From Hyalangium minutum (GTDB lineage: Bacteria > Myxococcota > Myxococcia > Myxococcales > Myxococcaceae): 64,000 nt of DNA. The notes under the pieces are model-generated. The model worked only from the letters and a program-made list of their open reading frames with translations. It made no database searches and was not told where the DNA came from. The first letter of the stretch is position 1. Every line of letters begins with the position of its first letter. This document shows positions 1 through 64,000 of the stretch, piece after piece. A program made the position numbers and the translations under genes. The stretch is taken from positions 165,169 through 229,168 of the forward strand of contig NZ_JMCB01000023.1 in NCBI RefSeq assembly GCF_000737315.1, given 5' to 3'.

Positions 1-206
1 CCTGGTTCACACGCTCCGGAAGCGATTCCGGCGGAAAGATGTTCGGGGCAGGCGAAGGCTCGGGCCTGGAAGCGCTCCGGGGCGCACAGGCGTGGTCGCC
101 CATTCCATGGTCACGATGTGCCTGGGCCCGCCTACCGCTTCCCATGGCACCGGCGCTGAGGGTGGGTTCTGTATAGCCCCCTCCCGTATCGATGCCCGAG
201 GACTCG

Positions 207-2234
207 CTACTGGACTGTCACCACGACCAGTGCGGAGGTGGTGACGTTGCCCACCAAGTCGGTGGCCCGAGCCGTCAGCGTGTGCTGTCCCCTGGACACG
301 AGCAGGAGGCCCCAGGTCACGCTGTAGGGCGCCGTGGTGTCTGTCCCGATCAGCTTGCTGCCATCGTAGAACGCCACCTGCGCCACTCCGTTGGTGTCGC
401 TCGCGTTCGCCTGAATCGTTGTGCTCAGGGACACCTTGGCTCCATTCGCCGGCGAGGTGATGACCACGGTGGGGCTGGCGTTGTCCACGGTGATGCCGAT
501 GATCTCCGAATCCTGGTAGTTGCCAGCGATGTCAAAAGCCCTGGCAAACATACCGTGCTGGACGTTCGAGAACGCCAGGGTGTCCCAGGGCACGGAGTAC
601 GGCGCGGTGGTATCGGTCCCGATCAGCGCGGAGGCGTAATACCCGTACTCGTAGAACTCGACCCTCGTGACACCTCGGTCATCACTGGCGCTGGCCGTCA
701 ACTGGACGACGCCCCGAACCACCGAGGCACGGGCGGGAGCGGTGAGCGCCACTCCGGGCCGGTTCCTGTCCACGATCATCGAGAGCGGCGCAGAGGTACC
801 CACATGGCCCACGGCGTCGTAAGCCTTCGCGGTGAGCGTGTGCGTGCCGTCGGCCGCGGTCTGAGTACCCCACGCCACGGCGAAGGGCGCCGTAGTGTCC
901 GTCCCGATCAGCGTCTGGCCGTCATAGACCTCCACGCGCGTCACGTTGAAATCGTCCTCGGCCGCGACCTTCACTGTGAACGTGCCGGTGATCTGCTGAT
1001 TGGCCACAGGCGCCGTGATGACCGCCGTGGGAGCTGCGACGTCCACCGCCTCCCCTACTCCGAAGACCAGATCGTCCCGATCATCGATGGGGCCGTTGCT
1101 ACACGGCGTGGGGAACATCTCCCCGTAGTGATAGTTGGCGCGCACAGCCTGCACACGCCCCTCGGGGAGCACGTACTCCGACGAGAACACCTGAAGGTCT
1201 CGCATGTTCCAGTCCAGCCGGTGCGTGGCCAGGTGCGTCCACACGGGCGCAGAGGCATCGGTCGCGGAGAAGAGCTCCACGACGTAGCCGGGGAAGAGGT
1301 CCGCCTCGACGGCGACATCGACCCGGACTCGTCGGCCTGCCGCGAAGGGGAGCCCATCCGACCGCGACACCCGAAGCCAGTGGATCTGCTCGTCTCGATA
1401 GGAGTTATCCGTGCCATCCGCACAGCTACCTCCGATCGTGTTCGGCGCGTGGGGCTCGGGGCCATAGAACCCGCGGCCCTGCACCAGCGCCGCAGTGTCA
1501 CAGATCGAGGAGCCCTCTGGGCATGTCGGGACGCCCCTGCCCAGGTCGTACTCGGCCGAGCCCGGCTGGGCCACCGTGACGGTCACCGGCACACTCAAGG
1601 TGCGATTGCCCTGTTCATCCCTGGCCTCTGCGGTCAGCGTGTGGGTACCGTTCGGGACCGCGTGGGAGTCCCAGGTCAGAACGAACGGCGCCGAGTACAC
1701 CGCCTTGACGAAGGTGCCATCGGCGTAGAAGTACACCGAACTCACGCTGCGGTCGTCGCTGGCGGACGCCTCGACCGAGACCATGCCCGCCAGAGAGGCT
1801 CCCTGCGCCGGCGAGATGATGCTCACCGCCGGAGGCACGTAGTCATTGTCCACGATGATGGAGACCGGAGCCGAGGTCGTCACGTGCCCATCGCCGTCGT
1901 AAGCCTTCGCCGTGAGCACATGGGGGCCGTTCGGGAAGTCATCGGTGAACCAGAAAGTGCTGTAGGTGGCCGAGGTCACCGACGTCATGTAGTTCCCATC
2001 CAGGAAGAACTCGACCCGGCTCACCGAGACGTCGTCCTTGGCGTCTGCCGTGATCCAATCCAAGCCGTGGACCCTGGCGCCCTGCACCGGAGAGGTAATC
2101 GCGACCGTGGGCTCGCCCAGAGCGCCGCGAACCGTGCCGAAGACCGGAGCAAGGTCCTCCAGAGCGTTGTCATCCTGGGGCCCACAGGCCATCAACGCGA
2201 ACCCCGCGATCAAGCAGAACTGGAAAAATCGCAT
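207..2234 (-). CDS. Lipoprotein with multiple bacterial Ig-like (Big) repeats and a central Cys-containing myxobacterial module
   Basis: Signal peptide with lipobox-like LMAC. About five repeats of the type P(T/A)V(A/S)I(T/I)SP..GA..(V)SRVEF(Y/F).DG..IGTDTTAP(Y/F)...W......G.HTLTA.AYD..G. Central CPEGSSICD...GPEPHAPNTIGGSCADG segment. Confidence 0.8.
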   Translation of the reverse strand: MRFFQFCLIAGFALMACGPQDDNALEDLAPVFGTVRGALGEPTVAITSPVQGARVHGLDWITADAKDDVSVSRVEFFLDGNYMTSVTSATYSTFWFTDDFPNGPHVLTAKAYDGDGHVTTSAPVSIIVDNDYVPPAVSIISPAQGASLAGMVSVEASASDDRSVSSVYFYADGTFVKAVYSAPFVLTWDSHAVPNGTHTLTAEARDEQGNRTLSVPVTVTVAQPGSAEYDLGRGVPTCPEGSSICDTAALVQGRGFYGPEPHAPNTIGGSCADGTDNSYRDEQIHWLRVSRSDGLPFAAGRRVRVDVAVEADLFPGYVVELFSATDASAPVWTHLATHRLDWNMRDLQVFSSEYVLPEGRVQAVRANYHYGEMFPTPCSNGPIDDRDDLVFGVGEAVDVAAPTAVITAPVANQQITGTFTVKVAAEDDFNVTRVEVYDGQTLIGTDTTAPFAVAWGTQTAADGTHTLTAKAYDAVGHVGTSAPLSMIVDRNRPGVALTAPARASVVRGVVQLTASASDDRGVTRVEFYEYGYYASALIGTDTTAPYSVPWDTLAFSNVQHGMFARAFDIAGNYQDSEIIGITVDNASPTVVITSPANGAKVSLSTTIQANASDTNGVAQVAFYDGSKLIGTDTTAPYSVTWGLLLVSRGQHTLTARATDLVGNVTTSALVVVTVQ

Positions 2235-2295
2235 ATCTCTATTTGCCGGAGAGGCATGCGACTGGATCCGCCAAGTTCACGTGGGGGCCGACCCG

Positions 2296-3470
2296 CTAAT
2301 GGACCGTCACGACCACGGGTGCGGAGGTGGTGACGTTGCCGGCCGAGTCCGTAGCCCGAGCGGTCAGCGTGTGCTGGCCCTTGGACACGAACAGCGTGCT
2401 CCAGTTCAGGCTGTAGGGCGCGGAGGTGTCCGTGCCGATAACGGTGGCTCCATCGTAGAAGACCACCTGGGTCACGGCGTTGTTGTCGGCCGCCGTCGCC
2501 TGGATCGCCGTGCTCAGGAACACGGACGATCCGTTGGCCGGAGAAGTGATGGCCACCGTGGGGCCCAAGTTGTCCACCGAGACGTCCCGGTAGACCTCCC
2601 GGAAGTTCCCCGTGGCGTCGTAGGCGCGAATGTAGAGTTGGCGGTATCCATTGGGCCCCCGCTGTGGTGTCCCACGTCGCGGAGTACGGCTCGGTGGTGT
2701 CGCCGTTGAGCAGCGTCGCGCCGAGAGAACTCCACCCGCGTCACGCCCCGGTTGTCGCTGGCGGCCGCGTTCACCTGGACCGACCCCCGGACGAGGGAGC
2801 CCTGAACAGGGCTGTGGATCAGCAGTGTGGGCGGCGTGTAGTCGATGATCACCGGCACCGCCGCAGAGACCGTGGCGTGGCCCGCGGAGTCGTAGGCCTT
2901 CGTGGTCAGCGAGTGGGTGCCCTCCGACAGATCGTCGTGCTCGTCCAGGGTGCCGCTGGTGCAGGCCGCGATGTTGAGCGCGTCATGCCGCAGGGTGGCG
3001 CGCACCACCTGGAGACTCCCGGCCGGGAGAACGTCATCCGCCGAGAGGCCTGGAAGCCCAGCGCCGTCCCTCGGACGGTGGTCACGTACGTCCACGAGGG
3101 GGCGTTGGCATCGCTGGCGTAGAAGAGATCCACGGACTCGTTGGTGGTGCTGTTCACCTCCACCCCGACGTCAACCTGGACGCGGCGGCCCGTCGCGAAG
3201 GGAGCGCCGTCCGCCCAGGAGACCCGGCCCCAGTAGATCTGGTCGTCCTGCCACAACTGGCCGTACGGATCCGTGGTGTCCGTGCCGAGCAGCCGGGTGC
3301 CCGCGTAGAACTCTACCCGCGTCACTCCGCTCGGGTCCGAGGCCGTGGCCGACAGCGTCCCCCCACGAGCAGGGTTGCCCCCGCCGTGAGGCTGGTGATG
3401 ATCGACGGTAATCTGAGCTGGCTCGCCGGCGGTCAGGGCCGATCCGTTCAACCGCGCCACCATCCGTATT
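2296..3470 (-). pseudogene. Decayed paralog of the adjacent Ig-like repeat protein
   Basis: Homologous segments (TLSATASDPSGVTRVEFY, DDQIYWGRVSWADGAPFATGRRVQVDV, VLPAGSLQVVRA, GPTVAITSPANGSSV) are spread over different frames. Frame changes occur near 3360, 3047, 2720 and 2652. Segments present in the intact copy are missing. The 5' boundary is approximate. Confidence 0.8.
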
Positions 3471-3513
3471 TGTTGGGTATGCCTGAAATTGGATCGCCCG
3501 GGCTCTGGAAGGC

Positions 3514-4299
3514 TCAGCCTCGGAGTCCTTGGATGTAGGCCGCTGTTACCGGGTTCTGAGGGGCCTCGAAGATCCGCGCCGTGGGACCGGACTCGAGCAG
3601 GTAACCGCGCCCCTCGCGGGTCCAGAACACGGCGGTCTCGTCCGCGATGCGGCGGGCCTGCGCCAGGTTGTGGGTGACGATGACGATTGTACAGCGCCTC
3701 CGGAGCTGGACGACGTGATCCTCCACCACCCCGCTGGAGATGGGATCCAAGGCGCTGCAGGGCTCGTCGAGCAGCAGCACCCGCGGCCGGAGCACCAGCG
3801 CCCGGGCAATGCACAGCCGCTGTTGCTGGCCTCCCGAGAGCGCATGGGCTGAGCGGTTGAGCCGATCCTTCACCTCGTCCCAGAGGCCCACGTCCCGGAG
3901 AGCCTGCTCGATGCGCTGCTGGCGCTCGGTGCGATCTCCGACGCCGTGCTCGCGCAGCGGCAGCTCCAGGTTCCTCCAGATGGAGAGCGGGAACGGGTTG
4001 GGGCGCTGGCTGATCATCCCCACCTGCCGCCGCAGCGCCAGCAAGTCGATTCCGCGCGCCAGGACGCTCTCTCCGCCCACGGTGAGCTGACCGGAGACGA
4101 CACAGCCCTCGTAGAGATCGGTGAGCCGGTTGATGCAGCTCAGGAAGCTCGTCTTGCCGCAGCCCGAGGGCCCCACGAGCGCGGTAATGGCACCACCCGA
4201 GACTTCCAGCGACACGTCCTCGAAGGCCAGCGCCTTCCCGTAGCGGACGCTCACCTTGTCCGCGCGGATGGCTGGGCAGTCCGCGACCGAGGCGCTCAT
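3514..4299 (-). CDS. pstB: Phosphate ABC transporter ATP-binding protein (PstB family)
   Basis: Walker A GPSGCGKT, signature LSGGQQQRLCIARAL, LLDEPCSALDP, VTHN. ATG overlaps the pstA stop. Confidence 0.9.
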   Translation of the reverse strand: MSASVADCPAIRADKVSVRYGKALAFEDVSLEVSGGAITALVGPSGCGKTSFLSCINRLTDLYEGCVVSGQLTVGGESVLARGIDLLALRRQVGMISQRPNPFPLSIWRNLELPLREHGVGDRTERQQRIEQALRDVGLWDEVKDRLNRSAHALSGGQQQRLCIARALVLRPRVLLLDEPCSALDPISSGVVEDHVVQLRRRCTIVIVTHNLAQARRIADETAVFWTREGRGYLLESGPTARIFEAPQNPVTAAYIQGLRG

Positions 4300-5150
4300 G
4301 AAGCCACCACCCTCTTCATGGACCACCTCCGGCTGACCCACATGGCGCTCCGGTTCAGCACGATGAGCAGAACCATGAGCACCAGGGCCGAGGAGTAGGC
4401 CATCCCATCCCCGCCGGAGACGTTCATGGCCAGATCATAGATATGGACCGAGAGCGTCCGGCCCGACTCGAAGAGGGACTCGGGCATGCGAGCCACATAG
4501 CCGCTGGTGAAAATGAGCGCCGCGGTCTCCGCCAGCGAGCGGGTCACGGCGAGGATGAATCCCGCCACCAGCCCCGGCATCGCCGAGGGAATCAGCACGT
4601 GGGCAATCGTCCCGGTCCGTGACAGCCCCAGGGCCGCGGCGGCGGTGCGGTAGTCCTGGGGCACGGCGCGCAGCCCCTCCTCCGCCGTCCGGGTGAAGTA
4701 CGGCAGCACCATGCACGCCAGTGTGAGCCCGCCCGACAGCAGCGAGAACCCCAGCCCGAGCCGCTGGCAGAACAGCGCATTGCCAAAGAGGCCGAACACC
4801 ACGGAGGGGACACCCGCCAGTACGTCGAGGCTTCTCCGCACGAAGCGCCCCTGACCACTCGAAGCTGGCAGGAACTCCGCCAGCAGAAGCGCCGTCCCCA
4901 ACCCCAGAGGCACCGTCACGGTCATGCAGATCGCGACGATGATCAGCGTGGAGACGATGACGGGGGCAATGCCCCCTTCCCTTCCCGCGTCCTCTGGGTT
5001 GGCCGTGAGGAAGTCCAGGGACAGGTGAGCGAAGCCGTGCTGGAGCACATCCCCCACCAGCCACGCGAAGAGCGTCGCGACGAGCAGGGCCGCAGCCCAG
5101 AAGCCCACCATGGCCAGCCGATCCGCTCCACGAGGGACACGCTCACGCAT
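4296..5150 (-). CDS. pstA: Phosphate ABC transporter permease PstA
   Basis: GREGGIAPVIVSTL, LAGVPSVVFGLFG, EAA-loop RTAEEGLRAVP, LAETAALIFT; multiple TM helices. Confidence 0.88.
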   Translation of the reverse strand: MRERVPRGADRLAMVGFWAAALLVATLFAWLVGDVLQHGFAHLSLDFLTANPEDAGREGGIAPVIVSTLIIVAICMTVTVPLGLGTALLLAEFLPASSGQGRFVRRSLDVLAGVPSVVFGLFGNALFCQRLGLGFSLLSGGLTLACMVLPYFTRTAEEGLRAVPQDYRTAAAALGLSRTGTIAHVLIPSAMPGLVAGFILAVTRSLAETAALIFTSGYVARMPESLFESGRTLSVHIYDLAMNVSGGDGMAYSSALVLMVLLIVLNRSAMWVSRRWSMKRVVAS

Positions 5151-6021
5151 CGGCCCGCTCCCGGCCCACGAGCTCCGCGCAGGCGACGATCACGAAGATC
5201 ATCAAGAACAGCATCAAGCCGCTCGTGAAGAGCGCAGCCCGGTGGTTGCCCATGGCGTAGGCCATCTCGAGCGCGATGTTGGCCGTGAGGGTCCGCACCG
5301 GATCGGTCAGCCGGGCAGGCACCTGAACGACGTTGCCACAGACCATGAGGACAGCCATGGTCTCGCCCACGGCGCGTCCGGTCTGCAGCAGCGCTCCGGT
5401 GACGAGCCCACGCCGGGCCGCGGGGAGAGCCACCTCCCGCACCGTGGTCCACCGCGAGAGCCCGAGCGCCGCCGCTCCCTGGAGGTACTCGCGCGGCACC
5501 CGGGCCAGGGCGGCGTCCGCCACCACCACCATGGTGGGGAGGATCATCAGCGCCAGAACCAGAATCCCCGCTAGCACGCTCGCCCCGAGTGGCCGGATGC
5601 GCCCGATCAGCGGGACGACGACCATGAGCCCCCAGAGCCCGTACACGACCGAGGGGATCCCCGCCAGCAGCTCGATGATGACGCGGTAGCCGCGCGCCAC
5701 CAGCGGAGGCGCATAGAAGTGACAGAAGACGGCCGAGGCGATGCCCAGCGGCGCGGAGATCAGCACCGCGCCCACGGAGACCAGCACCGTCCCCGCAAAC
5801 ATGGGCGCCAGGTTGTACGCGCCCTCCAGCGGGTTCCACGAGCGATCCGTGAAGAGCCGCAGCGGAGAGACGGTGCTCAGCAGCGGGAACGACTCCCGCG
5901 CGATGAACAAGGCAATGAGCAGCACGATGGCCGTGGAGATGACGGCCATGCCCCGCAGCCCCCACAGGAGCAGTGCGTCACTCCCCCATCGGGATGAAGT
6001 ACTGCTTCTCCACGAGATCAT
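5143..6021 (-). CDS. pstC: Phosphate ABC transporter permease PstC
   Basis: IELLAGIPSVVYGLWG, LMILPT, RAVGETMAV.MV.GN. Start codon uncertain (overlaps the pstS 3' end). Confidence 0.88.
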   Translation of the reverse strand: MISWRSSTSSRWGSDALLLWGLRGMAVISTAIVLLIALFIARESFPLLSTVSPLRLFTDRSWNPLEGAYNLAPMFAGTVLVSVGAVLISAPLGIASAVFCHFYAPPLVARGYRVIIELLAGIPSVVYGLWGLMVVVPLIGRIRPLGASVLAGILVLALMILPTMVVVADAALARVPREYLQGAAALGLSRWTTVREVALPAARRGLVTGALLQTGRAVGETMAVLMVCGNVVQVPARLTDPVRTLTANIALEMAYAMGNHRAALFTSGLMLFLMIFVIVACAELVGRERADA

Positions 6022-6802
6022 GGGTCTCAGGCGACTGCGCGAAGGTGATGAACTTGCGGGCCAGCTCGTTCTGCTGGCCCTTCTTCGTCACGAGGTGAAG
6101 CGTCCGGGCCAGGGGGAACGTACCGTTATGCAGGTTCTCCAGGCTGGCGGCGACGCCCGCCATCGGCAACAGCTTGAGCGCCTCGCCGTGCTTCGCGGCG
6201 AACTCGGCGGCCCCAATCGACACGTAGCCGATGGACTCGGGAGAGGTCTCGACCGTCTTGATGCCCTGTTGGTTGTCGCCGATGACGACCTGCGCCTTGA
6301 TATCGGAGTTCTTCAGCTTGAAGTGGTACAGGAACAAGTCCAGCGTGGAGCGACCCTCCGCCTTGTTGACGACCACGATGGGCTTGTCCTCTCCACCCAC
6401 ATCCTTCCAGTTCGTGATCTTCCCCGTGAAGATGGACACGAGCTGCTCATCGGTCAGCGAGGCAACCGGGTTGGTTTGGTGGACGATGATGCAGATCCCA
6501 TCCCGGGCCACGGGGTGCGCGTCCAGATCCGTCTCGTCAGGCTTCAGGTCTCGCGAGACCATCCCGATATCGACGAGGCCCTGACGGGCATCCATGACGC
6601 CTCGCGAGGAGCCCCCCATCTGCACATCTACCCGGGTGCCAGGGTTCTTCTTCTCGAAGCGCTTGGCCACTTCAGAGACCAGGGGCGCGAGGGTGCTCGC
6701 GCCACTCAGCGTCAGCTTCGAAGCGGCCTGCTCGGACTTCTCGGACTTGCAGCCGGTAGCCAGCACCAGGGTGACAGCAGCCGCGATCCACGCTCGGGTC
6801 AT
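5978..6802 (-). CDS. pstS: Phosphate ABC transporter substrate-binding lipoprotein (PstS-like, divergent)
   Basis: Lipobox LATGC; GASTLAP, GGSSRG, DIGMVSR, ARDGI, IGYVS, FPLAR.L motifs; first gene of the pst cluster. Confidence 0.82.
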   Translation of the reverse strand: MTRAWIAAAVTLVLATGCKSEKSEQAASKLTLSGASTLAPLVSEVAKRFEKKNPGTRVDVQMGGSSRGVMDARQGLVDIGMVSRDLKPDETDLDAHPVARDGICIIVHQTNPVASLTDEQLVSIFTGKITNWKDVGGEDKPIVVVNKAEGRSTLDLFLYHFKLKNSDIKAQVVIGDNQQGIKTVETSPESIGYVSIGAAEFAAKHGEALKLLPMAGVAASLENLHNGTFPLARTLHLVTKKGQQNELARKFITFAQSPETHDLVEKQYFIPMGE

Positions 6803-6931
6803 GCGGTGCCTCTTTAGCACCTCCGCGTTTGGACTTCCCAATCGCGGGGTACCTCCCATCAGCCCTCTGGCCGAAAACGACTCCCCGGGCGCGTCCAGCG
6901 AAGCCACCCGGGGTCCATCTTTGCCTCCTTC

Positions 6932-8542
6932 TCAGGAGGCCAGCGCCTGCGGGGGCGGCGCGTGGGCGTCCTCCGCGGGCACGTGGGCCTCCGCGTCCTT
7001 CGCCTTGGCCATGCGCTCGTCCAGTTCTGTGGTGAGGTGCTCAAAAACCTCCTTATTGAGCGTGCCCTGCTGGTAGGCACTAAAGAGGGCGTCCTTCTCC
7101 ACGATGAGAACGCGGCGGATGGCCTCCTGCTGCTCCTCCTCGTGGAAGCGGTTGGACTGCTGCTTGAGCGTGGTCAGCTCCTGCTCCACCGCCTGGGCCT
7201 TCTGCTGGTAGTCGCGCTCCATGGGCTCCAGCACATCCACGGGAATCTCACGCCTGCGGCGCATGGCCTCCAGCGCCGCCAGCGCCGCGTGGATGGCACC
7301 CAGCCGGCCCCGGGCCAGCTCATACTGCTCCTGGTACACGTCCTTGAGACCGGTGATGCCCAGCTTCTTGAGCACCGGCGCCATGGTGAGGCCCTGGAAG
7401 ATGATGGACAGCACCACCACGCCGAACGTCATGTTCACCAGCAGCTCGCGGTGGGCGAAGTCGTCCGGAAGGCCCAGCACCAGCACCATGGACACCGCGC
7501 CGCGCAGGCCGCTCCAGGTGAGCACCGCGCTCCACCTCCACGGCATGCGCTCCGACGTGAGCCGCAGCAAGCCCGACACGCCGTAGACGACCACCGCGCG
7601 GCCCAGCACCACCGCCGCGTACGCCAGCAAGATGGGCAGCCACGATGCGAGCAGCGACGAGAGCTGCACCTCCAGGCCGATGAGCAGGAACACCACCGAG
7701 TTGAGCGCGAACGCCAGATACTCCCAGAAGCTCTCCACCGCGATGCGCGTCGTGGGCCCCATGCCCTGCTGCGCCGCCCAGTTGCCGCACAGCATGCCGG
7801 CCACCACCGTCGCGATGACGCCCGAGTAGTGGAAGTGCTCCGCCACCACGAAGGACCCGTATGCGGCGATGACCGTGCAGGTGATCTCCACCATGGCGTC
7901 CTCCACACGCAGGATGACCTTCCCCACCGCGAAGCCCACCGCCACGCCGATGAAGGCGCCCATGCCGGCGACCTTGATGAAGTCCAGCACCGCGCTGCCC
8001 ACCGTGAACTCCTTGCCGCCGACCACGCCCACCACCAGCGTGAACAGCACCACGGAGGTGCCGTCATTGAGCAGGCTCTCCCCCTCCACCAGGATGGCCA
8101 GCCGCTTGGGCGCCCCCAGGGCCTTGAACAGGCCCACCACCGCGATGGGGTCCGTGGACACGATGAGCGATGCGAACACCATCGCGTGGATAAGGCCAAA
8201 GCCCTCCAGCGCGTTCATCCCCCGCATCACCGGGGAGAGCAGCAGCGCCGTGAGCCCCATGGACGCCACCACACCCGGAATCGCCAGCGAGGTGATGGCC
8301 AGCTTGTTCTTCCAGAACTTGCGGAAGTCGACATGGAAGGCCGCCTCGAACAGCAGGCCCGGCAGGATGACCGCGAACAGCAGCTCCTTCGTCAGGTGTG
8401 GCGGCTCGAAGGCTTGCACGATGCCCAGGCCCAGGCCCGCCAACACCAACGCCACTGTGTACGGAAACTTGAAGTAGCGCGCCGCGATCGCCACCGCCGT
8501 CGCGATGGAGAAGAGCAGCACGAAGGCCAACTCGAAATGCAT
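6932..8542 (-). CDS. CPA1/NhaP-type Na+/H+ antiporter
   Basis: About 12 TM segments; LPGLLFEAA, STDPIAV, EGESLLNDG, WSGLRGAVS motifs; soluble C-terminal helical tail. Confidence 0.92.
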   Translation of the reverse strand: MHFELAFVLLFSIATAVAIAARYFKFPYTVALVLAGLGLGIVQAFEPPHLTKELLFAVILPGLLFEAAFHVDFRKFWKNKLAITSLAIPGVVASMGLTALLLSPVMRGMNALEGFGLIHAMVFASLIVSTDPIAVVGLFKALGAPKRLAILVEGESLLNDGTSVVLFTLVVGVVGGKEFTVGSAVLDFIKVAGMGAFIGVAVGFAVGKVILRVEDAMVEITCTVIAAYGSFVVAEHFHYSGVIATVVAGMLCGNWAAQQGMGPTTRIAVESFWEYLAFALNSVVFLLIGLEVQLSSLLASWLPILLAYAAVVLGRAVVVYGVSGLLRLTSERMPWRWSAVLTWSGLRGAVSMVLVLGLPDDFAHRELLVNMTFGVVVLSIIFQGLTMAPVLKKLGITGLKDVYQEQYELARGRLGAIHAALAALEAMRRRREIPVDVLEPMERDYQQKAQAVEQELTTLKQQSNRFHEEEQQEAIRRVLIVEKDALFSAYQQGTLNKEVFEHLTTELDERMAKAKDAEAHVPAEDAHAPPPQALAS

Positions 8543-8620
8543 GGTGCCCCAATCTGGTTTGAACTCAAAGAGCACCAGAATGCCATGCGCGACGGGCGGT
8601 GGGGCAACCCCCTCCGGATG

Positions 8621-8662
8621 AAAAAAAGGGACGGGCCCCGCTGTCTAGAGGGCCCAGCCTTC
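8621..8662 (-). terminator. Putative intrinsic terminator after arsC
   Basis: GGGCCC/GGGCCC stem spanning the arsC stop, followed on the minus strand by CCC and a run of 7 T. Confidence 0.5.
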
Positions 8663-9052
8663 GCGCTCCAAGAGCTTCGCGACACGGGTCCGCACGTCAT
8701 CGCGGATGCGGCGCACTTGCTCGACAGGCTTTCCCTTGGGGTCCTCCAGCGGCCAGTCGTCGCGCTTCAGGCCCGGCACAGAGGGACACGCGTCCCCACA
8801 GCCCAGGGTGATCAACCACTGAGCCCCCTGCGCCAGCTCGTCCGTGAGCTTCTGGGGCTTCGTGCCCGACAGATCGATCCCCAGCTCGCCCATCGCCGCC
8901 TGGACTTCAGGGTGGACGCGCTCACCGGGCTGCGTTCCCGCGGAGACGGCCCTCGCCTTCTGGGAATCGGCCAGCGCGTTGAAGAACGACGCCGCCATCT
9001 GCGAGCGCCCCGCGTTGTGCACGCACGCGAAGATGACCGTCTTCACCGTCAC
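8645..9052 (-). CDS. arsC: Arsenate reductase ArsC (LMW-PTP fold, thioredoxin-coupled type)
   Basis: P-loop CVHNAGRSQMA, resolving Cys pair in GCGDAC, DWPLEDP, RIRD. Confidence 0.85.
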   Translation of the reverse strand: MTVKTVIFACVHNAGRSQMAASFFNALADSQKARAVSAGTQPGERVHPEVQAAMGELGIDLSGTKPQKLTDELAQGAQWLITLGCGDACPSVPGLKRDDWPLEDPKGKPVEQVRRIRDDVRTRVAKLLEREGWAL

Positions 9053-9429
9053 GGAGTGCCCGGAGGCTTCGTGTCCGCCGGCTTCGCCTCACCGGGCTTC
9101 GCTTCCTTCTTCGCGAACTTCATCAGCAGCCGCTCCACCGGGCGCCCGCCGATGAGGTGCTCCTCGACGATGACGGGCACGTCCTCCAGCTTCACGCCGC
9201 CGTACCACACCCCCTCGGGGTACACGACGACCGACGGCCCGAACGCACAGGTGTCCAGACACCCTGCCGCGTTCGCCCGCATCGTCCCCTTGATGCCGCG
9301 CTTGTCCAGCTCGGTCTTGAAGGCCGCCCGGATCTCCTCGCTGCCCTTGGTGGCGCAGTCCCCCTTGGGGTGACCGTCCGGGCGACGGTTCGTACACACG
9401 AAGATGTGGCGCTGGAAGGGAGGTGCCAT
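9049..9429 (-). CDS. Thioredoxin-like [2Fe-2S] ferredoxin
   Basis: HIFVCTN..CA..G..RANAAGCLDTCAFGPSVVVYPEGVWY: the four-Cys pattern of Trx-like ferredoxins. Confidence 0.9.
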   Translation of the reverse strand: MAPPFQRHIFVCTNRRPDGHPKGDCATKGSEEIRAAFKTELDKRGIKGTMRANAAGCLDTCAFGPSVVVYPEGVWYGGVKLEDVPVIVEEHLIGGRPVERLLMKFAKKEAKPGEAKPADTKPPGTP

Positions 9430-9725
9430 GACGTCCTCCTCCTAACGTAGGCCTTGCCCGAAAGCGACCACCGCGCGCGCAAGCCCCCTCCCCATTCGCA
9501 GCCGGGGGACTAGGCAACCCATCGGGTCGTGACCAGACTCCCAGCAAATATCACTGGGTGATCAGTCTGATATCCATAGTGTGACCATACATGACGTGTC
9601 ATATAAGGACTTCCCATGCGACGCACCTTGACGTTTTTTGTCAGTCGGGGCTACAAACGCGCCCCCTGCTCGCCCCGGCCGGTCCCTGGCCAGCCGAGCG
9701 TCGCAGGCGGATAACCAGGTAACGC

Positions 9726-9772
9726 CCCCCATCCATAGGGTGTGGGATAGCGAGGGATACAGGATATGGGGT
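9726..9772. promoter_or_regulatory. Tandem NrdR-box-like operators upstream of nrdJ
   Basis: Two imperfect 16-bp palindromes, CCCCCATCCATAGGGT (9726-9741) and ATACAGGATATGGGGT (9757-9772), 31 bp apart start to start. They resemble the acaCwAtATaTwGtgt consensus and the usual tandem spacing. Confidence 0.7.
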
Positions 9773-9981
9773 TCGCAGTTCGAACCGGGTGGGTCTTCCG
9801 CGCGGGCTCCTGTCTCCGCTCTCGGGCGTTGGTTTTCCGGTCCAGCAGTCCCCTGCTCATCCGCTCGGCGCTGTCTGCCGCTGATCATTGATCCCTCAGG
9901 GATCTCGCGGGCTTAGGGACTTTTGCAAAATTTTGCATCCACACTTTGAGTGAAATCCAGCGCAGCAGCGGAGGACGGTCC

Positions 9982-12759
<2,778 letters not shown>

Positions 12760-12783
12760 GCCGCCCCTGAGCCGTTGAAGTAA

Positions 12784-12810
12784 GGGCTCCGGAGCTTGGC
12801 TCCGGGGCCC
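12784..12810. terminator. Hairpin between convergent genes (probable bidirectional terminator)
   Basis: GGGCTCCGGAGC-TTG-GCTCCGGGGCCC stem-loop between the nrdJ stop and the stop of the next gene. Confidence 0.7.
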
Positions 12811-12818
12811 TTCTGCTT

Positions 12819-15800
12819 TCAGGACTTGTGGCCCGCGTCATCCTTGGACTTGGAGGCCGCCGGTGCTCCGGCCGAGGCCCTCGCGGCCTCTTCGGCCTCG
12901 AACGCGGCGAAGGGATCGGCCTCGGGCTCCTGCGGCGCAGAGAGCGTCGCGGAGTCAGGGAACTCGGGCTCGGCGGAGGAGATCAGCTGATTCCAACTCG
13001 ACTCCAGCCCTGCTCCTTCCGGCTCGCCCACGGACACCACCGGTGTCCCCGGGCCCACGCCGAACTTCCCTGTGGCCGTCTGATCCGGCAGCGCGACGCC
13101 GTACTTGCTCGGAGGCACCGGCTGCCCTGTCGCGATCCCGTATTTGGCCGTCGACACGGCGGAATCCACCGCTGCGCTCCCCTGCCCTCCCGGCTTCGTG
13201 GGCACCGCGAGCGCAGGATTGCTCTCGACCGGAGCCTCCAGTTCGGCACGCACGACTCCGAAGATGCCGGTCTTCTCGGGCGCTTCGTCCTCGGGCTCGG
13301 CGCCCAGCGGGGGCTCGGGCTCCTTGCTCACGATGCCGTACTTGCCCGTCGTCGTGGGCTGCATGCTCGCGATCGAGAACTTCCCTGTGGCCGTCAGATC
13401 CGGCGCGGATGCGGGCGCGGGGATCGTGGGGATGGGGGCTTCGGGAGCTGCAGGCTCGGCGGAGGCGCTGGGCTCGGCCTTCTGGGCCTCGTCCTCGGGC
13501 TTCCACTGCGGCACGAAGTCCCAGGTCGGCGCCAGCGCGACCTCGTCGTCCGTACTCCCCGTCTCCTTGAGCTGCGGTGCCTCCGAGGTGTCGAGCTCGA
13601 GCCCTCGTTCGGTGCTCGGAGGCGCCTCGGGCTCATGGCCCGTCTGGGCCATGGACATGAACTCCCAGGTCGCCGCGAGCTGCATGGGCTCCTCGGGAGC
13701 CGGGGGCAGCTCGCCCAGATCGATCGGAGCCCTCGGCGCCTGCGCGACCTGCTCTCCGACCTTCGCGACCTGCGCCTCCGCGACCACCTCTTCCGCCGGC
13801 ATGACCCGCGCTTCCGCAGGTACCTCCTCGGCCGGCGCGGAGACCTTCGCGGCAGGAGCAACCCGCTCCTGAGGCGGTGCGGCCCGCTCCTGCGGGGCGA
13901 TGACAGCGGCGGAAGGTGCTGGCGCTTTCTCAGCCACGTCCTTGGCCGGCATGCCTATGTCCAGGGCATCCGCGACATCGAACGGGTTCGGAGGCGGTTC
14001 CTCGGACACCGGCTCAGCGGTGAGCACGGGCAGTTCCGCCGACACTGGCTCGGCGGTGAGCACGGGCACTTCCGCGGACACCGGCTCAGGCGTCAGCACG
14101 GGCGCTTCCGCAGACACCGGCTCGAGGGAGAGCACAGGCGCTTCCGCGGATACCGGCTCGGCCGTCAGCACAGGCACTTCCGCGGACACCGGCTCGGCCG
14201 TCAGCACAGGCACTTCCGCGGACACCGGCTCGGCCGTCAGCACAGGCACTTCCGCGGACACCGGCTCGGGGGAGAGCACGGGGGCTTCCGCGGACATCGG
14301 CTCAGCCGTGAGCACGGGCAGTTCCGCTGACACTGGCTCGGCGGTGAGCACAGGCACTTCTGCGGACACCGGCTCAGCCATCAGCAGCGGCGCTTCCTCG
14401 GACGCTGGCTCGGCGGTGAGCACGGGCAGTTCCGCCGACACCGGCTCGGCGGTGAGCACAGGCACTTCCGCAGACACCGGCTCGGCCGTCAGCACCGGCG
14501 CTTCCGCAGACACCTCTTCGTCCAGCGAGACGGGCAGCTCTTCGGCAACCTCTTCGATCGGCTCGAGGGCCTCGGCCTCTGCGTCGGCCACTTGCGAGGG
14601 CTTCTCGGACTGAGGCCCTGCCTCCTGGGCCGCAGCCTTCTCCACCGCCTCCTCGGACTTCAGCGGAGACATGTCCCAGTCATCGGGAACAGGAGGCACT
14701 GTGGTGGCCTTCTCTTCGATCTTGCCGAGCTCCGGCTCGGGCTCGAAGACGTCCTCAACGTCGACGGGCTCGCTCTCCTCGGAGGGAGCCAGTTCCTCCA
14801 GCGAGGCGGCTTCATCGACCGCGATCTCCACGGCAGCCGAGGCGTCCGCCTGCTCCGCGTCGTGGGCTCCCGCCTTCGCCGCCCCAGGAGCGCCAGCTTG
14901 CGCGGAAGCACCCGAGACTGCGGGAATCATGGAGGGAGCCTGCGCACCGGGCCGCTGCGCGGATGTGCCGGCAGGAGTCATACCGGGAGGAACCGCGACC
15001 GCAGCCTGCTGCCCCGGGAGCCCCGCGATGGAAGGCAGCGTGGGGGGACGCGCACTGGCGGACGGCGCGCTGGGGACCGGAATCGGAGGACGCGTGCCCA
15101 TCGCCACGGGCGGCACTTCAGGCAGGGACGGCACGGGAGGCGCCGGAGGAACCGGCGGGGAGGCCATGGCGGGCGGTGCCCCGACGGCAGGAATGGCCGA
15201 GCTGCTGGGGCGCTCACTGCGCGCAACGGCCGCTACAGGCGGTACCCCAACGGCGGCCCCCCCCGCGCTGCTGGGGCGCTCGCTGCGAGCAGCGGGGGCC
15301 ACAGCCGGTGCGCCGACGGCGGGCAGAGCCGCGCTGCTGGGGCGCTCATGGCGAGACGCAGACACGGGATGAGGAGCCGCCTGGGGATGCGCCCCCACGG
15401 GAGTTCCTGCAGGGGCTGCCACCCCGGGCGACGGTACGGGAACAGGCGGCCGGGTCGCTCCAGGCGGCATCGTCGGCATGGGAGGCCCAGCCACCGACGC
15501 AGGGCTGTGCGCGAACGCCGCGACAGGCGGGCTCGTCACGGCTGGAATTCCCGCGGACGTGGGCCGTGCGGAGGGAACCGGCGGGGACGCAGGCGGCAAA
15601 GGCACTGCAGGGAGTGTCGGAGGCCGCTGCACCGCGACCTGGGGCGCCCGAGGAATCGCACCGGGGACGGCGCCCTGGGCCGCTCCAGCGGGAGGCGGCT
15701 GAGGCGCCAGCGTGTGCGGAGCTCCTGTCGCCTGAGGACGAGGCGCCGCCTGAGCCCCATGGGGTGCCTGCGCGATCGGCGCGGGCGCATGCTGCACCCC

Positions 15801-17963
15801 CGGAGGCATCGGGACATGCGGCCCCCCTGCCGGGGCGGGATGAGCACCCGGAGGCACAGGGACAGGATGGGCTCCCGGCTGCGCCGGATAGGTCCCCGAC
15901 GGCGCTGCGGCGTGGGGGATTCCCGACTGCGTGGGATGGACCCCTGGCGCCCCGGCGGCGCGAGGCGCTCCGGCCTGCGCAGGATGAGTTCCCGGAGGAA
16001 CTGCAGCGGGGTGTGCACCGGTCTGAGGCGGATGAGCCGCCGGTACCGGAGCGTGGGTTCCCGGCTGGGCCGGATGCGTTCCCGATGGCGCTGGAACGGG
16101 ATGAGCACCCGCCTGCGCCGGATGAACTCCCGACGGCGCTGAGACGGGATGCGCTCCGGCCTGAGCTGGATGCGTTCCCGGCAGAGCCTGGGGCGCTGGC
16201 ATCTGCGCATGGGGCGCGCCGGGAGGCACTCCCGCCAGCGTCGGCCGGGCCGGCTGAGCACCCGCAGGAGGAGGGGCCTGTGGCGGCCGCGCACCCGGCG
16301 GAACAGGAGCGACTGTATGGAACTGCCCAGGCATGGGCACGGCCGTCGGAGGCCGAGGAGCCGCTGCGGCAGGTGGTTGAGGCCCCGCAGCCACGGGCGC
16401 CCTCGGAAGCTGCCCGGCGGGGGCAGCGGGCGGAGCCGCGGGGTGCAGCCCCGGGCCTGTTCCCGTCAACGTCGGAGGCCCCGGGCGGGCTCCAGGGGCC
16501 TGCGGGTGAGCCGCCATGACGGGAGCGGTGCCTGCGATCGGCATCTGCGCGTGGGCAGGAGGAACAGGAGCCATCGTCGGCGATGACCCCGTCCCCGTAC
16601 GAGCCCCCATCACGGGAGGAGAACCCGCCCCCGGCACTGCACCCGCCGGAGGCTGCCCCGCAGCTGAGGGATGCGTGCCTGCGGCAGGATGCGCGCCAGA
16701 GGGATGCGCCGCCGCAGGATGCGCTGCGGGCTGGGCCGCAGGATGCGCTGCGGGCTGGGCCGCAGGATGCGCTGCGGGCTGGGCCGCAGGATGCGCTGCG
16801 GGCTGGGCCGCAGGATGCGCCACTGCCGCCGGATGCGCCGCCGGATGCATCGCGGGCGCCGTGCTCGGAACCATGGGAGCCCCCTGCGGCGTGCCCTGCT
16901 GAGGCATCCCCGGTCGCGACGCCGCGCCGGGCTGCGCTGCGGCAGCCAACGGCGTCGGAGCATGCGCGGGGCCAGGAGCACTGGGAGCCGCCTGCGGAGC
17001 CCCCGTATTGAGCATGGACGCCCAGGCTGCAGGCGGTAGCCCTGAACGCACGGCCCCCGCTGCCGGAGCCGCCGGGGGAGGAGGCGCTGCGGGCGCACCA
17101 GGAGGCCTGGCCTGCATCGGAGCCGGGGGCGCGGCAGGCGCGGCAGGCGCGGCAGGCATGGCGAGGGCTGCAGGCGCGGCACCCAGAGCATCTTGCTCGT
17201 CATCCTCCGCGCTCAGGTACTGCCCAGGCGCGAGCCCTCCGAGCGATCCAATGCCCTCAGGCAGCTCGAGCGGCTGAACCCCATTGTCATCGGGCGCAGG
17301 CTCGTCGGGGAGCGGCGCGTTGTCACTGTCCCCCGAGTCCTCGCTGAGGAACTGGCCCGGCTCGAGCCCACCGAACATCCCCGCCTTCTGCCCCGCACCG
17401 GCCGCGGGAGGCTTGGCAGTCTGCGGACCTCCCGGAGGCCCCGGGGGCGCCGTCATGGGAGCCCCCGCCGCGTTGCGCGCGCCCGCTCCCGACTTCGTCG
17501 CCTCGGGATCCAGCTTGATGTACCGCTCGGGCCGGACGATGCCGAGGCGCTTCTCCAGGTAGGCGTAGAGCCGCAGCTCGGGGACGACGCACGGAATGAC
17601 GCGCAGCCCCGTGGTGAAGGAGATCTCATCCACCGCGTCCATGTCGAAGGGGCTCGCCATCGCCACCTTGATGCGGCGCCCGTCCACCGCGAGCGGGAAC
17701 ACGTAGTGTTTCTCGATCAGCGCCACCGGGATCGTCCCGAGCGTGGCCGACGTCACGGCCTCGAACTCGGCGATGGTCGCCTGCGGATAGCGCATCTGCT
17801 CCGCGAGCACCGCGCCCAACGTCTCGATGTCCAGGTACTCCAACTCGACGAGGTTCGTGCCGAGCCGGCCCCCGTAGATCATCTGGGCCTTCAGGGCTTC
17901 GTCGAGCTGCCCTGGGTTGATGAGGCCCTTGCGGACCAGAAGCGCACCGAGCTTTTCAGCCAT
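12819..17963 (-). CDS. MshEN/GspE N-terminal domain protein (FrgA-like) with a ~1500-aa low-complexity tail
   Basis: N-terminus KLGALLVRKGLINPGQLDEALKAQ...RLGTNLVEL followed by T2SSE_N-like sequence (YVFPLAVDGRRIKVAMASP), then a Pro/Ala-rich region and an acidic region. Start placed at MAEKLG. Confidence 0.8.
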   Translation of the reverse strand: MAEKLGALLVRKGLINPGQLDEALKAQMIYGGRLGTNLVELEYLDIETLGAVLAEQMRYPQATIAEFEAVTSATLGTIPVALIEKHYVFPLAVDGRRIKVAMASPFDMDAVDEISFTTGLRVIPCVVPELRLYAYLEKRLGIVRPERYIKLDPEATKSGAGARNAAGAPMTAPPGPPGGPQTAKPPAAGAGQKAGMFGGLEPGQFLSEDSGDSDNAPLPDEPAPDDNGVQPLELPEGIGSLGGLAPGQYLSAEDDEQDALGAAPAALAMPAAPAAPAAPPAPMQARPPGAPAAPPPPAAPAAGAVRSGLPPAAWASMLNTGAPQAAPSAPGPAHAPTPLAAAAQPGAASRPGMPQQGTPQGAPMVPSTAPAMHPAAHPAAVAHPAAQPAAHPAAQPAAHPAAQPAAHPAAQPAAHPAAAHPSGAHPAAGTHPSAAGQPPAGAVPGAGSPPVMGARTGTGSSPTMAPVPPAHAQMPIAGTAPVMAAHPQAPGARPGPPTLTGTGPGLHPAAPPAAPAGQLPRAPVAAGPQPPAAAAPRPPTAVPMPGQFHTVAPVPPGARPPQAPPPAGAQPARPTLAGVPPGAPHAQMPAPQALPGTHPAQAGAHPVSAPSGVHPAQAGAHPVPAPSGTHPAQPGTHAPVPAAHPPQTGAHPAAVPPGTHPAQAGAPRAAGAPGVHPTQSGIPHAAAPSGTYPAQPGAHPVPVPPGAHPAPAGGPHVPMPPGVQHAPAPIAQAPHGAQAAPRPQATGAPHTLAPQPPPAGAAQGAVPGAIPRAPQVAVQRPPTLPAVPLPPASPPVPSARPTSAGIPAVTSPPVAAFAHSPASVAGPPMPTMPPGATRPPVPVPSPGVAAPAGTPVGAHPQAAPHPVSASRHERPSSAALPAVGAPAVAPAARSERPSSAGGAAVGVPPVAAVARSERPSSSAIPAVGAPPAMASPPVPPAPPVPSLPEVPPVAMGTRPPIPVPSAPSASARPPTLPSIAGLPGQQAAVAVPPGMTPAGTSAQRPGAQAPSMIPAVSGASAQAGAPGAAKAGAHDAEQADASAAVEIAVDEAASLEELAPSEESEPVDVEDVFEPEPELGKIEEKATTVPPVPDDWDMSPLKSEEAVEKAAAQEAGPQSEKPSQVADAEAEALEPIEEVAEELPVSLDEEVSAEAPVLTAEPVSAEVPVLTAEPVSAELPVLTAEPASEEAPLLMAEPVSAEVPVLTAEPVSAELPVLTAEPMSAEAPVLSPEPVSAEVPVLTAEPVSAEVPVLTAEPVSAEVPVLTAEPVSAEAPVLSLEPVSAEAPVLTPEPVSAEVPVLTAEPVSAELPVLTAEPVSEEPPPNPFDVADALDIGMPAKDVAEKAPAPSAAVIAPQERAAPPQERVAPAAKVSAPAEEVPAEARVMPAEEVVAEAQVAKVGEQVAQAPRAPIDLGELPPAPEEPMQLAATWEFMSMAQTGHEPEAPPSTERGLELDTSEAPQLKETGSTDDEVALAPTWDFVPQWKPEDEAQKAEPSASAEPAAPEAPIPTIPAPASAPDLTATGKFSIASMQPTTTGKYGIVSKEPEPPLGAEPEDEAPEKTGIFGVVRAELEAPVESNPALAVPTKPGGQGSAAVDSAVSTAKYGIATGQPVPPSKYGVALPDQTATGKFGVGPGTPVVSVGEPEGAGLESSWNQLISSAEPEFPDSATLSAPQEPEADPFAAFEAEEAARASAGAPAASKSKDDAGHKS
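14000..14515 (-). repeat. In-frame 36-bp tandem repeat, about 14 copies of AEPVSAEVPVLT
   Basis: Directly visible in both protein and DNA (GGCTCGGCCGTCAGCACAGGCACTTCCGCGGACACC variants). Confidence 0.92.
16711..16820 (-). repeat. In-frame 24-bp tandem repeat, 4 perfect copies plus a partial (AAHPAAQP)
   Basis: GCCGCAGGATGCGCTGCGGGCTGG repeated four times. Confidence 0.92.
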
Positions 17964-18110
17964 GGAGGCCGATTCTAGACGCTTCAATGACGATGCGCGG
18001 CACTCGTTCGCCTTCGCAGCGCTTCGCCCCTGATGCAAAGTTCCAGGTGGCCTGGGACTTCACCGTCTGTCAGAGCGGGCAACGATGACAGTGTGCGCCT
18101 GAAAGCGCGC

Positions 18111-19505
18111 TCAGTAAGCGTTCTTCGACAGGAAGCCGCCCAGGGCGGTGCGCACGAGGATCTTCAGGTCCATCAAGAGCGACCAGTTCTCGATGTAGTA
18201 CAGGTCGTACTCGATGCGCTTCTGGATGGACGTCTGTCCGCGCAGGCCGTTGATCTGGGCCCAGCCGGTGATGCCGGCCTTCACCTTGTGGCGCAGGTGG
18301 TAGCGAGGAATCTGCCGCTTGAACTCCTCGATGAAGACGGGGCGCTCGGGGCGCGGGCCCACGAGGCTCATGTCGCCCACCAGCACATTGAAGAACTGGG
18401 GCAGCTCGTCGATGGAGTACTTGCGCAGGAAGGTACCGATGGGCGTGCGGCGGGTATCCTCGGCACTGGCCATCTTCGCGCCCGAGGCCTCGGCGTCGGT
18501 GCGCATGGTGCGGAACTTGAGGATGTGGAACGTGCGCCCGTCCATCCCCATGCGCTCCTGCTGATAGAGGATGGGGCCGCGGCTGGTGAGCTTCACCATG
18601 AGGGCCGTGACCCACATGATGGGCGCCGTCAGCACGATGGCGACCAGCGAGAAGAGGATGTCGAAGACGCGCTTGCCGACCCGGCTCCAGCCGTCCATGG
18701 GATCGCCCTGGAGGCTGATGATGGGCAGGCCGCCGAACTCCTCGAGCCCGCCGTACAGGGTGATGTACTGGTACAGGTCCGGCACCACCTTCACGTCCAC
18801 GGTGCGCAGCGCCAGCCGCTCCATGAGGTCCTTCACCACGAGCTGCTGCTCGAGCGGCAGGGCGATGATGACCTGATCCACGGGCTGCTCATCCAACACG
18901 CGCTCGACGTCCTCGATGCGGCCAATGACCGGAGCGCCGCGCACCTTGCGGCGGGCCTTCTCCAGGTCCTGCGCGAGCACGCCGATCACGCGGAAGCCCA
19001 GCTCGCGGTGATCGCGAACGGTCTCCACGACGCGCCGGCCGAGCTCGCCCTCGCCAATGACGAGAATGGTCTTCAGGTTGAAGCCACGGCGGCGCACCTC
19101 GGCGAGCGCGATGCGGAGCACCAGGCGGGTGATGGACACGAGCACCAGCGCGTAGCCGAGGAAGAGCGCGAGCGTGAGGCGCGAGTAGCGCTCGCGGGTG
19201 AAGTACGTGAGCGCCACGAGGATGAGGGTGGCGGTGATGGAGGCCTTGAAGACGGCGAACAGCTCGCCAATGTGCGTGCGCGAGCGGTTGGTCGTGTAGA
19301 GGTGGCCCTGGTGGAAGGTGATGGGGAAGATGAAGAGCGCCATCACCAGCGAGACGAGCGTCTCGTCCAGCGGAGGGATGCCATCCGTGATGGGGATGAG
19401 GCCGATGAAGCGCGTGGCGTACGCGAGCCCGAAGGCCACCGCGAGCATGAAGACGTCGGTGGCGATCTTGATGGACGTGTAGAAGCGCTGAAGACGACTG
19501 AACAC
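18111..19505 (-). CDS. wbaP: Undecaprenyl-phosphate sugar-1-phosphate transferase (WbaP/WcaJ family)
   Basis: Four N-terminal TM helices, CoA-binding-like middle domain, C-terminal Bac_transf motifs KFRTM, DELPQFFNVL.GDMSLVGPRPE, KAGITGWAQING, DLYYIENWS. Confidence 0.88.
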   Translation of the reverse strand: MFSRLQRFYTSIKIATDVFMLAVAFGLAYATRFIGLIPITDGIPPLDETLVSLVMALFIFPITFHQGHLYTTNRSRTHIGELFAVFKASITATLILVALTYFTRERYSRLTLALFLGYALVLVSITRLVLRIALAEVRRRGFNLKTILVIGEGELGRRVVETVRDHRELGFRVIGVLAQDLEKARRKVRGAPVIGRIEDVERVLDEQPVDQVIIALPLEQQLVVKDLMERLALRTVDVKVVPDLYQYITLYGGLEEFGGLPIISLQGDPMDGWSRVGKRVFDILFSLVAIVLTAPIMWVTALMVKLTSRGPILYQQERMGMDGRTFHILKFRTMRTDAEASGAKMASAEDTRRTPIGTFLRKYSIDELPQFFNVLVGDMSLVGPRPERPVFIEEFKRQIPRYHLRHKVKAGITGWAQINGLRGQTSIQKRIEYDLYYIENWSLLMDLKILVRTALGGFLSKNAY

Positions 19506-19722
19506 GCCAAGACTCCTGTGGCCTGCCGGAAGGACGGCCCCACCGCTGCAATTCTCGCACCCTTTGGCAGAGAGGTGTTCTCCCCCGGACAGCCTGGGCG
19601 CCAGGGCCTCCTAGCACGGAAAGACTCGTAAAACCAAGGGCTTGCCCGGAGCCTGGGGGGGACCCGGTGTAGGCCTGGCGTGGCGGCCCTCTGAAAAACC
19701 GGTGGGCCCTCTGGCACGAATG

Positions 19723-20856
19723 TCAGGGCTGGGTGGAGCCCGAGGAACCAGGCGAGCGGAGCAAGGACTCCACCTCGGCGAGGATGGCGCGGTGGAAGGC
19801 CGCCTTGGAGAAGCGGCGGGCCTGGACGCGGGCCTCTTCGGGACGGAAGCCGGTCTCCCAGGCATCGAACTGGCGCACGGCGGCGGCGAGCGCGGTGGGA
19901 GTCTGCTCGGAGAAGAAGAGGCCGGTACGCTCGGTGACGGTCTCCAGGACGCCGCCCTTGGCGTAGGCAATCACGGGACGGCCCGTGGCCTGGGACTCCA
20001 GGGGCGTGAGGCCAAAGTCCTCCTCGCCGGTGAAGAGGAGCGCACGAGCGTTGCGATAGAGGGCGGGCACTTCGGAGTCCGGCACGTTGCCGAGGAACCG
20101 GATGTGGGGCGGCAGCGGCCCGGAGGTGAGGCGTGCGGCGTCCTGGCCGGAGCCGACGACCCAGAGGGGGACATCCAGGGTGCGGAAGGCCTCCAGGGCG
20201 ATGTCGAGCCGCTTGTAGGGAGCGAAGGCGCCGAGCCACAGGAAGTAGCCGCCCTGGCCGGTGCCCTCGAGGGACGAGGCACAGAAGCGCTCGAGATCCA
20301 CGGGGGGGTGGACTACGCCCGCATCGCGATCCCAGAAGCGGTGGATCTTCGCGGCGATGTTGCGGCTGTTGGCGATGAAGCGATCGACACCGGCGGAGGA
20401 GTCGCGATCCCAGCGCTGGAGCCAAGGGCGCACGGCGCTGGCAGCGAGGCGCACGGGCCGCGAGGCGCGTCCGGGGCCGAAGTAGTCATCGAAGAGATCC
20501 CACATGTAGCGCATGGGCGCGTGCACATAGGAGAGGTGCTTGGCGCCGGGCGGCTTGCGGATGCCCTTGGCGACACAGTGGCTGGAGGAGAGGACGAGCT
20601 CGTAGCCCTGAAGGTGGAAGGACTCGATGGCGCGCGGGAAGAGCGGGAGGAAGTGGCGGTAGCGGGAGTGGATGCCGGGGATGTGCTGGAGAAACGAGGT
20701 GTAGATGCGCCGGTTCTCGATGGCCGGAGGCATCGTGCCGGGCTGATGGATAAGGGTGTAGACGTCCGCGTCGGGGAACAGCTCGCAGAGGGCTTCGAGG
20801 ACGCGCTCCCCACCGCGCAGGGTGACGAGCCAGTCATGAACGAGGGCGACCTTCAC
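19723..20856 (-). CDS. Glycosyltransferase family 4
   Basis: MKVALVHDWL...GGERVL, YVHAPMRY.WD, EEDFGLTPLESQA.G.PVIA. Confidence 0.92.
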   Translation of the reverse strand: MKVALVHDWLVTLRGGERVLEALCELFPDADVYTLIHQPGTMPPAIENRRIYTSFLQHIPGIHSRYRHFLPLFPRAIESFHLQGYELVLSSSHCVAKGIRKPPGAKHLSYVHAPMRYMWDLFDDYFGPGRASRPVRLAASAVRPWLQRWDRDSSAGVDRFIANSRNIAAKIHRFWDRDAGVVHPPVDLERFCASSLEGTGQGGYFLWLGAFAPYKRLDIALEAFRTLDVPLWVVGSGQDAARLTSGPLPPHIRFLGNVPDSEVPALYRNARALLFTGEEDFGLTPLESQATGRPVIAYAKGGVLETVTERTGLFFSEQTPTALAAAVRQFDAWETGFRPEEARVQARRFSKAAFHRAILAEVESLLRSPGSSGSTQP

Positions 20857-20963
20857 GGGCGACCTTCTACCATGAAGACGTACTCCTTAAGTGGCATCGT
20901 CTGGCGTCCCGTGCCCTCCCTAACCTGCTCCCTCGGCATGAACCACCGAGTGGTATCGGGAAC

Positions 20964-21833
20964 ATGATATTTTTCAGGAAGTCCGGCCACGTCGTGGCAC
21001 TTCTCGCTTGCTCCATGGCGTGGGGGCATGCGCCTCGCGCCGAGGCACAGACTGCGCATATACGTCTGGCCAAGGCTGCGGATACCCAACGTCCTACCGT
21101 GCCGATGCGACTCCCACCAGAGTTTGCGGCAGCACTCCAGCTCTACGAACAGCTCGAGTATGAGGCAGCGTTGGAACAACTGGCTCGCGTGCGATCGGCC
21201 GCCGTAGACACGGAGGTACGGGCCCTCACATGGCTCTATGAAGGGATCATCCTCGCCAACCTCGGCCAGACGCACCGTTCGCGCGAGGCTTTTCGCGAGG
21301 GGATTCGCCTCCAACCCGCTTCCGTTCTGCCGATCGAGGTTTCGCCCAAGGTCGCCCAGCTCTTCCAGGACATTCGCAAGGAGGAGCATCGCAGGCCCAG
21401 CCCCAGCCCTTCGAAGCTCGTTGCGCTTGAGGCCCCCCAACCTTCCCCTTCTGAGGTCCCCTCCACGCCTCTCGTTGGTACCGCACCACCCACGTCATCT
21501 CAGGCAGAGGATGCGGTTTCTAAGACAGAGGTGCTGCCTTGGGTGCCGTCAGCGTCGCCACCGCTCGACAAGATCACCCCCGTGAACCCTTATCATGTGG
21601 TCTTTGCCGTCGGCAGCGGCATGGCCATCACAGGCATCGCTCTCTATGCAGTCCTGGACGCATCAAGTCCGACGAAGCACGGCAACCTCAAATTCGCAGC
21701 GGGAGTGAGCGGGCTCTGGGGGCTCGGACTCGCCGCCTTCGGAGGCGTTGGCTCGTGGGGGCAACAAGAACCTAAACCTGTCGGCTCGCTCCAAAGTCGG
21801 CGAGTCTTTGCCAGTGCACAATTTTCCTTCTGA
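20964..21833 (+). CDS. Exported protein with TPR-like helical N-domain, Pro/Ser linker and C-terminal hydrophobic hairpin (paralog 1)
   Basis: Signal peptide ending RAEA; LYEQLEYEAALEQL..WLYEGIILANLG..AFREG..P..LP..VSPK helical motif; two Gly-rich hydrophobic segments; ends in QFSF. Confidence 0.7.
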   Translation: MIFFRKSGHVVALLACSMAWGHAPRAEAQTAHIRLAKAADTQRPTVPMRLPPEFAAALQLYEQLEYEAALEQLARVRSAAVDTEVRALTWLYEGIILANLGQTHRSREAFREGIRLQPASVLPIEVSPKVAQLFQDIRKEEHRRPSPSPSKLVALEAPQPSPSEVPSTPLVGTAPPTSSQAEDAVSKTEVLPWVPSASPPLDKITPVNPYHVVFAVGSGMAITGIALYAVLDASSPTKHGNLKFAAGVSGLWGLGLAAFGGVGSWGQQEPKPVGSLQSRRVFASAQFSF

Positions 21834-21839
21834 TGGTTT

Positions 21840-22733
21840 GTGATAAGAATCATGGTACATTTCAGTAAGTCGGACCTTGCCATGGCATTTCTCACCCTCT
21901 CCATGGTCTGGGGAACGGCTCCAAGAGCGGCTTCTCCCTCTTCGCGGATGCAACCGACGAGTACGGATTCCCACAGTCCCGATTCAACGAAGAAGCACCT
22001 TCCAACAGCGCTTGCTGTAGCGCTCCGCCTATACGAGCGCCTTGAATATGAACAAGCACTTGAGCAGTTAGCTCGCTCGAAATCGGCGACCTGGGACACC
22101 GATGTGCGTGTGCTCGCTTGGCTCTATGAGGGAATCATTCTTGCCAACCTCGGCTATGCAGACCGCTCTCGTGAAGCTTTTCGCGAGGGACTCCGCCTCC
22201 ATCCATCCTCTGTCCTGCCCATCGAGGTCTCACCTAAGATCGCCCAACTCTTCCAGGACGTTCGCCATGAAGTGCAACAAGAAACCTCAGCATCACCTCT
22301 ACCGAAGGCGTTGGAACTCCCCTCTGTTCCTCCTGTCGATAAGCAAGCAGAGCAATCTCCGCCTTCGATTGAAAACCACAACCCCTCTCCTGAGCCACGT
22401 CAGGCGGAGGCTACAGACAGTAGTCCAAAGCTTGCTCCCTGGGCACCAACGTCTCCTTCCAAGCCAGAAGAAAGCCGCTTCGTGAAAAGCCACCACGTGG
22501 CGTTTGCCCTTGGGGGGCTCCTCGCATCTACCGGCATCGTGCTACTGGCGACCATGGGCTCCGCACATCCCGAGGACAAATCCACGCACCTGCTCACGGG
22601 CAGCATTGCTGTCGTGGGAGGACTGAATCTCATTGCCTTTGGGGCAACCACTGCAATGGGACAACGCAGCCCCCAAACCGTGGGTCCTCTCCAGCGCCGG
22701 TATGCCTCTGTCGGTGCTCAGTTGTCCTTCTAG
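21840..22733 (+). CDS. Exported protein with TPR-like N-domain (paralog 2)
   Basis: Near-identical core to the upstream gene (LYERLEYEQALEQL..WLYEGIILANLG..SREAFREG..VLPIEVSPK.AQLFQD); ends in QLSF. Confidence 0.7.
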   Translation: MIRIMVHFSKSDLAMAFLTLSMVWGTAPRAASPSSRMQPTSTDSHSPDSTKKHLPTALAVALRLYERLEYEQALEQLARSKSATWDTDVRVLAWLYEGIILANLGYADRSREAFREGLRLHPSSVLPIEVSPKIAQLFQDVRHEVQQETSASPLPKALELPSVPPVDKQAEQSPPSIENHNPSPEPRQAEATDSSPKLAPWAPTSPSKPEESRFVKSHHVAFALGGLLASTGIVLLATMGSAHPEDKSTHLLTGSIAVVGGLNLIAFGATTAMGQRSPQTVGPLQRRYASVGAQLSF

Positions 22734-22742
22734 TCCTCCGAA

Positions 22743-24419
22743 ATGAACATCGGACGCTACGAGGTCATTCGAAAGCTCGCCACGGGTGGCATGGCCGAGG
22801 TCTTCCTCGCCAAAGTGGCAGGCCCATTCGGCTTCGAGAAGACTCTTGTAGTCAAAAGGATCCTGCCTCACTTGGCGGATGAGCCCGCCTTCGTGGAAAT
22901 GTTCCTCGCCGAGGCCAAGCTCGTCGCCCAGCTCAACCATCCGCACATCGTCCAGATCTTTGATTTCGGAGAAGCCGAAGGCGCGTACTTCGTTGCAATG
23001 GAGTACATCGATGGTCCCAACCTGCGCACCCTTCTGAAGCACGCTCGCACGCGACAACCTCACCTGCGTCCCACGCTCTGCGCGAAGATGATCGCCGCAG
23101 CATGCGAGGGACTGGCTTATGCCCATGACTTCCATGATCCGGTGACGCGGCGCCCTCTGAACCTCATCCACCGCGACATCAGCCCCGACAACATCCTCCT
23201 GTCGCGCCAAGGCGCGCTCAAAGTGGCTGACTTCGGCATCGCCAAGGCCACCGGCCATGGGCCCATGACCCAGGAGGGAGTCCTCAAGGGCAAGCTGCCC
23301 TACATGTCGCCTGAGCATCTGCGGGGAAAAAGGCTCGATCGCAGAGCCGATGTTTACGCACTCGGGCTCGTGCTTTACGAACTCCTGACCTGTCGTAAGC
23401 CCTTTGATGTGACGACGGAGGCAGGTCTCCTGAGGGCAATCATTGAAGACCCCTTCATTCCCGCGGAGGAGAGACGGCCAGATCTCCCAGAGCACCTCCA
23501 GCAGATCCTAGATCGAGCCCTCGCGAAAGACCGAGATGAGCGCTACCCGGACTGCCTCTCATTTCAAGCAGACCTTGAGCGTTTCGCTGCCTCTGAAGGG
23601 GAGACTCTGGGATCACTCCATATCGCCCGCCTCATCACACATCTGGAAGCCGATACGGCTCAACCCCTGCCGACGCCCCCTCCTTCCTTCCCTACGACCC
23701 GAGACTTCAGGTCCATGGAGGATCCCCTCACGCTGCCACGAGATCCAACGGTCTCGAGCAGACCTCATGCGCGCGCTCCAGGTTCGCTCCCGCAATCCAC
23801 AGGAGTGCTCGATGAGGCAACCTCGTTTGAGCAGAAGATGCGCTCACGCGGGCGAATCCAGGTGGCAGCATCCATCCTGGCCGTCTTGCTCTTCGCGGGT
23901 GGCGGTGGCTACCTGCTGTCGCACGGTAGAGGCGCTGTCCCTCCTCGGCCAGCAACTGCCTCCGATGCGGGCCCTGACCTCGCAGATGCCGGGATTGCCC
24001 ACGCAGAAGCCAAGCATGAACCTGCCCCCACTCAGCCCTTGGCTCCTCCAGTTCTACAAGATGCTGCGGATGCAGGGGCCGCTGCGACGCCCCCAGTGCT
24101 GATACTGGATGCAGGGCCTGCGCCCTTTTCCCCTCCAAAACCTGCCGCTCCTCGCCCCAAGTCCCCCTTACTCACCCAGCAACCCACAGGTAAAACTGTC
24201 GCAGGCACCGGCTTCGTTGAGTTCCGCGTCGTCCCCTACGCGACTGTCTTGCTGGATGGACAAGAACTCGGGACCACGCCGTTCGATCGGGTCGAGGTCT
24301 CCGCAGGCCGCCATACTGTCCGTCTTGTCAACCAAACGTTCCCCAAGACCGAGACGCGCACCATCTACGTGAGACCAGGAGAGCAGGTTGTCGTTAAGCA
24401 CAACTTCGAGACGCAGTGA
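22743..24419 (+). CDS. Membrane Ser/Thr protein kinase with C-terminal PEGA-like domain
   Basis: GGMAEV, VVK, HRDISPDN, DFG, GKLPYMSPE; one TM helix; C-terminal VPYATVLLDG..LGTTP...GRHTVRL. Confidence 0.9.
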   Translation: MNIGRYEVIRKLATGGMAEVFLAKVAGPFGFEKTLVVKRILPHLADEPAFVEMFLAEAKLVAQLNHPHIVQIFDFGEAEGAYFVAMEYIDGPNLRTLLKHARTRQPHLRPTLCAKMIAAACEGLAYAHDFHDPVTRRPLNLIHRDISPDNILLSRQGALKVADFGIAKATGHGPMTQEGVLKGKLPYMSPEHLRGKRLDRRADVYALGLVLYELLTCRKPFDVTTEAGLLRAIIEDPFIPAEERRPDLPEHLQQILDRALAKDRDERYPDCLSFQADLERFAASEGETLGSLHIARLITHLEADTAQPLPTPPPSFPTTRDFRSMEDPLTLPRDPTVSSRPHARAPGSLPQSTGVLDEATSFEQKMRSRGRIQVAASILAVLLFAGGGGYLLSHGRGAVPPRPATASDAGPDLADAGIAHAEAKHEPAPTQPLAPPVLQDAADAGAAATPPVLILDAGPAPFSPPKPAAPRPKSPLLTQQPTGKTVAGTGFVEFRVVPYATVLLDGQELGTTPFDRVEVSAGRHTVRLVNQTFPKTETRTIYVRPGEQVVVKHNFETQ

Positions 24420-24532
24420 CCGCCAGTGAAGAGAGCACGCTCCCCTTGAATGAGTGTGGCGGGTCCCGCGTCGTACGGTACCGTACCCACGACCCTTTCC
24501 TCTTCACCTGATCCGCCTCTGGGACTCTCTCC

Positions 24533-25759
24533 ATGACCCGACCGTCTCGTGTTCTCGTAGCCTGTCTCGCGCTGTTCGCCTCGACCTCCGCGCTCGCCGT
24601 GGAGCTCAACTACAAGTGGAAGAAGGGCGACACCCACCGCTTCAGCTACGAGGACGACACCACATTCGAGATGGCCGGAGCCGCCGGGATGCCCGGCATG
24701 GCCGGCATGCCTGGGATGGCCGGCATGGGCGCCGGCATGAAGATGAAGCTCATCTCCACCTTCACCGAGAAGGTGCTCAAGGTCCGGCCCGATGGCTCCG
24801 CGGACATCGAGCTCACCGTCAACAAGCTCGACTTCTACCAGGGCGGCTCCAAGGTCGCCTCCATCGCCAACATCCCGCCCGCCGCCCGTGTCGTGAAGGC
24901 CGAGGTCGATCGCAAGGGCCGTGCGAAGTTCTATCGGATGGTCACTGTCTACATGCGCGACAACCAGATGTACCTCGGTGTCCACAATGCGCACGCCGGT
25001 CCAAACGGCGCCTCGATGTCCGCATCCGACGGCAATCAGCAGGTGGATGTGGTCGCCTCCGTCGACCCGAAGACGGGCAAGCTCACCGCCTCCATGAAGG
25101 TCACCGAGCGCCCCCCCGCGCTCAAGAAGGTATCCATTAAGGAGGAGGACCCCGGCGTTGACGTCCTCCCGAAGCAGATCTTCGAGATGATGGTGCTCCC
25201 CGAGGGCAGCATGGAGCCCGGCCAGCGCATCGACGTGGCCATGCCCTTGGGCACTCTGAACGTGGAGATGGCCGCGCTCAAGGGAACCGTCGCCGAGCTG
25301 CGCACCCAGATGAACAGCAGCGCCGCCGTGGCCAGTCCGGCCGAGTCCTCCGCCCCGGGCCGCGGCAAGGGCCGCAAGAACGCTGCCTCTCCCCCGCCGT
25401 CCAATGATGAGGATCAGTCGCTGGGCGGCGCGGACGTCGAGGACGACGGCTCGCACACGGCCGAGCCCACCATGGGCGGCATGAACATGGGTGGCATGAA
25501 CATGGGTGGCATGAACATGGGCGGCATGAACATGGGTGGCATGAACATGGGCGGAGCCCCCGGTGGCGCGTCCCCGTCCGAGGGCGGCATGGCGGCCGGC
25601 ATGAAGATGGACGTGGATGTCACCGCCGGGTTCGACGTCGCCGCGGGCAGGCTGCTGTCCCTCACTGGCACCCTGTCCTCCGACATGGGCATGGGCGGCA
25701 TGGAGGGGATGGGCGGCAGCAAGGTGAACTCGCGCGTCACCCTCAAGCGCATTCCCTGA
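24533..25759 (+). CDS. Exported protein with three Met/Gly-rich tracts
   Basis: Signal peptide (STSALA); beta-rich sequence starting YKWKKGDTHRF; tracts GMPGMAGM, (MGGMN)5 and MGMGGMEGM. Confidence 0.75.
   Translation: MTRPSRVLVACLALFASTSALAVELNYKWKKGDTHRFSYEDDTTFEMAGAAGMPGMAGMPGMAGMGAGMKMKLISTFTEKVLKVRPDGSADIELTVNKLDFYQGGSKVASIANIPPAARVVKAEVDRKGRAKFYRMVTVYMRDNQMYLGVHNAHAGPNGASMSASDGNQQVDVVASVDPKTGKLTASMKVTERPPALKKVSIKEEDPGVDVLPKQIFEMMVLPEGSMEPGQRIDVAMPLGTLNVEMAALKGTVAELRTQMNSSAAVASPAESSAPGRGKGRKNAASPPPSNDEDQSLGGADVEDDGSHTAEPTMGGMNMGGMNMGGMNMGGMNMGGMNMGGAPGGASPSEGGMAAGMKMDVDVTAGFDVAAGRLLSLTGTLSSDMGMGGMEGMGGSKVNSRVTLKRIP
25472..25555 (+). repeat. In-frame 15-bp tandem repeat x5 (MGGMN)
   Basis: ATGGGYGGCATGAAC repeated five times. 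Confidence 0.93.
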
Positions 25760-25864
25760 GCCACCCCTCTGTCACGCGGCCAGCGGACCTACGAACCGCA
25801 GCCGAGGCCCCTCGCGTGATTTTTTCCGGGGATTTCCCGCCTCCAGATCCCGCCTGGACGCCGT

Positions 25865-26977
25865 GTGTGCTACGCCGGGGGAGTGGCACGCATCCTCATT
25901 GACTTGCGCATGGTCCGCGGCCGGCTGCACGGGATCGCCCGCTATGCCCTGGAGCTGGCGCGACGGCTGCCCGCGCTCGCGCCGGACCTGGACTTCCACG
26001 GGCTCACGGCGCCTGAAGGCCTGCCCACCGGGTTGGGGGCCCTGACGCCCGCCATTCCCCTGCACCGCGCCCGCGCCAGCTTCCTCGCCCCCGTGTGGGA
26101 GCAACCGGCCCTGCTCGCGGATCTCGTGGAGCTCTCGCCGGATCTCTTCCACGCCACCTCGTTCTCGCTGCCTGGGCTGTGGACGGGGAAGCTCGTGGCC
26201 ACGCTCCACGATGCCAACCACCTGGCGCTGCCGGAGAACTACAGCCCCGTCCACACGCTCTATTACCGGATCATCGTCGGCCCTCGCGCCCGCCGCGCCG
26301 CCGCGCTGCTCACCGTGTCCGAGTTCTCCCGCGAGGAGCTGGCCCGATACCTCCACCTGAACCCCTACCGGTTCCAGGTCATCGCTGCCGGCGTGGACTC
26401 GGGCTTCCAGCCACCCACTCCCGTCCAGGCCCGGGACTTCCGCCAGCGGCACCACCTGCCGGAGCGCTACCTCGCAGCGGTGGGCAACACGAAGGCCCAC
26501 AAGAACCTCGGGCTGCTGGCGAAGCTCGCGCCGCAGTTGCCCGTTCCCATCGTGCTGCTCGCGGGCAAGGGGGCTGCCCAGGAGCTCGGATTCCCCGACA
26601 CCACCGTGGAGCTGGCGGAACTGCCCGAGGAGGAGATGCCCCTCTTCTATGGCGCTGCGCACGCGTTGCTGCTGCCCTCCCGCTACGAGGGCTTCGGCCT
26701 GCCCGTGCTGGAGGCCATGGCGGCGGGCTGTCCCGTCCTCTCCTCGAATGTCTCGGCGCTCCCCGAGGTGACCGGCGAGGCGGCGCTGCTGCTGCCTCCG
26801 GAGGACGTGCAGGCGTGGACCGATGCAACCCTGCGCCTGCTGCGGGACGACCGGCTGCACCGGACTCTGGTCGAGAAGGGCCTCGAGCGAGCCGAGCGCT
26901 ACACCTGGGACGCCTGCGCCACGCGCACCCTCGCCGTCTACCGGCGGGTCCTCGAGAAGTCCTCCTCGGGCCGGTGA
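25865..26977 (+). CDS. Glycosyltransferase family 4 (MtfB/WbaZ-like)
   Basis: HGIARY, VATLHD, VGNTKAHKNL, PSRYEGFGLPVLEAMAAGCPV. Confidence 0.92.
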   Translation: MCYAGGVARILIDLRMVRGRLHGIARYALELARRLPALAPDLDFHGLTAPEGLPTGLGALTPAIPLHRARASFLAPVWEQPALLADLVELSPDLFHATSFSLPGLWTGKLVATLHDANHLALPENYSPVHTLYYRIIVGPRARRAAALLTVSEFSREELARYLHLNPYRFQVIAAGVDSGFQPPTPVQARDFRQRHHLPERYLAAVGNTKAHKNLGLLAKLAPQLPVPIVLLAGKGAAQELGFPDTTVELAELPEEEMPLFYGAAHALLLPSRYEGFGLPVLEAMAAGCPVLSSNVSALPEVTGEAALLLPPEDVQAWTDATLRLLRDDRLHRTLVEKGLERAERYTWDACATRTLAVYRRVLEKSSSGR

Positions 26978-26982
26978 CGACG

Positions 26983-29900
26983 ATGCCGTCTTCACCCCCG
27001 AGCTCCCCGTCGAATCCCCTCACGGCCACCTGCGTGAAGGCGCACGAGGTAGAGCTCTTCCACCAGGGCCAGCTCCCAGCCGAGCGCCGGCAGCGGATCA
27101 CTGAGCACCTCCCGGGCTGCCCGCGGTGCCAGGCCTTGCTGCCCGAGGTCTCCCAACAGGCCCAGGGTTCCGTCTCCGCGTCGCGCACGGTGGATGACCC
27201 GACCCAGCCTCAGCGCGTCCGGGTGCGGCCCGTGACCCAGAACCTGCCGCCTGCCCCGGCTCGCTCCGAGGCGCCCCCTGTGCACGGAGCCAACGCGCCA
27301 CCCGAGCAACCCTCGGCACCGGCCTCGGCGGGCTTCGCCCCGGGCGTTCGCATCGGCCGCTACGTCGTCGATCGCGTGCTGGGCCAGGGAGGAATGGGCG
27401 CGGTCTACCTCGCGCACGATCCCGAGCTGGACCGCCGCGTGGCCATCAAGCTGTTGCACCCGGCCTTGTCGAACCCAGAGAACCGGGCACGCCTCCTGCG
27501 CGAGGCCCAAGCCATGGCGCGCGTGCACCATGCCCACGTGGTGACGGTGCACGACGTCGTCACCTGGGAAGACCAGCTCTTCGTCGCCATGGAGTACGTG
27601 GAGGGGGACACGCTCCGCGAGTGGATGCAAACCCGGCGCTCGCTTCATCAAATCCTGGAGCTGTTCCGCAAGGCCGGCGAGGGTCTGGGCGCCGCCCACG
27701 CCGCAGGTCTCATCCACCGCGACTTCAAGCCCGGCAACGTGCTCATCGGCGTGGACGGCTCGGTGCAGGTGTCGGACTTCGGGCTGGCGCGCTCGGCGAA
27801 CGCGGCGGCCGAGCCTGAGCCCTCCGCCCCCGAGCCCGCTCCCGCCCCACCTGCGGCGCTGCTCCAGCAGGAGCTGACGGAGACGGGCCTGTTGATGGGC
27901 ACGCTGGGCTACATGGCGCCCGAGCAGATGCTGCTCAAGCCCATCGACGCGCGAAGCGATCAGTTCAGCTTCTGCGTCACGCTCTACGAGGCCCTCTACG
28001 GCGTGCGTCCCTTCCAGGGCAAGGACGCGACCGCGCTGGTCCAGGTCATCTACAATCGGACCTTCCAGGCACAGCGGAGCCGGCTCCGCGTACCGGGCCA
28101 CATCCGCGAGGTGGTGCTGCGAGGCCTGAGCCCGCTGCCCGAGGAACGCTTTCCCAGCATGGAGGCACTGCTGGCGGCGCTGCACCAGAAGCCGGAGGAA
28201 GATGAGTCCTCGCGGGTCCGGCTCCGGCGGCGGATGCTCCGAGGCGTGGCGCTGGGCATGCTGGCCACGGGGCTCGTGGCGGCGGTGGCCACCACCCAGG
28301 CATGGCGCAGCTTCGAGGAGCGAGCCCAAGGACTGCTGCTCACGTCCCGTCCAAAGCCGTGGAACCCGGACGTGTTCATCCTCGCGGTGGATCAGCCCAC
28401 CCTCCGCCAGATGGGGTGGCCCATCTCCCGCTTCAAGCAGGCGCGCATGCTGGAGGCCCTGGAGCGCGCGGGCGTGGCGGCGGTGGGAATCGACGCCTTC
28501 CTCTTCTCGCCCGCGAGAGAAGGACCCGAGGCGGACATCGCGTTCGCCCAGGTAATGAACCGCTACGGCCGGACGGTCCTTGCGGTGCCCTGCACCGCGG
28601 ACGACGGCATCGATCTGGAGCAGCTCGCCCAGCAGGTGGGCCCCTCGTCGCTGCCCGAGGGCCCCTCGCCCCGCTTCCGCTGCAGCCGCGTCATCGTCCC
28701 AGTGGATCCCCTGAGACAGAGCGCGCTAATGGCCCAGGTGGAGGTGGCCCGCTCCGCCTCCGGCAACGTCCGAGGCGCCTACGTGCTGGCCGAGGTCGCG
28801 GGCCGCTCACTGCCGGGGCTCGGGCTGACGACGTACCTGCTCGGCCAGGGACTGAAGCCTGACACCGACCTGATCCAGGAGGCAGGCGGGGTGCGCGTCG
28901 GCACCATGCATGTCCCGCTGAACCCGGAGGGCGCTGTCCTCACGAGCTTCCGTCTGCCGGATCCGGATCATTTCCTGTCATACGGCGCGCTGTATGCCAC
29001 GCTGAGCGAATCGGATCCCCCCACCCTGCCGCCCGATGTGGTGGAGGTGCTGAAGGGCCGGTACATCCTCTTCGGTCAGACGGCGGAGAGCATCCGGGAC
29101 CTGGGGCCCTTCGCCAACGGCAAGCAGTACCCCCTGGTGCTCCTGCACGCCGCGCTCTTGAGCGATCTGATCGAGCAGCACCCGATTCGCGAGGTGCCGC
29201 GCTGGATGGAGCTCGCGCTCATCCTCTTCTGTGGCGCCCTCCTCACGGCGGCGGCGCTGGTGCTCCGGCCCACCCTCACCTTTGGCGCCGTGCTGCTGGT
29301 GCTGATCGGCATCCTGGGAGGCACGCTGCTGCTGGCCAAGGGCGGCTGGGTGGCCGCGCCTCTGGGGCCCATGGCGGCCTCGGTGCTGGCGTTCGCGCTG
29401 GTGCTGGCGGGACGGCTCTCCGCCGAGGAGCGCGCGCGCTCACGGGTGCGCAGCGCCTTCGATGGCTACGTGGACGAAACCGAACTCGGGAGGCTCCTGG
29501 CGGACGCGGAGCACCCGGCGCTGCTCCAGGGCGCGCAGAAGCACCTCACCGTGCTCCAGGCCCAGGTCCAGTCCCCTCCGGGAGGAGCAGAGCGGCAGCC
29601 TCCCGAGGAGCGCATCCTGCACCTGCGTCAGGCCTTCCAGGTGATGACGGAGGAGGTGGTGCGGCGCAAGGGGCGCGTCGAGACCCTGCGCGGCAACGGG
29701 CTGCTGGCGGTGTTTGGAGACCCTCTCGCCCTGCCCGATCACGCGCCGCGCGCAGTGGAGGCGGCGCAGGCCATCCAGTCCCGTCTGGAGGCGCTGCAGC
29801 GGACCTCGGACGAGGGCCTCGGGCTGGAGACACGCGTCGGCATCGCCACGGGTGAGGCCGTCATCGGCAACGTGGGTCTGCAGGGCGGGAAGATGGAATA

Positions 29901-30084
29901 CGCCGTCATCGGAAGGCCACTTGAACGAGCCCTGGAACTGGCACGTCAGGCCTCCACGGGACAGATCCTCGTCTCAGCAGCCACCCGTGAGGCGTGCGCG
30001 AGCCGCTTCGGCTTCGGCCTCATTCAGGAGAGCGGCGAGACAGAGCCAGGCTTCGTGCTCCAACGCCCCAGAGCTCCGTTCTAG
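26983..30084 (+). CDS. Zn-finger / Ser-Thr kinase / CHASE2 / degenerate class III nucleotide cyclase membrane receptor
   Basis: HLPGCPRC; intact kinase motifs (GQGGMG, VAIK, HRDFKPGN, DFG, YMAPE); one TM; CHASE2 motifs (ILAVDQ..GWP.SR, VGID, GRYILFG..D); three TM; cyclase-like tail (LAVFGDP..DHA.RAV.AA, RVGIATG..VIGN.G). Confidence 0.85.
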   Translation: MPSSPPSSPSNPLTATCVKAHEVELFHQGQLPAERRQRITEHLPGCPRCQALLPEVSQQAQGSVSASRTVDDPTQPQRVRVRPVTQNLPPAPARSEAPPVHGANAPPEQPSAPASAGFAPGVRIGRYVVDRVLGQGGMGAVYLAHDPELDRRVAIKLLHPALSNPENRARLLREAQAMARVHHAHVVTVHDVVTWEDQLFVAMEYVEGDTLREWMQTRRSLHQILELFRKAGEGLGAAHAAGLIHRDFKPGNVLIGVDGSVQVSDFGLARSANAAAEPEPSAPEPAPAPPAALLQQELTETGLLMGTLGYMAPEQMLLKPIDARSDQFSFCVTLYEALYGVRPFQGKDATALVQVIYNRTFQAQRSRLRVPGHIREVVLRGLSPLPEERFPSMEALLAALHQKPEEDESSRVRLRRRMLRGVALGMLATGLVAAVATTQAWRSFEERAQGLLLTSRPKPWNPDVFILAVDQPTLRQMGWPISRFKQARMLEALERAGVAAVGIDAFLFSPAREGPEADIAFAQVMNRYGRTVLAVPCTADDGIDLEQLAQQVGPSSLPEGPSPRFRCSRVIVPVDPLRQSALMAQVEVARSASGNVRGAYVLAEVAGRSLPGLGLTTYLLGQGLKPDTDLIQEAGGVRVGTMHVPLNPEGAVLTSFRLPDPDHFLSYGALYATLSESDPPTLPPDVVEVLKGRYILFGQTAESIRDLGPFANGKQYPLVLLHAALLSDLIEQHPIREVPRWMELALILFCGALLTAAALVLRPTLTFGAVLLVLIGILGGTLLLAKGGWVAAPLGPMAASVLAFALVLAGRLSAEERARSRVRSAFDGYVDETELGRLLADAEHPALLQGAQKHLTVLQAQVQSPPGGAERQPPEERILHLRQAFQVMTEEVVRRKGRVETLRGNGLLAVFGDPLALPDHAPRAVEAAQAIQSRLEALQRTSDEGLGLETRVGIATGEAVIGNVGLQGGKMEYAVIGRPLERALELARQASTGQILVSAATREACASRFGFGLIQESGETEPGFVLQRPRAPF

Positions 30085-30086
30085 CG

Positions 30087-30458
30087 TCAGGGCGCAGAGT
30101 GCCTGTCCCCGCTCGAACCGCCCGGGTTGAAGCCGCCACCCGGGTTGGGGGCCGACTGGGGCGCGTCCGACGTGCCGCCGGGGTTGTACCCGTTGCTATT
30201 GCCGTAGGCCGAGAGCGAGCCGCCGCGCAGCGTCCACTCCGTCTTCTGGGTCTCCTGGCCGGGGTTGCCCACACTCGGGCTGCCCGCGAGTGACTCCGAG
30301 CCGCCCCCGAAGAGGCCTCGAATGTTGTCGCCGAAGAGGCCCACCACGCCGATACACCCGATCCCCACGAGGAACACAATGACGACGACCTCGGTCAGAC
30401 TGTGGCCCAAGGCCTGGCGTCCGGGTCTTCGCGTGGCGGAAGTGGCCATGGAAACCAA
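30087..30458 (-). CDS. Flp/type IVb-like pilin with Gly/Ser/Pro-rich C-terminal extension
   Basis: Basic leader, then G^HSLTE followed by a hydrophobic helix and LFGDNIRGLF, as in Flp pilins. The usual E-Y tyrosine is replaced by Val. Confidence 0.65.
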   Translation of the reverse strand: MVSMATSATRRPGRQALGHSLTEVVVIVFLVGIGCIGVVGLFGDNIRGLFGGGSESLAGSPSVGNPGQETQKTEWTLRGGSLSAYGNSNGYNPGGTSDAPQSAPNPGGGFNPGGSSGDRHSAP

Positions 30459-30510
30459 CGTAACCAGATTTTCACTGGAAGTGTAGGTCTTTCTCGTTTT
30501 CGTCGGTCCG

Positions 30511-31755
30511 TCAACGCTCGCTGCCCGAACACAAGCCCAGTCCCCAGATGAGGGCGAAAGACAGGTGCACGCTGGGGTGGAACGGCAGGTAGTGCACCAA
30601 CGAAAGAATGTGGAAGCCGCCGAAGGAGAGCAGCGCCCCCGTGGCGGCGAGCGAGCCCGCGCGGTGCCTTCGCACGAGCGCTCGGGCCAGCAGCAGGTGG
30701 ACGGAGAGCAGCAGCCCCAGACCCACGAGCCCGGTCTCCGCCCACGTGGTGAGCCACAGGTTGTGCGAGTCCGTGGCCAGCAGATCCGTGATGCCCGTCT
30801 CGGACTGGGTGGCCAGGGCCGCGGGCTTGTGGTTGCCGAAGCCCACGCCCAGCAGCGGGTGCTCCTTCACCAGCCGCCAGCCCACCGACATGGCCAGGGT
30901 CCGCTCACCGCCGAAGAGGTTCTCGACGGCCTTGCCCATGCGCTCGCGCCACGCGGGTGTCACCACCACGAGCGCCGCGAGCACAGCCGCCACGGCCAGC
31001 CCCACCTTCCGAGGTGTCCCGTGGCTGAGCAGCAGCAGCGCCAGCACGCACACGGCGAACCCCGTCAGCAGGGCCGCGCGAGCGAAGGCCGCGTAAGGAA
31101 CGAGCAGCAGCGCGCCCACCACCGCCCCGGCCAGCACCCGGTGCCAGGCCACCCTGCCCCGGGCCAGCACGGACAGCGCAGGCCCCAGCATGGCGATGGC
31201 TCCATGAGAGAAGCGCAGGCGGTGGAAGAGGAAGCCTCCGGCCGCATAGCGCGGCTCCTGCTCCGTGCCGAAGTTCTCGTGCAGCCGGGACAGGTTCAGC
31301 TTCAGGAAGGCGGGCGGCTCCCAGTTCCAGAGGACGAAGTGCTGGAAGAGCCCCACGGCCGAGGCCAGCAGCCACCCTCCCGCCATCAGCGCCGCGAGCA
31401 GCGCCCAGGGCACACCCACCGTTCCGATGGACGCCACCGCAGCGCCCGCCACCGTGTCGAGCGCCTGCCCGTAGCGCGCGGTGCGAGGCCAGCGCTCCGC
31501 CACTCCCGTCATGAGCGCCAGGGCGGGCGAGAGGAGCTGCCATACCGTCAGCGCCACCGAAGCGCGCACGTAGGCGCGCACATCCGGCTCGAGGCTCAAG
31601 GTCTTGCGGAAGAACAGCACCAGCGCCAGGAGCACGGCCGCGCTCGCGGCAACCTGCTGGAGGCCCTCGGCGAGGACAGTGCCCAGAATCCATCCAGCCA
31701 GGACGACAGTGACAGCTCGGCGCAACGCTCTCTCCCACTCAGACGAGGCTCCCAC
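30511..31755 (-). CDS. waaL: O-antigen ligase family (Wzy_C) membrane protein
   Basis: About 10-12 TM segments; periplasmic loop with R..AM.VG..LVKEHPLLGVGFGN and SHNLWL..WAETGLVG; lies within the LPS cluster. Confidence 0.82.
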   Translation of the reverse strand: MGASSEWERALRRAVTVVLAGWILGTVLAEGLQQVAASAAVLLALVLFFRKTLSLEPDVRAYVRASVALTVWQLLSPALALMTGVAERWPRTARYGQALDTVAGAAVASIGTVGVPWALLAALMAGGWLLASAVGLFQHFVLWNWEPPAFLKLNLSRLHENFGTEQEPRYAAGGFLFHRLRFSHGAIAMLGPALSVLARGRVAWHRVLAGAVVGALLLVPYAAFARAALLTGFAVCVLALLLLSHGTPRKVGLAVAAVLAALVVVTPAWRERMGKAVENLFGGERTLAMSVGWRLVKEHPLLGVGFGNHKPAALATQSETGITDLLATDSHNLWLTTWAETGLVGLGLLLSVHLLLARALVRRHRAGSLAATGALLSFGGFHILSLVHYLPFHPSVHLSFALIWGLGLCSGSER

Positions 31756-31914
31756 CGGCAGCGCCCGCGGAGAACCTGTCGGACAAGCAGACTCCTCTCA
31801 TGGGAGCTGCGCCGGCCGACGGTCCTTCCGCCCATCATGTGGGCACCGTCTCACAGGTGGCAAGCACCTCCGTTGTAGAGCCACCCGTGCCACCCTCTAG
31901 AATCGAGCCCACCT

Positions 31915-32649
31915 ATGGCCGACGAGTACCGTTTCTGGGTGGATGGACGCATTCCCGTGCTCAAGCTGCACCACGAGCCTCGCCCGGGCCCTGCTGTCGT
32001 CGTGCTGCACGGGCTCGGAGTGGATGCGAACACCCAGCGCCACGAGCTGAACACGATCGCGGACTGGGGAATGACCGCCGTGGGCGTGGATGCCCCGCAC
32101 CACGGCGCGCGCTACGACGGGTACCTCGACGAGATGCGCGCCCAGGACGCCTCCGGGTACCACGAGCGCCTGTTGCGCCTCATCCTCGAGTCCGCGCCGG
32201 ACGTCTCCCGCGTCATCGACCATCTGCTCTACGAGGGCCATGGACCTATCGGGCTCGCAGGCATCTCGCTCGGCGCATACACAGCGCTGGCCGTCGCGGC
32301 CGGGGACTCACGGGTGCGGGCCACGGTGTCCGTGCTGGGCTCGCCGGACTGGACGCCCCGCGAGGCCCCTATGACGCACGCGATCTGGGAGCTCATGCAG
32401 CACGCACCGGTCCACCGTCCGCAGGAGCTCGCGCGGAGTCCTCTGCTCTTCCTGAACGCGGGGCGCGATCACCTGGTGCCGCCCCACTGGGCCCGGGACT
32501 TCACCTGGCGCGTGCGCGAACACCTCCCCTGGCTGGGCCAGCATGTCGACTTCGTCGAGTATCCGGAGTCGGACCACTTCGTACGCTCCGAGGACTGGAG
32601 CGACATGTGGTGGCGCGCGATGAACTTCCTGCGCTGGAACCTCTCCTGA
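31915..32649 (+). CDS. Alpha/beta hydrolase (esterase-like)
   Basis: VVLHG oxyanion loop, nucleophile GISLG, Asp in GRDHLVP, His in SDHFV. Confidence 0.85.
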   Translation: MADEYRFWVDGRIPVLKLHHEPRPGPAVVVLHGLGVDANTQRHELNTIADWGMTAVGVDAPHHGARYDGYLDEMRAQDASGYHERLLRLILESAPDVSRVIDHLLYEGHGPIGLAGISLGAYTALAVAAGDSRVRATVSVLGSPDWTPREAPMTHAIWELMQHAPVHRPQELARSPLLFLNAGRDHLVPPHWARDFTWRVREHLPWLGQHVDFVEYPESDHFVRSEDWSDMWWRAMNFLRWNLS

Positions 32650-32657
32650 GCAACGGA

Positions 32658-33782
32658 CTACGGCGTGGTGCTCGCCAGCGCCCGCCGCCGAGGCCACTGC
32701 AGCAACCCCTCGCGACGCATCCAGAGCCCCCCAGCCGCCAAGCTCAGCACGACCGCCGGCAGCCACGCCGCCACACCGGGTGACAGCCGCTCCGTCATCA
32801 CCAGCGTCCGGCACACCACCATCAGGCCCCACATCGCCACGGCGATGAGCAGGCCCTCGACGATCGCCGCCGTCAGGTGTCCCCTCCGATTTGGCCGCAG
32901 CGCCAAACCCACCGCGAGCAACGCCGCCGGGAAGCCCGCCATCGGGTAGGCAAACCGGTTGTGCAGCGTCAGCTGATACTGAAGCGAGGCCAGCCCCAGC
33001 TCCGCGCGCGCGACGATCTGCTCGCGAAGCTCGGCGGAGCGCATCTGCTCCGGGCGTCCCGGACGGATTCGGAACGAGTTCGACGGCACACCCAGGTCGT
33101 ACTCGCCCTCCTCCTTGTTCTGAACCTGGGTCCGTCCATCCGGCGAGAACGTGCGCTCCACGATGCCCGTAAGCCGCCACCGCGTCCCCTTCACCGGGTA
33201 CATGGCCTCCGCGTCCAGCCGGCGCGCGAGCTTGAACGAGGGCGTCAGGGTCAGGATGGCCACGTCCCGGAACCCTTCCTCGGCGCTGCCCGCGCGCAGG
33301 AAGAAGACATGCTCGCCGCGCCGGAACCACTGCTTTGGCGTGTAGTAGAGCCGCCAGTCTCCCCACCGGTTGAAGCGCTGGGTGGTGATCTCATCCACGC
33401 GCCGGCTGGCCCTCACCACCACCTGCTCGTCGAAGGAGATGAGCCCCAGGCACACCGCCATCGCGCACAGGCCAATGGGCACGTAGAGCGCCCCGGGCCC
33501 GAACGTCAGCGCGCGCAGGGCCGTCACCTCTCCTCGCTTGCGGAGCGCGGACACCGACACTCCCGCAGCCAGGAGCAGCGCAGCCGGGCCCAACTGCTGC
33601 GTGGCCACCAGGGCCTTGTTCGCATACAGCTCCAGCACGCCCCACACCCAGCCCTCACCGGTGTAGGAGCGGGCGCGGTCCACGAAGTCCACCACCAGGA
33701 ACACCGTCAGCACGGCGGCGAGGATGCCCACCACGGACTTCAGGTACGTGCGCATCACGTAGAAGAAGAGCGTGGTCCTCAC
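32658..33782 (-). CDS. lptG: LPS export ABC transporter permease LptG
   Basis: 3 TM + beta-jellyroll + 3 TM layout; RKRGEVTALRAL, HNRFAYP; GTG start overlaps the lptF stop. Confidence 0.85.
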   Translation of the reverse strand: MRTTLFFYVMRTYLKSVVGILAAVLTVFLVVDFVDRARSYTGEGWVWGVLELYANKALVATQQLGPAALLLAAGVSVSALRKRGEVTALRALTFGPGALYVPIGLCAMAVCLGLISFDEQVVVRASRRVDEITTQRFNRWGDWRLYYTPKQWFRRGEHVFFLRAGSAEEGFRDVAILTLTPSFKLARRLDAEAMYPVKGTRWRLTGIVERTFSPDGRTQVQNKEEGEYDLGVPSNSFRIRPGRPEQMRSAELREQIVARAELGLASLQYQLTLHNRFAYPMAGFPAALLAVGLALRPNRRGHLTAAIVEGLLIAVAMWGLMVVCRTLVMTERLSPGVAAWLPAVVLSLAAGGLWMRREGLLQWPRRRALASTTP

Positions 33783-34891
33783 CGCACCGTCCCCGAGCGG
33801 CTCACCCGCCACATCGCAAACACACCGATCACGACGAAGATGACGTTGGTCAGCTGCCCCGCCACCACCACCGGCAGCTTGCCCTGCTGGCCCATCTGCT
33901 CGAAGGCGCGGCTCAGCAGGTAGAAGAGCACGTACCCGCTCAGCGTCAGCAGGTAGCCCCACGCCCGCCCCGCCTGCCGCCGCCCGATGGCCAGCGGCGT
34001 CGCCAGCAGCGCGAAGGCCAGGGGCGCCAGCGCATTGCCCAGCCGGTTGTGGAGCGACATGAGGAACGGGCGCGGATCGCCACCGCTCTTCTCGGCCTCC
34101 TCCGCCGCGAGGAGCAGCTCCCCGGGCGTCATCTCCTCCTTGGGCGAGCGGAACCGGTTCTTGCGGTTCACCGAGCCACCCAGGCCCACGGAGATCTCCC
34201 CCTGCTCGAAGCGCAGCAGGCTGTAGTCGGACGTGGAGCGGTTGGCGCGGTGCACCTCGCCCTCCTTCAGCGACAGCCGCAGTCCCTCCTCGCCTCCGCC
34301 CGTGGTCAGCCGCCCCGTCTGGGCCAGCACCAGCAGCGGCGAGGACGGCTCGCGATCATCATGCAGCAGCACGTGCGTCCATCGCTCGCCCTTGCCCTCC
34401 ACACGCTCCGCGTAGAGCGTCAGGTCGCTCAGGTCCTCGTAGAAGACGCCGGACTTCACGTCCCCCGCCACGTTCTTCTTGATGACGTCGGCGACCAGAT
34501 CCCTCACTGCGGACATGCCCCACGGCTCGCCCGTGAAGGTCAGCAACAGCATGAGCCCGGCCAGCAACGCGCCGATGGCCAGCGGGCCCGCCAGAAGCTG
34601 CGTGGGACTGATGCCCAAGGCCTGGAGCGCCACCAGCTCCCGGTCCTCGCTCAGCCGCCCCAGCCCGAGCAGGATGGCCAGCAGGAACGCGATGGGCAGC
34701 GCCATCACCAGGAAGTGCGGCGCCAGATAGAGGATGAGCTGCCCGATGTCCCCGAGCGTCACCGCCGAGCCCAGCAGCACCTCGGTGCCGCGAAGGAACT
34801 GCATCACGAAGAGCAGCAGGAACAGGAACGCCACCCACACCACCAGGGGGACGATCAGCTCCTTCAGCAGGTAGCGCGCGAGCAGCTTCAC
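33779..34891 (-). CDS. lptF: LPS export ABC transporter permease LptF
   Basis: RYLLKEL, LPIAFLLAILLGLGRLSEDREL.AL.A.G; GTG start overlaps the purD stop. Confidence 0.85.
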   Translation of the reverse strand: MKLLARYLLKELIVPLVVWVAFLFLLLFVMQFLRGTEVLLGSAVTLGDIGQLILYLAPHFLVMALPIAFLLAILLGLGRLSEDRELVALQALGISPTQLLAGPLAIGALLAGLMLLLTFTGEPWGMSAVRDLVADVIKKNVAGDVKSGVFYEDLSDLTLYAERVEGKGERWTHVLLHDDREPSSPLLVLAQTGRLTTGGGEEGLRLSLKEGEVHRANRSTSDYSLLRFEQGEISVGLGGSVNRKNRFRSPKEEMTPGELLLAAEEAEKSGGDPRPFLMSLHNRLGNALAPLAFALLATPLAIGRRQAGRAWGYLLTLSGYVLFYLLSRAFEQMGQQGKLPVVVAGQLTNVIFVVIGVFAMWRVSRSGTVR

Positions 34892-36147
34892 GGGGCTGCG
34901 CGCAGCCCTCGCGCGCCAATGTCCCGGCGGAAGTGCATGCCCTCGAAGCGCAGTCCCGAGATGGCGGCGTAGGCACGCTCCCGCGCCTCCACCAGATCCT
35001 TGCCGCGAGCGCACACCGTCATCACACGGCCACCCGAGGTGAGCAGAGCCCCGTCCTTCTCATCCACCCCCGCCAGGAAGACCGAAGCCCCCGAGGGCAC
35101 GGCCTCCAATCCCTGGATGCGTTGGCCGCGCCGAGGCGTCTCCGGATAGCCCTCGGCCGCCAGCACCACGCCCACCGAGGCCCCCGGCGCCAGCGTCAGC
35201 GGCCGCGGCTCCAGCCGGCCGCGCGCACAGGCGTCCAGCAGCGGCAGCAGATCCTCCCCCAGCTGGAGCATCAGCACCTGCGTCTCCGGATCTCCGAAGC
35301 GCGCGTTGAACTCCAGCACCTTGGGCCCATTGCGCGTCAGCATCAGCCCCGCGTAGAGCGCGCCCTTGAACGGAGCTCCACGCTTGCGCATCACCTCGAG
35401 CATGGGCGCAATGACGCGCTCGCCCACCTGCGCCAGCGCCTCGGGAGAGAAGAACGGCACCGGGCAGTACGCGCCCATGCCGCCCGTGTTGGGGCCCGTG
35501 TCCCCCTCACCCACCCGCTTGTGGTCCTGCGCGGGAGGCAGCAGCACGTACCGCTCCCCATCGCACAGGGCGATGACGGAGACCTCCTCGCCCTCGAGCA
35601 GTTCCTCCAGCACCATCCGCTGGCCCGCGGTGCCCATGGCCGCCACAGCGCGCACCGCCGCCCGCGCTGACTCCGCATCCGGTGCGACGATGACGCCCTT
35701 GCCCGAGGCCAGGCCATCCGCCTTCACGACGATGCGCCCCTGCGCCACGGCGTAGGCCTCGGCCGCCGCCACGTCCGTGAAGACCTGGAAGTCCGCCGTG
35801 GGCACACCGGCCTCGGCCATGACCTCCTTGGCGAAAGCCTTGGAGCCCTCCAGCCGGGCTGCGGCCGCCACGGGCCCGAAGCACGGAATCCCCTCCGCCG
35901 CGAGCGCATCCGCCACGCCTGCGACCAGCGGGGCCTCGGGCCCGACGACGACGAGATCCACCCGCTCCTGCCGGGCCAGTGCCGCCACCGCGTCTGGGGC
36001 ATCCGCCTTCAGCGGGACGTTGCGCCCCAGCTTCGCGGTGCCCGGATTCCCAGGGCCACACAGCAAGGCCGAGAGCTGGGGGCTCTGTGCCAGCTTCCAT
36101 GCGAGCGCGTGCTCGCGGCCCCCCGAGCCGAGGAGAAGAACCCGCAC
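34888..36147 (-). CDS. purD: Phosphoribosylamine-glycine ligase
   Basis: LLGSGGREHALAW, VVGPEAPL, LEGSKAFAK, KADGLASGKGV, GPNTGGMGAY, EFNARFGDPE, TSGGRV. Confidence 0.97.
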   Translation of the reverse strand: MRVLLLGSGGREHALAWKLAQSPQLSALLCGPGNPGTAKLGRNVPLKADAPDAVAALARQERVDLVVVGPEAPLVAGVADALAAEGIPCFGPVAAAARLEGSKAFAKEVMAEAGVPTADFQVFTDVAAAEAYAVAQGRIVVKADGLASGKGVIVAPDAESARAAVRAVAAMGTAGQRMVLEELLEGEEVSVIALCDGERYVLLPPAQDHKRVGEGDTGPNTGGMGAYCPVPFFSPEALAQVGERVIAPMLEVMRKRGAPFKGALYAGLMLTRNGPKVLEFNARFGDPETQVLMLQLGEDLLPLLDACARGRLEPRPLTLAPGASVGVVLAAEGYPETPRRGQRIQGLEAVPSGASVFLAGVDEKDGALLTSGGRVMTVCARGKDLVEARERAYAAISGLRFEGMHFRRDIGARGLRAAP

Positions 36148-36148
36148 A

Positions 36149-38944
36149 TCACCCCCGTTGATCCGTGATGAAGAGCAACCGCTTGGCGGACAGGTAAGAG
36201 GAGTCCAGCCCCAACACCTTCAAGAGCCGCGCCTGGGCCGCCTCCTTATTAGAGGCCACCTCCAGCTCGGCCAGCTTCACCTCGGCCGACAGCAGCGCGG
36301 GGGCCAGGTTGAGTGCGTCACGCAGCGAGCGCTTGGCGGGCTCCACCTGCTTGGATGCGACCAGGGCCAGCCCGTTGGCCAGGTGTGCGATCGGCATCTG
36401 CCGTCCCGCCGCCACTGCCCGCGTGGCGAAGGTGCGCGCCTTGGCCGCGTCACCCCGCTGCAGCGACAGCAGCGCCATGTAAGCCGCTGCGCCCGCGTTG
36501 CTGGGATCCAGCTCCAGCACGGCCTTGAGCTCGCGCTCCGCGCCCGCGCGATCGCCCAGGTGGAAGAGCAGGAGCCCCTCGTACAGCGGCCCGGAGACGT
36601 CCTCCCGGCTGGTCGACAGCACCTCCACGGAGCCGTTCATCCCGGCCAGCGTCTCACCCGGGCGCACGAAGTAGAGGGTCGTCACCGGCCGCGGGTTGAG
36701 CCGCTCGGGATCCGACTGAAGCACCTGGAAGAAGGTCCGGAACGCATCATCCCGGTGGCCGGCCTGGGCGGCGGCGATCGCGGACAACAGCAGCGCGTCA
36801 TGGCGGCGCGAGTCCAGCTTCACGGCCTCCTGGAAGAGCGCCTGGGCCTCGGCGGGCTTCTTCTCCGCCAGCCGCACCCGGCCTTCGAGCAGCTTCTCGA
36901 GCGAAGGGTCCTCGATCTTGCCTTGGATGGCGGGGAGATTCGCGGCGGCCTTCGCGGCATCGCCGCGCGCCAGGGCGGCCAGCAGCAGTTGCAGGTGACC
37001 CGCTGCCAGATCCTTCACGAGCCCCACGGCCTCCTCGGCCGCCTTCACCCCGGCGTCCATATTGCCCGCCATGCGCTCGGCGGCCGAGAGGTGCACGAGG
37101 ATCTCGGCGATGTCCCGATCCGAGTACTTCTGACGGTTCCGCAGCAGCGCCCGCAGATCCCGGACCGCAACCGGGGCGTTGCCATCCACCTGGTAGCGCA
37201 TCACGGCCAGGGCCAGCAGCAGCCGCACGTTCTGAGGTTGGGCCTTCACGCGAGCCTCGAAGAGCTTGCGCGCCTGCTCCACCTCACCGACCTCCAGGTA
37301 GATGCGAGCCATGGTGGACAGGCTGTCCCAGTGCTCCGGATCCTTCTCCAGGCGCGACTTGAGCGCCGCGATGGCCAGCGAGTAGGAGCCCGCGGCCTCA
37401 TTGGCGAGGGCCCGATGGTACTCCACGCGCTGGAGCGTGGGATTCAGGGCGAGCGCATCGTCGAAGTGCTGGTTGGCCAGTCCTCCCGATGTCTTCACAT
37501 ACGCGCGGCCGAGCACCAGGTGCGCCTCGGCCTTCTCCTGATCGATGCCCTTGCCGAGCGCCTCCTCCGCGAGAGCTCGGGCCTGCTCCACCAGCGGGGC
37601 GTCGTTGGGGCGGCACAGCAGCAGGTTGGCGTGCGCCAGCAGCAGCGCGGGCGTGCGGCCCGCACGCTCCTCGGAGGCCTCGACGAGCGAAAGCGCCTCG
37701 TCAAAGGTGGCCTTGTCGACGGTGGTGCCGCGCCCCAGTGCAACCGCCTGGACATAGCCAGCGATGGCCGCATCACTGCGCGGCTCGATCAACAGGGCCT
37801 GCTGGAAGGACTCCTCCGCCTCCGCGTAGGCGGAGCGCTGGTCCTTGGCGAGCAGCTTGGCGCCCTCCTCCAGGCGCTCCACGCTGCTGCCGGCGAGATC
37901 GAGGTGCTTCAGCTCCCAACGCGGCAACACGGCCTTGATCGCTGGGGGGATGGGAGCCGGAGCGGGCGGCAGCGCGGGCTGCGCGATCGTCTCAGCCTCG
38001 GGCTTCATCACCAGGAAGTAGTACCCAGCCCCTCCGCCCACGGCGAGCAACAGCACCACCACCAGGACGGCCTTGAGGATGCCTCCCGCGCCCGAGCCCG
38101 CGGTGCGCATCTTCAACGGCTGCGCGGACTGCGGCCCGGATACTCCCGAGGTAGCGGACCGAGGTGGAGAGGAGCGGACACCGCTGCGAGGCTCGAGCGT
38201 CAGCGCCGGCGCCTCCGAGGCGACACCGGACATGTCGATGGACTCGAGCGGAGGCAAATCGAAGTTCACCGCCGAGGACGACCGCTCCGGGGCAGCAGCA
38301 GCCTCCGGAGGCGGCTCCTGAGGAGGCGCTGCCTGCTTGTTCCGGCAGTCCTCGCAGGTTCCGATCGCCTGATCAAAAGGATCGGGGAGCGGATTGCCGC
38401 ACTCGCGGCACGAGGCGGGGGCCTGAACCGGCGCCGGAGCGGGAGCAGGCGCGGGAGGCGGAGGCCGGAAGGACTGGGGAGCGGGCCCAGCCGCGGCGGC
38501 CATGCTCGGGTTCGTGACACGGCGCGGCGCTTCCGCCACGGGAGGAGGCGGGGCCTCCGGAGGCGGCCCGAGGAAGTCGAGGAGGGGATCCCCGCTCCCC
38601 TGGGGCGGCTCGGCGACGGGCGGAGGGGACATGATCCCATCGAACAGGGGATCCGGCGGCAGCGAAGCGGTCTCCGGCGCGGTCAGATCGTTGAAGAGAT
38701 CCGCCGCCAGCGCGGAGCTACCGGCCGTGGGGTGAGAAGGAGAAGCAGCGCGAGGCGCGGACTGAGGAGCGGCGCGAGGCGCAGGCGCTGCGGGCGCGAC
38801 GGGTTCGGGAGGAGGGCCTACGGCCTCCCGCTTGACGAGCTGAAGGTGACGGCATCGGGGGCACTGCGCACGAACCCCCTTCGGCGAGATCAGCCGATCA
38901 TCAATCGCGTAGGCAGCCGCACATTTTTGGCAGACGATCCGCAT
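36149..38944 (-). CDS. Zinc-ribbon (MJ0042-like) / TM / TPR-repeat protein
   Basis: N-terminal CQKC...CPRC; second CxxC..CxxC (CREC..CEDC); Pro-rich linker; one TM; about 550 aa of TPR-like helices. Confidence 0.82.
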   Translation of the reverse strand: MRIVCQKCAAAYAIDDRLISPKGVRAQCPRCRHLQLVKREAVGPPPEPVAPAAPAPRAAPQSAPRAASPSHPTAGSSALAADLFNDLTAPETASLPPDPLFDGIMSPPPVAEPPQGSGDPLLDFLGPPPEAPPPPVAEAPRRVTNPSMAAAAGPAPQSFRPPPPAPAPAPAPVQAPASCRECGNPLPDPFDQAIGTCEDCRNKQAAPPQEPPPEAAAAPERSSSAVNFDLPPLESIDMSGVASEAPALTLEPRSGVRSSPPRSATSGVSGPQSAQPLKMRTAGSGAGGILKAVLVVVLLLAVGGGAGYYFLVMKPEAETIAQPALPPAPAPIPPAIKAVLPRWELKHLDLAGSSVERLEEGAKLLAKDQRSAYAEAEESFQQALLIEPRSDAAIAGYVQAVALGRGTTVDKATFDEALSLVEASEERAGRTPALLLAHANLLLCRPNDAPLVEQARALAEEALGKGIDQEKAEAHLVLGRAYVKTSGGLANQHFDDALALNPTLQRVEYHRALANEAAGSYSLAIAALKSRLEKDPEHWDSLSTMARIYLEVGEVEQARKLFEARVKAQPQNVRLLLALAVMRYQVDGNAPVAVRDLRALLRNRQKYSDRDIAEILVHLSAAERMAGNMDAGVKAAEEAVGLVKDLAAGHLQLLLAALARGDAAKAAANLPAIQGKIEDPSLEKLLEGRVRLAEKKPAEAQALFQEAVKLDSRRHDALLLSAIAAAQAGHRDDAFRTFFQVLQSDPERLNPRPVTTLYFVRPGETLAGMNGSVEVLSTSREDVSGPLYEGLLLFHLGDRAGAERELKAVLELDPSNAGAAAYMALLSLQRGDAAKARTFATRAVAAGRQMPIAHLANGLALVASKQVEPAKRSLRDALNLAPALLSAEVKLAELEVASNKEAAQARLLKVLGLDSSYLSAKRLLFITDQRG

Positions 38945-38948
38945 GGTT

Positions 38949-40493
38949 TCAGTGCCGGAAGTGTCGCACTCCCGTCAGTACCATCGCCAGTCCATGTTCA
39001 TCGGCGGCGGCGATGAGTTCCGCGTCCCGGACCGAGCCGCCAGGCTGGATGACGCAGGTAGCCCCGGCCCGGGCGGCCTCATCGAGTCCGTCCCGGAAGG
39101 GGAAAAAGGCATCCGAGGCCACGGCGCTGCCCTTGAGGGCCGGTCCACCGCGCCCTGCGGCGATTTTCACCGAGTCGACCCGGCTTGTCTGCCCGCCGCC
39201 AGCGGCCAGCAGCCGGTCTCCTGAGGAAAAAACGATGGCGTTGCTCTTCACATGCTTGCACACCTTCCAGGCGAAGCAGAGGGCCTTCTCCTCCTCGGCC
39301 GTGGGGTGGCGTTTCGTGACGATCTTCCACTCGAGAGGCGGCTCGGCCGCATCCTTGTCCTGCAGGAGCAGGCCGCCTGACACGCTGCGTGCATCCAACT
39401 GCACCCGGGGACGGGCCTGCGGCGAGGCCAACGCGGGCCCGGCCTCTAGCAGCCGCAGGTTCTTCTTGGCGCTCAGGACCTGGAGCGCGGCGGCCGAGTA
39501 CGTGGGGGCGATGATGGCCTCGAGGAACGTCTCCGCCAGGGCCTTGGCGCAGGCCTCATCCACCTCGCGGTTGAGGGCCACGATGCCACCAAAGGCGGAC
39601 ACCTCGTCGGCCGCGCGCGCCGTGCGGTAGGCCCTCTCCAGTTCCGAGTCCACCGCCACACCGCACGGGGTGTTGTGCTTGATGATGATGGCGCAGGGCT
39701 GCTCGGGGAACTCGAGGACGAGCCCGAGCGCCGCATCCAGATCCAGGATGTTGTTGTAGGACAGCTCCTTGCCCTGGAGGACCTTGGAGAAGGCCACGGA
39801 GGGCTCGGAGGGCGCGGAATGCTCCCGGTAGAACGCGCCGCGCTGGTGCGGGTTCTCGCCGTAGCGCAGGCCCTGTGCCTTGCGGAAGGGCAGCGACAGC
39901 TCCTCGGGGAAAGGCTCCTGCGCCTGGCCCGCGAGCCACCCTGCGATGGCCGCGTCATACGCCGCCGTATGCGCGAACGCCTTGCGCATCAGCTTGCGGC
40001 GCGTCTCGTCCCCCACCCCGCCGGACTTCTCCAGCTCGGCGAGCACCGCATCGTAGTCGTCCGGGTCCACCACCACCGTCACATGCCGCGAGTTCTTCGC
40101 CGCCGCGCGCACCATGGCGGGCCCGCCGATGTCGATCTGCTCGATGACCTCGGCCTCACTGGCGCCGGAGGCCACCGTCTGCCGGAAGGGGTAGAGGTTC
40201 ACTGCCACGAGGGAGATGGGCTCGATGCCGTGGGCCGCCATCTCCGCCCGGTCCTCCTCCCGCTCCAGCCGCCCGAGAAGGCCGCCGTGGATGCGGGGGT
40301 GGAGCGTCTTCACCCGGCCGCCGAGAATCTCGGGGCTCTGGGTGTGCTCGGAGACCTTGGTTGCGGGGACACCCGCGGCCTGGAGGGCGGCCAGCGTGCC
40401 ACCGGTGGAGAGGAGCCGGAAGCCGCGCCGCACCAAACCCTGTGCGAATGGGACCAGGCCGCGCTTGTCGGAGACGCTGAGGAGAGCCAGCAC
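38949..40493 (-). CDS. purH: Bifunctional AICAR transformylase/IMP cyclohydrolase
   Basis: [56 protein letters not shown]. Confidence 0.97.
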
Positions 40494-40597
40494 TGGGGAG
40501 TCGCCTCTCAGTGAAGGGAGGCGGCTCTGTTAGCAACCGCCCCCGGGGGTGTCAACGCACCCCGCAGGGCATCGCTTCCTCACCAGCTCCCGGAATT

Positions 40598-41098
<501 letters not shown>

Positions 41099-41148
41099 GT
41101 CCCCTCCGAATGTGCCCAATCTATCCGGTTGTCCAGGCCTGTAGCATC

Positions 41149-41673
41149 CTATTGCGAATCGGGCGTTTCGTCTCCGCGCGCGGTGACGGCACTGCCCAGA
41201 CGTGCCACGTCCCGGACCAAATCCTGCGCCCGGCGCCTCAGGGCGCCCAGCTCGTCCTCCAGCGTCCGCCGGTGGTCCCCGCCGAACGGACGGCCTCCCA
41301 GCTCTGACTGGAACCCATCCAACACTGAAGCCAGATCCCGCTCCAGCTGGTCAATGTGGTTGCGGTGAAAGAGGAACGACCGCTTGATGTCCTCCAGCGT
41401 GTGCCCCTCGGCCATCATCTTCTTGATGGCGTTGATGCGCCGAACGGACTCCACCGGGTAGAGGCCACGGCTCCCCTGGTGCTTGCCCTTGCGGCCCACG
41501 CGGCGGCTGCGCGGCAGCAGCCCTGCCTGGACGTACTTCCGAAACGTCGCCTCCGAGAGCTGCACGCCCCGGGGCCGAAAGATCTCGAGGATTGCGCGAA
41601 CCGGTAAGCCACCGGCGTGGTCGCGCTCGATCCGCTCAATCTCCTCGGGACCCAGCAGTTCCATTGCTTCCAT
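41149..41673 (-). CDS. MerR-like HTH DNA-binding protein
   Basis: [16 protein letters not shown]...Y....VRRI..IK.M..EG.TLEDI pattern typical of MerR-type winged HTH domains. Confidence 0.7.
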
Positions 41674-41832
41674 TCAATATAGGATACTGAAGATACGACA
41701 TTGAGTGCCAGAACACGGCAGCACCTGTCAAGCAGGAAAGGCCCGAGACGAACCGTTAAAAAATTGACAGAGCTACCGGACGGAGGGCGGATCCCGGGCC
41801 GTCAGCGGCTCAAGCGTCGAAGCAAGAGGGTG

Positions 41833-41867
41833 AAAAACGGCGAGCGCTCAGCGAAGGGCGAGCGCTC
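41833..41867 (-). terminator. Possible terminator after the kinase gene
   Basis: Two GAGCGCTC palindromes 10 nt apart, followed by a T5 run on the minus strand. Confidence 0.4.
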
Positions 41868-43728
41868 AGCGGCCGGCGTTGAACTCCAGGCTGACCGTGC
41901 CGTTGGGCTCAAGAATGAAGCGCTCCGTCTTGGTGCCCCTCGGGTGCTGGAACTCCAGCTTGTAGCTGCCCGGGTCCAGCTTGATGATCTTCTTGCCCTG
42001 GACTTCCCCGTACGAGCGGCCGTTCACCACGACGGTGGCGTACGGCATGGCCCGGACGGTGAGGCTGCCCTTCACCGAGGCAGGCTTCGCCGGGGCCGTC
42101 TCGGCCACCGGGGGATTCTGGGCTGGGGCCGGAGCTGGGGCTGGAACTGGGGCCGTGTTCGCGGGAGGCGGTGCCGCCACGACGCCAGGGTTCGCGGCCG
42201 GCTCGGCGGTCTGCGGGCCCGCGGACGGAGGAGGCGTGGAGGGCTCGTGGGAAGGCCCTGGCGAAGACGGAGGTTGGGTGGGCACGTTGGGAGCCGCACT
42301 GACGGTGGGCTCGGTGGGCTTCTGCCGCGAGCTGAACAGGGAGCCGACGCCCACGGCGGCAAGCAGGCCCACCACGCCAAGCCCGATCCACATCCCCATG
42401 CGCCGGGAGTTGGAGGCCTTGGCGGGAGGAGGCGCCTCGGCAGGCGCGGAGAAGGCCTTGACCGAGAGCGAGACGGTCCGTTCGTAACGGGGAGGCTCCG
42501 CCGCGATGTCCGCGTCCACTTCCACCGCAGGCATGGCCTTGCTGGACGTATTCACGCGCGGGGGCAGCATGTGCGTGGACGCGTGAACATCCTCATCGGG
42601 AGAGAGCTCCAGAGCACTCCCCTGCCCGCCGCCGCCCGTCGAGCGGCTGCTCCCTCGGGGATCGGGCTGTAAGGAGGTGGACCCAGGCGGCACGGGCTCG
42701 TCGCCGACATGAGGCCCGGCGGCCCTCGCGGCGGCCCTCGCGGCGGCCCTCGCTTGCTCGGTGCGATCCGGCACCACCACCGCGGGCAGGGCCTGCGCCG
42801 AGGGCAGTATGCCGATGTAGACCCGGCGCACGAAGGACGCCACGTCCGTGTCATCCGGCGACTGGGCGTGGTTCAGCACGAACTGGGCGAGCGCCCGCTC
42901 GAACTCGCCCGCAGTCTGGTAGCGGGCCTCCGGGTCGCGCTCGAGCGCCTTCATCACCACGGCGGACAGCTCCTCGGGGACGTCCGGGTTCAGACGGGAC
43001 GGGGTGTGGATCTGGGTCTGCTGCACGGCGCGCAGCACGGCCAGGTCCGAGTCGCCATCGAACAGCCGGCCAACCGTGAGCATCTCCCAGAGGACGATGC
43101 CCAGCGCGAACACGTCCGTGCGGACGTCCACGTTCTCGCCGCGAGACTGCTCGGGCGACATGTACGCGAACTTGCCCTTGAGCATGCCGGGCGAGGTCAG
43201 CTTGTTGCCCGCCTTGGCGATGCCAAAGTCCGTGAGCTTCACCGCCCCATCGAACGAGATAAGGACGTTTTGCGGAGTGACGTCACGGTGGACGAGGAAC
43301 AGCGGCTCGCCGTTCACCTTGAGCCGGTGGGCATAGTGAAGGCCGCGGGCCACCTCCGCGCCCATGTGCGCCACGAGCACCGGCGGCATGGACTCCAGCA
43401 GATCCTTGGACTTCTTGCGCAGATCCGCAAGCGTGCAGCCGCGCACGTACTCCATGGCCAGGTAGTACGTGTCCTCGTGCTTGGCGAAGTCGAAGATCTG
43501 CACCACATTGGCGTGGTTGAGCCGCGAGGCGAGCCGGGCCTCGGCGATGAACATGTCCACGAAGTTGGGATCGCTCGCCATGAAGGAGCGGATCCGCTTG
43601 ATGACGACTTCCTTCTCGAAGCCCTCCGCGCCCTGCGAGGTGGCGAGGTAGATCTCCGCCATCCCTCCCTCGGCGAGCTTCTTGCGGACGATGTACTTGC
43701 CGATCTGGGCGCCTGCCGGGAGCGTCAC
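41866..43728 (-). CDS. Membrane Ser/Thr protein kinase with PEGA-like C-terminus
   Basis: GGMAEI, VIK, HRDVTPQN, DFG, YMSPE; TM helix; C-terminal MPYATVVVNG. Confidence 0.92.
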   Translation of the reverse strand: MTLPAGAQIGKYIVRKKLAEGGMAEIYLATSQGAEGFEKEVVIKRIRSFMASDPNFVDMFIAEARLASRLNHANVVQIFDFAKHEDTYYLAMEYVRGCTLADLRKKSKDLLESMPPVLVAHMGAEVARGLHYAHRLKVNGEPLFLVHRDVTPQNVLISFDGAVKLTDFGIAKAGNKLTSPGMLKGKFAYMSPEQSRGENVDVRTDVFALGIVLWEMLTVGRLFDGDSDLAVLRAVQQTQIHTPSRLNPDVPEELSAVVMKALERDPEARYQTAGEFERALAQFVLNHAQSPDDTDVASFVRRVYIGILPSAQALPAVVVPDRTEQARAAARAAARAAGPHVGDEPVPPGSTSLQPDPRGSSRSTGGGGQGSALELSPDEDVHASTHMLPPRVNTSSKAMPAVEVDADIAAEPPRYERTVSLSVKAFSAPAEAPPPAKASNSRRMGMWIGLGVVGLLAAVGVGSLFSSRQKPTEPTVSAAPNVPTQPPSSPGPSHEPSTPPPSAGPQTAEPAANPGVVAAPPPANTAPVPAPAPAPAQNPPVAETAPAKPASVKGSLTVRAMPYATVVVNGRSYGEVQGKKIIKLDPGSYKLEFQHPRGTKTERFILEPNGTVSLEFNAGR

Positions 43729-43747
43729 GAGCCCTTCCCACCCATGG

Positions 43748-46009
43748 CTAGAACTTCACCTTCACGGTGTTGAGCGGCGTGCTCCGCACCTCGATGCTGC
43801 GGCTGATCGTCCGCCCCAGATCCGGGTTGTAGAACTTGCACTGGTAGGTGCCCACCGGCATCGACACGTCCTGGAACGGAGTGGTGCCCAGGTTCCGGCC
43901 GTTGCAAGTCACTTCCGCCCACGGCGTCACCGCGAAGCGCACCATCGCCTTGGCCGCAACAGGCTCCGGCGGAGGCGGAGGGGGCTTGGGCGCCGGCTTG
44001 GCCAGCGGCTCGAGCTTGAGGACCTCCACCTGCGAGGGGACCGCCTTCACCCTCACCTTCTGCTCCAAGGCCCGGTACTGCGGAGCCGTCACCTTCACTG
44101 CCAGTTCCTGCTCGGCCTTGGCCTCCACCACCTGCGGCGAGAGGCCCCGCTCCTCCCCATCCACGAAGATCGTCGCCACCACTGGCTGCGTCTCCAGCCT
44201 GAGCTTCACGAACACGGTCTCCGGCGCGGGAGGCGGAGGCGTGGGCGTGGGCGTCACCACCTCGGGGGGCTTCGTCTCGGCCGGCTTGGGCTGAGGTGGC
44301 TTGGCCTGGGGCGGGGGCTCTTTCGGAGGAAGGGCCTTGAGGCTCAGCGGCGCGAGCGCCAGCGTCCCCGCCTCGGGCACCGCCACCGAGGCGCGCACCT
44401 CCTCGTAGCCCTCGCGGGAGACCACCACCTGGTAGGTCCCCGCCGGCATCGCGGGCAACGTCAGCGGCGTGATACCCGGGAGCGCCTTGCCGTCAAACGT
44501 GACCTTGGCGCCGGAAGGCACTGTGTCCAGCCGGACCTGGGCCGGGGGCGGAGGCGGCTCGGACCGCAGGAAGAACCACAGCGCCAGGAGCGCCACCACC
44601 GCCGACACCACCGTGGCCACGATCGCCGGCAGCCGGCGGCGCCCCCGCTGACGGCGCGGGGCCTGGGTCGTCCCCGTCATCGACAGCGCCAGCGAGGGCT
44701 CATCCAGCGCCTGCGTCGGCATCTCGGCGAAGTCGGGACTCGGGGGGGGGACCGCCGCCATCGCGGGCCGGGAGCTCGGGCTGTGGCGTTCGGGGCGCTC
44801 GGGGCGCTCGGGGCGCTCCGGGCGCTGGCGCTCCGCGTCCAGCTCGCGGCGGAGGTCACTGCTGCGCCCGTTGCGCATGGGGCGCTGCTGGGCGGTGGGA
44901 TCCGTCACCTCGGCCTCGGGCTCCGCGGTGGACCCCACGGGCTCGCCGCGATCCGCCCGGGTCACTTCCCTCGAGGACACGGGGGGAAGATGGCCCCCGG
45001 AGCGGCGGTGGCCTCCCACGGCCGTGCGCTGGCCGGTGGTGGGAGGCTCGTCCTCCACCACGATGCCGCCCGAGCGCTGCTCGCGCGCGAGCCGATCCGC
45101 GTACACCTCGCGCAGGAACCCCGCGAGCGCGTCCAGGGCTGCCCCCTTCTGCGAACGCAGCCACCCCTCCAGCTCCGTCTGGAGCTGGAGCGCCTCCGAG
45201 TAGCGCGCGTCCGGCTCCTTCGCCAGCGCCTTCATGACGATGGGATCCAGGGCCTTCGGCACGCGCGGGTTGACCTGGGAGGGCGGCGTCACGTGGCACT
45301 CGGCCACCGCCGACAGCGTCTGCATGTCGCTGGAGCGCTTGAACAGGCGCGTGTTGGTGATCAGCTCGTAGAGCACCACGCCCAGCGCGAACACGTCACT
45401 GCGGCAGTCCACCCGCTGGCCAGCAGCCTGCTCCGGGGACATGTACGAGTACTTGCCCTTGAGCACGCCCGAGCGCGTCACCGTGGCCTGGTCCGCCGCC
45501 TTGGCGATACCGAAGTCCACCACCTTCACCTCGCCCCGGAAGGACACGAGGATGTTCTGCGGCGACACGTCCCGGTGGACGATGTTCAGCGGCTTGCCCG
45601 AGGGGTCCGTCTTCTTGTGCGCGTAGTCCAGGCCCGCGCATGCGTCGGAGACGATCCGGCACGCCAGCTCCACCGGCAGCTCCAGCCCCTGGGCCGCGGC
45701 GCGCTTGCTCATGCGCCGCACGTCCTCGCCGTGGATGTACTCCATGGCGATGAAGAAGCTGTCGTCCTGAGCCCCCAAGTCGTAGATGGCGACGATGTTG
45801 GGGTGCGCCAGCCGCGCGGCGATCTTGGCCTCGTCCAGGAACATCTGGACGAACTCCTTGTTCTCGCCCAGGTGCGGAAGGATGCGCTTGACGACCACCA
45901 GGTCTTCGGAAGGCTCGGGCCCCTTACGGCGCGCAAGGTAGATCTGCGCCATCCCGCCCGTGGCGAGCCGCTTGAGCAGCTGGTAGTTGCCGTAGTTCTC
46001 GAGTGACAC
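43748..46009 (-). CDS. Membrane Ser/Thr protein kinase with multiple PEGA domains
   Basis: GGMAQI, HRDVSPQN, DFG, YMSPE; TM helix; PEGA motifs (TVPSGAKVTFDG..TPL, TQPVVATIFVDG, TPWAEV..NG..GTTP). Confidence 0.92.
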   Translation of the reverse strand: MSLENYGNYQLLKRLATGGMAQIYLARRKGPEPSEDLVVVKRILPHLGENKEFVQMFLDEAKIAARLAHPNIVAIYDLGAQDDSFFIAMEYIHGEDVRRMSKRAAAQGLELPVELACRIVSDACAGLDYAHKKTDPSGKPLNIVHRDVSPQNILVSFRGEVKVVDFGIAKAADQATVTRSGVLKGKYSYMSPEQAAGQRVDCRSDVFALGVVLYELITNTRLFKRSSDMQTLSAVAECHVTPPSQVNPRVPKALDPIVMKALAKEPDARYSEALQLQTELEGWLRSQKGAALDALAGFLREVYADRLAREQRSGGIVVEDEPPTTGQRTAVGGHRRSGGHLPPVSSREVTRADRGEPVGSTAEPEAEVTDPTAQQRPMRNGRSSDLRRELDAERQRPERPERPERPERHSPSSRPAMAAVPPPSPDFAEMPTQALDEPSLALSMTGTTQAPRRQRGRRRLPAIVATVVSAVVALLALWFFLRSEPPPPPAQVRLDTVPSGAKVTFDGKALPGITPLTLPAMPAGTYQVVVSREGYEEVRASVAVPEAGTLALAPLSLKALPPKEPPPQAKPPQPKPAETKPPEVVTPTPTPPPPAPETVFVKLRLETQPVVATIFVDGEERGLSPQVVEAKAEQELAVKVTAPQYRALEQKVRVKAVPSQVEVLKLEPLAKPAPKPPPPPPEPVAAKAMVRFAVTPWAEVTCNGRNLGTTPFQDVSMPVGTYQCKFYNPDLGRTISRSIEVRSTPLNTVKVKF

Positions 46010-46148
46010 GGTCTGCCCCCCCAACGGCACCGCCGCGGGGGAGGCCCAGGCTTACGGAGAGCCGGAGCGTAAGCGGCACTGCGGGGGGGGTCAAACCCCT
46101 GATTCACCATTCAGGCAGGGAGGCCCCGGCAAGCCAGGGGCCGGGCGC

Positions 46149-46583
46149 TCAACCCCCCCGGCGGGCCGGACGGATCTCCCGGGTCTCCCTCATGAGGGCA
46201 TCCAGGGCGTCCAGGTGGCGGCGGAGCACCGGCAACACCAGGGGATTGGCGTCTACCCGGTCGAACAGGTCCAGCGCCCGGTCGACCTGGCGCTCAATCT
46301 CAGAGGCCCGCTGCGGGGAGATGCGCCGCAGTAGCAGGTCCGCCCCGGCCTCCATGAGGACGCGGGCCACGGCATCCCGGGAGGTGAGCGGCTCATCTGG
46401 GCGGCGCTGCCCCTCGCCACGGATGACACGCAGCCCAGGACCCGAGCGGCGCGCGGGGGCGCTGGGCTCGGGGGACAGGGGCTGCTTGTGCTGACGGGTA
46501 CTCACCAGACGCCTCCTCGGCTGCGGCAGGGACGGTCTCAGGGTACTCAGCACGTGGGGTCCTCCAATTTTCTGGTCATCCAA
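46149..46583 (-). CDS. Hypothetical helical protein
   Basis: Open frame with an amphipathic C-terminal half (RDAVARVLMEAGADLLLRRIS); start uncertain. Confidence 0.55.
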   Translation of the reverse strand: MDDQKIGGPHVLSTLRPSLPQPRRRLVSTRQHKQPLSPEPSAPARRSGPGLRVIRGEGQRRPDEPLTSRDAVARVLMEAGADLLLRRISPQRASEIERQVDRALDLFDRVDANPLVLPVLRRHLDALDALMRETREIRPARRGG

Positions 46584-46670
46584 ACAGGCTGATGCAGCCC
46601 TGTAGCACCTGGGGCCGACATCCCCTGTTTGGGGCCTGAAAATTGGGCCTTTGCGAGTCCCCGCGACCGT

Positions 46671-49616
46671 TTACTGGCAGGCGCGGCGGTAGGCGATCTC
46701 CACCCTGGCGCCGGGAGCAGGCCCCGGCGAGAAGAGGACACTGTTGGTGGTTCCGTCGTAGCTCCAGCCGGTGGTGACGGGCGAGCCGTTCACTCGCACG
46801 GACACCGAGCCAGGATCCGGCAGCTCGCTCAGCGGGAAGCGGTCCTGCGGAGAGAAGGCCTTGTTCGCCACGTTGCGGAGCAAGGGAGCGTAGTCCGCGG
46901 CGCACACGGAGACGACCTCGCCCCCCGTGCGCGTGGCAGCCTCGGCGTACCGGGTGCCCACGCCGCCCGCAGTGGCGCAGGCTGCCTCGGTGGGCGCGAT
47001 GGCGTAGATCGTCATGCGCTGAGGCTGGAACTCGCCCTTCTTGTTCTGGAGGAAGCGGACGTAGGTGTCCACGCTGTCCGGCGAGTGGTCGTCCTCGTCT
47101 CCCACGAAGACGACGACCAGCGCGGCCTCGTCGCGGAGGAAGCCCGCGTTACCGTCATTGGGCGCTGGCGTGCGCGGATCATCCGCCCCACTCACGAGCG
47201 GGTCCGAGAGGGCGCGGCGCACCGCCTCGAAGCCCTGCTCCACCGAGGCGCACTGGCCCACCTGGGCGTTGCCCTGGAGCTTGTTGGCCAGGTCCGGCGT
47301 CTGGTGCGTGAGGATGCGCTGGCGGCTGTTGTCCACCGGGAAGAAGCGGCCAGACTCACCGCCCTGAGCCCCACCCGGGCAGGAGTTCGACTCCGCCTTG
47401 ATGCCAGTGGTCGTCACCGCCACGTGCAGGTCCACCTTCTTGTCCAGGGCCGTGCTCACGAAGGCTGGCAGCGCGTTGATGAACCGGGGCTGCTCCTCGA
47501 CCATGGACGCGGTGTTGTCCACCACGAAGAGCACGTCCACCTTGGCGCCGTCCTGCTGGACGAAGGTGTCCGTCTTGTCCACGCGCTCGGAGGACTCGCC
47601 CACCAGCGAGACGAGCAGCGGCTCGGGCAGATCGCTCGAGTCCACGAAGAGGGGCGACAGGTTCATGCCCGTCACCTGGGCGTAGTACTCCACCTCGGTG
47701 GTGAAGGCCTCGCCCGGCTGCAGCAGGCGCGGCAGCGGCGCGGGCACCGAGCGGATGTGGAACTCGCTGTCCGTGGTCCCCGCCCCCAGGCGCACCCCCG
47801 ATACGGTGATCGGACTGGCGCACGCGTTGATGTAGTTCACCTGGCGAGGCGCCGGCGGGCAGTCCCTGCGCCCGATGCCGAAGTCCACGAAGCGCGGAGT
47901 GGGCACCAGGCACGCGCTCTGCGAGTGCGCCTGCAGGGGCACCAGCACCAGCGGGTTGGCGGGATCCGCCTGCTCCAGCTGCACGGAGCCCAGGAACGAG
48001 CCCCCCGAGGCCGGCGCATTGAAGGCGACCTGGAAGCTGAACCAGTTGCCCGGGTGGATGATCAGGCCATCCAGCTCTCGGCCCGGCATGCGGAACACAC
48101 CGCCTCCGTCATCGCGCAGGCGGATGTTCTTCACCGCGCACAGATCGTACCCGCGGTTCTCCACCTTCACGCCCAGCACCGAACCCCGGTTCGGCGGCAC
48201 CGTGCCGAAGTTCACCGCCAGCGGGGTGATGGCAAGGTCGCAGGGCGCGTGACGCTCCGCCGTACCGTGGAAGTCGAGCTGCACCGTGCCCGCGTTGAAG
48301 GCGTTGGTCGTGAGCATCAGCGCGCCGGTGGCATCGCCCTCGCGCGTGGGCTCGTAGAAGACCTTGAGGTTGACCTCCTGGCCAGGCGCCAACGTGTACG
48401 GCGTCGCCAGCGGCGAGGTGGTGAACTGCCCCGGCCCAGAGGGGTCGGGCTGGAACTCCAGGCTCGTGAGCTTCAGCGGCCCGCCGTTCTCCGAGCCACA
48501 GTTCTTGATGTTGACCACGACCGTCGTCTTCGAGCCGAGCGGCTGCGCTCCGAAGTCATGCGCCACCGGAGACACGCACAGCTCCGCCGCGCCACCGTGG
48601 CCCATCAGACTCACCGGCGTCACCGGGTTGCGCTTGCTCACCACGTGGAAGCGCGCGGTATCCTCCGCCGGGCCCATGTGGCCGGGGCTGTAGCGCAGCT
48701 CCCACTCGCGCACCTCGCCCGGCTGGAGCACCAGCGGGAAGTCCGCGGCGGCGGCGTGGCTGAACGAGGCATCCGTCCCCGCCAGCTCCAGTTGGGACAC
48801 CGTCATCGGCTCGGTGCTGATGTTGTGGATGCGCGCCATCAGCCGCTTGTCCTTGTCGATGGGCACGCCCCCGAAGTCCAGCTCGGGAGGCTCGGCGACC
48901 ACGGCGCGATCCAGCGCCTCGGCCACTACCTGCACCGGCACGTCCGCGCAGCCACGGCACGGCGCCACCGCCAGCGCCACGCTCTTGCGCCCCACCTTCA
49001 CCGGGTTGAACGTCAGCGGCAGCTCGCGGCGCTCGTTGGCGCCCACCGTCACCGTGGCCGTGGTGAACTCGTCCTTGTCCTGGCCCACCAGCCGGGCGGA
49101 CACCTCCACCGGCAGGTCCGTGGGATTCTCCAGCGTCACCGTCAGCGTCTTCGAGGACTCGGCCTCGATGCGGCCAAAGTCCAGCTTCCGCGGAGACACG
49201 CGCGCCCAGGCGTCCACGCCCGCACCACGCAGGGGAATCCGGAGGATGGGCTCGCGCTTGGCGTCCGAGCGGATGACGAGCGTGGCCGGCAGAGTGCCCG
49301 GCTCCAGCGGCGCGAAGCGGACCTTCATCCCGCACTCGCTGCCCGGCTGGAGGCTGTGCGGCCCCTCATGAGCGAAGCTGGCCACGTACTGGCCCTCGGG
49401 CCCCTCCACCCAGACGTCGCTCACCTCGATGCGCGAGCGGCCCACGTTGCGCAGCGTCACGGCCGCTTCACGGCCGTCGAACACGGCCACGCGCTCAAAA
49501 TCGATGCCCCCGGGCGTGGCCGTCAGCCGGCCATCCGCCATCGAGGCACGCTCCCGGTCCGCGCACCCGGCGAGCAGACCCACCACGAGAGCCCACAGGC
49601 CCCACCGACCACTCAT
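46671..49616 (-). CDS. Lipoprotein with tandem ASH/choice-of-anchor-D Ig-like domains and a C-terminal vWA domain
   Basis: Lipobox LLAGC; about five repeats of P..(I/L)DFG..V......(V/I)...N.G; vWA DVLFVVDNTASM.EEQ and VFVGDEDD. Confidence 0.85.
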   Translation of the reverse strand: MSGRWGLWALVVGLLAGCADRERASMADGRLTATPGGIDFERVAVFDGREAAVTLRNVGRSRIEVSDVWVEGPEGQYVASFAHEGPHSLQPGSECGMKVRFAPLEPGTLPATLVIRSDAKREPILRIPLRGAGVDAWARVSPRKLDFGRIEAESSKTLTVTLENPTDLPVEVSARLVGQDKDEFTTATVTVGANERRELPLTFNPVKVGRKSVALAVAPCRGCADVPVQVVAEALDRAVVAEPPELDFGGVPIDKDKRLMARIHNISTEPMTVSQLELAGTDASFSHAAAADFPLVLQPGEVREWELRYSPGHMGPAEDTARFHVVSKRNPVTPVSLMGHGGAAELCVSPVAHDFGAQPLGSKTTVVVNIKNCGSENGGPLKLTSLEFQPDPSGPGQFTTSPLATPYTLAPGQEVNLKVFYEPTREGDATGALMLTTNAFNAGTVQLDFHGTAERHAPCDLAITPLAVNFGTVPPNRGSVLGVKVENRGYDLCAVKNIRLRDDGGGVFRMPGRELDGLIIHPGNWFSFQVAFNAPASGGSFLGSVQLEQADPANPLVLVPLQAHSQSACLVPTPRFVDFGIGRRDCPPAPRQVNYINACASPITVSGVRLGAGTTDSEFHIRSVPAPLPRLLQPGEAFTTEVEYYAQVTGMNLSPLFVDSSDLPEPLLVSLVGESSERVDKTDTFVQQDGAKVDVLFVVDNTASMVEEQPRFINALPAFVSTALDKKVDLHVAVTTTGIKAESNSCPGGAQGGESGRFFPVDNSRQRILTHQTPDLANKLQGNAQVGQCASVEQGFEAVRRALSDPLVSGADDPRTPAPNDGNAGFLRDEAALVVVFVGDEDDHSPDSVDTYVRFLQNKKGEFQPQRMTIYAIAPTEAACATAGGVGTRYAEAATRTGGEVVSVCAADYAPLLRNVANKAFSPQDRFPLSELPDPGSVSVRVNGSPVTTGWSYDGTTNSVLFSPGPAPGARVEIAYRRACQ

Positions 49617-49958
49617 GGTCCCCACCCCCACCCCCTGCACCCGACCCACACCACCCGATGCCTCCTCTCACCCACTCTGAGAGGCTCCGGCATCAGGTAG
49701 CGAAACTAGGCACCCACGGTGGGCGGAGCAACCGCACACCCGGGGAACCCCCAGGGATCTCCCCCCCGTGCCCGCGAAGGACCGCACTTTTCCCAGGGTG
49801 GCCGTTCACTGGCGAACGTGGATCACGCTCGCTTGCCCGAGCAGACAAGCCGGGGGCCGCCGGCAGCGAACGGCACGAAGTGGTCTGCTTGTCAGACCAG
49901 TTTGGGCCAACCGCACCCGGCAGGAGGCTCGAGTGGTCCCGAGCCGTGAAGCTCCTTC

Positions 49959-50606
49959 TCAGATCTTGGGAATACGAAGGGTCTTACTGATCATCGCGCT
50001 GCCGCTCAGCAGGTAGATCAGCACGAGCGGGTGCAAAGACATCGGTCCCAGGTCCCAGACACCTCCGAGCATCTGCTCCCCTCCCCCGATGCGCCCCTGC
50101 CACGTGGCCACCGCCAGCACCGCCACCAGGAGCAGACTCGACGGAATGGGCGTGCCCTCGAAGTACTTCACCTTGCCGGTGCCGTCGCTGAGCTGGGCGG
50201 CCGTGACATTGAAGCGCGCCAGGCGACTGATGCCACAGGCCACGAAATAGAGGAGTACGGCGACATCCAGCGCGCCGCGCATGCCCACCGCGAAGGCCAG
50301 GGCTGCGGGGGCCATACCGAAGGAGATGACGTCCGCCAGGGAGTCCAAGTCCGCCCCCAGGGGCGAGGACTTGAAGCGCCAGCGGGCAATCCGGCCGTCC
50401 GCGAAGTCGAGCACCAGCGCCAGCGGCATGAGCGCGAACGCCAGCCACAGCCAGCGCTCTTGCTGGGTGGCCAGGTACTGCATGGCCGACAAGATGGTGC
50501 CCGCTCCCGCAAAGCCATTGCCCAGCGTGACGAAGTCCGCGAGCACGAAGGTGCGGATCATCGAGAAGTGGCGAGGAGGCGGTTTCTCGTGAAGCTCGGT
50601 CGTCAT
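49959..50606 (-). CDS. pssA: CDP-diacylglycerol-serine O-phosphatidyltransferase family
   Basis: DFADGRIAR...GADLDSLADVISFG, LARFN, FEGTPIP. Confidence 0.8.
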   Translation of the reverse strand: MTTELHEKPPPRHFSMIRTFVLADFVTLGNGFAGAGTILSAMQYLATQQERWLWLAFALMPLALVLDFADGRIARWRFKSSPLGADLDSLADVISFGMAPAALAFAVGMRGALDVAVLLYFVACGISRLARFNVTAAQLSDGTGKVKYFEGTPIPSSLLLVAVLAVATWQGRIGGGEQMLGGVWDLGPMSLHPLVLIYLLSGSAMISKTLRIPKI

Positions 50607-50867
50607 TCGGACTCTCCTACCGTTCCGGAGGGCGGGGCCACTGGCCCGAACCATCCCCGGGATCGCTCAGCTGCACCACGCTTTTCTGGCCAGGCCCGCC
50701 CGCCGGACAACACGGCACGGGCCTTGCTCTCTCGAGGTGACACTCCGCCCTGTGAAATAGCGTGTCCCCCCGAGAGTTCCAGCAGGGTGAAGAGGGAGGC
50801 GTTCATGGGACTGCGATGATGGTGGCTCCGGCCTCTACCAGTTCCTCCCGCCTGCACTCCTGGAGTC

Positions 50868-51725
50868 GTGGAGCCCGAGCGCCTGCAGACCCACGTGCGT
50901 GCCTTGTCCGAGACCTTCCACCCTCGGGACTCCACCCATCCCGAGAACCTCGACCGCGCCGCCGAGTACCTCGCCGAGCACTTGAAGCGTGCGGGCGGCC
51001 AGGTGGAGTTTCAGCCCTTCCACGTCGAGGGCAAGGAGTACCGCAACGTCATTGCCCGCTTCGGCCCGGAGACACCAGAGCGCATCGTCATCGGCGCGCA
51101 CTACGACACGGCGGGCCCACGGCCCGGGGCGGATGACAATGGCAGTGGTGTCGCGGGCCTCCTCGAGCTGGCCACCCTGCTCGGCCAGAAGCCACCTCTC
51201 ATGAGGGTGGAGCTCGTGGGCTTCACGCTGGAAGAGCCGCCCTACTTCCGCTCCGAAAACATGGGCAGCCGGGTACATGCCAAAGCCCTTCGCACGGCGG
51301 GGGCCCAGGTGCGGGCCATGCTCTCTCTCGAGACGATCGGGTTCTTCACGGACGCGCCGGACAGCCAGCACTACCCCGTGGATGAGCTCCGTTTGCGCTA
51401 CCCCTCCACGGGAAACTTCATCGCCGTGGTGGGGCAGACAGGCGATGGAGGGCTGGTGCGCGAAGTGGCCACGGCGATGCGTGCCGTGCGCTCACTCCCA
51501 GTCGAGTTCCTCAGCGCCCCCACCAGCCTCCGCGGTATCGACTTCTCCGATCACGCGAGCTACCAGGCCGAGGGCTACCGCGCCGCGATGGTTACCGACA
51601 CCGCCTTCTTCCGGAACCCGCGCTACCACGAGCCTACGGACACGTGGGACACGCTGGACTACGGGCGCATGAGCCAGGTCGTACAAGGAGTGCACTGCGC
51701 GCTCCAGAGCCTCTCTCAGCCGTGA
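50868..51725 (+). CDS. M28 family metallopeptidase
   Basis: GAHYD, GADDNGSG, EEPP, LETIG, SDH, YH metal-ligand motifs; no signal peptide in this frame. Confidence 0.85.
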   Translation: MEPERLQTHVRALSETFHPRDSTHPENLDRAAEYLAEHLKRAGGQVEFQPFHVEGKEYRNVIARFGPETPERIVIGAHYDTAGPRPGADDNGSGVAGLLELATLLGQKPPLMRVELVGFTLEEPPYFRSENMGSRVHAKALRTAGAQVRAMLSLETIGFFTDAPDSQHYPVDELRLRYPSTGNFIAVVGQTGDGGLVREVATAMRAVRSLPVEFLSAPTSLRGIDFSDHASYQAEGYRAAMVTDTAFFRNPRYHEPTDTWDTLDYGRMSQVVQGVHCALQSLSQP

Positions 51726-51811
51726 AGAGCACCCATCCGCGGGTTGACGGGGGCCCAGACGTGACGATAGGCCAAGACCGTCTCACTGCTTCTCGAAAGG
51801 CCTCCGCTCCC

Positions 51812-52465
51812 ATGCGCCTCACTGCCGCTCTCCTCACTCTCGTCGCCAGCTCTGCCCTCGCGCAGAGCACTCCTCCCGCGCCGGCCAAGGCCGCGGATGC
51901 CAAGCCCGCCGAGGGCAAACCCGGTGAGAACTCCACCCTCACCGTGCGCTGCTCGGATGACTGCAGCGTGCGCGTGGACGGCAAGGCCGGTCTGCGCAAG
52001 GCGTCGAACATCTGGGAGTTCAAGGACGTGCCCTCGGGGCAGCGGCGCATCGAGGCCACCGGCGGCTTCCTCAACCGCCCCTTCTACAACGGCTACGCGG
52101 AGATCCCCGGTGGCATGCAGGTCACCGCTCAGGTCGACAGCAACAAGCGCCTGACCATCACCGACCGCGTCCCGCTCGGCGAGCAGAAGGTGGAGAAGGC
52201 CGCCACTGGCGGGGCTTCCACGCTCACCATCCGCTGCACCAAGAACTGCACCATCTCCATCGATGGCGTTCGCAAGGGCGCCAATCAGGCCCAGCTCGTC
52301 TCCATCCGCGACGTCCCCCCGGGGGATCACGACGTCGAAGCGAAGTTCGTGCTCGGCACCAAGCAGGTGCGGTCCAAGCTCACCATCCCCGCGGACAGCG
52401 AGGTGTTCATCACCGCCACCGAGAGCGGCCTCAACATCACCAACACCAAGGCCCTGGGCAAGTAA
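51812..52465 (+). CDS. Exported protein with two internal PEGA-like repeats
   Basis: Signal peptide MRLTAALLTLVASSALA; duplicated STLT(V/I)RC...C.(V/I).(V/I)DG modules. Confidence 0.7.
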   Translation: MRLTAALLTLVASSALAQSTPPAPAKAADAKPAEGKPGENSTLTVRCSDDCSVRVDGKAGLRKASNIWEFKDVPSGQRRIEATGGFLNRPFYNGYAEIPGGMQVTAQVDSNKRLTITDRVPLGEQKVEKAATGGASTLTIRCTKNCTISIDGVRKGANQAQLVSIRDVPPGDHDVEAKFVLGTKQVRSKLTIPADSEVFITATESGLNITNTKALGK

Positions 52466-52489
52466 CCCTCAGCGGCCCTCCCAGGGAGC

Positions 52490-54799
52490 TCAGCCGCGGC
52501 ACAGCTCCCCGAGGATGCGCACGGCCTCGCGCGCCGCATCCGCCGGCTTCACGCTCGTGTCCGAGATGCCCGCGATGACCCGCGTGATGTCGTGATCCAC
52601 CGGCCGCCCCTGGCCGCCCCACACCCGGCCCGGGGGCGCCGTGAGGTACGCGGAGAAGCTGTGGTGCCCTGACCCGGGCCGCTCGCCCACCACATGGACG
52701 AGCGCCCGAGGCAGCCCATCCGCGCCATCCCCGAAGAGCAGCTCCCCCACCTGGTAGCCCGCGCGCACCCGCCCGGACTGAATCACCAGGTGCTCGGGCG
52801 CCACGCGGTAGTTCGCCGCCTCCAGCTCGCGGCGCAGCGCCTCCAGGAACGGCGCCAGGTGCCCCGGATCCATCAGCGAGCGCGGATCCAGCCCGTCCGA
52901 GAGCACGATCTGCACATCGCACCGCTCACTCCGCCGCGCCCGGAGCGCCTCCACCTTGCTCACGGACTCCGCATCCAGCTTCTCGCCCGACACGGGGTGC
53001 AGGATGTAGTCGCGCCGATCCGCCGCCTGGGTGCGCAAGAGCACCGCCTGGGGAATCGCCTCGATGAAGGACGGCGTCAGCTCCGTCCAGATGCCCCGCT
53101 TGGCGTCCTCGTAGTGGCCGTGGAGCTCGCGATCCAGCTTCGACTCCAGCTCCCACGTGTGCTCACCGTAGCCCACCGCGAGCGGCACGCTGCGCGCCCT
53201 CACCCGGGCCATCTGCTCCTCGGCCTCGGCCAGCAGCGCCACCTCCGAGCGCGTGTCTCCCTTGCGCTTGCGGTACTCCACATAGACCCAGCGCGGATCG
53301 CCGAAGCGCGCCGTGGGCCGCCCCTCTGCGTCAATCACTCCGAGCTGCTGGAAGAACGCCCACATCCGGTCATCGACCTTCGTGCCGAACTTCTCCCGCA
53401 GCCGCACGTGATCCTGGAACGCCGTGGTCAGGTAGCTGAGCATCGGATCGTTCCGCGTCGGCAGCGCCATCAGGTAGCCCGGGCACGCCGGAGCGATCTG
53501 CTCCTGGCACCAGCCCAGGTCATCCAGCGTCACGTCCATGTGCAGCGTGGAGCAGATATCCAGGCCGATCATCAGCCCGTGCAGTTTGCCCATGACGATG
53601 TCCTCGAGGCAGCAGCGCACCAGCTGCTCCCGCGAGCGGAACACCTCCGGGCCGATGAAGCCCGCCACATCGTTCACGTGCACCCAGGGCGCCGCCTCGC
53701 GCCCCGCGCCCACCTGCGCCAGCGCCACGCGCCGCTTCAGCGCCCGCGAGAAGCCGTACTTGCGCGACTCCAGCAGCACCATGTCGCAGCCGCCGGACTG
53801 GCCGTTCGTCGCGTCCGCGCCCTGCCCCGTCTCGAAGTAGAGCCCGAACTTGCCCGTGCGCCGCGCCGCATGCTCCAGCATCTTCTCCAGCGTTACGTCA
53901 AAGGTCCGATTGGCCGTCTCGTTGCCCGCGATGCTCTGGAACCAGATCCCCGTCGTGCCCGGCTGCAGCTCCTCCACCCTCGCCTGAATGTCGATGTGCG
54001 AGAGCACGCAGTTGGGCATCACATCCTGCAGCCCGAACGTCACGAGCACGTCGTGCAGCGCGGCCTCCACCGCGGCCACGGACTCGGGCGCCGAGGACAC
54101 CGGGTTGGTGCCCAGCACCACGTCCCCCACCGCGAAGGACCAGCCGTTGAACACCTGCCAGCGGATGTCCTCCGGGTGATCCGTGGGCGAGTTCGGCTGG
54201 ATGCGCGCCCCCAGGTAGCCCCGGGAGCCCAGCTTGCTGCCCGGCAACGGGTGGAAGACCTTGGCACCCACCGCCGTGAGCTCCGCGTCGCTCATCAGCT
54301 TGACCACGCAGGCAATCGCATCGCTGCTCAGGCCCCGGCAGACGTCCTTGATCGCCTCCTCGCTCGCCGACAGCAGGAAGGCCTTGAGCCGCCCCACCGT
54401 CCAATCCGCCGTGGCCGCACGGGCGTCGTCCTGGAGGGCCTCCAGCATGAAGGCGTAGAGCCGATCCTCCAGCGGCGGGTGCTCGTGGAGCGCCCCCAGG
54501 CGGGTGTTCGACAGCAACGCACGCGCGTTGACGCGGGAGACCTCGTCCGCCGCCGCCACGCCGATGGCCTCGTCCCCCTCCTTATAAGGATTCGCCGCTC
54601 CAATGAGCTGCTGGTACCGCGTGAGCTCGAAGCCCCCGTGGACACGCCGGAGGTAGCCGAACACGTCCTCCCCGGGGCGTACCTCCGGGATGAGGACGCC
54701 GCGAGGCAACACCTGGGGCGAGGCCTCCAGGGGCTGGGCGGCCTCGCCGGAGGCCAGAGATGGGGAGGACAAGTCGGTCGCGTGCTGTGCCTGAGTCAT
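52490..54799 (-). CDS. eutBC: Fused ethanolamine ammonia-lyase large and small subunit (EutB-EutC)
   Basis: EutB motifs RIQPN, GTNP, FETGQG, GFIGPE, LED..MGKL.G..G.DIC, MLSY; then EutC motifs DYILHP..G, DVQIVLSDGL, GRVR, GERPG, S.YLT, all in one open frame. Confidence 0.9.
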   Translation of the reverse strand: MTQAQHATDLSSPSLASGEAAQPLEASPQVLPRGVLIPEVRPGEDVFGYLRRVHGGFELTRYQQLIGAANPYKEGDEAIGVAAADEVSRVNARALLSNTRLGALHEHPPLEDRLYAFMLEALQDDARAATADWTVGRLKAFLLSASEEAIKDVCRGLSSDAIACVVKLMSDAELTAVGAKVFHPLPGSKLGSRGYLGARIQPNSPTDHPEDIRWQVFNGWSFAVGDVVLGTNPVSSAPESVAAVEAALHDVLVTFGLQDVMPNCVLSHIDIQARVEELQPGTTGIWFQSIAGNETANRTFDVTLEKMLEHAARRTGKFGLYFETGQGADATNGQSGGCDMVLLESRKYGFSRALKRRVALAQVGAGREAAPWVHVNDVAGFIGPEVFRSREQLVRCCLEDIVMGKLHGLMIGLDICSTLHMDVTLDDLGWCQEQIAPACPGYLMALPTRNDPMLSYLTTAFQDHVRLREKFGTKVDDRMWAFFQQLGVIDAEGRPTARFGDPRWVYVEYRKRKGDTRSEVALLAEAEEQMARVRARSVPLAVGYGEHTWELESKLDRELHGHYEDAKRGIWTELTPSFIEAIPQAVLLRTQAADRRDYILHPVSGEKLDAESVSKVEALRARRSERCDVQIVLSDGLDPRSLMDPGHLAPFLEALRRELEAANYRVAPEHLVIQSGRVRAGYQVGELLFGDGADGLPRALVHVVGERPGSGHHSFSAYLTAPPGRVWGGQGRPVDHDITRVIAGISDTSVKPADAAREAVRILGELCRG

Positions 54800-54914
54800 A
54801 GGACCCCCTCTCAACCGCTGGATTCCGGCAGGTTAATGAGAGGTTTCGCACGCCGCTACGCCTGCCAGCCCCCCAACCCGGGGGAGAAGGGCCCGCAAGT
54901 CGAGAAATTCACGT

Positions 54915-56069
54915 TCACATCATCCCGGACCAGGGTCCCGGAGGGCCTCCGAACTCCCCGCCCACCACCCGAGGCTTGCTGGGAGGTGAGGGAGCAAGCG
55001 AGGGCTGACGCTCGGCGGGCGAGCGGAAGTACACGACGCGGGGCAGCTTGGGGCCCGGGTGCAGCGCCACCGAGGGAGGCTCGGGGCGCAGCAAACACCG
55101 AGGCACCACCTCCTGCCCCACTTCGTCCTTCGCACAGTCGAACACCCGCTTCGCCCACAGCGAGCGGGCCCCCGCGGACACCGCCACCATCAGCTCCGCG
55201 CACAGGGACTCGCCACTGTAGGGCCGGGCCTCGGGCAGCTTGCTCATCAGCCGGAGGATGATGGCCCCCAGCGGCTTGGGCACGCGCGGGTTCACCTCCC
55301 AGGGCGGCACCGGCGCCCGCAGCTCGATGGCCGTGTGGAGCTGCTCGGAGGCCAAGCTCGGCGAGAACGGCGGGTGTCCCGTCGCCAGCCAGTAGGCCAG
55401 CGCGCCCAGCGAGTACAGATCATCCGTGATCAGGTAGCGGTAGCTGGCGTGCGTGCGGCCCACGTTCGAGCGCAAGAAGCGCAACGCCTCGGGGCTGCGG
55501 AACACCTGGAGCTCCGGAGACAGCGGCGTCGCCAGCAGCGAGTCCAACGCTTCGTTGCCCCCGTCGCGAAGATCCAGCAGCACCGGCTCCGAGTCGCTCT
55601 CGCGCACCTGGATGTTGTTCGGGTGCAGGTCCCGGTGCCACGTGTCGCGCGCGTGCATGGAGTCGAGCAGCGCGCCCAGGCGGCTCAGGAGCGCGGCGAT
55701 CTGCAGGAACGTGGGGTTGACCGCCTCCACCCAAGCGGGCAGCGACAGGCCGCGCACGTCCTCTCGGACGCTGTAGAAGAAGCCGCCGCCGGGCTGGGTC
55801 CAGCGTCCATGCGCGTGGAGCCTTGCCAGGTTCGGGTGCGCCGCATGCAGCCGCGCCACGCGATCCTCGAAGCAGCCCTCACCCGGCCGGAGCGAGATCT
55901 TCATCACCAGCGGCTCGGCCGGGCGCCGCACGTCTTCCACGCGGAAGAGCGCGCCATGGCCTCGCTGCCCCAGGCACTCGAGGATGCGCCAGTGATTCAC
56001 TTGCGTTCCGGGAGTCAACACATCTGGACGCATCGGGGGGGCCACCATGTCCATCGTCGAGGACTCCAA
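54915..56069 (-). CDS. Ser/Thr kinase-like protein with degenerate motifs
   Basis: LTPGTQVNHWRI, GQRGHG, VMK, HRDLHPNN, FRSPE, DDLYSLG; DFG is replaced by DLR. Confidence 0.8.
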   Translation of the reverse strand: MESSTMDMVAPPMRPDVLTPGTQVNHWRILECLGQRGHGALFRVEDVRRPAEPLVMKISLRPGEGCFEDRVARLHAAHPNLARLHAHGRWTQPGGGFFYSVREDVRGLSLPAWVEAVNPTFLQIAALLSRLGALLDSMHARDTWHRDLHPNNIQVRESDSEPVLLDLRDGGNEALDSLLATPLSPELQVFRSPEALRFLRSNVGRTHASYRYLITDDLYSLGALAYWLATGHPPFSPSLASEQLHTAIELRAPVPPWEVNPRVPKPLGAIILRLMSKLPEARPYSGESLCAELMVAVSAGARSLWAKRVFDCAKDEVGQEVVPRCLLRPEPPSVALHPGPKLPRVVYFRSPAERQPSLAPSPPSKPRVVGGEFGGPPGPWSGMM

Positions 56070-56242
56070 TTCAACGCTTGGGCATGTATCGTAGCAGACC
56101 TACCAGGTCGACCCAAAGCCATCTGCTCTATCGGGGCAGATGACTGGATTGCGTCACTCGGGGCCGCCTGTGTGCTCAATGGGTTACATCCACTCCTCCG
56201 AGTGTTCAACCCCGTGAACCCCGGCTTCACCGCAGAGCATTT

Positions 56243-56345
56243 CGAGACTGAAAAAACGGACCCGACATGACGTCTCGTTTTTCAATTCTGAAAGACAAAG
56301 ATTGCAAACTTGAAACGAGACAGTTCATTTTTTGTCTCGCTTTCC
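56243..56345. promoter_or_regulatory. AT-rich segment with repeated CGAGAC/GTCTCG inverted half-sites
   Basis: CGAGAC at 56243 and 56316; GTCTCG at 56272 and 56334; A/T-run spacers. Confidence 0.5.
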
Positions 56346-56414
56346 GCGAAAGCTCTAATCACGGGCAGGCCTGGGAAAGGCGGTCTGTCTCCATTTGCGC
56401 TGAACTGCCCGCCC

Positions 56415-57338
56415 TCAGCCTCCGTGCTGAGAGCCGAGGCGCAGCAGCTCGATGGAGCGCGCCAGGAGCGGGGCCACGGACACCACCTCGACCTGGAAGG
56501 GAGGCCGCATGGGCAAGGGCAAGCTGTCCGTGGTGAGCAGCCGGCGCAACGGCAGCCGCTGGAGCCTGTCGATGGCCGGGCCCACCAGCAGCGCATGGGT
56601 GGCCACCACCGTTACCTCCGGCGCGCAGCCCGCCTCCAGCAGGGCGTTCACCGCCGCCTCAACGGTGCCGGCAGTGGAGATCATGTCGTCCACGACGATG
56701 GGCGTGCAGCCCTCCACGTCGCCGGTGATGCGACGGGCCTGCACCTGGGAGCCGCTCGTGCGGTGCTTGTGGACCACGGCCACCGGGAGCTTCAGCTGCG
56801 CGGCATAGCGCTCCGCGCGCTTCACGGCCCCCAGGTCAGGCGAGACGACGACCGAGCTGGGCGTGGCCGTGCGCTGCAGGTGGTCCGCCAGCAGCGGCAT
56901 GGCGCTCAGGTGCTCCACGGGGATGTTGAAGCAGCCCTCCACGGCGGGGCTGTGCAGATCCATGGCCACCAGCCGGTCCACACCCGCGACCCGGAGCATG
57001 TCCGCGACGAGCCGGGCGCCCAGTGGCTCGCGTCCCGTCTCCCGGCGATCGTGCCGGGCGTAGGCCAGATAGGGCACGACCGCCGTCACCCGCGCAGCGC
57101 CCCGGCGGCGGCACGCATCCACCATCAGGAGCAACTCCATGAGGTGCGAATCCACCGGCGGCCCCAGCGTCTGGAGCAGGTAGACGTCACAGCCCCGAAC
57201 CTCCTCGACGACCTCGACGTGGTGCTCCCCATCGGGGAAGCGATCCACGATGCACCGCCCCTGCTCGAGGTTGAGCACCTTCGCGATGGCCGCTCCCAAC
57301 GCGGGGTGAGACGAGCCGGATATCAGGACGACGCGCAT
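56415..57338 (-). CDS. prs: Ribose-phosphate pyrophosphokinase
   Basis: FPDGE, PYLAYAR.DR, DLH, SPDLGAVKRA, VDDMISTAGT. Confidence 0.92.
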   Translation of the reverse strand: MRVVLISGSSHPALGAAIAKVLNLEQGRCIVDRFPDGEHHVEVVEEVRGCDVYLLQTLGPPVDSHLMELLLMVDACRRRGAARVTAVVPYLAYARHDRRETGREPLGARLVADMLRVAGVDRLVAMDLHSPAVEGCFNIPVEHLSAMPLLADHLQRTATPSSVVVSPDLGAVKRAERYAAQLKLPVAVVHKHRTSGSQVQARRITGDVEGCTPIVVDDMISTAGTVEAAVNALLEAGCAPEVTVVATHALLVGPAIDRLQRLPLRRLLTTDSLPLPMRPPFQVEVVSVAPLLARSIELLRLGSQHGG

Positions 57339-57409
57339 GGAAGCTCCCGGTGCAAAACGGTATGCCGGGATTGTGCCGCCCTTGCCCGCCTCGATCACCT
57401 TTCAGGTGC

Positions 57410-58312
57410 TCAAGGCTTGCTGCTGGGCATCCCACCATCCGGAGGAGGGCCACTGGGGACACCGCCATCGGTGGCACCGGCCGCCGCCATGGGAGCCCGG
57501 CGCAGCGTCTCGATGTCCGACAGGAGGGTGCTCACCAGGGTCTCCACCACGCGCTGGCCCTTGGCGCGGGTGGCCAGCGTCGCATCGCCGAACACGCCGC
57601 TGGCCGAGTAGACGCCCGCATCCTTGGGAGTGCGCGTCAGGGGCCCCTTGCCTGGGTGGTAGTCCTTGACGGCCTTGGACATGTCCACCGTCTTCGGGGC
57701 GATGTAGAGCATGATCGAGGTCTCGATCTCATCGGCGTGCGTGCCGCCCTCCTGCCGCGCCACCTCCTTCTCCACCGCGGCGGTGGCCTGCAGCAGGTGG
57801 GTGTAGTGCAGGAGGATGCCGTCGGCCGCGAGCAGCTCCGCCGCGGGCTGGAGGGCCCTCAGCGTGGAGACGCCGGTGTTGAGCACATAGAAGCGGCGAG
57901 GCCCGAACCGAGCGAGTCCCCGGCAGATGTCGACGATCATGTCCCGCGCCGTCTCCAGGCGAAGGGACGTCGAGCCCGGGTACTCCACGAAGGCGGGGTA
58001 GAACGAATAGTTGACCGTCGGGGCGATCACGACGTTGGCATCCTGGAGCACGCGCTGCTTGAGGTACTCCGCCATGTTCCAGTCGTTGGCGAGCGGCAGG
58101 TGCGGACCATGCTCCTTGGCCTGAGCGCCCAGCGGGATGACGACGACTGTGTCCGGCGTGAGCAGCTTCTCGGCCTGCTGCCAGGTGAGCTGCTCCAGAA
58201 GCACGCCCCGAGGCCCGGCTGGGCGCGCCCCCGAGGGGACCGCCGCGAGCACCAGGAACACGAGCCAGGGTCCACACGCCGCCAGCAAGGACAACCGTTG
58301 AAGTTTCGTCAC
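57410..58312 (-). CDS. Creatininase/amidohydrolase family protein
   Basis: LTW, IPLGA..EHGPHLP..D, GGTHADEIETS; hydrophobic N-terminus; start uncertain. Confidence 0.85.
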   Translation of the reverse strand: MTKLQRLSLLAACGPWLVFLVLAAVPSGARPAGPRGVLLEQLTWQQAEKLLTPDTVVVIPLGAQAKEHGPHLPLANDWNMAEYLKQRVLQDANVVIAPTVNYSFYPAFVEYPGSTSLRLETARDMIVDICRGLARFGPRRFYVLNTGVSTLRALQPAAELLAADGILLHYTHLLQATAAVEKEVARQEGGTHADEIETSIMLYIAPKTVDMSKAVKDYHPGKGPLTRTPKDAGVYSASGVFGDATLATRAKGQRVVETLVSTLLSDIETLRRAPMAAAGATDGGVPSGPPPDGGMPSSKP

Positions 58313-58440
58313 AGTCTCTTTCTTACCATCGCACGCCAATGTTGTGCCCATACGGGCCAGCCTTCGGAAGTCGTCGCCTCCTCCTCGAAACGGAAGCGCT
58401 TGGGCTAGGGTTCGGCCCGCTCGTTTTCGTGGAGGGGAAC

Positions 58441-60639
58441 ATGCAGCAACGCCTGCCAGCGCTGTCTCTCGCGTCATTCGTCCTCATCGGGCTGTGGGCC
58501 ACGGCCTGCGGTGACGATCAAGATTCCAACAACCAGATCCCGGTCCTGACGGGCCCGTTCGTACAGACCGCGGATGTGACGTCGGGCACCGCGGTGGAGC
58601 TGTCCCTGGAGGCCACGGATGCGGACGGGGACTCCCTCACCTATGAATGGGTGCAGACGCCCGCCTCGCCCGCTGGCGCCTTCAGCGACGCCACCCTCCC
58701 CGACCCCACCTGGACGGCCCCGGACGTCACCGAGGCCACGTCCTTCCAGCTCGGCGTCGCCGTCTCGGATGGCAAGGGCGGCACCGCGCGGCGCTCCGTC
58801 ACGGTGCTGGTACGGCCTCGCCCCCCCGAGAACCGCGCACCCGTCGTGACCACGGGTACCCCCAGTGCCACCCCCACCTCCGTGACGGGCTCCGTGCCCG
58901 TCCAGCTCTCCCTCTCCGCGACGGATCCCGACGGTGACGCCCTCACCTACTCGTGGTCTCAGGAGCCCGCCACGCCCGTGGGCTCTTTCAGCAATCTCTT
59001 CGTGTCCAGCCCCTCCTGGATCTCTCCCGTGGTCACCACCCCCACCACGTTCACGCTCCAGGTGACGATCTCGGATGACCGGGGCGGCTCCACGCAGGCC
59101 CAGGTCGAAGTGGCCGTGGCGCCTCCCTCCGCCAACAACCGGGCGCCCACCCTGACCGCGGGCCCCACCTCGTCCGCCACGACCATCAACGCGCAGCAAT
59201 CCGTCAACCTGTCCGTCACCGCCTCGGACCCGGATGGAGACGCGCTCACCTACACCTGGTCTCAGACGCCCTCGAGCCCGGCTGGCGCCTTCAGCAGCAC
59301 CTCCGTGGCGAATCCCTCGTGGACGGCGCCGGCGGTGACCGCGAACACGAACTTCCAGCTCCGTGTCACCGTCACGGACAGCCGAGGCGGATCGGTCAGC
59401 GGCACAGTGCAGGTGACCGTGCGCGCCCCCGTGAACCGCTCCCCCACGATCTCGCAGGAAGCCCGGGCCAACCCCTCCTCCGTGTCGGGCTCCAGTCCGG
59501 TGCAGCTCTCGGTCGGAGCCTCGGATCCAGACGGAGACACGCTCACTTATGCATGGACGCAGACCCCCGCCAGCCCGGCAGGCACCTTCGCCAACGCCTC
59601 CTCGGCCAACCCCACCTGGACCACTCCCACGGTCACCACCTCCACGACGTTCACGCTGCAGGTGAACGTCACGGACGGCCGAGGCGGCTCCGTCCAGAGC
59701 CAGGTGGACGTCAGCGTGGCGCCGGCCCCTTCCCAGAACAACCCGCCCACGCTGACCGCTGGGCCCTCGGCATCCCTCACCACCATCAATGAGCAGGAGA
59801 CCGTCAACCTCTCCGTCACGGCCTCCGATCCGGACGGGGATCCGCTCACCTATGCGTGGAGCCAGACGTCCCCAACCTCACCCGTGGGGACCTTCAGCAG
59901 CACCAGCTCGGCTACCCCCACCTGGACAGCACCGGACGTCACCGCCAGTGGGATGTATACGCTGACCGTCATCGTCTCAGATGGGCGGGGCGGCAGCGTG
60001 GCGGGCTTCGTCGAAATCACCGTCCAGAAGGTGAACCAGGCCCCAAACGTGGCCGCCAACATCTCCGGCCCGAGCACGCTCCTGGCGGGCAGCGCGGGCA
60101 CCTTCTCCATCTCCGCGACCGATCCGGATGGAGATCCCCTCACCTACTCGTGGGAGCAGACGGAACCGGCCACGCAGGGCACGTTCGTGGGCAGCCGCAC
60201 CGCCTCGAGCGCGCAGTGGTACTCGCCCGTGGTGAGCAGCCAGACCTCGTTCACCCTGTCCGTCAGCGTTACCGATGGCCAGAGCACCGTAGTCCGCACC
60301 CTCACCCTCCCCGTCACGGTGCCCAACTACAGCACCGACGTGAGAGGGGTGTGGACGCTCGGCAACTGCACCGGCTGCCATGGCAGCTCGGGCGGGCTCA
60401 GCCTCAGCCCAGCCTCCGGGGCCAACCTGATCAACGTGGCGGCCAATGCGTCGTGCAGCCCGGCGGCCCTCACGCGCGTCGTGCCTGGGGATCCGGACAA
60501 CTCGGTGCTCATCCGTAAGATGGAAGGCACCACCTGCGGTACCCGCATGCCCCAGGGCAACCCCAACTACTTCATCAACAACCCGGGCCTGGTGGTCCGC
60601 GTCCGCTCGTGGATCCTCGCGGGCGCCCAGGACAACTGA
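58441..60639 (+). CDS. Lipoprotein with six Ig-like (PKD/REJ-type) repeats and a C-terminal c-type haem domain
   Basis: Lipobox ATAC; six repeats N..P...A.D.DGD.LTY.W.Q.P....G.F....P.W..P; C-terminal CTGCH..VVPGDPDNS.L..RMP..WI..GA. Confidence 0.85.
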   Translation: MQQRLPALSLASFVLIGLWATACGDDQDSNNQIPVLTGPFVQTADVTSGTAVELSLEATDADGDSLTYEWVQTPASPAGAFSDATLPDPTWTAPDVTEATSFQLGVAVSDGKGGTARRSVTVLVRPRPPENRAPVVTTGTPSATPTSVTGSVPVQLSLSATDPDGDALTYSWSQEPATPVGSFSNLFVSSPSWISPVVTTPTTFTLQVTISDDRGGSTQAQVEVAVAPPSANNRAPTLTAGPTSSATTINAQQSVNLSVTASDPDGDALTYTWSQTPSSPAGAFSSTSVANPSWTAPAVTANTNFQLRVTVTDSRGGSVSGTVQVTVRAPVNRSPTISQEARANPSSVSGSSPVQLSVGASDPDGDTLTYAWTQTPASPAGTFANASSANPTWTTPTVTTSTTFTLQVNVTDGRGGSVQSQVDVSVAPAPSQNNPPTLTAGPSASLTTINEQETVNLSVTASDPDGDPLTYAWSQTSPTSPVGTFSSTSSATPTWTAPDVTASGMYTLTVIVSDGRGGSVAGFVEITVQKVNQAPNVAANISGPSTLLAGSAGTFSISATDPDGDPLTYSWEQTEPATQGTFVGSRTASSAQWYSPVVSSQTSFTLSVSVTDGQSTVVRTLTLPVTVPNYSTDVRGVWTLGNCTGCHGSSGGLSLSPASGANLINVAANASCSPAALTRVVPGDPDNSVLIRKMEGTTCGTRMPQGNPNYFINNPGLVVRVRSWILAGAQDN

Positions 60640-60663
60640 CCCTGCCCCCGCGCGCAGCCCGCC

Positions 60664-61932
60664 TCAGGAGGCCAGGGCCTGCCGCGCTCCCCCGGGCCCT
60701 ACCGGGATGCGCAAGCAGAACGCCGTGCCCCGAGGCGGGTTGTCCTCTACCCAGATCCACCCGCCGTGGGCCTCGACGGCCCTCCGGCAGAACGCCAGCC
60801 CCAAGCTGTTGCTGGCCCGAGCCCGGGCGGCGGTAGGCACGCCCTCGGGCAGGTAGTTCTCGAAGACATAGGGACGCGCGGCGGAGGGAATGCCCGGACC
60901 TTCGTCGCGCACCCGCACCTCCAGCAGGCCGGGCTCAGGCTGCGAGGCCTCCAGCGACACCTTCCCGCTCCCCAGCGCGGTGAAGCGGAACGAGTTGTCC
61001 AGCAGGTTGTCCAGCGTCCGCCGCAGCAGCTCCCGATCCAGCGTGACGAGCCGCTCCGACACCTGCACGCTGTGCGTGAACTGGCGGTGGGAGCCGTGGA
61101 CGCGCAGCGAGAAGTCCCGCGCCACCTCGGTCACCAGCCCGCGCACGTCGAACTCGCCCAGCTGCGGCGCCAAGGGCGAGTCCTCGCGCGCCGACTCCAC
61201 CAGATTGGTCACCAGCCGCTGAAGGCTCTCCGTGGACTCGCGGATCTGCCGCGCCGAGGTGCGCACCTCCTCCGGCAGCTGGGAGCGGCACAGCACCAGC
61301 GAGGCCTGCGCCTGGATCGAGCCCAGCGGCACCTGGATGTCCTTCGCCACCAGCTGCAGCAGCTCGTCCTTCTGCTTCTGCATCCGCGCCAGCGCATCCC
61401 GCTGCGAGCGGCCCTCCGCGTCGCGCCGCTCCAGCTCCTTCACCCGCAGGCGGAGCTGTAGCAGGGCCTCCACCTGCCGGCCCAGCACGCGCAGCACCTC
61501 GACCTGCTCCGGAGTGAGCTCGCGAGGCACATGGTCGATGACACAGAGCGTCCCCAGGTTGTGCCCGCTCATGCTCTTGAGCGGCGTGCCCGCATAGAAG
61601 CGCACGTGCGGCTCGCCGGTGACCAGTGGGTTGTCGTGGAAGCGCTCGTCCTGGAGCGCGTCCGGGACCATGAAGAGCTCATCCTGGAGGATGGCGTGAG
61701 AGCAGAAAGCCAGGCTCCGAGGCGTCTCAGAGGCATCTACCCCGACCTTCGACTTGAACCACTGCCGCGCCTGATCCACCAGGGACACCAGCGCCATGGG
61801 CGTGCCGCACAGGCGCGAGGCCAGCCGGGTCAGCTCGTCGAAGCCCACCTCGGGAGGCGTATCCAGAACGGAGTGTGCGTTCAGCGCCTCCAGGCGCTCG
61901 GTCTCGTTCGGGGGAAGGGGGGCGATCTTCAT
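60664..61932 (-). CDS. GAF-domain histidine kinase-like protein lacking the H-box histidine
   Basis: GAF domain (E.ERL.AL, FCSHAI, RFYAG.PL, GTLCVID); DHp reads AKDIQVPL; HATPase NLLDN, DEGPGI, LGLAFC; GGAGG RBS upstream. Confidence 0.85.
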   Translation of the reverse strand: MKIAPLPPNETERLEALNAHSVLDTPPEVGFDELTRLASRLCGTPMALVSLVDQARQWFKSKVGVDASETPRSLAFCSHAILQDELFMVPDALQDERFHDNPLVTGEPHVRFYAGTPLKSMSGHNLGTLCVIDHVPRELTPEQVEVLRVLGRQVEALLQLRLRVKELERRDAEGRSQRDALARMQKQKDELLQLVAKDIQVPLGSIQAQASLVLCRSQLPEEVRTSARQIRESTESLQRLVTNLVESAREDSPLAPQLGEFDVRGLVTEVARDFSLRVHGSHRQFTHSVQVSERLVTLDRELLRRTLDNLLDNSFRFTALGSGKVSLEASQPEPGLLEVRVRDEGPGIPSAARPYVFENYLPEGVPTAARARASNSLGLAFCRRAVEAHGGWIWVEDNPPRGTAFCLRIPVGPGGARQALAS

Positions 61933-62092
61933 AGGGGCAGTCCTGGGTGGAGGCACTGAACATAGGAACGACCTCCCTGATGAACAGTCCCCCCCACTCC
62001 AAGCGTCCCCGGGTCTCACCGGTGTGTTCACCAGTGTATGGTCGCCCCATGGGCCAGGGTCAGCACCGCATCCAGGGGCTCCCGGGCGGGAC

Positions 62093-62584
62093 TCACCGGA
62101 ACGAGTTGACGACGAAGGCCGAGGCACCGGCGTAGCCGAGGACAGCGGTTCCGGGCTTCGAGTCCGGCCGCTTTCTAAGCTCGTTACCTCCAAAGCGAGC
62201 TACTGCGCAGATGGGAACCGGGTCCCCATCTACCGGGTGAGCCTGATACCACCGGACGACAACCTGCGGACCGCCTGTCCACACTCGCCCGTAAAGACGG
62301 GTATTCGCTTCCAGAGTACCGAGTGCTCCCTCCAAGAGGCTCTCGACAGGGCCGTCATAGAGCGTGATCGGCTTCGCGTCGATCTGGTTCGCGTCCAGTT
62401 GCACGTCCGCAGAGTCACCCACGCGCATCCGGAGAATCCGCATCGTCTTGAGAGCCTCCTCGGAGCATTCTTCCGGCCCTGGGCTTCCGTCTGGACGAAG
62501 GGACACCCCGCCGGTTGCTTGGCAGCGCACAGACGAGACGAGGAGGAAGATTGAAAGAAGAAAGGGTGCTGTCGGCGAAGGCAT
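62093..62584 (-). CDS. Small exported (possibly lipo-) protein of the type found in DUF2381 loci
   Basis: Hydrophobic N-terminus with Cys; C..EA..TM..L, G.LYG..W, VPIC motifs resemble the C-terminal domain of myxobacterial DUF2381-linked kinases (from recall). Confidence 0.6.
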   Translation of the reverse strand: MPSPTAPFLLSIFLLVSSVRCQATGGVSLRPDGSPGPEECSEEALKTMRILRMRVGDSADVQLDANQIDAKPITLYDGPVESLLEGALGTLEANTRLYGRVWTGGPQVVVRWYQAHPVDGDPVPICAVARFGGNELRKRPDSKPGTAVLGYAGASAFVVNSFR

Positions 62585-62595
62585 GACCGTCGCTC

Positions 62596-63516
62596 TTAGT
62601 CACGGGCGAGGGCTGGATCCAGCACAACGAACAACTGCCGGTATCCGTCGTCCCGGTAGATCTCAAGCAGGAGGTCCTTGAACTCCGCGCCATCTTGAAA
62701 GGCGCTCTTGTCAGCAACAACGGCGACGTAACCGGTCGTACCTGAGGTGATCGCTTCACGGTCCGTGCGCACAGCAAACGGTTTGTCCTTCCAGCCGGAT
62801 ACCGTGTAGAGACGCGCCATCTTCATTTTCCAGGGCTGGTCCTCGCGGTTCGTAATTTTGAAGACGACCGCTGCTTTCCCGTTGCCCTTGAAGAGGCGGA
62901 CGACGAACTCAACATCCCCCTCCTGTAGGCGCCACTTGCGCCACTCACGGAAAGGTGTCTGCCGGGTAGCGTCTTTCGCCAGGAGCGCCGCGAGTGCGTG
63001 ATCAATGGAATCCTCTTGCTCGTAGCGCTCGACCTTCTCCCGAAGGTGCCGCTCCCTCTTGAGCGATTCGTAAAGGGACGCCTGCGCAGCGCTCGCCGAC
63101 TCGAGATTGCGGATCACGGTGACCTGTTGATCCGCCACCCGCCTGCCGTCGAGCGGTTGCTGTTCCGACGTGACGACAAAGGGGATCTCCAGGCCGTCAC
63201 TGACAGTGACGAGGAGCATGAAGCGGTCCCCAGGCTCGATGTCCCGGAGCGGTTCAAGGACTACCTTCTTGCCCCCCACCCAAAGGGGCTCAAACCACCC
63301 TTCCCAGCCGAGCATCCGTGTCTGCTCTGGATCGACTTCCTGCTCAAAGCGCAGCACTGTGGCCACGCGACCGGCGACGTAGATCTTATTGGCGGTCGTT
63401 GCTGGGTGCTCTGACAGATTAATGATCCTCTCGACTACATCAGGATCCTTTGCCAGGGCCACGGAAGCCCCAAGGACGAGAAGCAGGACAGAGCGGCAGG
63501 GCAGGAAGTCGACCAT
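62596..63516 (-). CDS. DUF2381 family protein (myxobacterial paralogous family)
   Basis: Signal peptide; IYVAGRVAT.LRF, FEPL..G, LEP..D....RF.L.VT..DG...PF, DHALAALLA, G..A.V.D motifs. Confidence 0.8.
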   Translation of the reverse strand: MVDFLPCRSVLLLVLGASVALAKDPDVVERIINLSEHPATTANKIYVAGRVATVLRFEQEVDPEQTRMLGWEGWFEPLWVGGKKVVLEPLRDIEPGDRFMLLVTVSDGLEIPFVVTSEQQPLDGRRVADQQVTVIRNLESASAAQASLYESLKRERHLREKVERYEQEDSIDHALAALLAKDATRQTPFREWRKWRLQEGDVEFVVRLFKGNGKAAVVFKITNREDQPWKMKMARLYTVSGWKDKPFAVRTDREAITSGTTGYVAVVADKSAFQDGAEFKDLLLEIYRDDGYRQLFVVLDPALARD

Positions 63517-63623
63517 GGCCCACCTAACCTAGCAGGATGGGAGGCAGGCAAACAACCTTTGAGGTGGGATTTATGCAATCGCCGAATCGAGCCTTCAAGG
63601 ACACGAACTAGGGGAATGCCATC

Positions 63624-63780
63624 ATGGCCGCTGAGCTTGACTGGGAACCCATTCGCGCAATGGGGCGACGAGTCATCGAGCGCGGTGAACCGCTCGAACT
63701 CTCGGACAAGGTACGCGCTCTCTTGCAGCGTTCCGCAGAAGAGGTATCGGTCTCTCCAGAGGACGCGGCGAGCGCTCTAA
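63624..63780 (+). pseudogene. DUSAM (DUF2379)-like gene truncated by IS insertion
   Basis: MAAELDWEPIRAM.RRV...EPL.L...R.LL.RSA.EV pattern; the frame runs into IS sequence after EDAASAL. Confidence 0.65.
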
Positions 63781-64000
63781 GTGCCTATCTCGGTAGGAAG
63801 TGGAACCAAGTGATGATGCCCAGAGCCAGGTGGAGCATAGCCAGGTAGGTGTCTTCGCGTTTCTCCCAGCGGATGAGGATCCTTCGGAAACGGTTCATCC
63901 AAGAGTGAGAGCGTTCCACCACCCAGCGGCGTGCCTTCTTACGGCGACTCTTTTTCGGGGGCGTAGCTGGAGGCCGCCGCGGGCGGATGTGCAAGCGCAG
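63778..64000 (-). mobile_element. IS5-family insertion sequence, one end only (runs off the window)
   Basis: Transposase C-terminus RWVVERSHSWMNRFRRILIRWEK...YLAMLHLA (stop at 63785). The element end lies at about 63778-63793 (TAA GTGCCTATCTCGG). Confidence 0.88.

Follow-up and report, generated by a model that had tools for sequence, protein, structure and literature searches.

A rare CHASE2 receptor kinase that carries a predicted non-catalytic class III cyclase domain and lies beside a pilin-like gene

We describe a receptor gene from a 64-kb stretch of DNA (hereafter the window) whose product combines a zf-HC2-like zinc motif, a Ser/Thr kinase, a transmembrane helix (TM1), a CHASE2 sensor, three further transmembrane helices, a transducer-like linker and a class III cyclase fold, in that order (Table 1). 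The kinase is intact by its residues, and the cyclase domain appears catalytically dead. On balance, we favor the view that the protein is a receptor Ser/Thr kinase which acts as a dimer in the inner membrane and arose when a zf-HC2 and Hanks-kinase module was fused onto a CHASE2 adenylate cyclase, and that the dead domain was kept as a dimer and transducer. This mechanism as a whole is one that we infer. The arrangement had been unfamiliar to the first-pass annotation of this DNA, and the receptor is indeed a rare variant of known receptor types. Its family is small and lineage-restricted, accounting for a few 50%-identity clusters out of 1.84 billion representatives, and no description of the architecture was found in the literature searched. 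The orthologues form about 30 clusters at an identity of at least 48%; their names in the source records are only generic, and the family members that have a name are of the Archangiaceae type.

Table 1. Coordinates of the receptor gene, its encoded domains and its two immediate neighbors in the window
Feature	Position	Strand	Basis
GT4 glycosyltransferase gene (local context)	25865..26977	+	Pfam; 5 nt before receptor start
Whole receptor gene	26983..30084	+	ATG to TAG, 1033 aa; translation and Pfam domains
zf-HC2 / anti-sigma-like zinc motif, aa 17-55 (C17..H42-x3-C46-x2-C49)	27031..27147	+	Pfam, conservation
Pro/Ser/Ala-rich variable linker, aa 56-122	27148..27348	+	34% mean identity; dN/dS 0.44-0.85
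Hanks-type Ser/Thr kinase, aa 123-400, RD kinase with long activation loop	27349..28182	+	Pfam, motifs
TM1, aa 421-441, RVRLRRRMLR just before	28243..28305	+	Hydropathy scan, positive-inside flank
Periplasmic CHASE2 sensor, aa 442-741, invariant C537 and C567	28306..29205	+	Pfam, invariant columns
TM2-TM4 bundle, aa 742-811	29206..29415	+	Three hydrophobic segments; 73% mean identity
Cytoplasmic linker, aa 812-855 (..ERxRxxVRxAFDGYVDxxxLxRLL..)	29416..29547	+	Gap-free alignment to live CHASE2 cyclases; predicted helical
Class III cyclase homology domain, predicted catalytically dead, aa 856-1010	29548..30012	+	Pfam, PDB 2w01, AF2, Foldseek
Flp/Tad-pilin-like protein gene, about 120 aa	30087..30449	-	Sequence; convergent, stop 2 nt from receptor stop

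The reading frame of 1033 codons opens with the ATG at 26983, 5 nt after the TGA (26975-26977) of the upstream GT4 gene, as had been noted before, and closes with a TAG at 30082-30084. The public gene call (P0001, 982 aa) starts 51 codons further in. Since 13 orthologues share the longer N-terminus (MPS..ACLKxHEV..HLxxCxRC), we consider 26983 the better start. The four-part architecture and the topology of one helix, CHASE2 and three helices proposed by the first-pass annotation agree with the Pfam domains and the hydropathy scan. CHASE2 (PF05226) scored 102.7 bits against a cut-off of 26.3 over aa 429-753, and the topology, as derived from the hydropathy scan alone, has four hydrophobic segments (approximately aa 421-441, 742-761, 765-786 and 790-811), bordered on the cytoplasmic side by stretches rich in Arg and Lys. 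Since one of these segments precedes CHASE2 and three follow it, the kinase and the cyclase-like domain should both be cytoplasmic.

The kinase domain matched Pkinase (PF00069) at 137.3 bits against a cut-off of 31.7 (aa 127-362), and every expected motif was found, as the earlier reading had maintained: GQGGMG, VAIK (K156), E174, HRDFKPGN (H245-R246-D247-x-K249-x-x-N252), DFG (D265-F266-G267), APE (P313-E314), D326 and R389. These motifs are invariant or nearly so in 24 orthologues, from which the kinase is judged intact. Outside the family it is closest to kinase-TPR proteins of myxobacteria, and zf-HC2 is present in many of these. The zinc motif of the receptor itself falls just below the Pfam threshold for zf-HC2 (aa 29-50, 21.5 bits against 22.2); the pattern (C/H)-x24-H-x3-C-x2-C is present and conserved in 13 orthologues, and the divergent relative P0181 scored 28.4 bits. 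A full anti-sigma domain is longer than about 40 residues, and only about 40 residues are conserved here. No sigma factor gene adjoins the receptor in the window, where the nearest Sigma70_r4 protein (40598-41119) lies about 10 kb away, and Sigma70_r4_2 genes occur 1-3 kb from the receptor at two orthologue loci only (L086 and L088). An anti-sigma role of this motif with an adjacent sigma factor is thus unsupported.

The C-terminal domain retains the class III fold. Over aa 870-1006 it scored 27.9 bits for Guanylate_cyc (PF00211; cut-off 21.9), and its best match among solved structures was Synechocystis Cya2 (PDB 2w01; E 1.7e-17 by sequence and 7e-16 by Foldseek). The AF2 model of the domain had a pLDDT of 82.7, and Foldseek comparison with Cya2, CyaC, CyaB and Rv1625c gave target-normalised TM-scores of 0.70-0.86, as calculated on single-domain cyclase chains. 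The lost motifs were located against a live CHASE2 cyclase, P0136, which aligns almost without gaps at 42% identity over 204 aa. VLFSDVKGYT of P0136 corresponds to VLQAQVQSPP in the receptor, KIMGDG to TLRGNG, and EYTVLGATVNLAARLE to EYAVIGRPLERALELA. The alignment to Cya2 showed the same catalytic losses. The motifs quoted in the first-pass annotation had been placed correctly, and aligning the domain to active class III enzymes, as that annotation had suggested, did not restore the catalytic Asp, Asn or Arg.

The substitutions in the window protein are D861Q, K901T, D905N, T974A, N981E and R985E. The two metal-binding Asp, each present in 100% of the live relatives, are replaced by Q861 and N905; the substrate-specifying pair, which in active enzymes is Lys with Asp or Thr for ATP and Glu with Cys or Gly for GTP (here Lys in 97% and Thr in 93% of the live relatives), by T901 and A974; and the transition-state Asn and Arg (100% each) by E981 and E985. 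In agreement with the earlier claim that the metal Asp and the Asn/Arg pair were lost, both alignments show these changes, and the Lys/Thr pair, the GxT phosphate loop (GYT to SPP) and the terminal Lys are gone as well, the last through a 5-aa deletion that takes out the 'LKG' segment. Across the family, position 861 is Q, H, W, R, V or S and never Asp, while Asp occurs at 905 in three members; single positions vary, and none of the 24 aligned members keeps the full catalytic set. Of the positions that 61 live relatives conserve to at least 80%, fourteen are lost in the receptor family. Conversely, R895, K896, R898, R903, E891, E926 and E981 are conserved within the family and absent from the live relatives. 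Judged from these alignments, the domain is catalytically dead, and the receptor presumably signals by phosphorylation and not through cAMP or cGMP.

Despite these losses, the domain does not behave like a decaying sequence. Mean identity was 72% for the kinase, 63% for CHASE2 and 61% for the cyclase-like domain, compared with 34% for the linker and 28% for the tail. Against the three closest orthologues, dN/dS was 0.22-0.33 for the cyclase-like domain, 0.16-0.27 for the kinase and 0.19-0.44 for CHASE2, compared with 0.44-1.1 for the linker and tail; because a strong GC3 bias depresses dS and inflates the absolute values, only the comparison between domains is safe. Twenty-three columns are invariant within the domain. 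By these sequence measures it is under purifying selection and resembles the kinase and CHASE2 in this, whereas the linkers differ; this supports the earlier proposal that the cyclase was repurposed. Constraint on the domain has been relaxed in some lineages, since in the clade P0024-P0027 roughly the last 25 residues of the domain are missing and P0181 keeps a still more eroded remnant below Pfam detection. A search from P0181 for a wider second subfamily returned P0181 alone, so we treat it as a singleton. A retained structural role is likely, and the domain is probably a dimerising transducer.

The closest kinase-less relatives of the receptor (P0134-P0148), found among the best 150 of 40,909 matches, share 34-45% identity with it over CHASE2 and the cyclase domain, and the residues D-K-D-T-N-R are complete in all of them. 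Among the kinase-less relatives that were scanned, three have a PilZ domain at the C-terminus as well, and one of these three, P0154, has lost part of the hexad. No bifunctional intermediate with a kinase, CHASE2 and a live cyclase was present in the best 150 of the 40,909 matches. Because the nearest kinase-less relatives are CHASE2 adenylate cyclases with the complete set, it is likely from sequence that the kinase module was fused onto such a cyclase and that catalysis was lost afterwards. The first-pass annotation had overlooked this live sister clade.

These observations are consistent with the following mechanism. The myxobacterial zf-HC2 and Hanks-kinase module would have been joined to the CHASE2 adenylate cyclase through a new N-terminal transmembrane connection. 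The dead domain would neither make nor sense nucleotides, and would persist in a role that it already had in CHASE2 cyclases, as an obligate head-to-tail dimer and transducer of conformation. A periplasmic or intramembrane signal arriving at CHASE2 and the transmembrane bundle would alter the geometry of the cytoplasmic dimer, and the altered geometry would in turn control trans-autophosphorylation by the RD-type kinase tethered to TM1. The segment at aa 812-855, which we take to be a cyclase-transducer-like element, joins the bundle to the domain. That a domain borne on TM4 influences a kinase borne on TM1 is a step that we purely infer. More speculatively, the basic patch of R895, K896, R898 and R903, together with E981 at the old Asn position, might provide a new surface for contacts with the kinase domain or a partner.

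Several other roles of the domain should be considered. The first-pass annotation had also suggested nucleotide sensing, in which the domain would still bind ATP, GTP or a cyclic nucleotide and act as an allosteric sensor for the kinase. Regulators can bind to degenerate sites in class III cyclases that are heterodimers, an example being the forskolin site of mammalian adenylate cyclase, and the receptor domain has both an intact fold (AF2 and Foldseek) and new conserved charged residues grouped near the old site. However, the alignments make nucleotide sensing unlikely because the base, ribose, phosphate and metal positions have all gone and the terminal-Lys segment is deleted. Every class of ligand contact is lost (both metal Asp, Lys, Thr, Asn, Arg, the GxT loop and the terminal Lys), and acidic or neutral residues now mostly stand at the old Asn and Arg positions (E981; Gln or Glu at 985), where a triphosphate would tend to be repelled; we therefore regard an allosteric nucleotide sensor as quite improbable. 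Alternatively, the domain might be a docking platform for a substrate of the kinase or a phospho-dependent partner, or the phospho-acceptor of the kinase itself, and not a transmitter of the signal. The family-specific basic cluster R895-K896-x-R898 with R903, and the acidic E891, E926 and E981, none of them found in the live relatives, would suit such a role, although the conservation of the upstream linker with live cyclases points to a retained coupling to the membrane bundle. We consider docking in place of transduction rather unlikely; the docking and transducer ideas are not mutually exclusive.

It is also conceivable that live CHASE2 adenylate cyclases in the same cell are silenced by forming heterodimers with the domain. 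Both subunits contribute residues to class III active sites, which lie at the dimer interface, and the receptor domain has neither half-site, so any heterodimer would be without a complete site and silencing would link kinase signalling to cAMP output. Live relatives do exist at 34-45% identity. Nevertheless, no sign of a live paralogue in this genome was seen within the 64-kb window, a preference for heterodimers is not expected at 42% identity, and membrane-tethered homodimers are the simpler state; silencing is thus very unlikely. The least probable reading is that the domain is a functionless relic that has been decaying slowly since the kinase took over the output. The shortened domain in P0024-P0027 and the heavy erosion in P0181 are what such decay would produce, but in the family the domain is on a par with CHASE2 in identity and dN/dS and far ahead of the linkers, the fold is predicted with confidence, and the invariant columns are accompanied by new family-specific conserved residues.

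Parts of this design are found in several known systems. Animal receptor guanylyl cyclases of the GC-A/NPR-A type also carry a kinase fold and a class III cyclase in one chain, one dead and one live. They work as dimers in which the kinase-like domain is a dead regulator and the cyclase is live, so that the roles are reversed with respect to the receptor; moreover, both animal domains follow a single transmembrane helix, whereas those of the receptor flank the sensor. The GC-type structures 9bcv and 9bcs were among the Foldseek matches of the domain. The parallel is a functional analogy only, and nothing points to a common descent of the fusion. The bacterial TOMM kinase/cyclase fusions (TIGR03903) likewise join a Ser/Thr kinase and a class III cyclase in one chain, but these proteins are soluble, larger and without CHASE2 and transmembrane segments. 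Membership of the receptor in TIGR03903 was rejected (116.7 bits against a cut-off of 705.75; the match as listed is confined to the kinase, aa 151-357). With PknB/Stk1-type kinases and the myxobacterial zf-HC2-kinase-TPR proteins, the receptor shares an N-terminal cytoplasmic RD kinase, a transmembrane helix and an extracytoplasmic sensor. It differs in that the sensor is CHASE2 and not PASTA or TPR, and in that three further helices lead back to the cytoplasm and the dead domain; the NCBIfam model PknB_PASTA_kin matched only the kinase part (229.7 bits against 450).

Class III cyclase domains are among the commonest signalling outputs of bacteria, and to our knowledge non-catalytic ones with a defined role have hardly been described. 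The receptor family can be viewed as a natural experiment, in which a clade of live CHASE2 cyclases stands beside a clade that gained a kinase and apparently lost catalysis at the active-site positions while the fold was kept under selection. If the role as a dimerising transducer is true, it would show the rewiring of a sensor module from second-messenger output to protein phosphorylation and offer a handle on CHASE2 signalling. The CHASE2 cyclases, namely Synechocystis Cya2, with a CHASE2-TM-cyclase layout (PMC6005667), and the Sinorhizobium meliloti enzymes CyaD1, CyaD2 and CyaK (PMC13001267), share with the receptor a transmembrane helix, CHASE2, three helices, a linker and a class III cyclase domain. 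The receptor differs from them in the absence of the catalytic residues and in the zf-HC2 motif and Ser/Thr kinase added before TM1. The one characterised CHASE2 pathway that we found, in S. meliloti, responds to a plant protein signal (PMC13001267). Cyanobacterial CHASE2 Ser/Thr kinases, such as Anabaena alr1869 and all4838, also have their CHASE2 and Hanks kinase on a single chain, and no cyclase domain was reported for them in a survey (PMC2176072). The survey describes CHASE2 and FHA as exceptions to the placing of accessory domains at the C-terminal end (PMC2176072), which implies a sensor-first order. Compared with that description, the receptor is kinase-first and has the dead domain at the usual output position past the third transmembrane helix.

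We compared the neighbors of the receptor across nine orthologue loci. The GT4 gene lies upstream only in L083/L084, L003 and L001, and GT4, Wzy_C and LptFG flank the receptor only in its closest relatives (L083, L003 and L001); this flank was absent in L082 (same contig as L002), L081, L004/L005, L085 and L086. Co-transcription with LPS genes, as the first-pass annotation proposed, is plausible in this genome because the gap is only 5 nt, but the link is not conserved across the orthologue loci, and LPS/glycosyltransferase genes were rejected as a conserved functional association because the flank is kept only in the nearest relatives. A scan of 24400-31900 gave no terminator-like sites and one promoter-like site, upstream of Wzy_C, and is uninformative at 68% GC. 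A defence reading of the 'GT4-conflict' Pfam match of the GT4 protein (34.8 bits) was also rejected, since generic GT1/GT4 models scored 82 bits and the context is chromosomal housekeeping.

The only conserved neighbor is the convergent pilin-like gene, which the first-pass annotation had overlooked. Every orthologue locus with enough sequence has a homologue next to the receptor or close by (in L085 with one gene between them), and in a reverse scan from the pilin side the receptor adjoined six of six close homologues. The window copy has a G|HSLTEV.. hydrophobic helix and a Gly/Ser/Asn/Pro-rich tail. The prepilin-type motif in the orthologues is G-Q-S/N/A-L/M-T-E-Y/F/M/V with invariant Thr and Glu; the window copy reads G-H-S-L-T-E-V, with Val where G|xxxxEY has Tyr. 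Pfam Flp_Fap gave no match for the window copy and at best 20.5 bits for an orthologue (cut-off 32.2), and no Tad assembly genes (CpaF/TadA ATPase, prepilin peptidase or secretin) were found among the annotated neighbors in the window and at six orthologue loci. The linkage nevertheless provides a concrete candidate, and speculatively the pilin-like protein is the best available one for a partner, ligand or co-receptor.

In Pseudomonas, PilS senses type IV pilin inside the membrane and PprAB regulates Flp. The likeness to PilS-PilA and PprAB-Flp is that of a membrane sensor kinase tied to a pilin by gene position or function, and pilin sensing by PilS is the closest parallel. Those sensors are histidine kinases, whereas in the receptor CHASE2 and a dead cyclase domain accompany a Hanks kinase, and its candidate pilin-like partner falls below family thresholds. 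It is possible, though with a low probability, that the two genes form an unrecognised cassette in which the pilin-like protein is sensed in the membrane or through CHASE2 and the dead cyclase dimer relays the signal to the live Hanks kinase. If this is true, the cassette would be a bacterial mirror image of the animal receptor guanylyl cyclases, in which a dead kinase regulates a live cyclase, and would give a class III pseudo-cyclase its first assigned role in a bacterial kinase pathway. Both genes are present in Cystobacter fuscus strains, including DSM 2262, and the pair may therefore be testable in culture.

The predicted layout of the receptor shows an intact RD-type Ser/Thr kinase and a dead, conserved cyclase fold, both on the cytoplasmic side of a single CHASE2 sensor. 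By its domain matches, the protein is a member of both the Hanks kinase family and the CHASE2 family. A hydropathy scan gave four hydrophobic segments (~421-441, 742-761, 765-786 and 790-811), with Arg/Lys-rich stretches preceding the first and following the last. This agrees with the topology read in the first-pass annotation (one transmembrane segment, CHASE2, three transmembrane segments), and such a one-plus-three layout, as in CHASE2 receptors, would place the kinase as well as the C-terminal domain on the cytoplasmic side. The kinase motifs, which that annotation had described as intact, were complete (GQGGMG, K156, E174, HRDFKPGN, DFG, APE, D326 and R389) and invariant or nearly invariant over 24 orthologues. 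The activation loop has an unusually long and variable insert, and T299 and T307 inside the loop are invariant. The N-terminal zinc motif (C17..H42-x3-C46-x2-C49) is kept among orthologues, and zf-HC2 reached 28.4 bits in a divergent relative, P0181.

Features of the receptor and its gene neighbourhood, in gene order (aa, residues of the receptor)
Feature	Position	Strand	Details
Bac_transf		-	upstream start of the gene order
GT4		-	follows Bac_transf
TPR-like ORF			after GT4 (-), before the PEGA kinase
Second Hanks Ser/Thr kinase, C-terminal PEGA	22743-24419	+	558 aa
408-aa protein	24533-25759	+	no Pfam match; good codon bias, GC3 0.90
GT4	25865-26977		directly upstream of receptor
Receptor ORF	26983-30084	+	1033 codons, ATG to TAG
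zf-HC2	aa 29-50		Pfam, 21.5 bits, slightly below the 22.2 cut-off
Pkinase	aa 127-362		Pfam, 137 bits
CHASE2	aa 429-753		Pfam, 103 bits
Guanylate_cyc	aa 870-1006		Pfam, 27.9 bits; cut-off 21.9
Pilin-like gene	30087-30449	-	~120 codons; convergent, stop 2 nt from receptor stop
Wzy_C		-	after the pilin-like gene
Hydrolase			after Wzy_C
LptF/LptG, two genes		-	after the hydrolase
purD			after LptF/LptG

The window has a G+C content of 68%. The ATG at 26983 was preferred as the receptor start because the N-terminus downstream of it (MPSxP...ACLKxHEVxLF...HLxxCxRC) is common to 13 orthologues. A GTG start at 26095 from a mechanical ORF list was rejected, as the added stretch overlaps the GT4 gene in a different frame. 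The public gene call (P0001, 982 aa) starts 51 codons inside this ORF and omits window 26983-27135; it removes the conserved zinc-finger segment and is probably mis-called. A receptor sub-clade (L086 8873-9453 (-) and P0024-P0027) is without the zf-HC2 N-terminus. In the Cystobacter fuscus strain NCWS (L005, ~11953-11958) the orthologue was recovered by tblastn as two segments in different frames, and this split at about residue 684 reflects a frameshift or else a sequencing error; the remaining C. fuscus strains (L004, L081) have an intact receptor.

By sequence, the last 194 aa resemble class III cyclases of solved structure, most closely Cya2, a guanylyl cyclase linked to CHASE2 (2w01, E 1.7e-17). 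An AlphaFold2 model of aa 812-1033 (pLDDT 82.7, pTM 0.77) returned class III cyclases only as top Foldseek matches, with target-normalised TM-scores of 0.70-0.86 to single-domain chains (Cya2, CyaC, CyaB, Rv1625c, RhoGC and mammalian adenylate cyclase). Loss of the chemistry was clearest in a pairwise alignment with P0136, a kinase-less CHASE2 cyclase with the catalytic set (42% identity over 204 aa; two gap positions, both outside the catalytic motifs). In this alignment KKLTVLFSDVKGYT of P0136 lies opposite KHLTVLQAQVQSPP of the window protein, GRIDKIMGDG opposite GRVETLRGNG, and LEYTVLGATVNLAARLE opposite MEYAVIGRPLERALELA. All six canonical residues are replaced: the first metal Asp by Q861, the substrate Lys by T901, the second metal Asp by N905, the substrate Thr by A974, and the transition-state Asn and Arg by E981 and E985. 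The window protein is also without the GxT phosphate loop, and a 5-residue deletion takes out the C-terminal 'LKG' lysine. When 24 family members were compared with 61 live relatives, 14 positions at least 80% conserved in the latter were lost in the family (F859, D861, T866, Y884, D900, K901, D905, M931, T974, V980, N981, L982, R985 and E987), while scaffold positions were common to both. The motif assignments of the first-pass annotation and the catalytic loss that it had read from them were borne out by the alignment and by the family comparison. The domain, with the fold of a class III cyclase, failed every test of an active one and, judged from its sequence, is best classed as a pseudo-cyclase.

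The dead domain has remained under constraint. Mean identity to the window protein was 72% in the kinase, 63% in CHASE2 and 61% in the dead domain, against 34% in the N-terminal linker and 28% in the C-terminal tail. Nei-Gojobori dN/dS of the window gene against its three closest orthologous genes was 0.22-0.33 in the dead domain, 0.16-0.27 in the kinase, 0.19-0.44 in CHASE2 and 0.44-1.1 in linker and tail; only the comparison between regions is trustworthy because GC3 bias lowers dS, and that contrast is clear. Conserved residues specific to the family and absent from live relatives include a basic cluster (R895, K896, R898 and R903) as well as E891, E926, G969 and E981, the last a Glu at the former Asn position that is 92% conserved in the family. 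The helical linker from TM4 to the domain (..ERxRxxVRxAFDGYVD..) aligns gap-free with its counterpart in live CHASE2 cyclases. In the clade P0024-P0027 the final ~25 residues of the dead domain are missing, and P0181, a metagenomic singleton of 917 aa with zf-HC2, kinase and CHASE2, retains a cyclase remnant below Pfam detection; these predicted proteins count against uniform constraint on the domain.

Class III cyclase domains form head-to-tail dimers in which both sites are built from two subunits, and bacterial receptor Hanks kinases are activated by dimer-dependent autophosphorylation. The dead domain may have been kept from the ancestral receptor, whose dimerising conformational transducer it was, and would now set the geometry for mutual phosphorylation of the kinases tethered through TM1; its new basic and acidic surface might be a contact site. 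We hold this combined reading with moderate confidence. The same surface could instead belong to a docking platform for a substrate or partner, which we regard as unlikely and which nevertheless ranks highest among the alternatives. A residual nucleotide sensor, suggested in the first-pass annotation as a second possibility beside dimerisation, is disfavoured, since no ligand contact is left and the former Asn/Arg positions are mostly acidic or neutral; we consider it improbable. The domain might also silence live paralogous cyclases by forming heterodimers with them, an idea to which we give very little weight. At the bottom of this order stands a functionless relic, for which the truncated and remnant domains in P0024-P0027 and P0181 could be cited; the selection data speak against it and leave it the faintest of these prospects.

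The dead domain very probably descends from a live adenylate cyclase, whose membrane-proximal linker it keeps. In an exhaustive HMMER search of 1.84 billion representatives with aa 420-1033 (CHASE2 and cyclase), the family itself (P0018, P0028 and a few fragments) was followed directly by a run of kinase-less proteins of ~630 aa, which match from their own N-terminus at 34-45% identity. The six catalytic positions could be read from 147 of the best 150 hits, those with an alignable cyclase domain. Every closest kinase-less relative (P0134-P0148) has D-K-D-T-N-R, the residues that mark an adenylate cyclase (for the Lys-Asp/Thr pair, see PMC6005667), and in all proteins grouping with the kinase-bearing family this set is destroyed. 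P0154 shows partial loss (H-R-E-T-T-R). Outside the family, the kinase domains nearest to it are those of myxobacterial kinase-TPR proteins, many with zf-HC2. The simplest history would be that a module of zf-HC2 and kinase became fused to the N-terminal side of a CHASE2 adenylate cyclase, with loss of catalysis afterwards; no intermediate with kinase, CHASE2 and live cyclase was found among the best 150 hits. Among the kinase-less relatives scanned with Pfam, P0134, P0135 and P0154 carry a C-terminal PilZ. Such fusions of CHASE2, adenylate cyclase and PilZ put a cAMP-making domain beside a c-di-GMP-binding fold.

The receptor is rare, uncharacterised, lineage-restricted and evolutionarily clean, and a candidate partner is available. 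Among 5.8 billion proteins, a word-indexed search recovered about 30 clusters with identities of at least 48%, and then a gap down to 23%. A pattern scan of representative genomes from 185,579 species, derived from the window protein alone and detecting close relatives only, picked up five records with a full-length copy, from two Cystobacter fuscus strains and three myxobacterial MAGs. The closest named relatives belong to Hyalangium, Archangium and Cystobacter, which makes an Archangiaceae-type myxobacterium the most likely source. Source names are generic ('protein kinase domain-containing protein', 'CHASE2 domain-containing protein', 'hypothetical protein D187_005033'), the JGI name is a list of the three domains, and no description of the architecture was found in the literature. 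CHASE2 cyclases are known from Cya2 (PMC6005667) and from CyaD1, CyaD2 and CyaK of S. meliloti, which answer a plant protein signal (PMC13001267). CHASE2 Ser/Thr kinases are likewise known, from cyanobacteria; accessory domains usually sit at the C-terminal end there, and a survey names CHASE2 among the exceptions (PMC2176072), which implies a sensor-first order in those kinases. The receptor does not qualify as a TOMM kinase/cyclase fusion protein, scoring 116.7 bits where the cut-off is 705.75. Animal receptor guanylyl cyclases pair a dead kinase-like domain with a live cyclase, so that the receptor would invert their working principle; the likeness is an analogy only.

The first-pass annotation placed the receptor 5 bp after a GT4 gene and supposed co-transcription with LPS genes. 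The spacing is correct (TGA 26975-26977, 5 nt to the ATG), and local co-transcription with the glycosyltransferase gene is plausible. It is not conserved, because the surroundings are missing in other loci and the gap varies, being 64 nt in L083 but some 330 nt in L003. L083/L084 (84% identity) and L003 (69%) have the same context of GT4, Wzy_C and LptFG; L082 (71%; the L002 contig), L085, L086 and the Cystobacter loci L081, L004 and L005 do not. Upstream in L001 are GT4 and what is left of the 408-aa gene, and this contig ends inside the receptor gene; in L003 the 408-aa gene lies upstream of GT4, at 60% identity. The PEGA kinase, ~2.5 kb upstream of the receptor on the same strand, the ORF 21840-22733 and the 408-aa gene are missing at the corresponding position of L083, and together look like a local insertion between two GT4 genes. 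Sigma70_r4_2 genes lie 1-3 kb from two more divergent receptors (L088, the contig of P0181, 280-1170 (+); L086, 2844-3143 (-)) and might be connected with the zf-HC2 N-terminus, which is anti-sigma-like; in the window, no gene of this type adjoins the receptor.

The convergent pilin-like gene was absent from the first-pass description. Its product has a short basic N-terminus, G-H-S-L-T-E-V followed by a hydrophobic helix (VVIVFLVGIGCIGVVGLFGDNIRGLFGG), and a tail rich in Gly/Ser/Asn/Pro. Orthologues mostly have G-Q-S-L-T-E-Y or -F, and the Flp/Tad prepilin pattern is Gly, four residues and Glu-Tyr. The Flp_Fap profile scored weakly, with 20.5 bits in one orthologue (cut-off 32.2) and no match with the window copy, and no Tad assembly genes were found in any annotated neighbourhood. 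By tblastn, a homologue lies tail-to-tail with the receptor in L083, L003, L082, L004, L005, L081 and L087; in L086, of the sub-clade without zf-HC2, the gene is present twice in tandem, and in L085 it is one gene away. It is the only neighbour kept across all orthologue loci, the others differing. A reverse scan of metagenome contigs from the pilin-like side gave 13 loci: the receptor adjoins all six close homologues that could be judged, a seventh contig was too short to tell, and six weak matches (35-50% identity over part of the protein) were other proteins with no receptor near. The linkage is strong in both directions, and gene order makes the pilin-like protein the best candidate for a putative partner, ligand or co-receptor.
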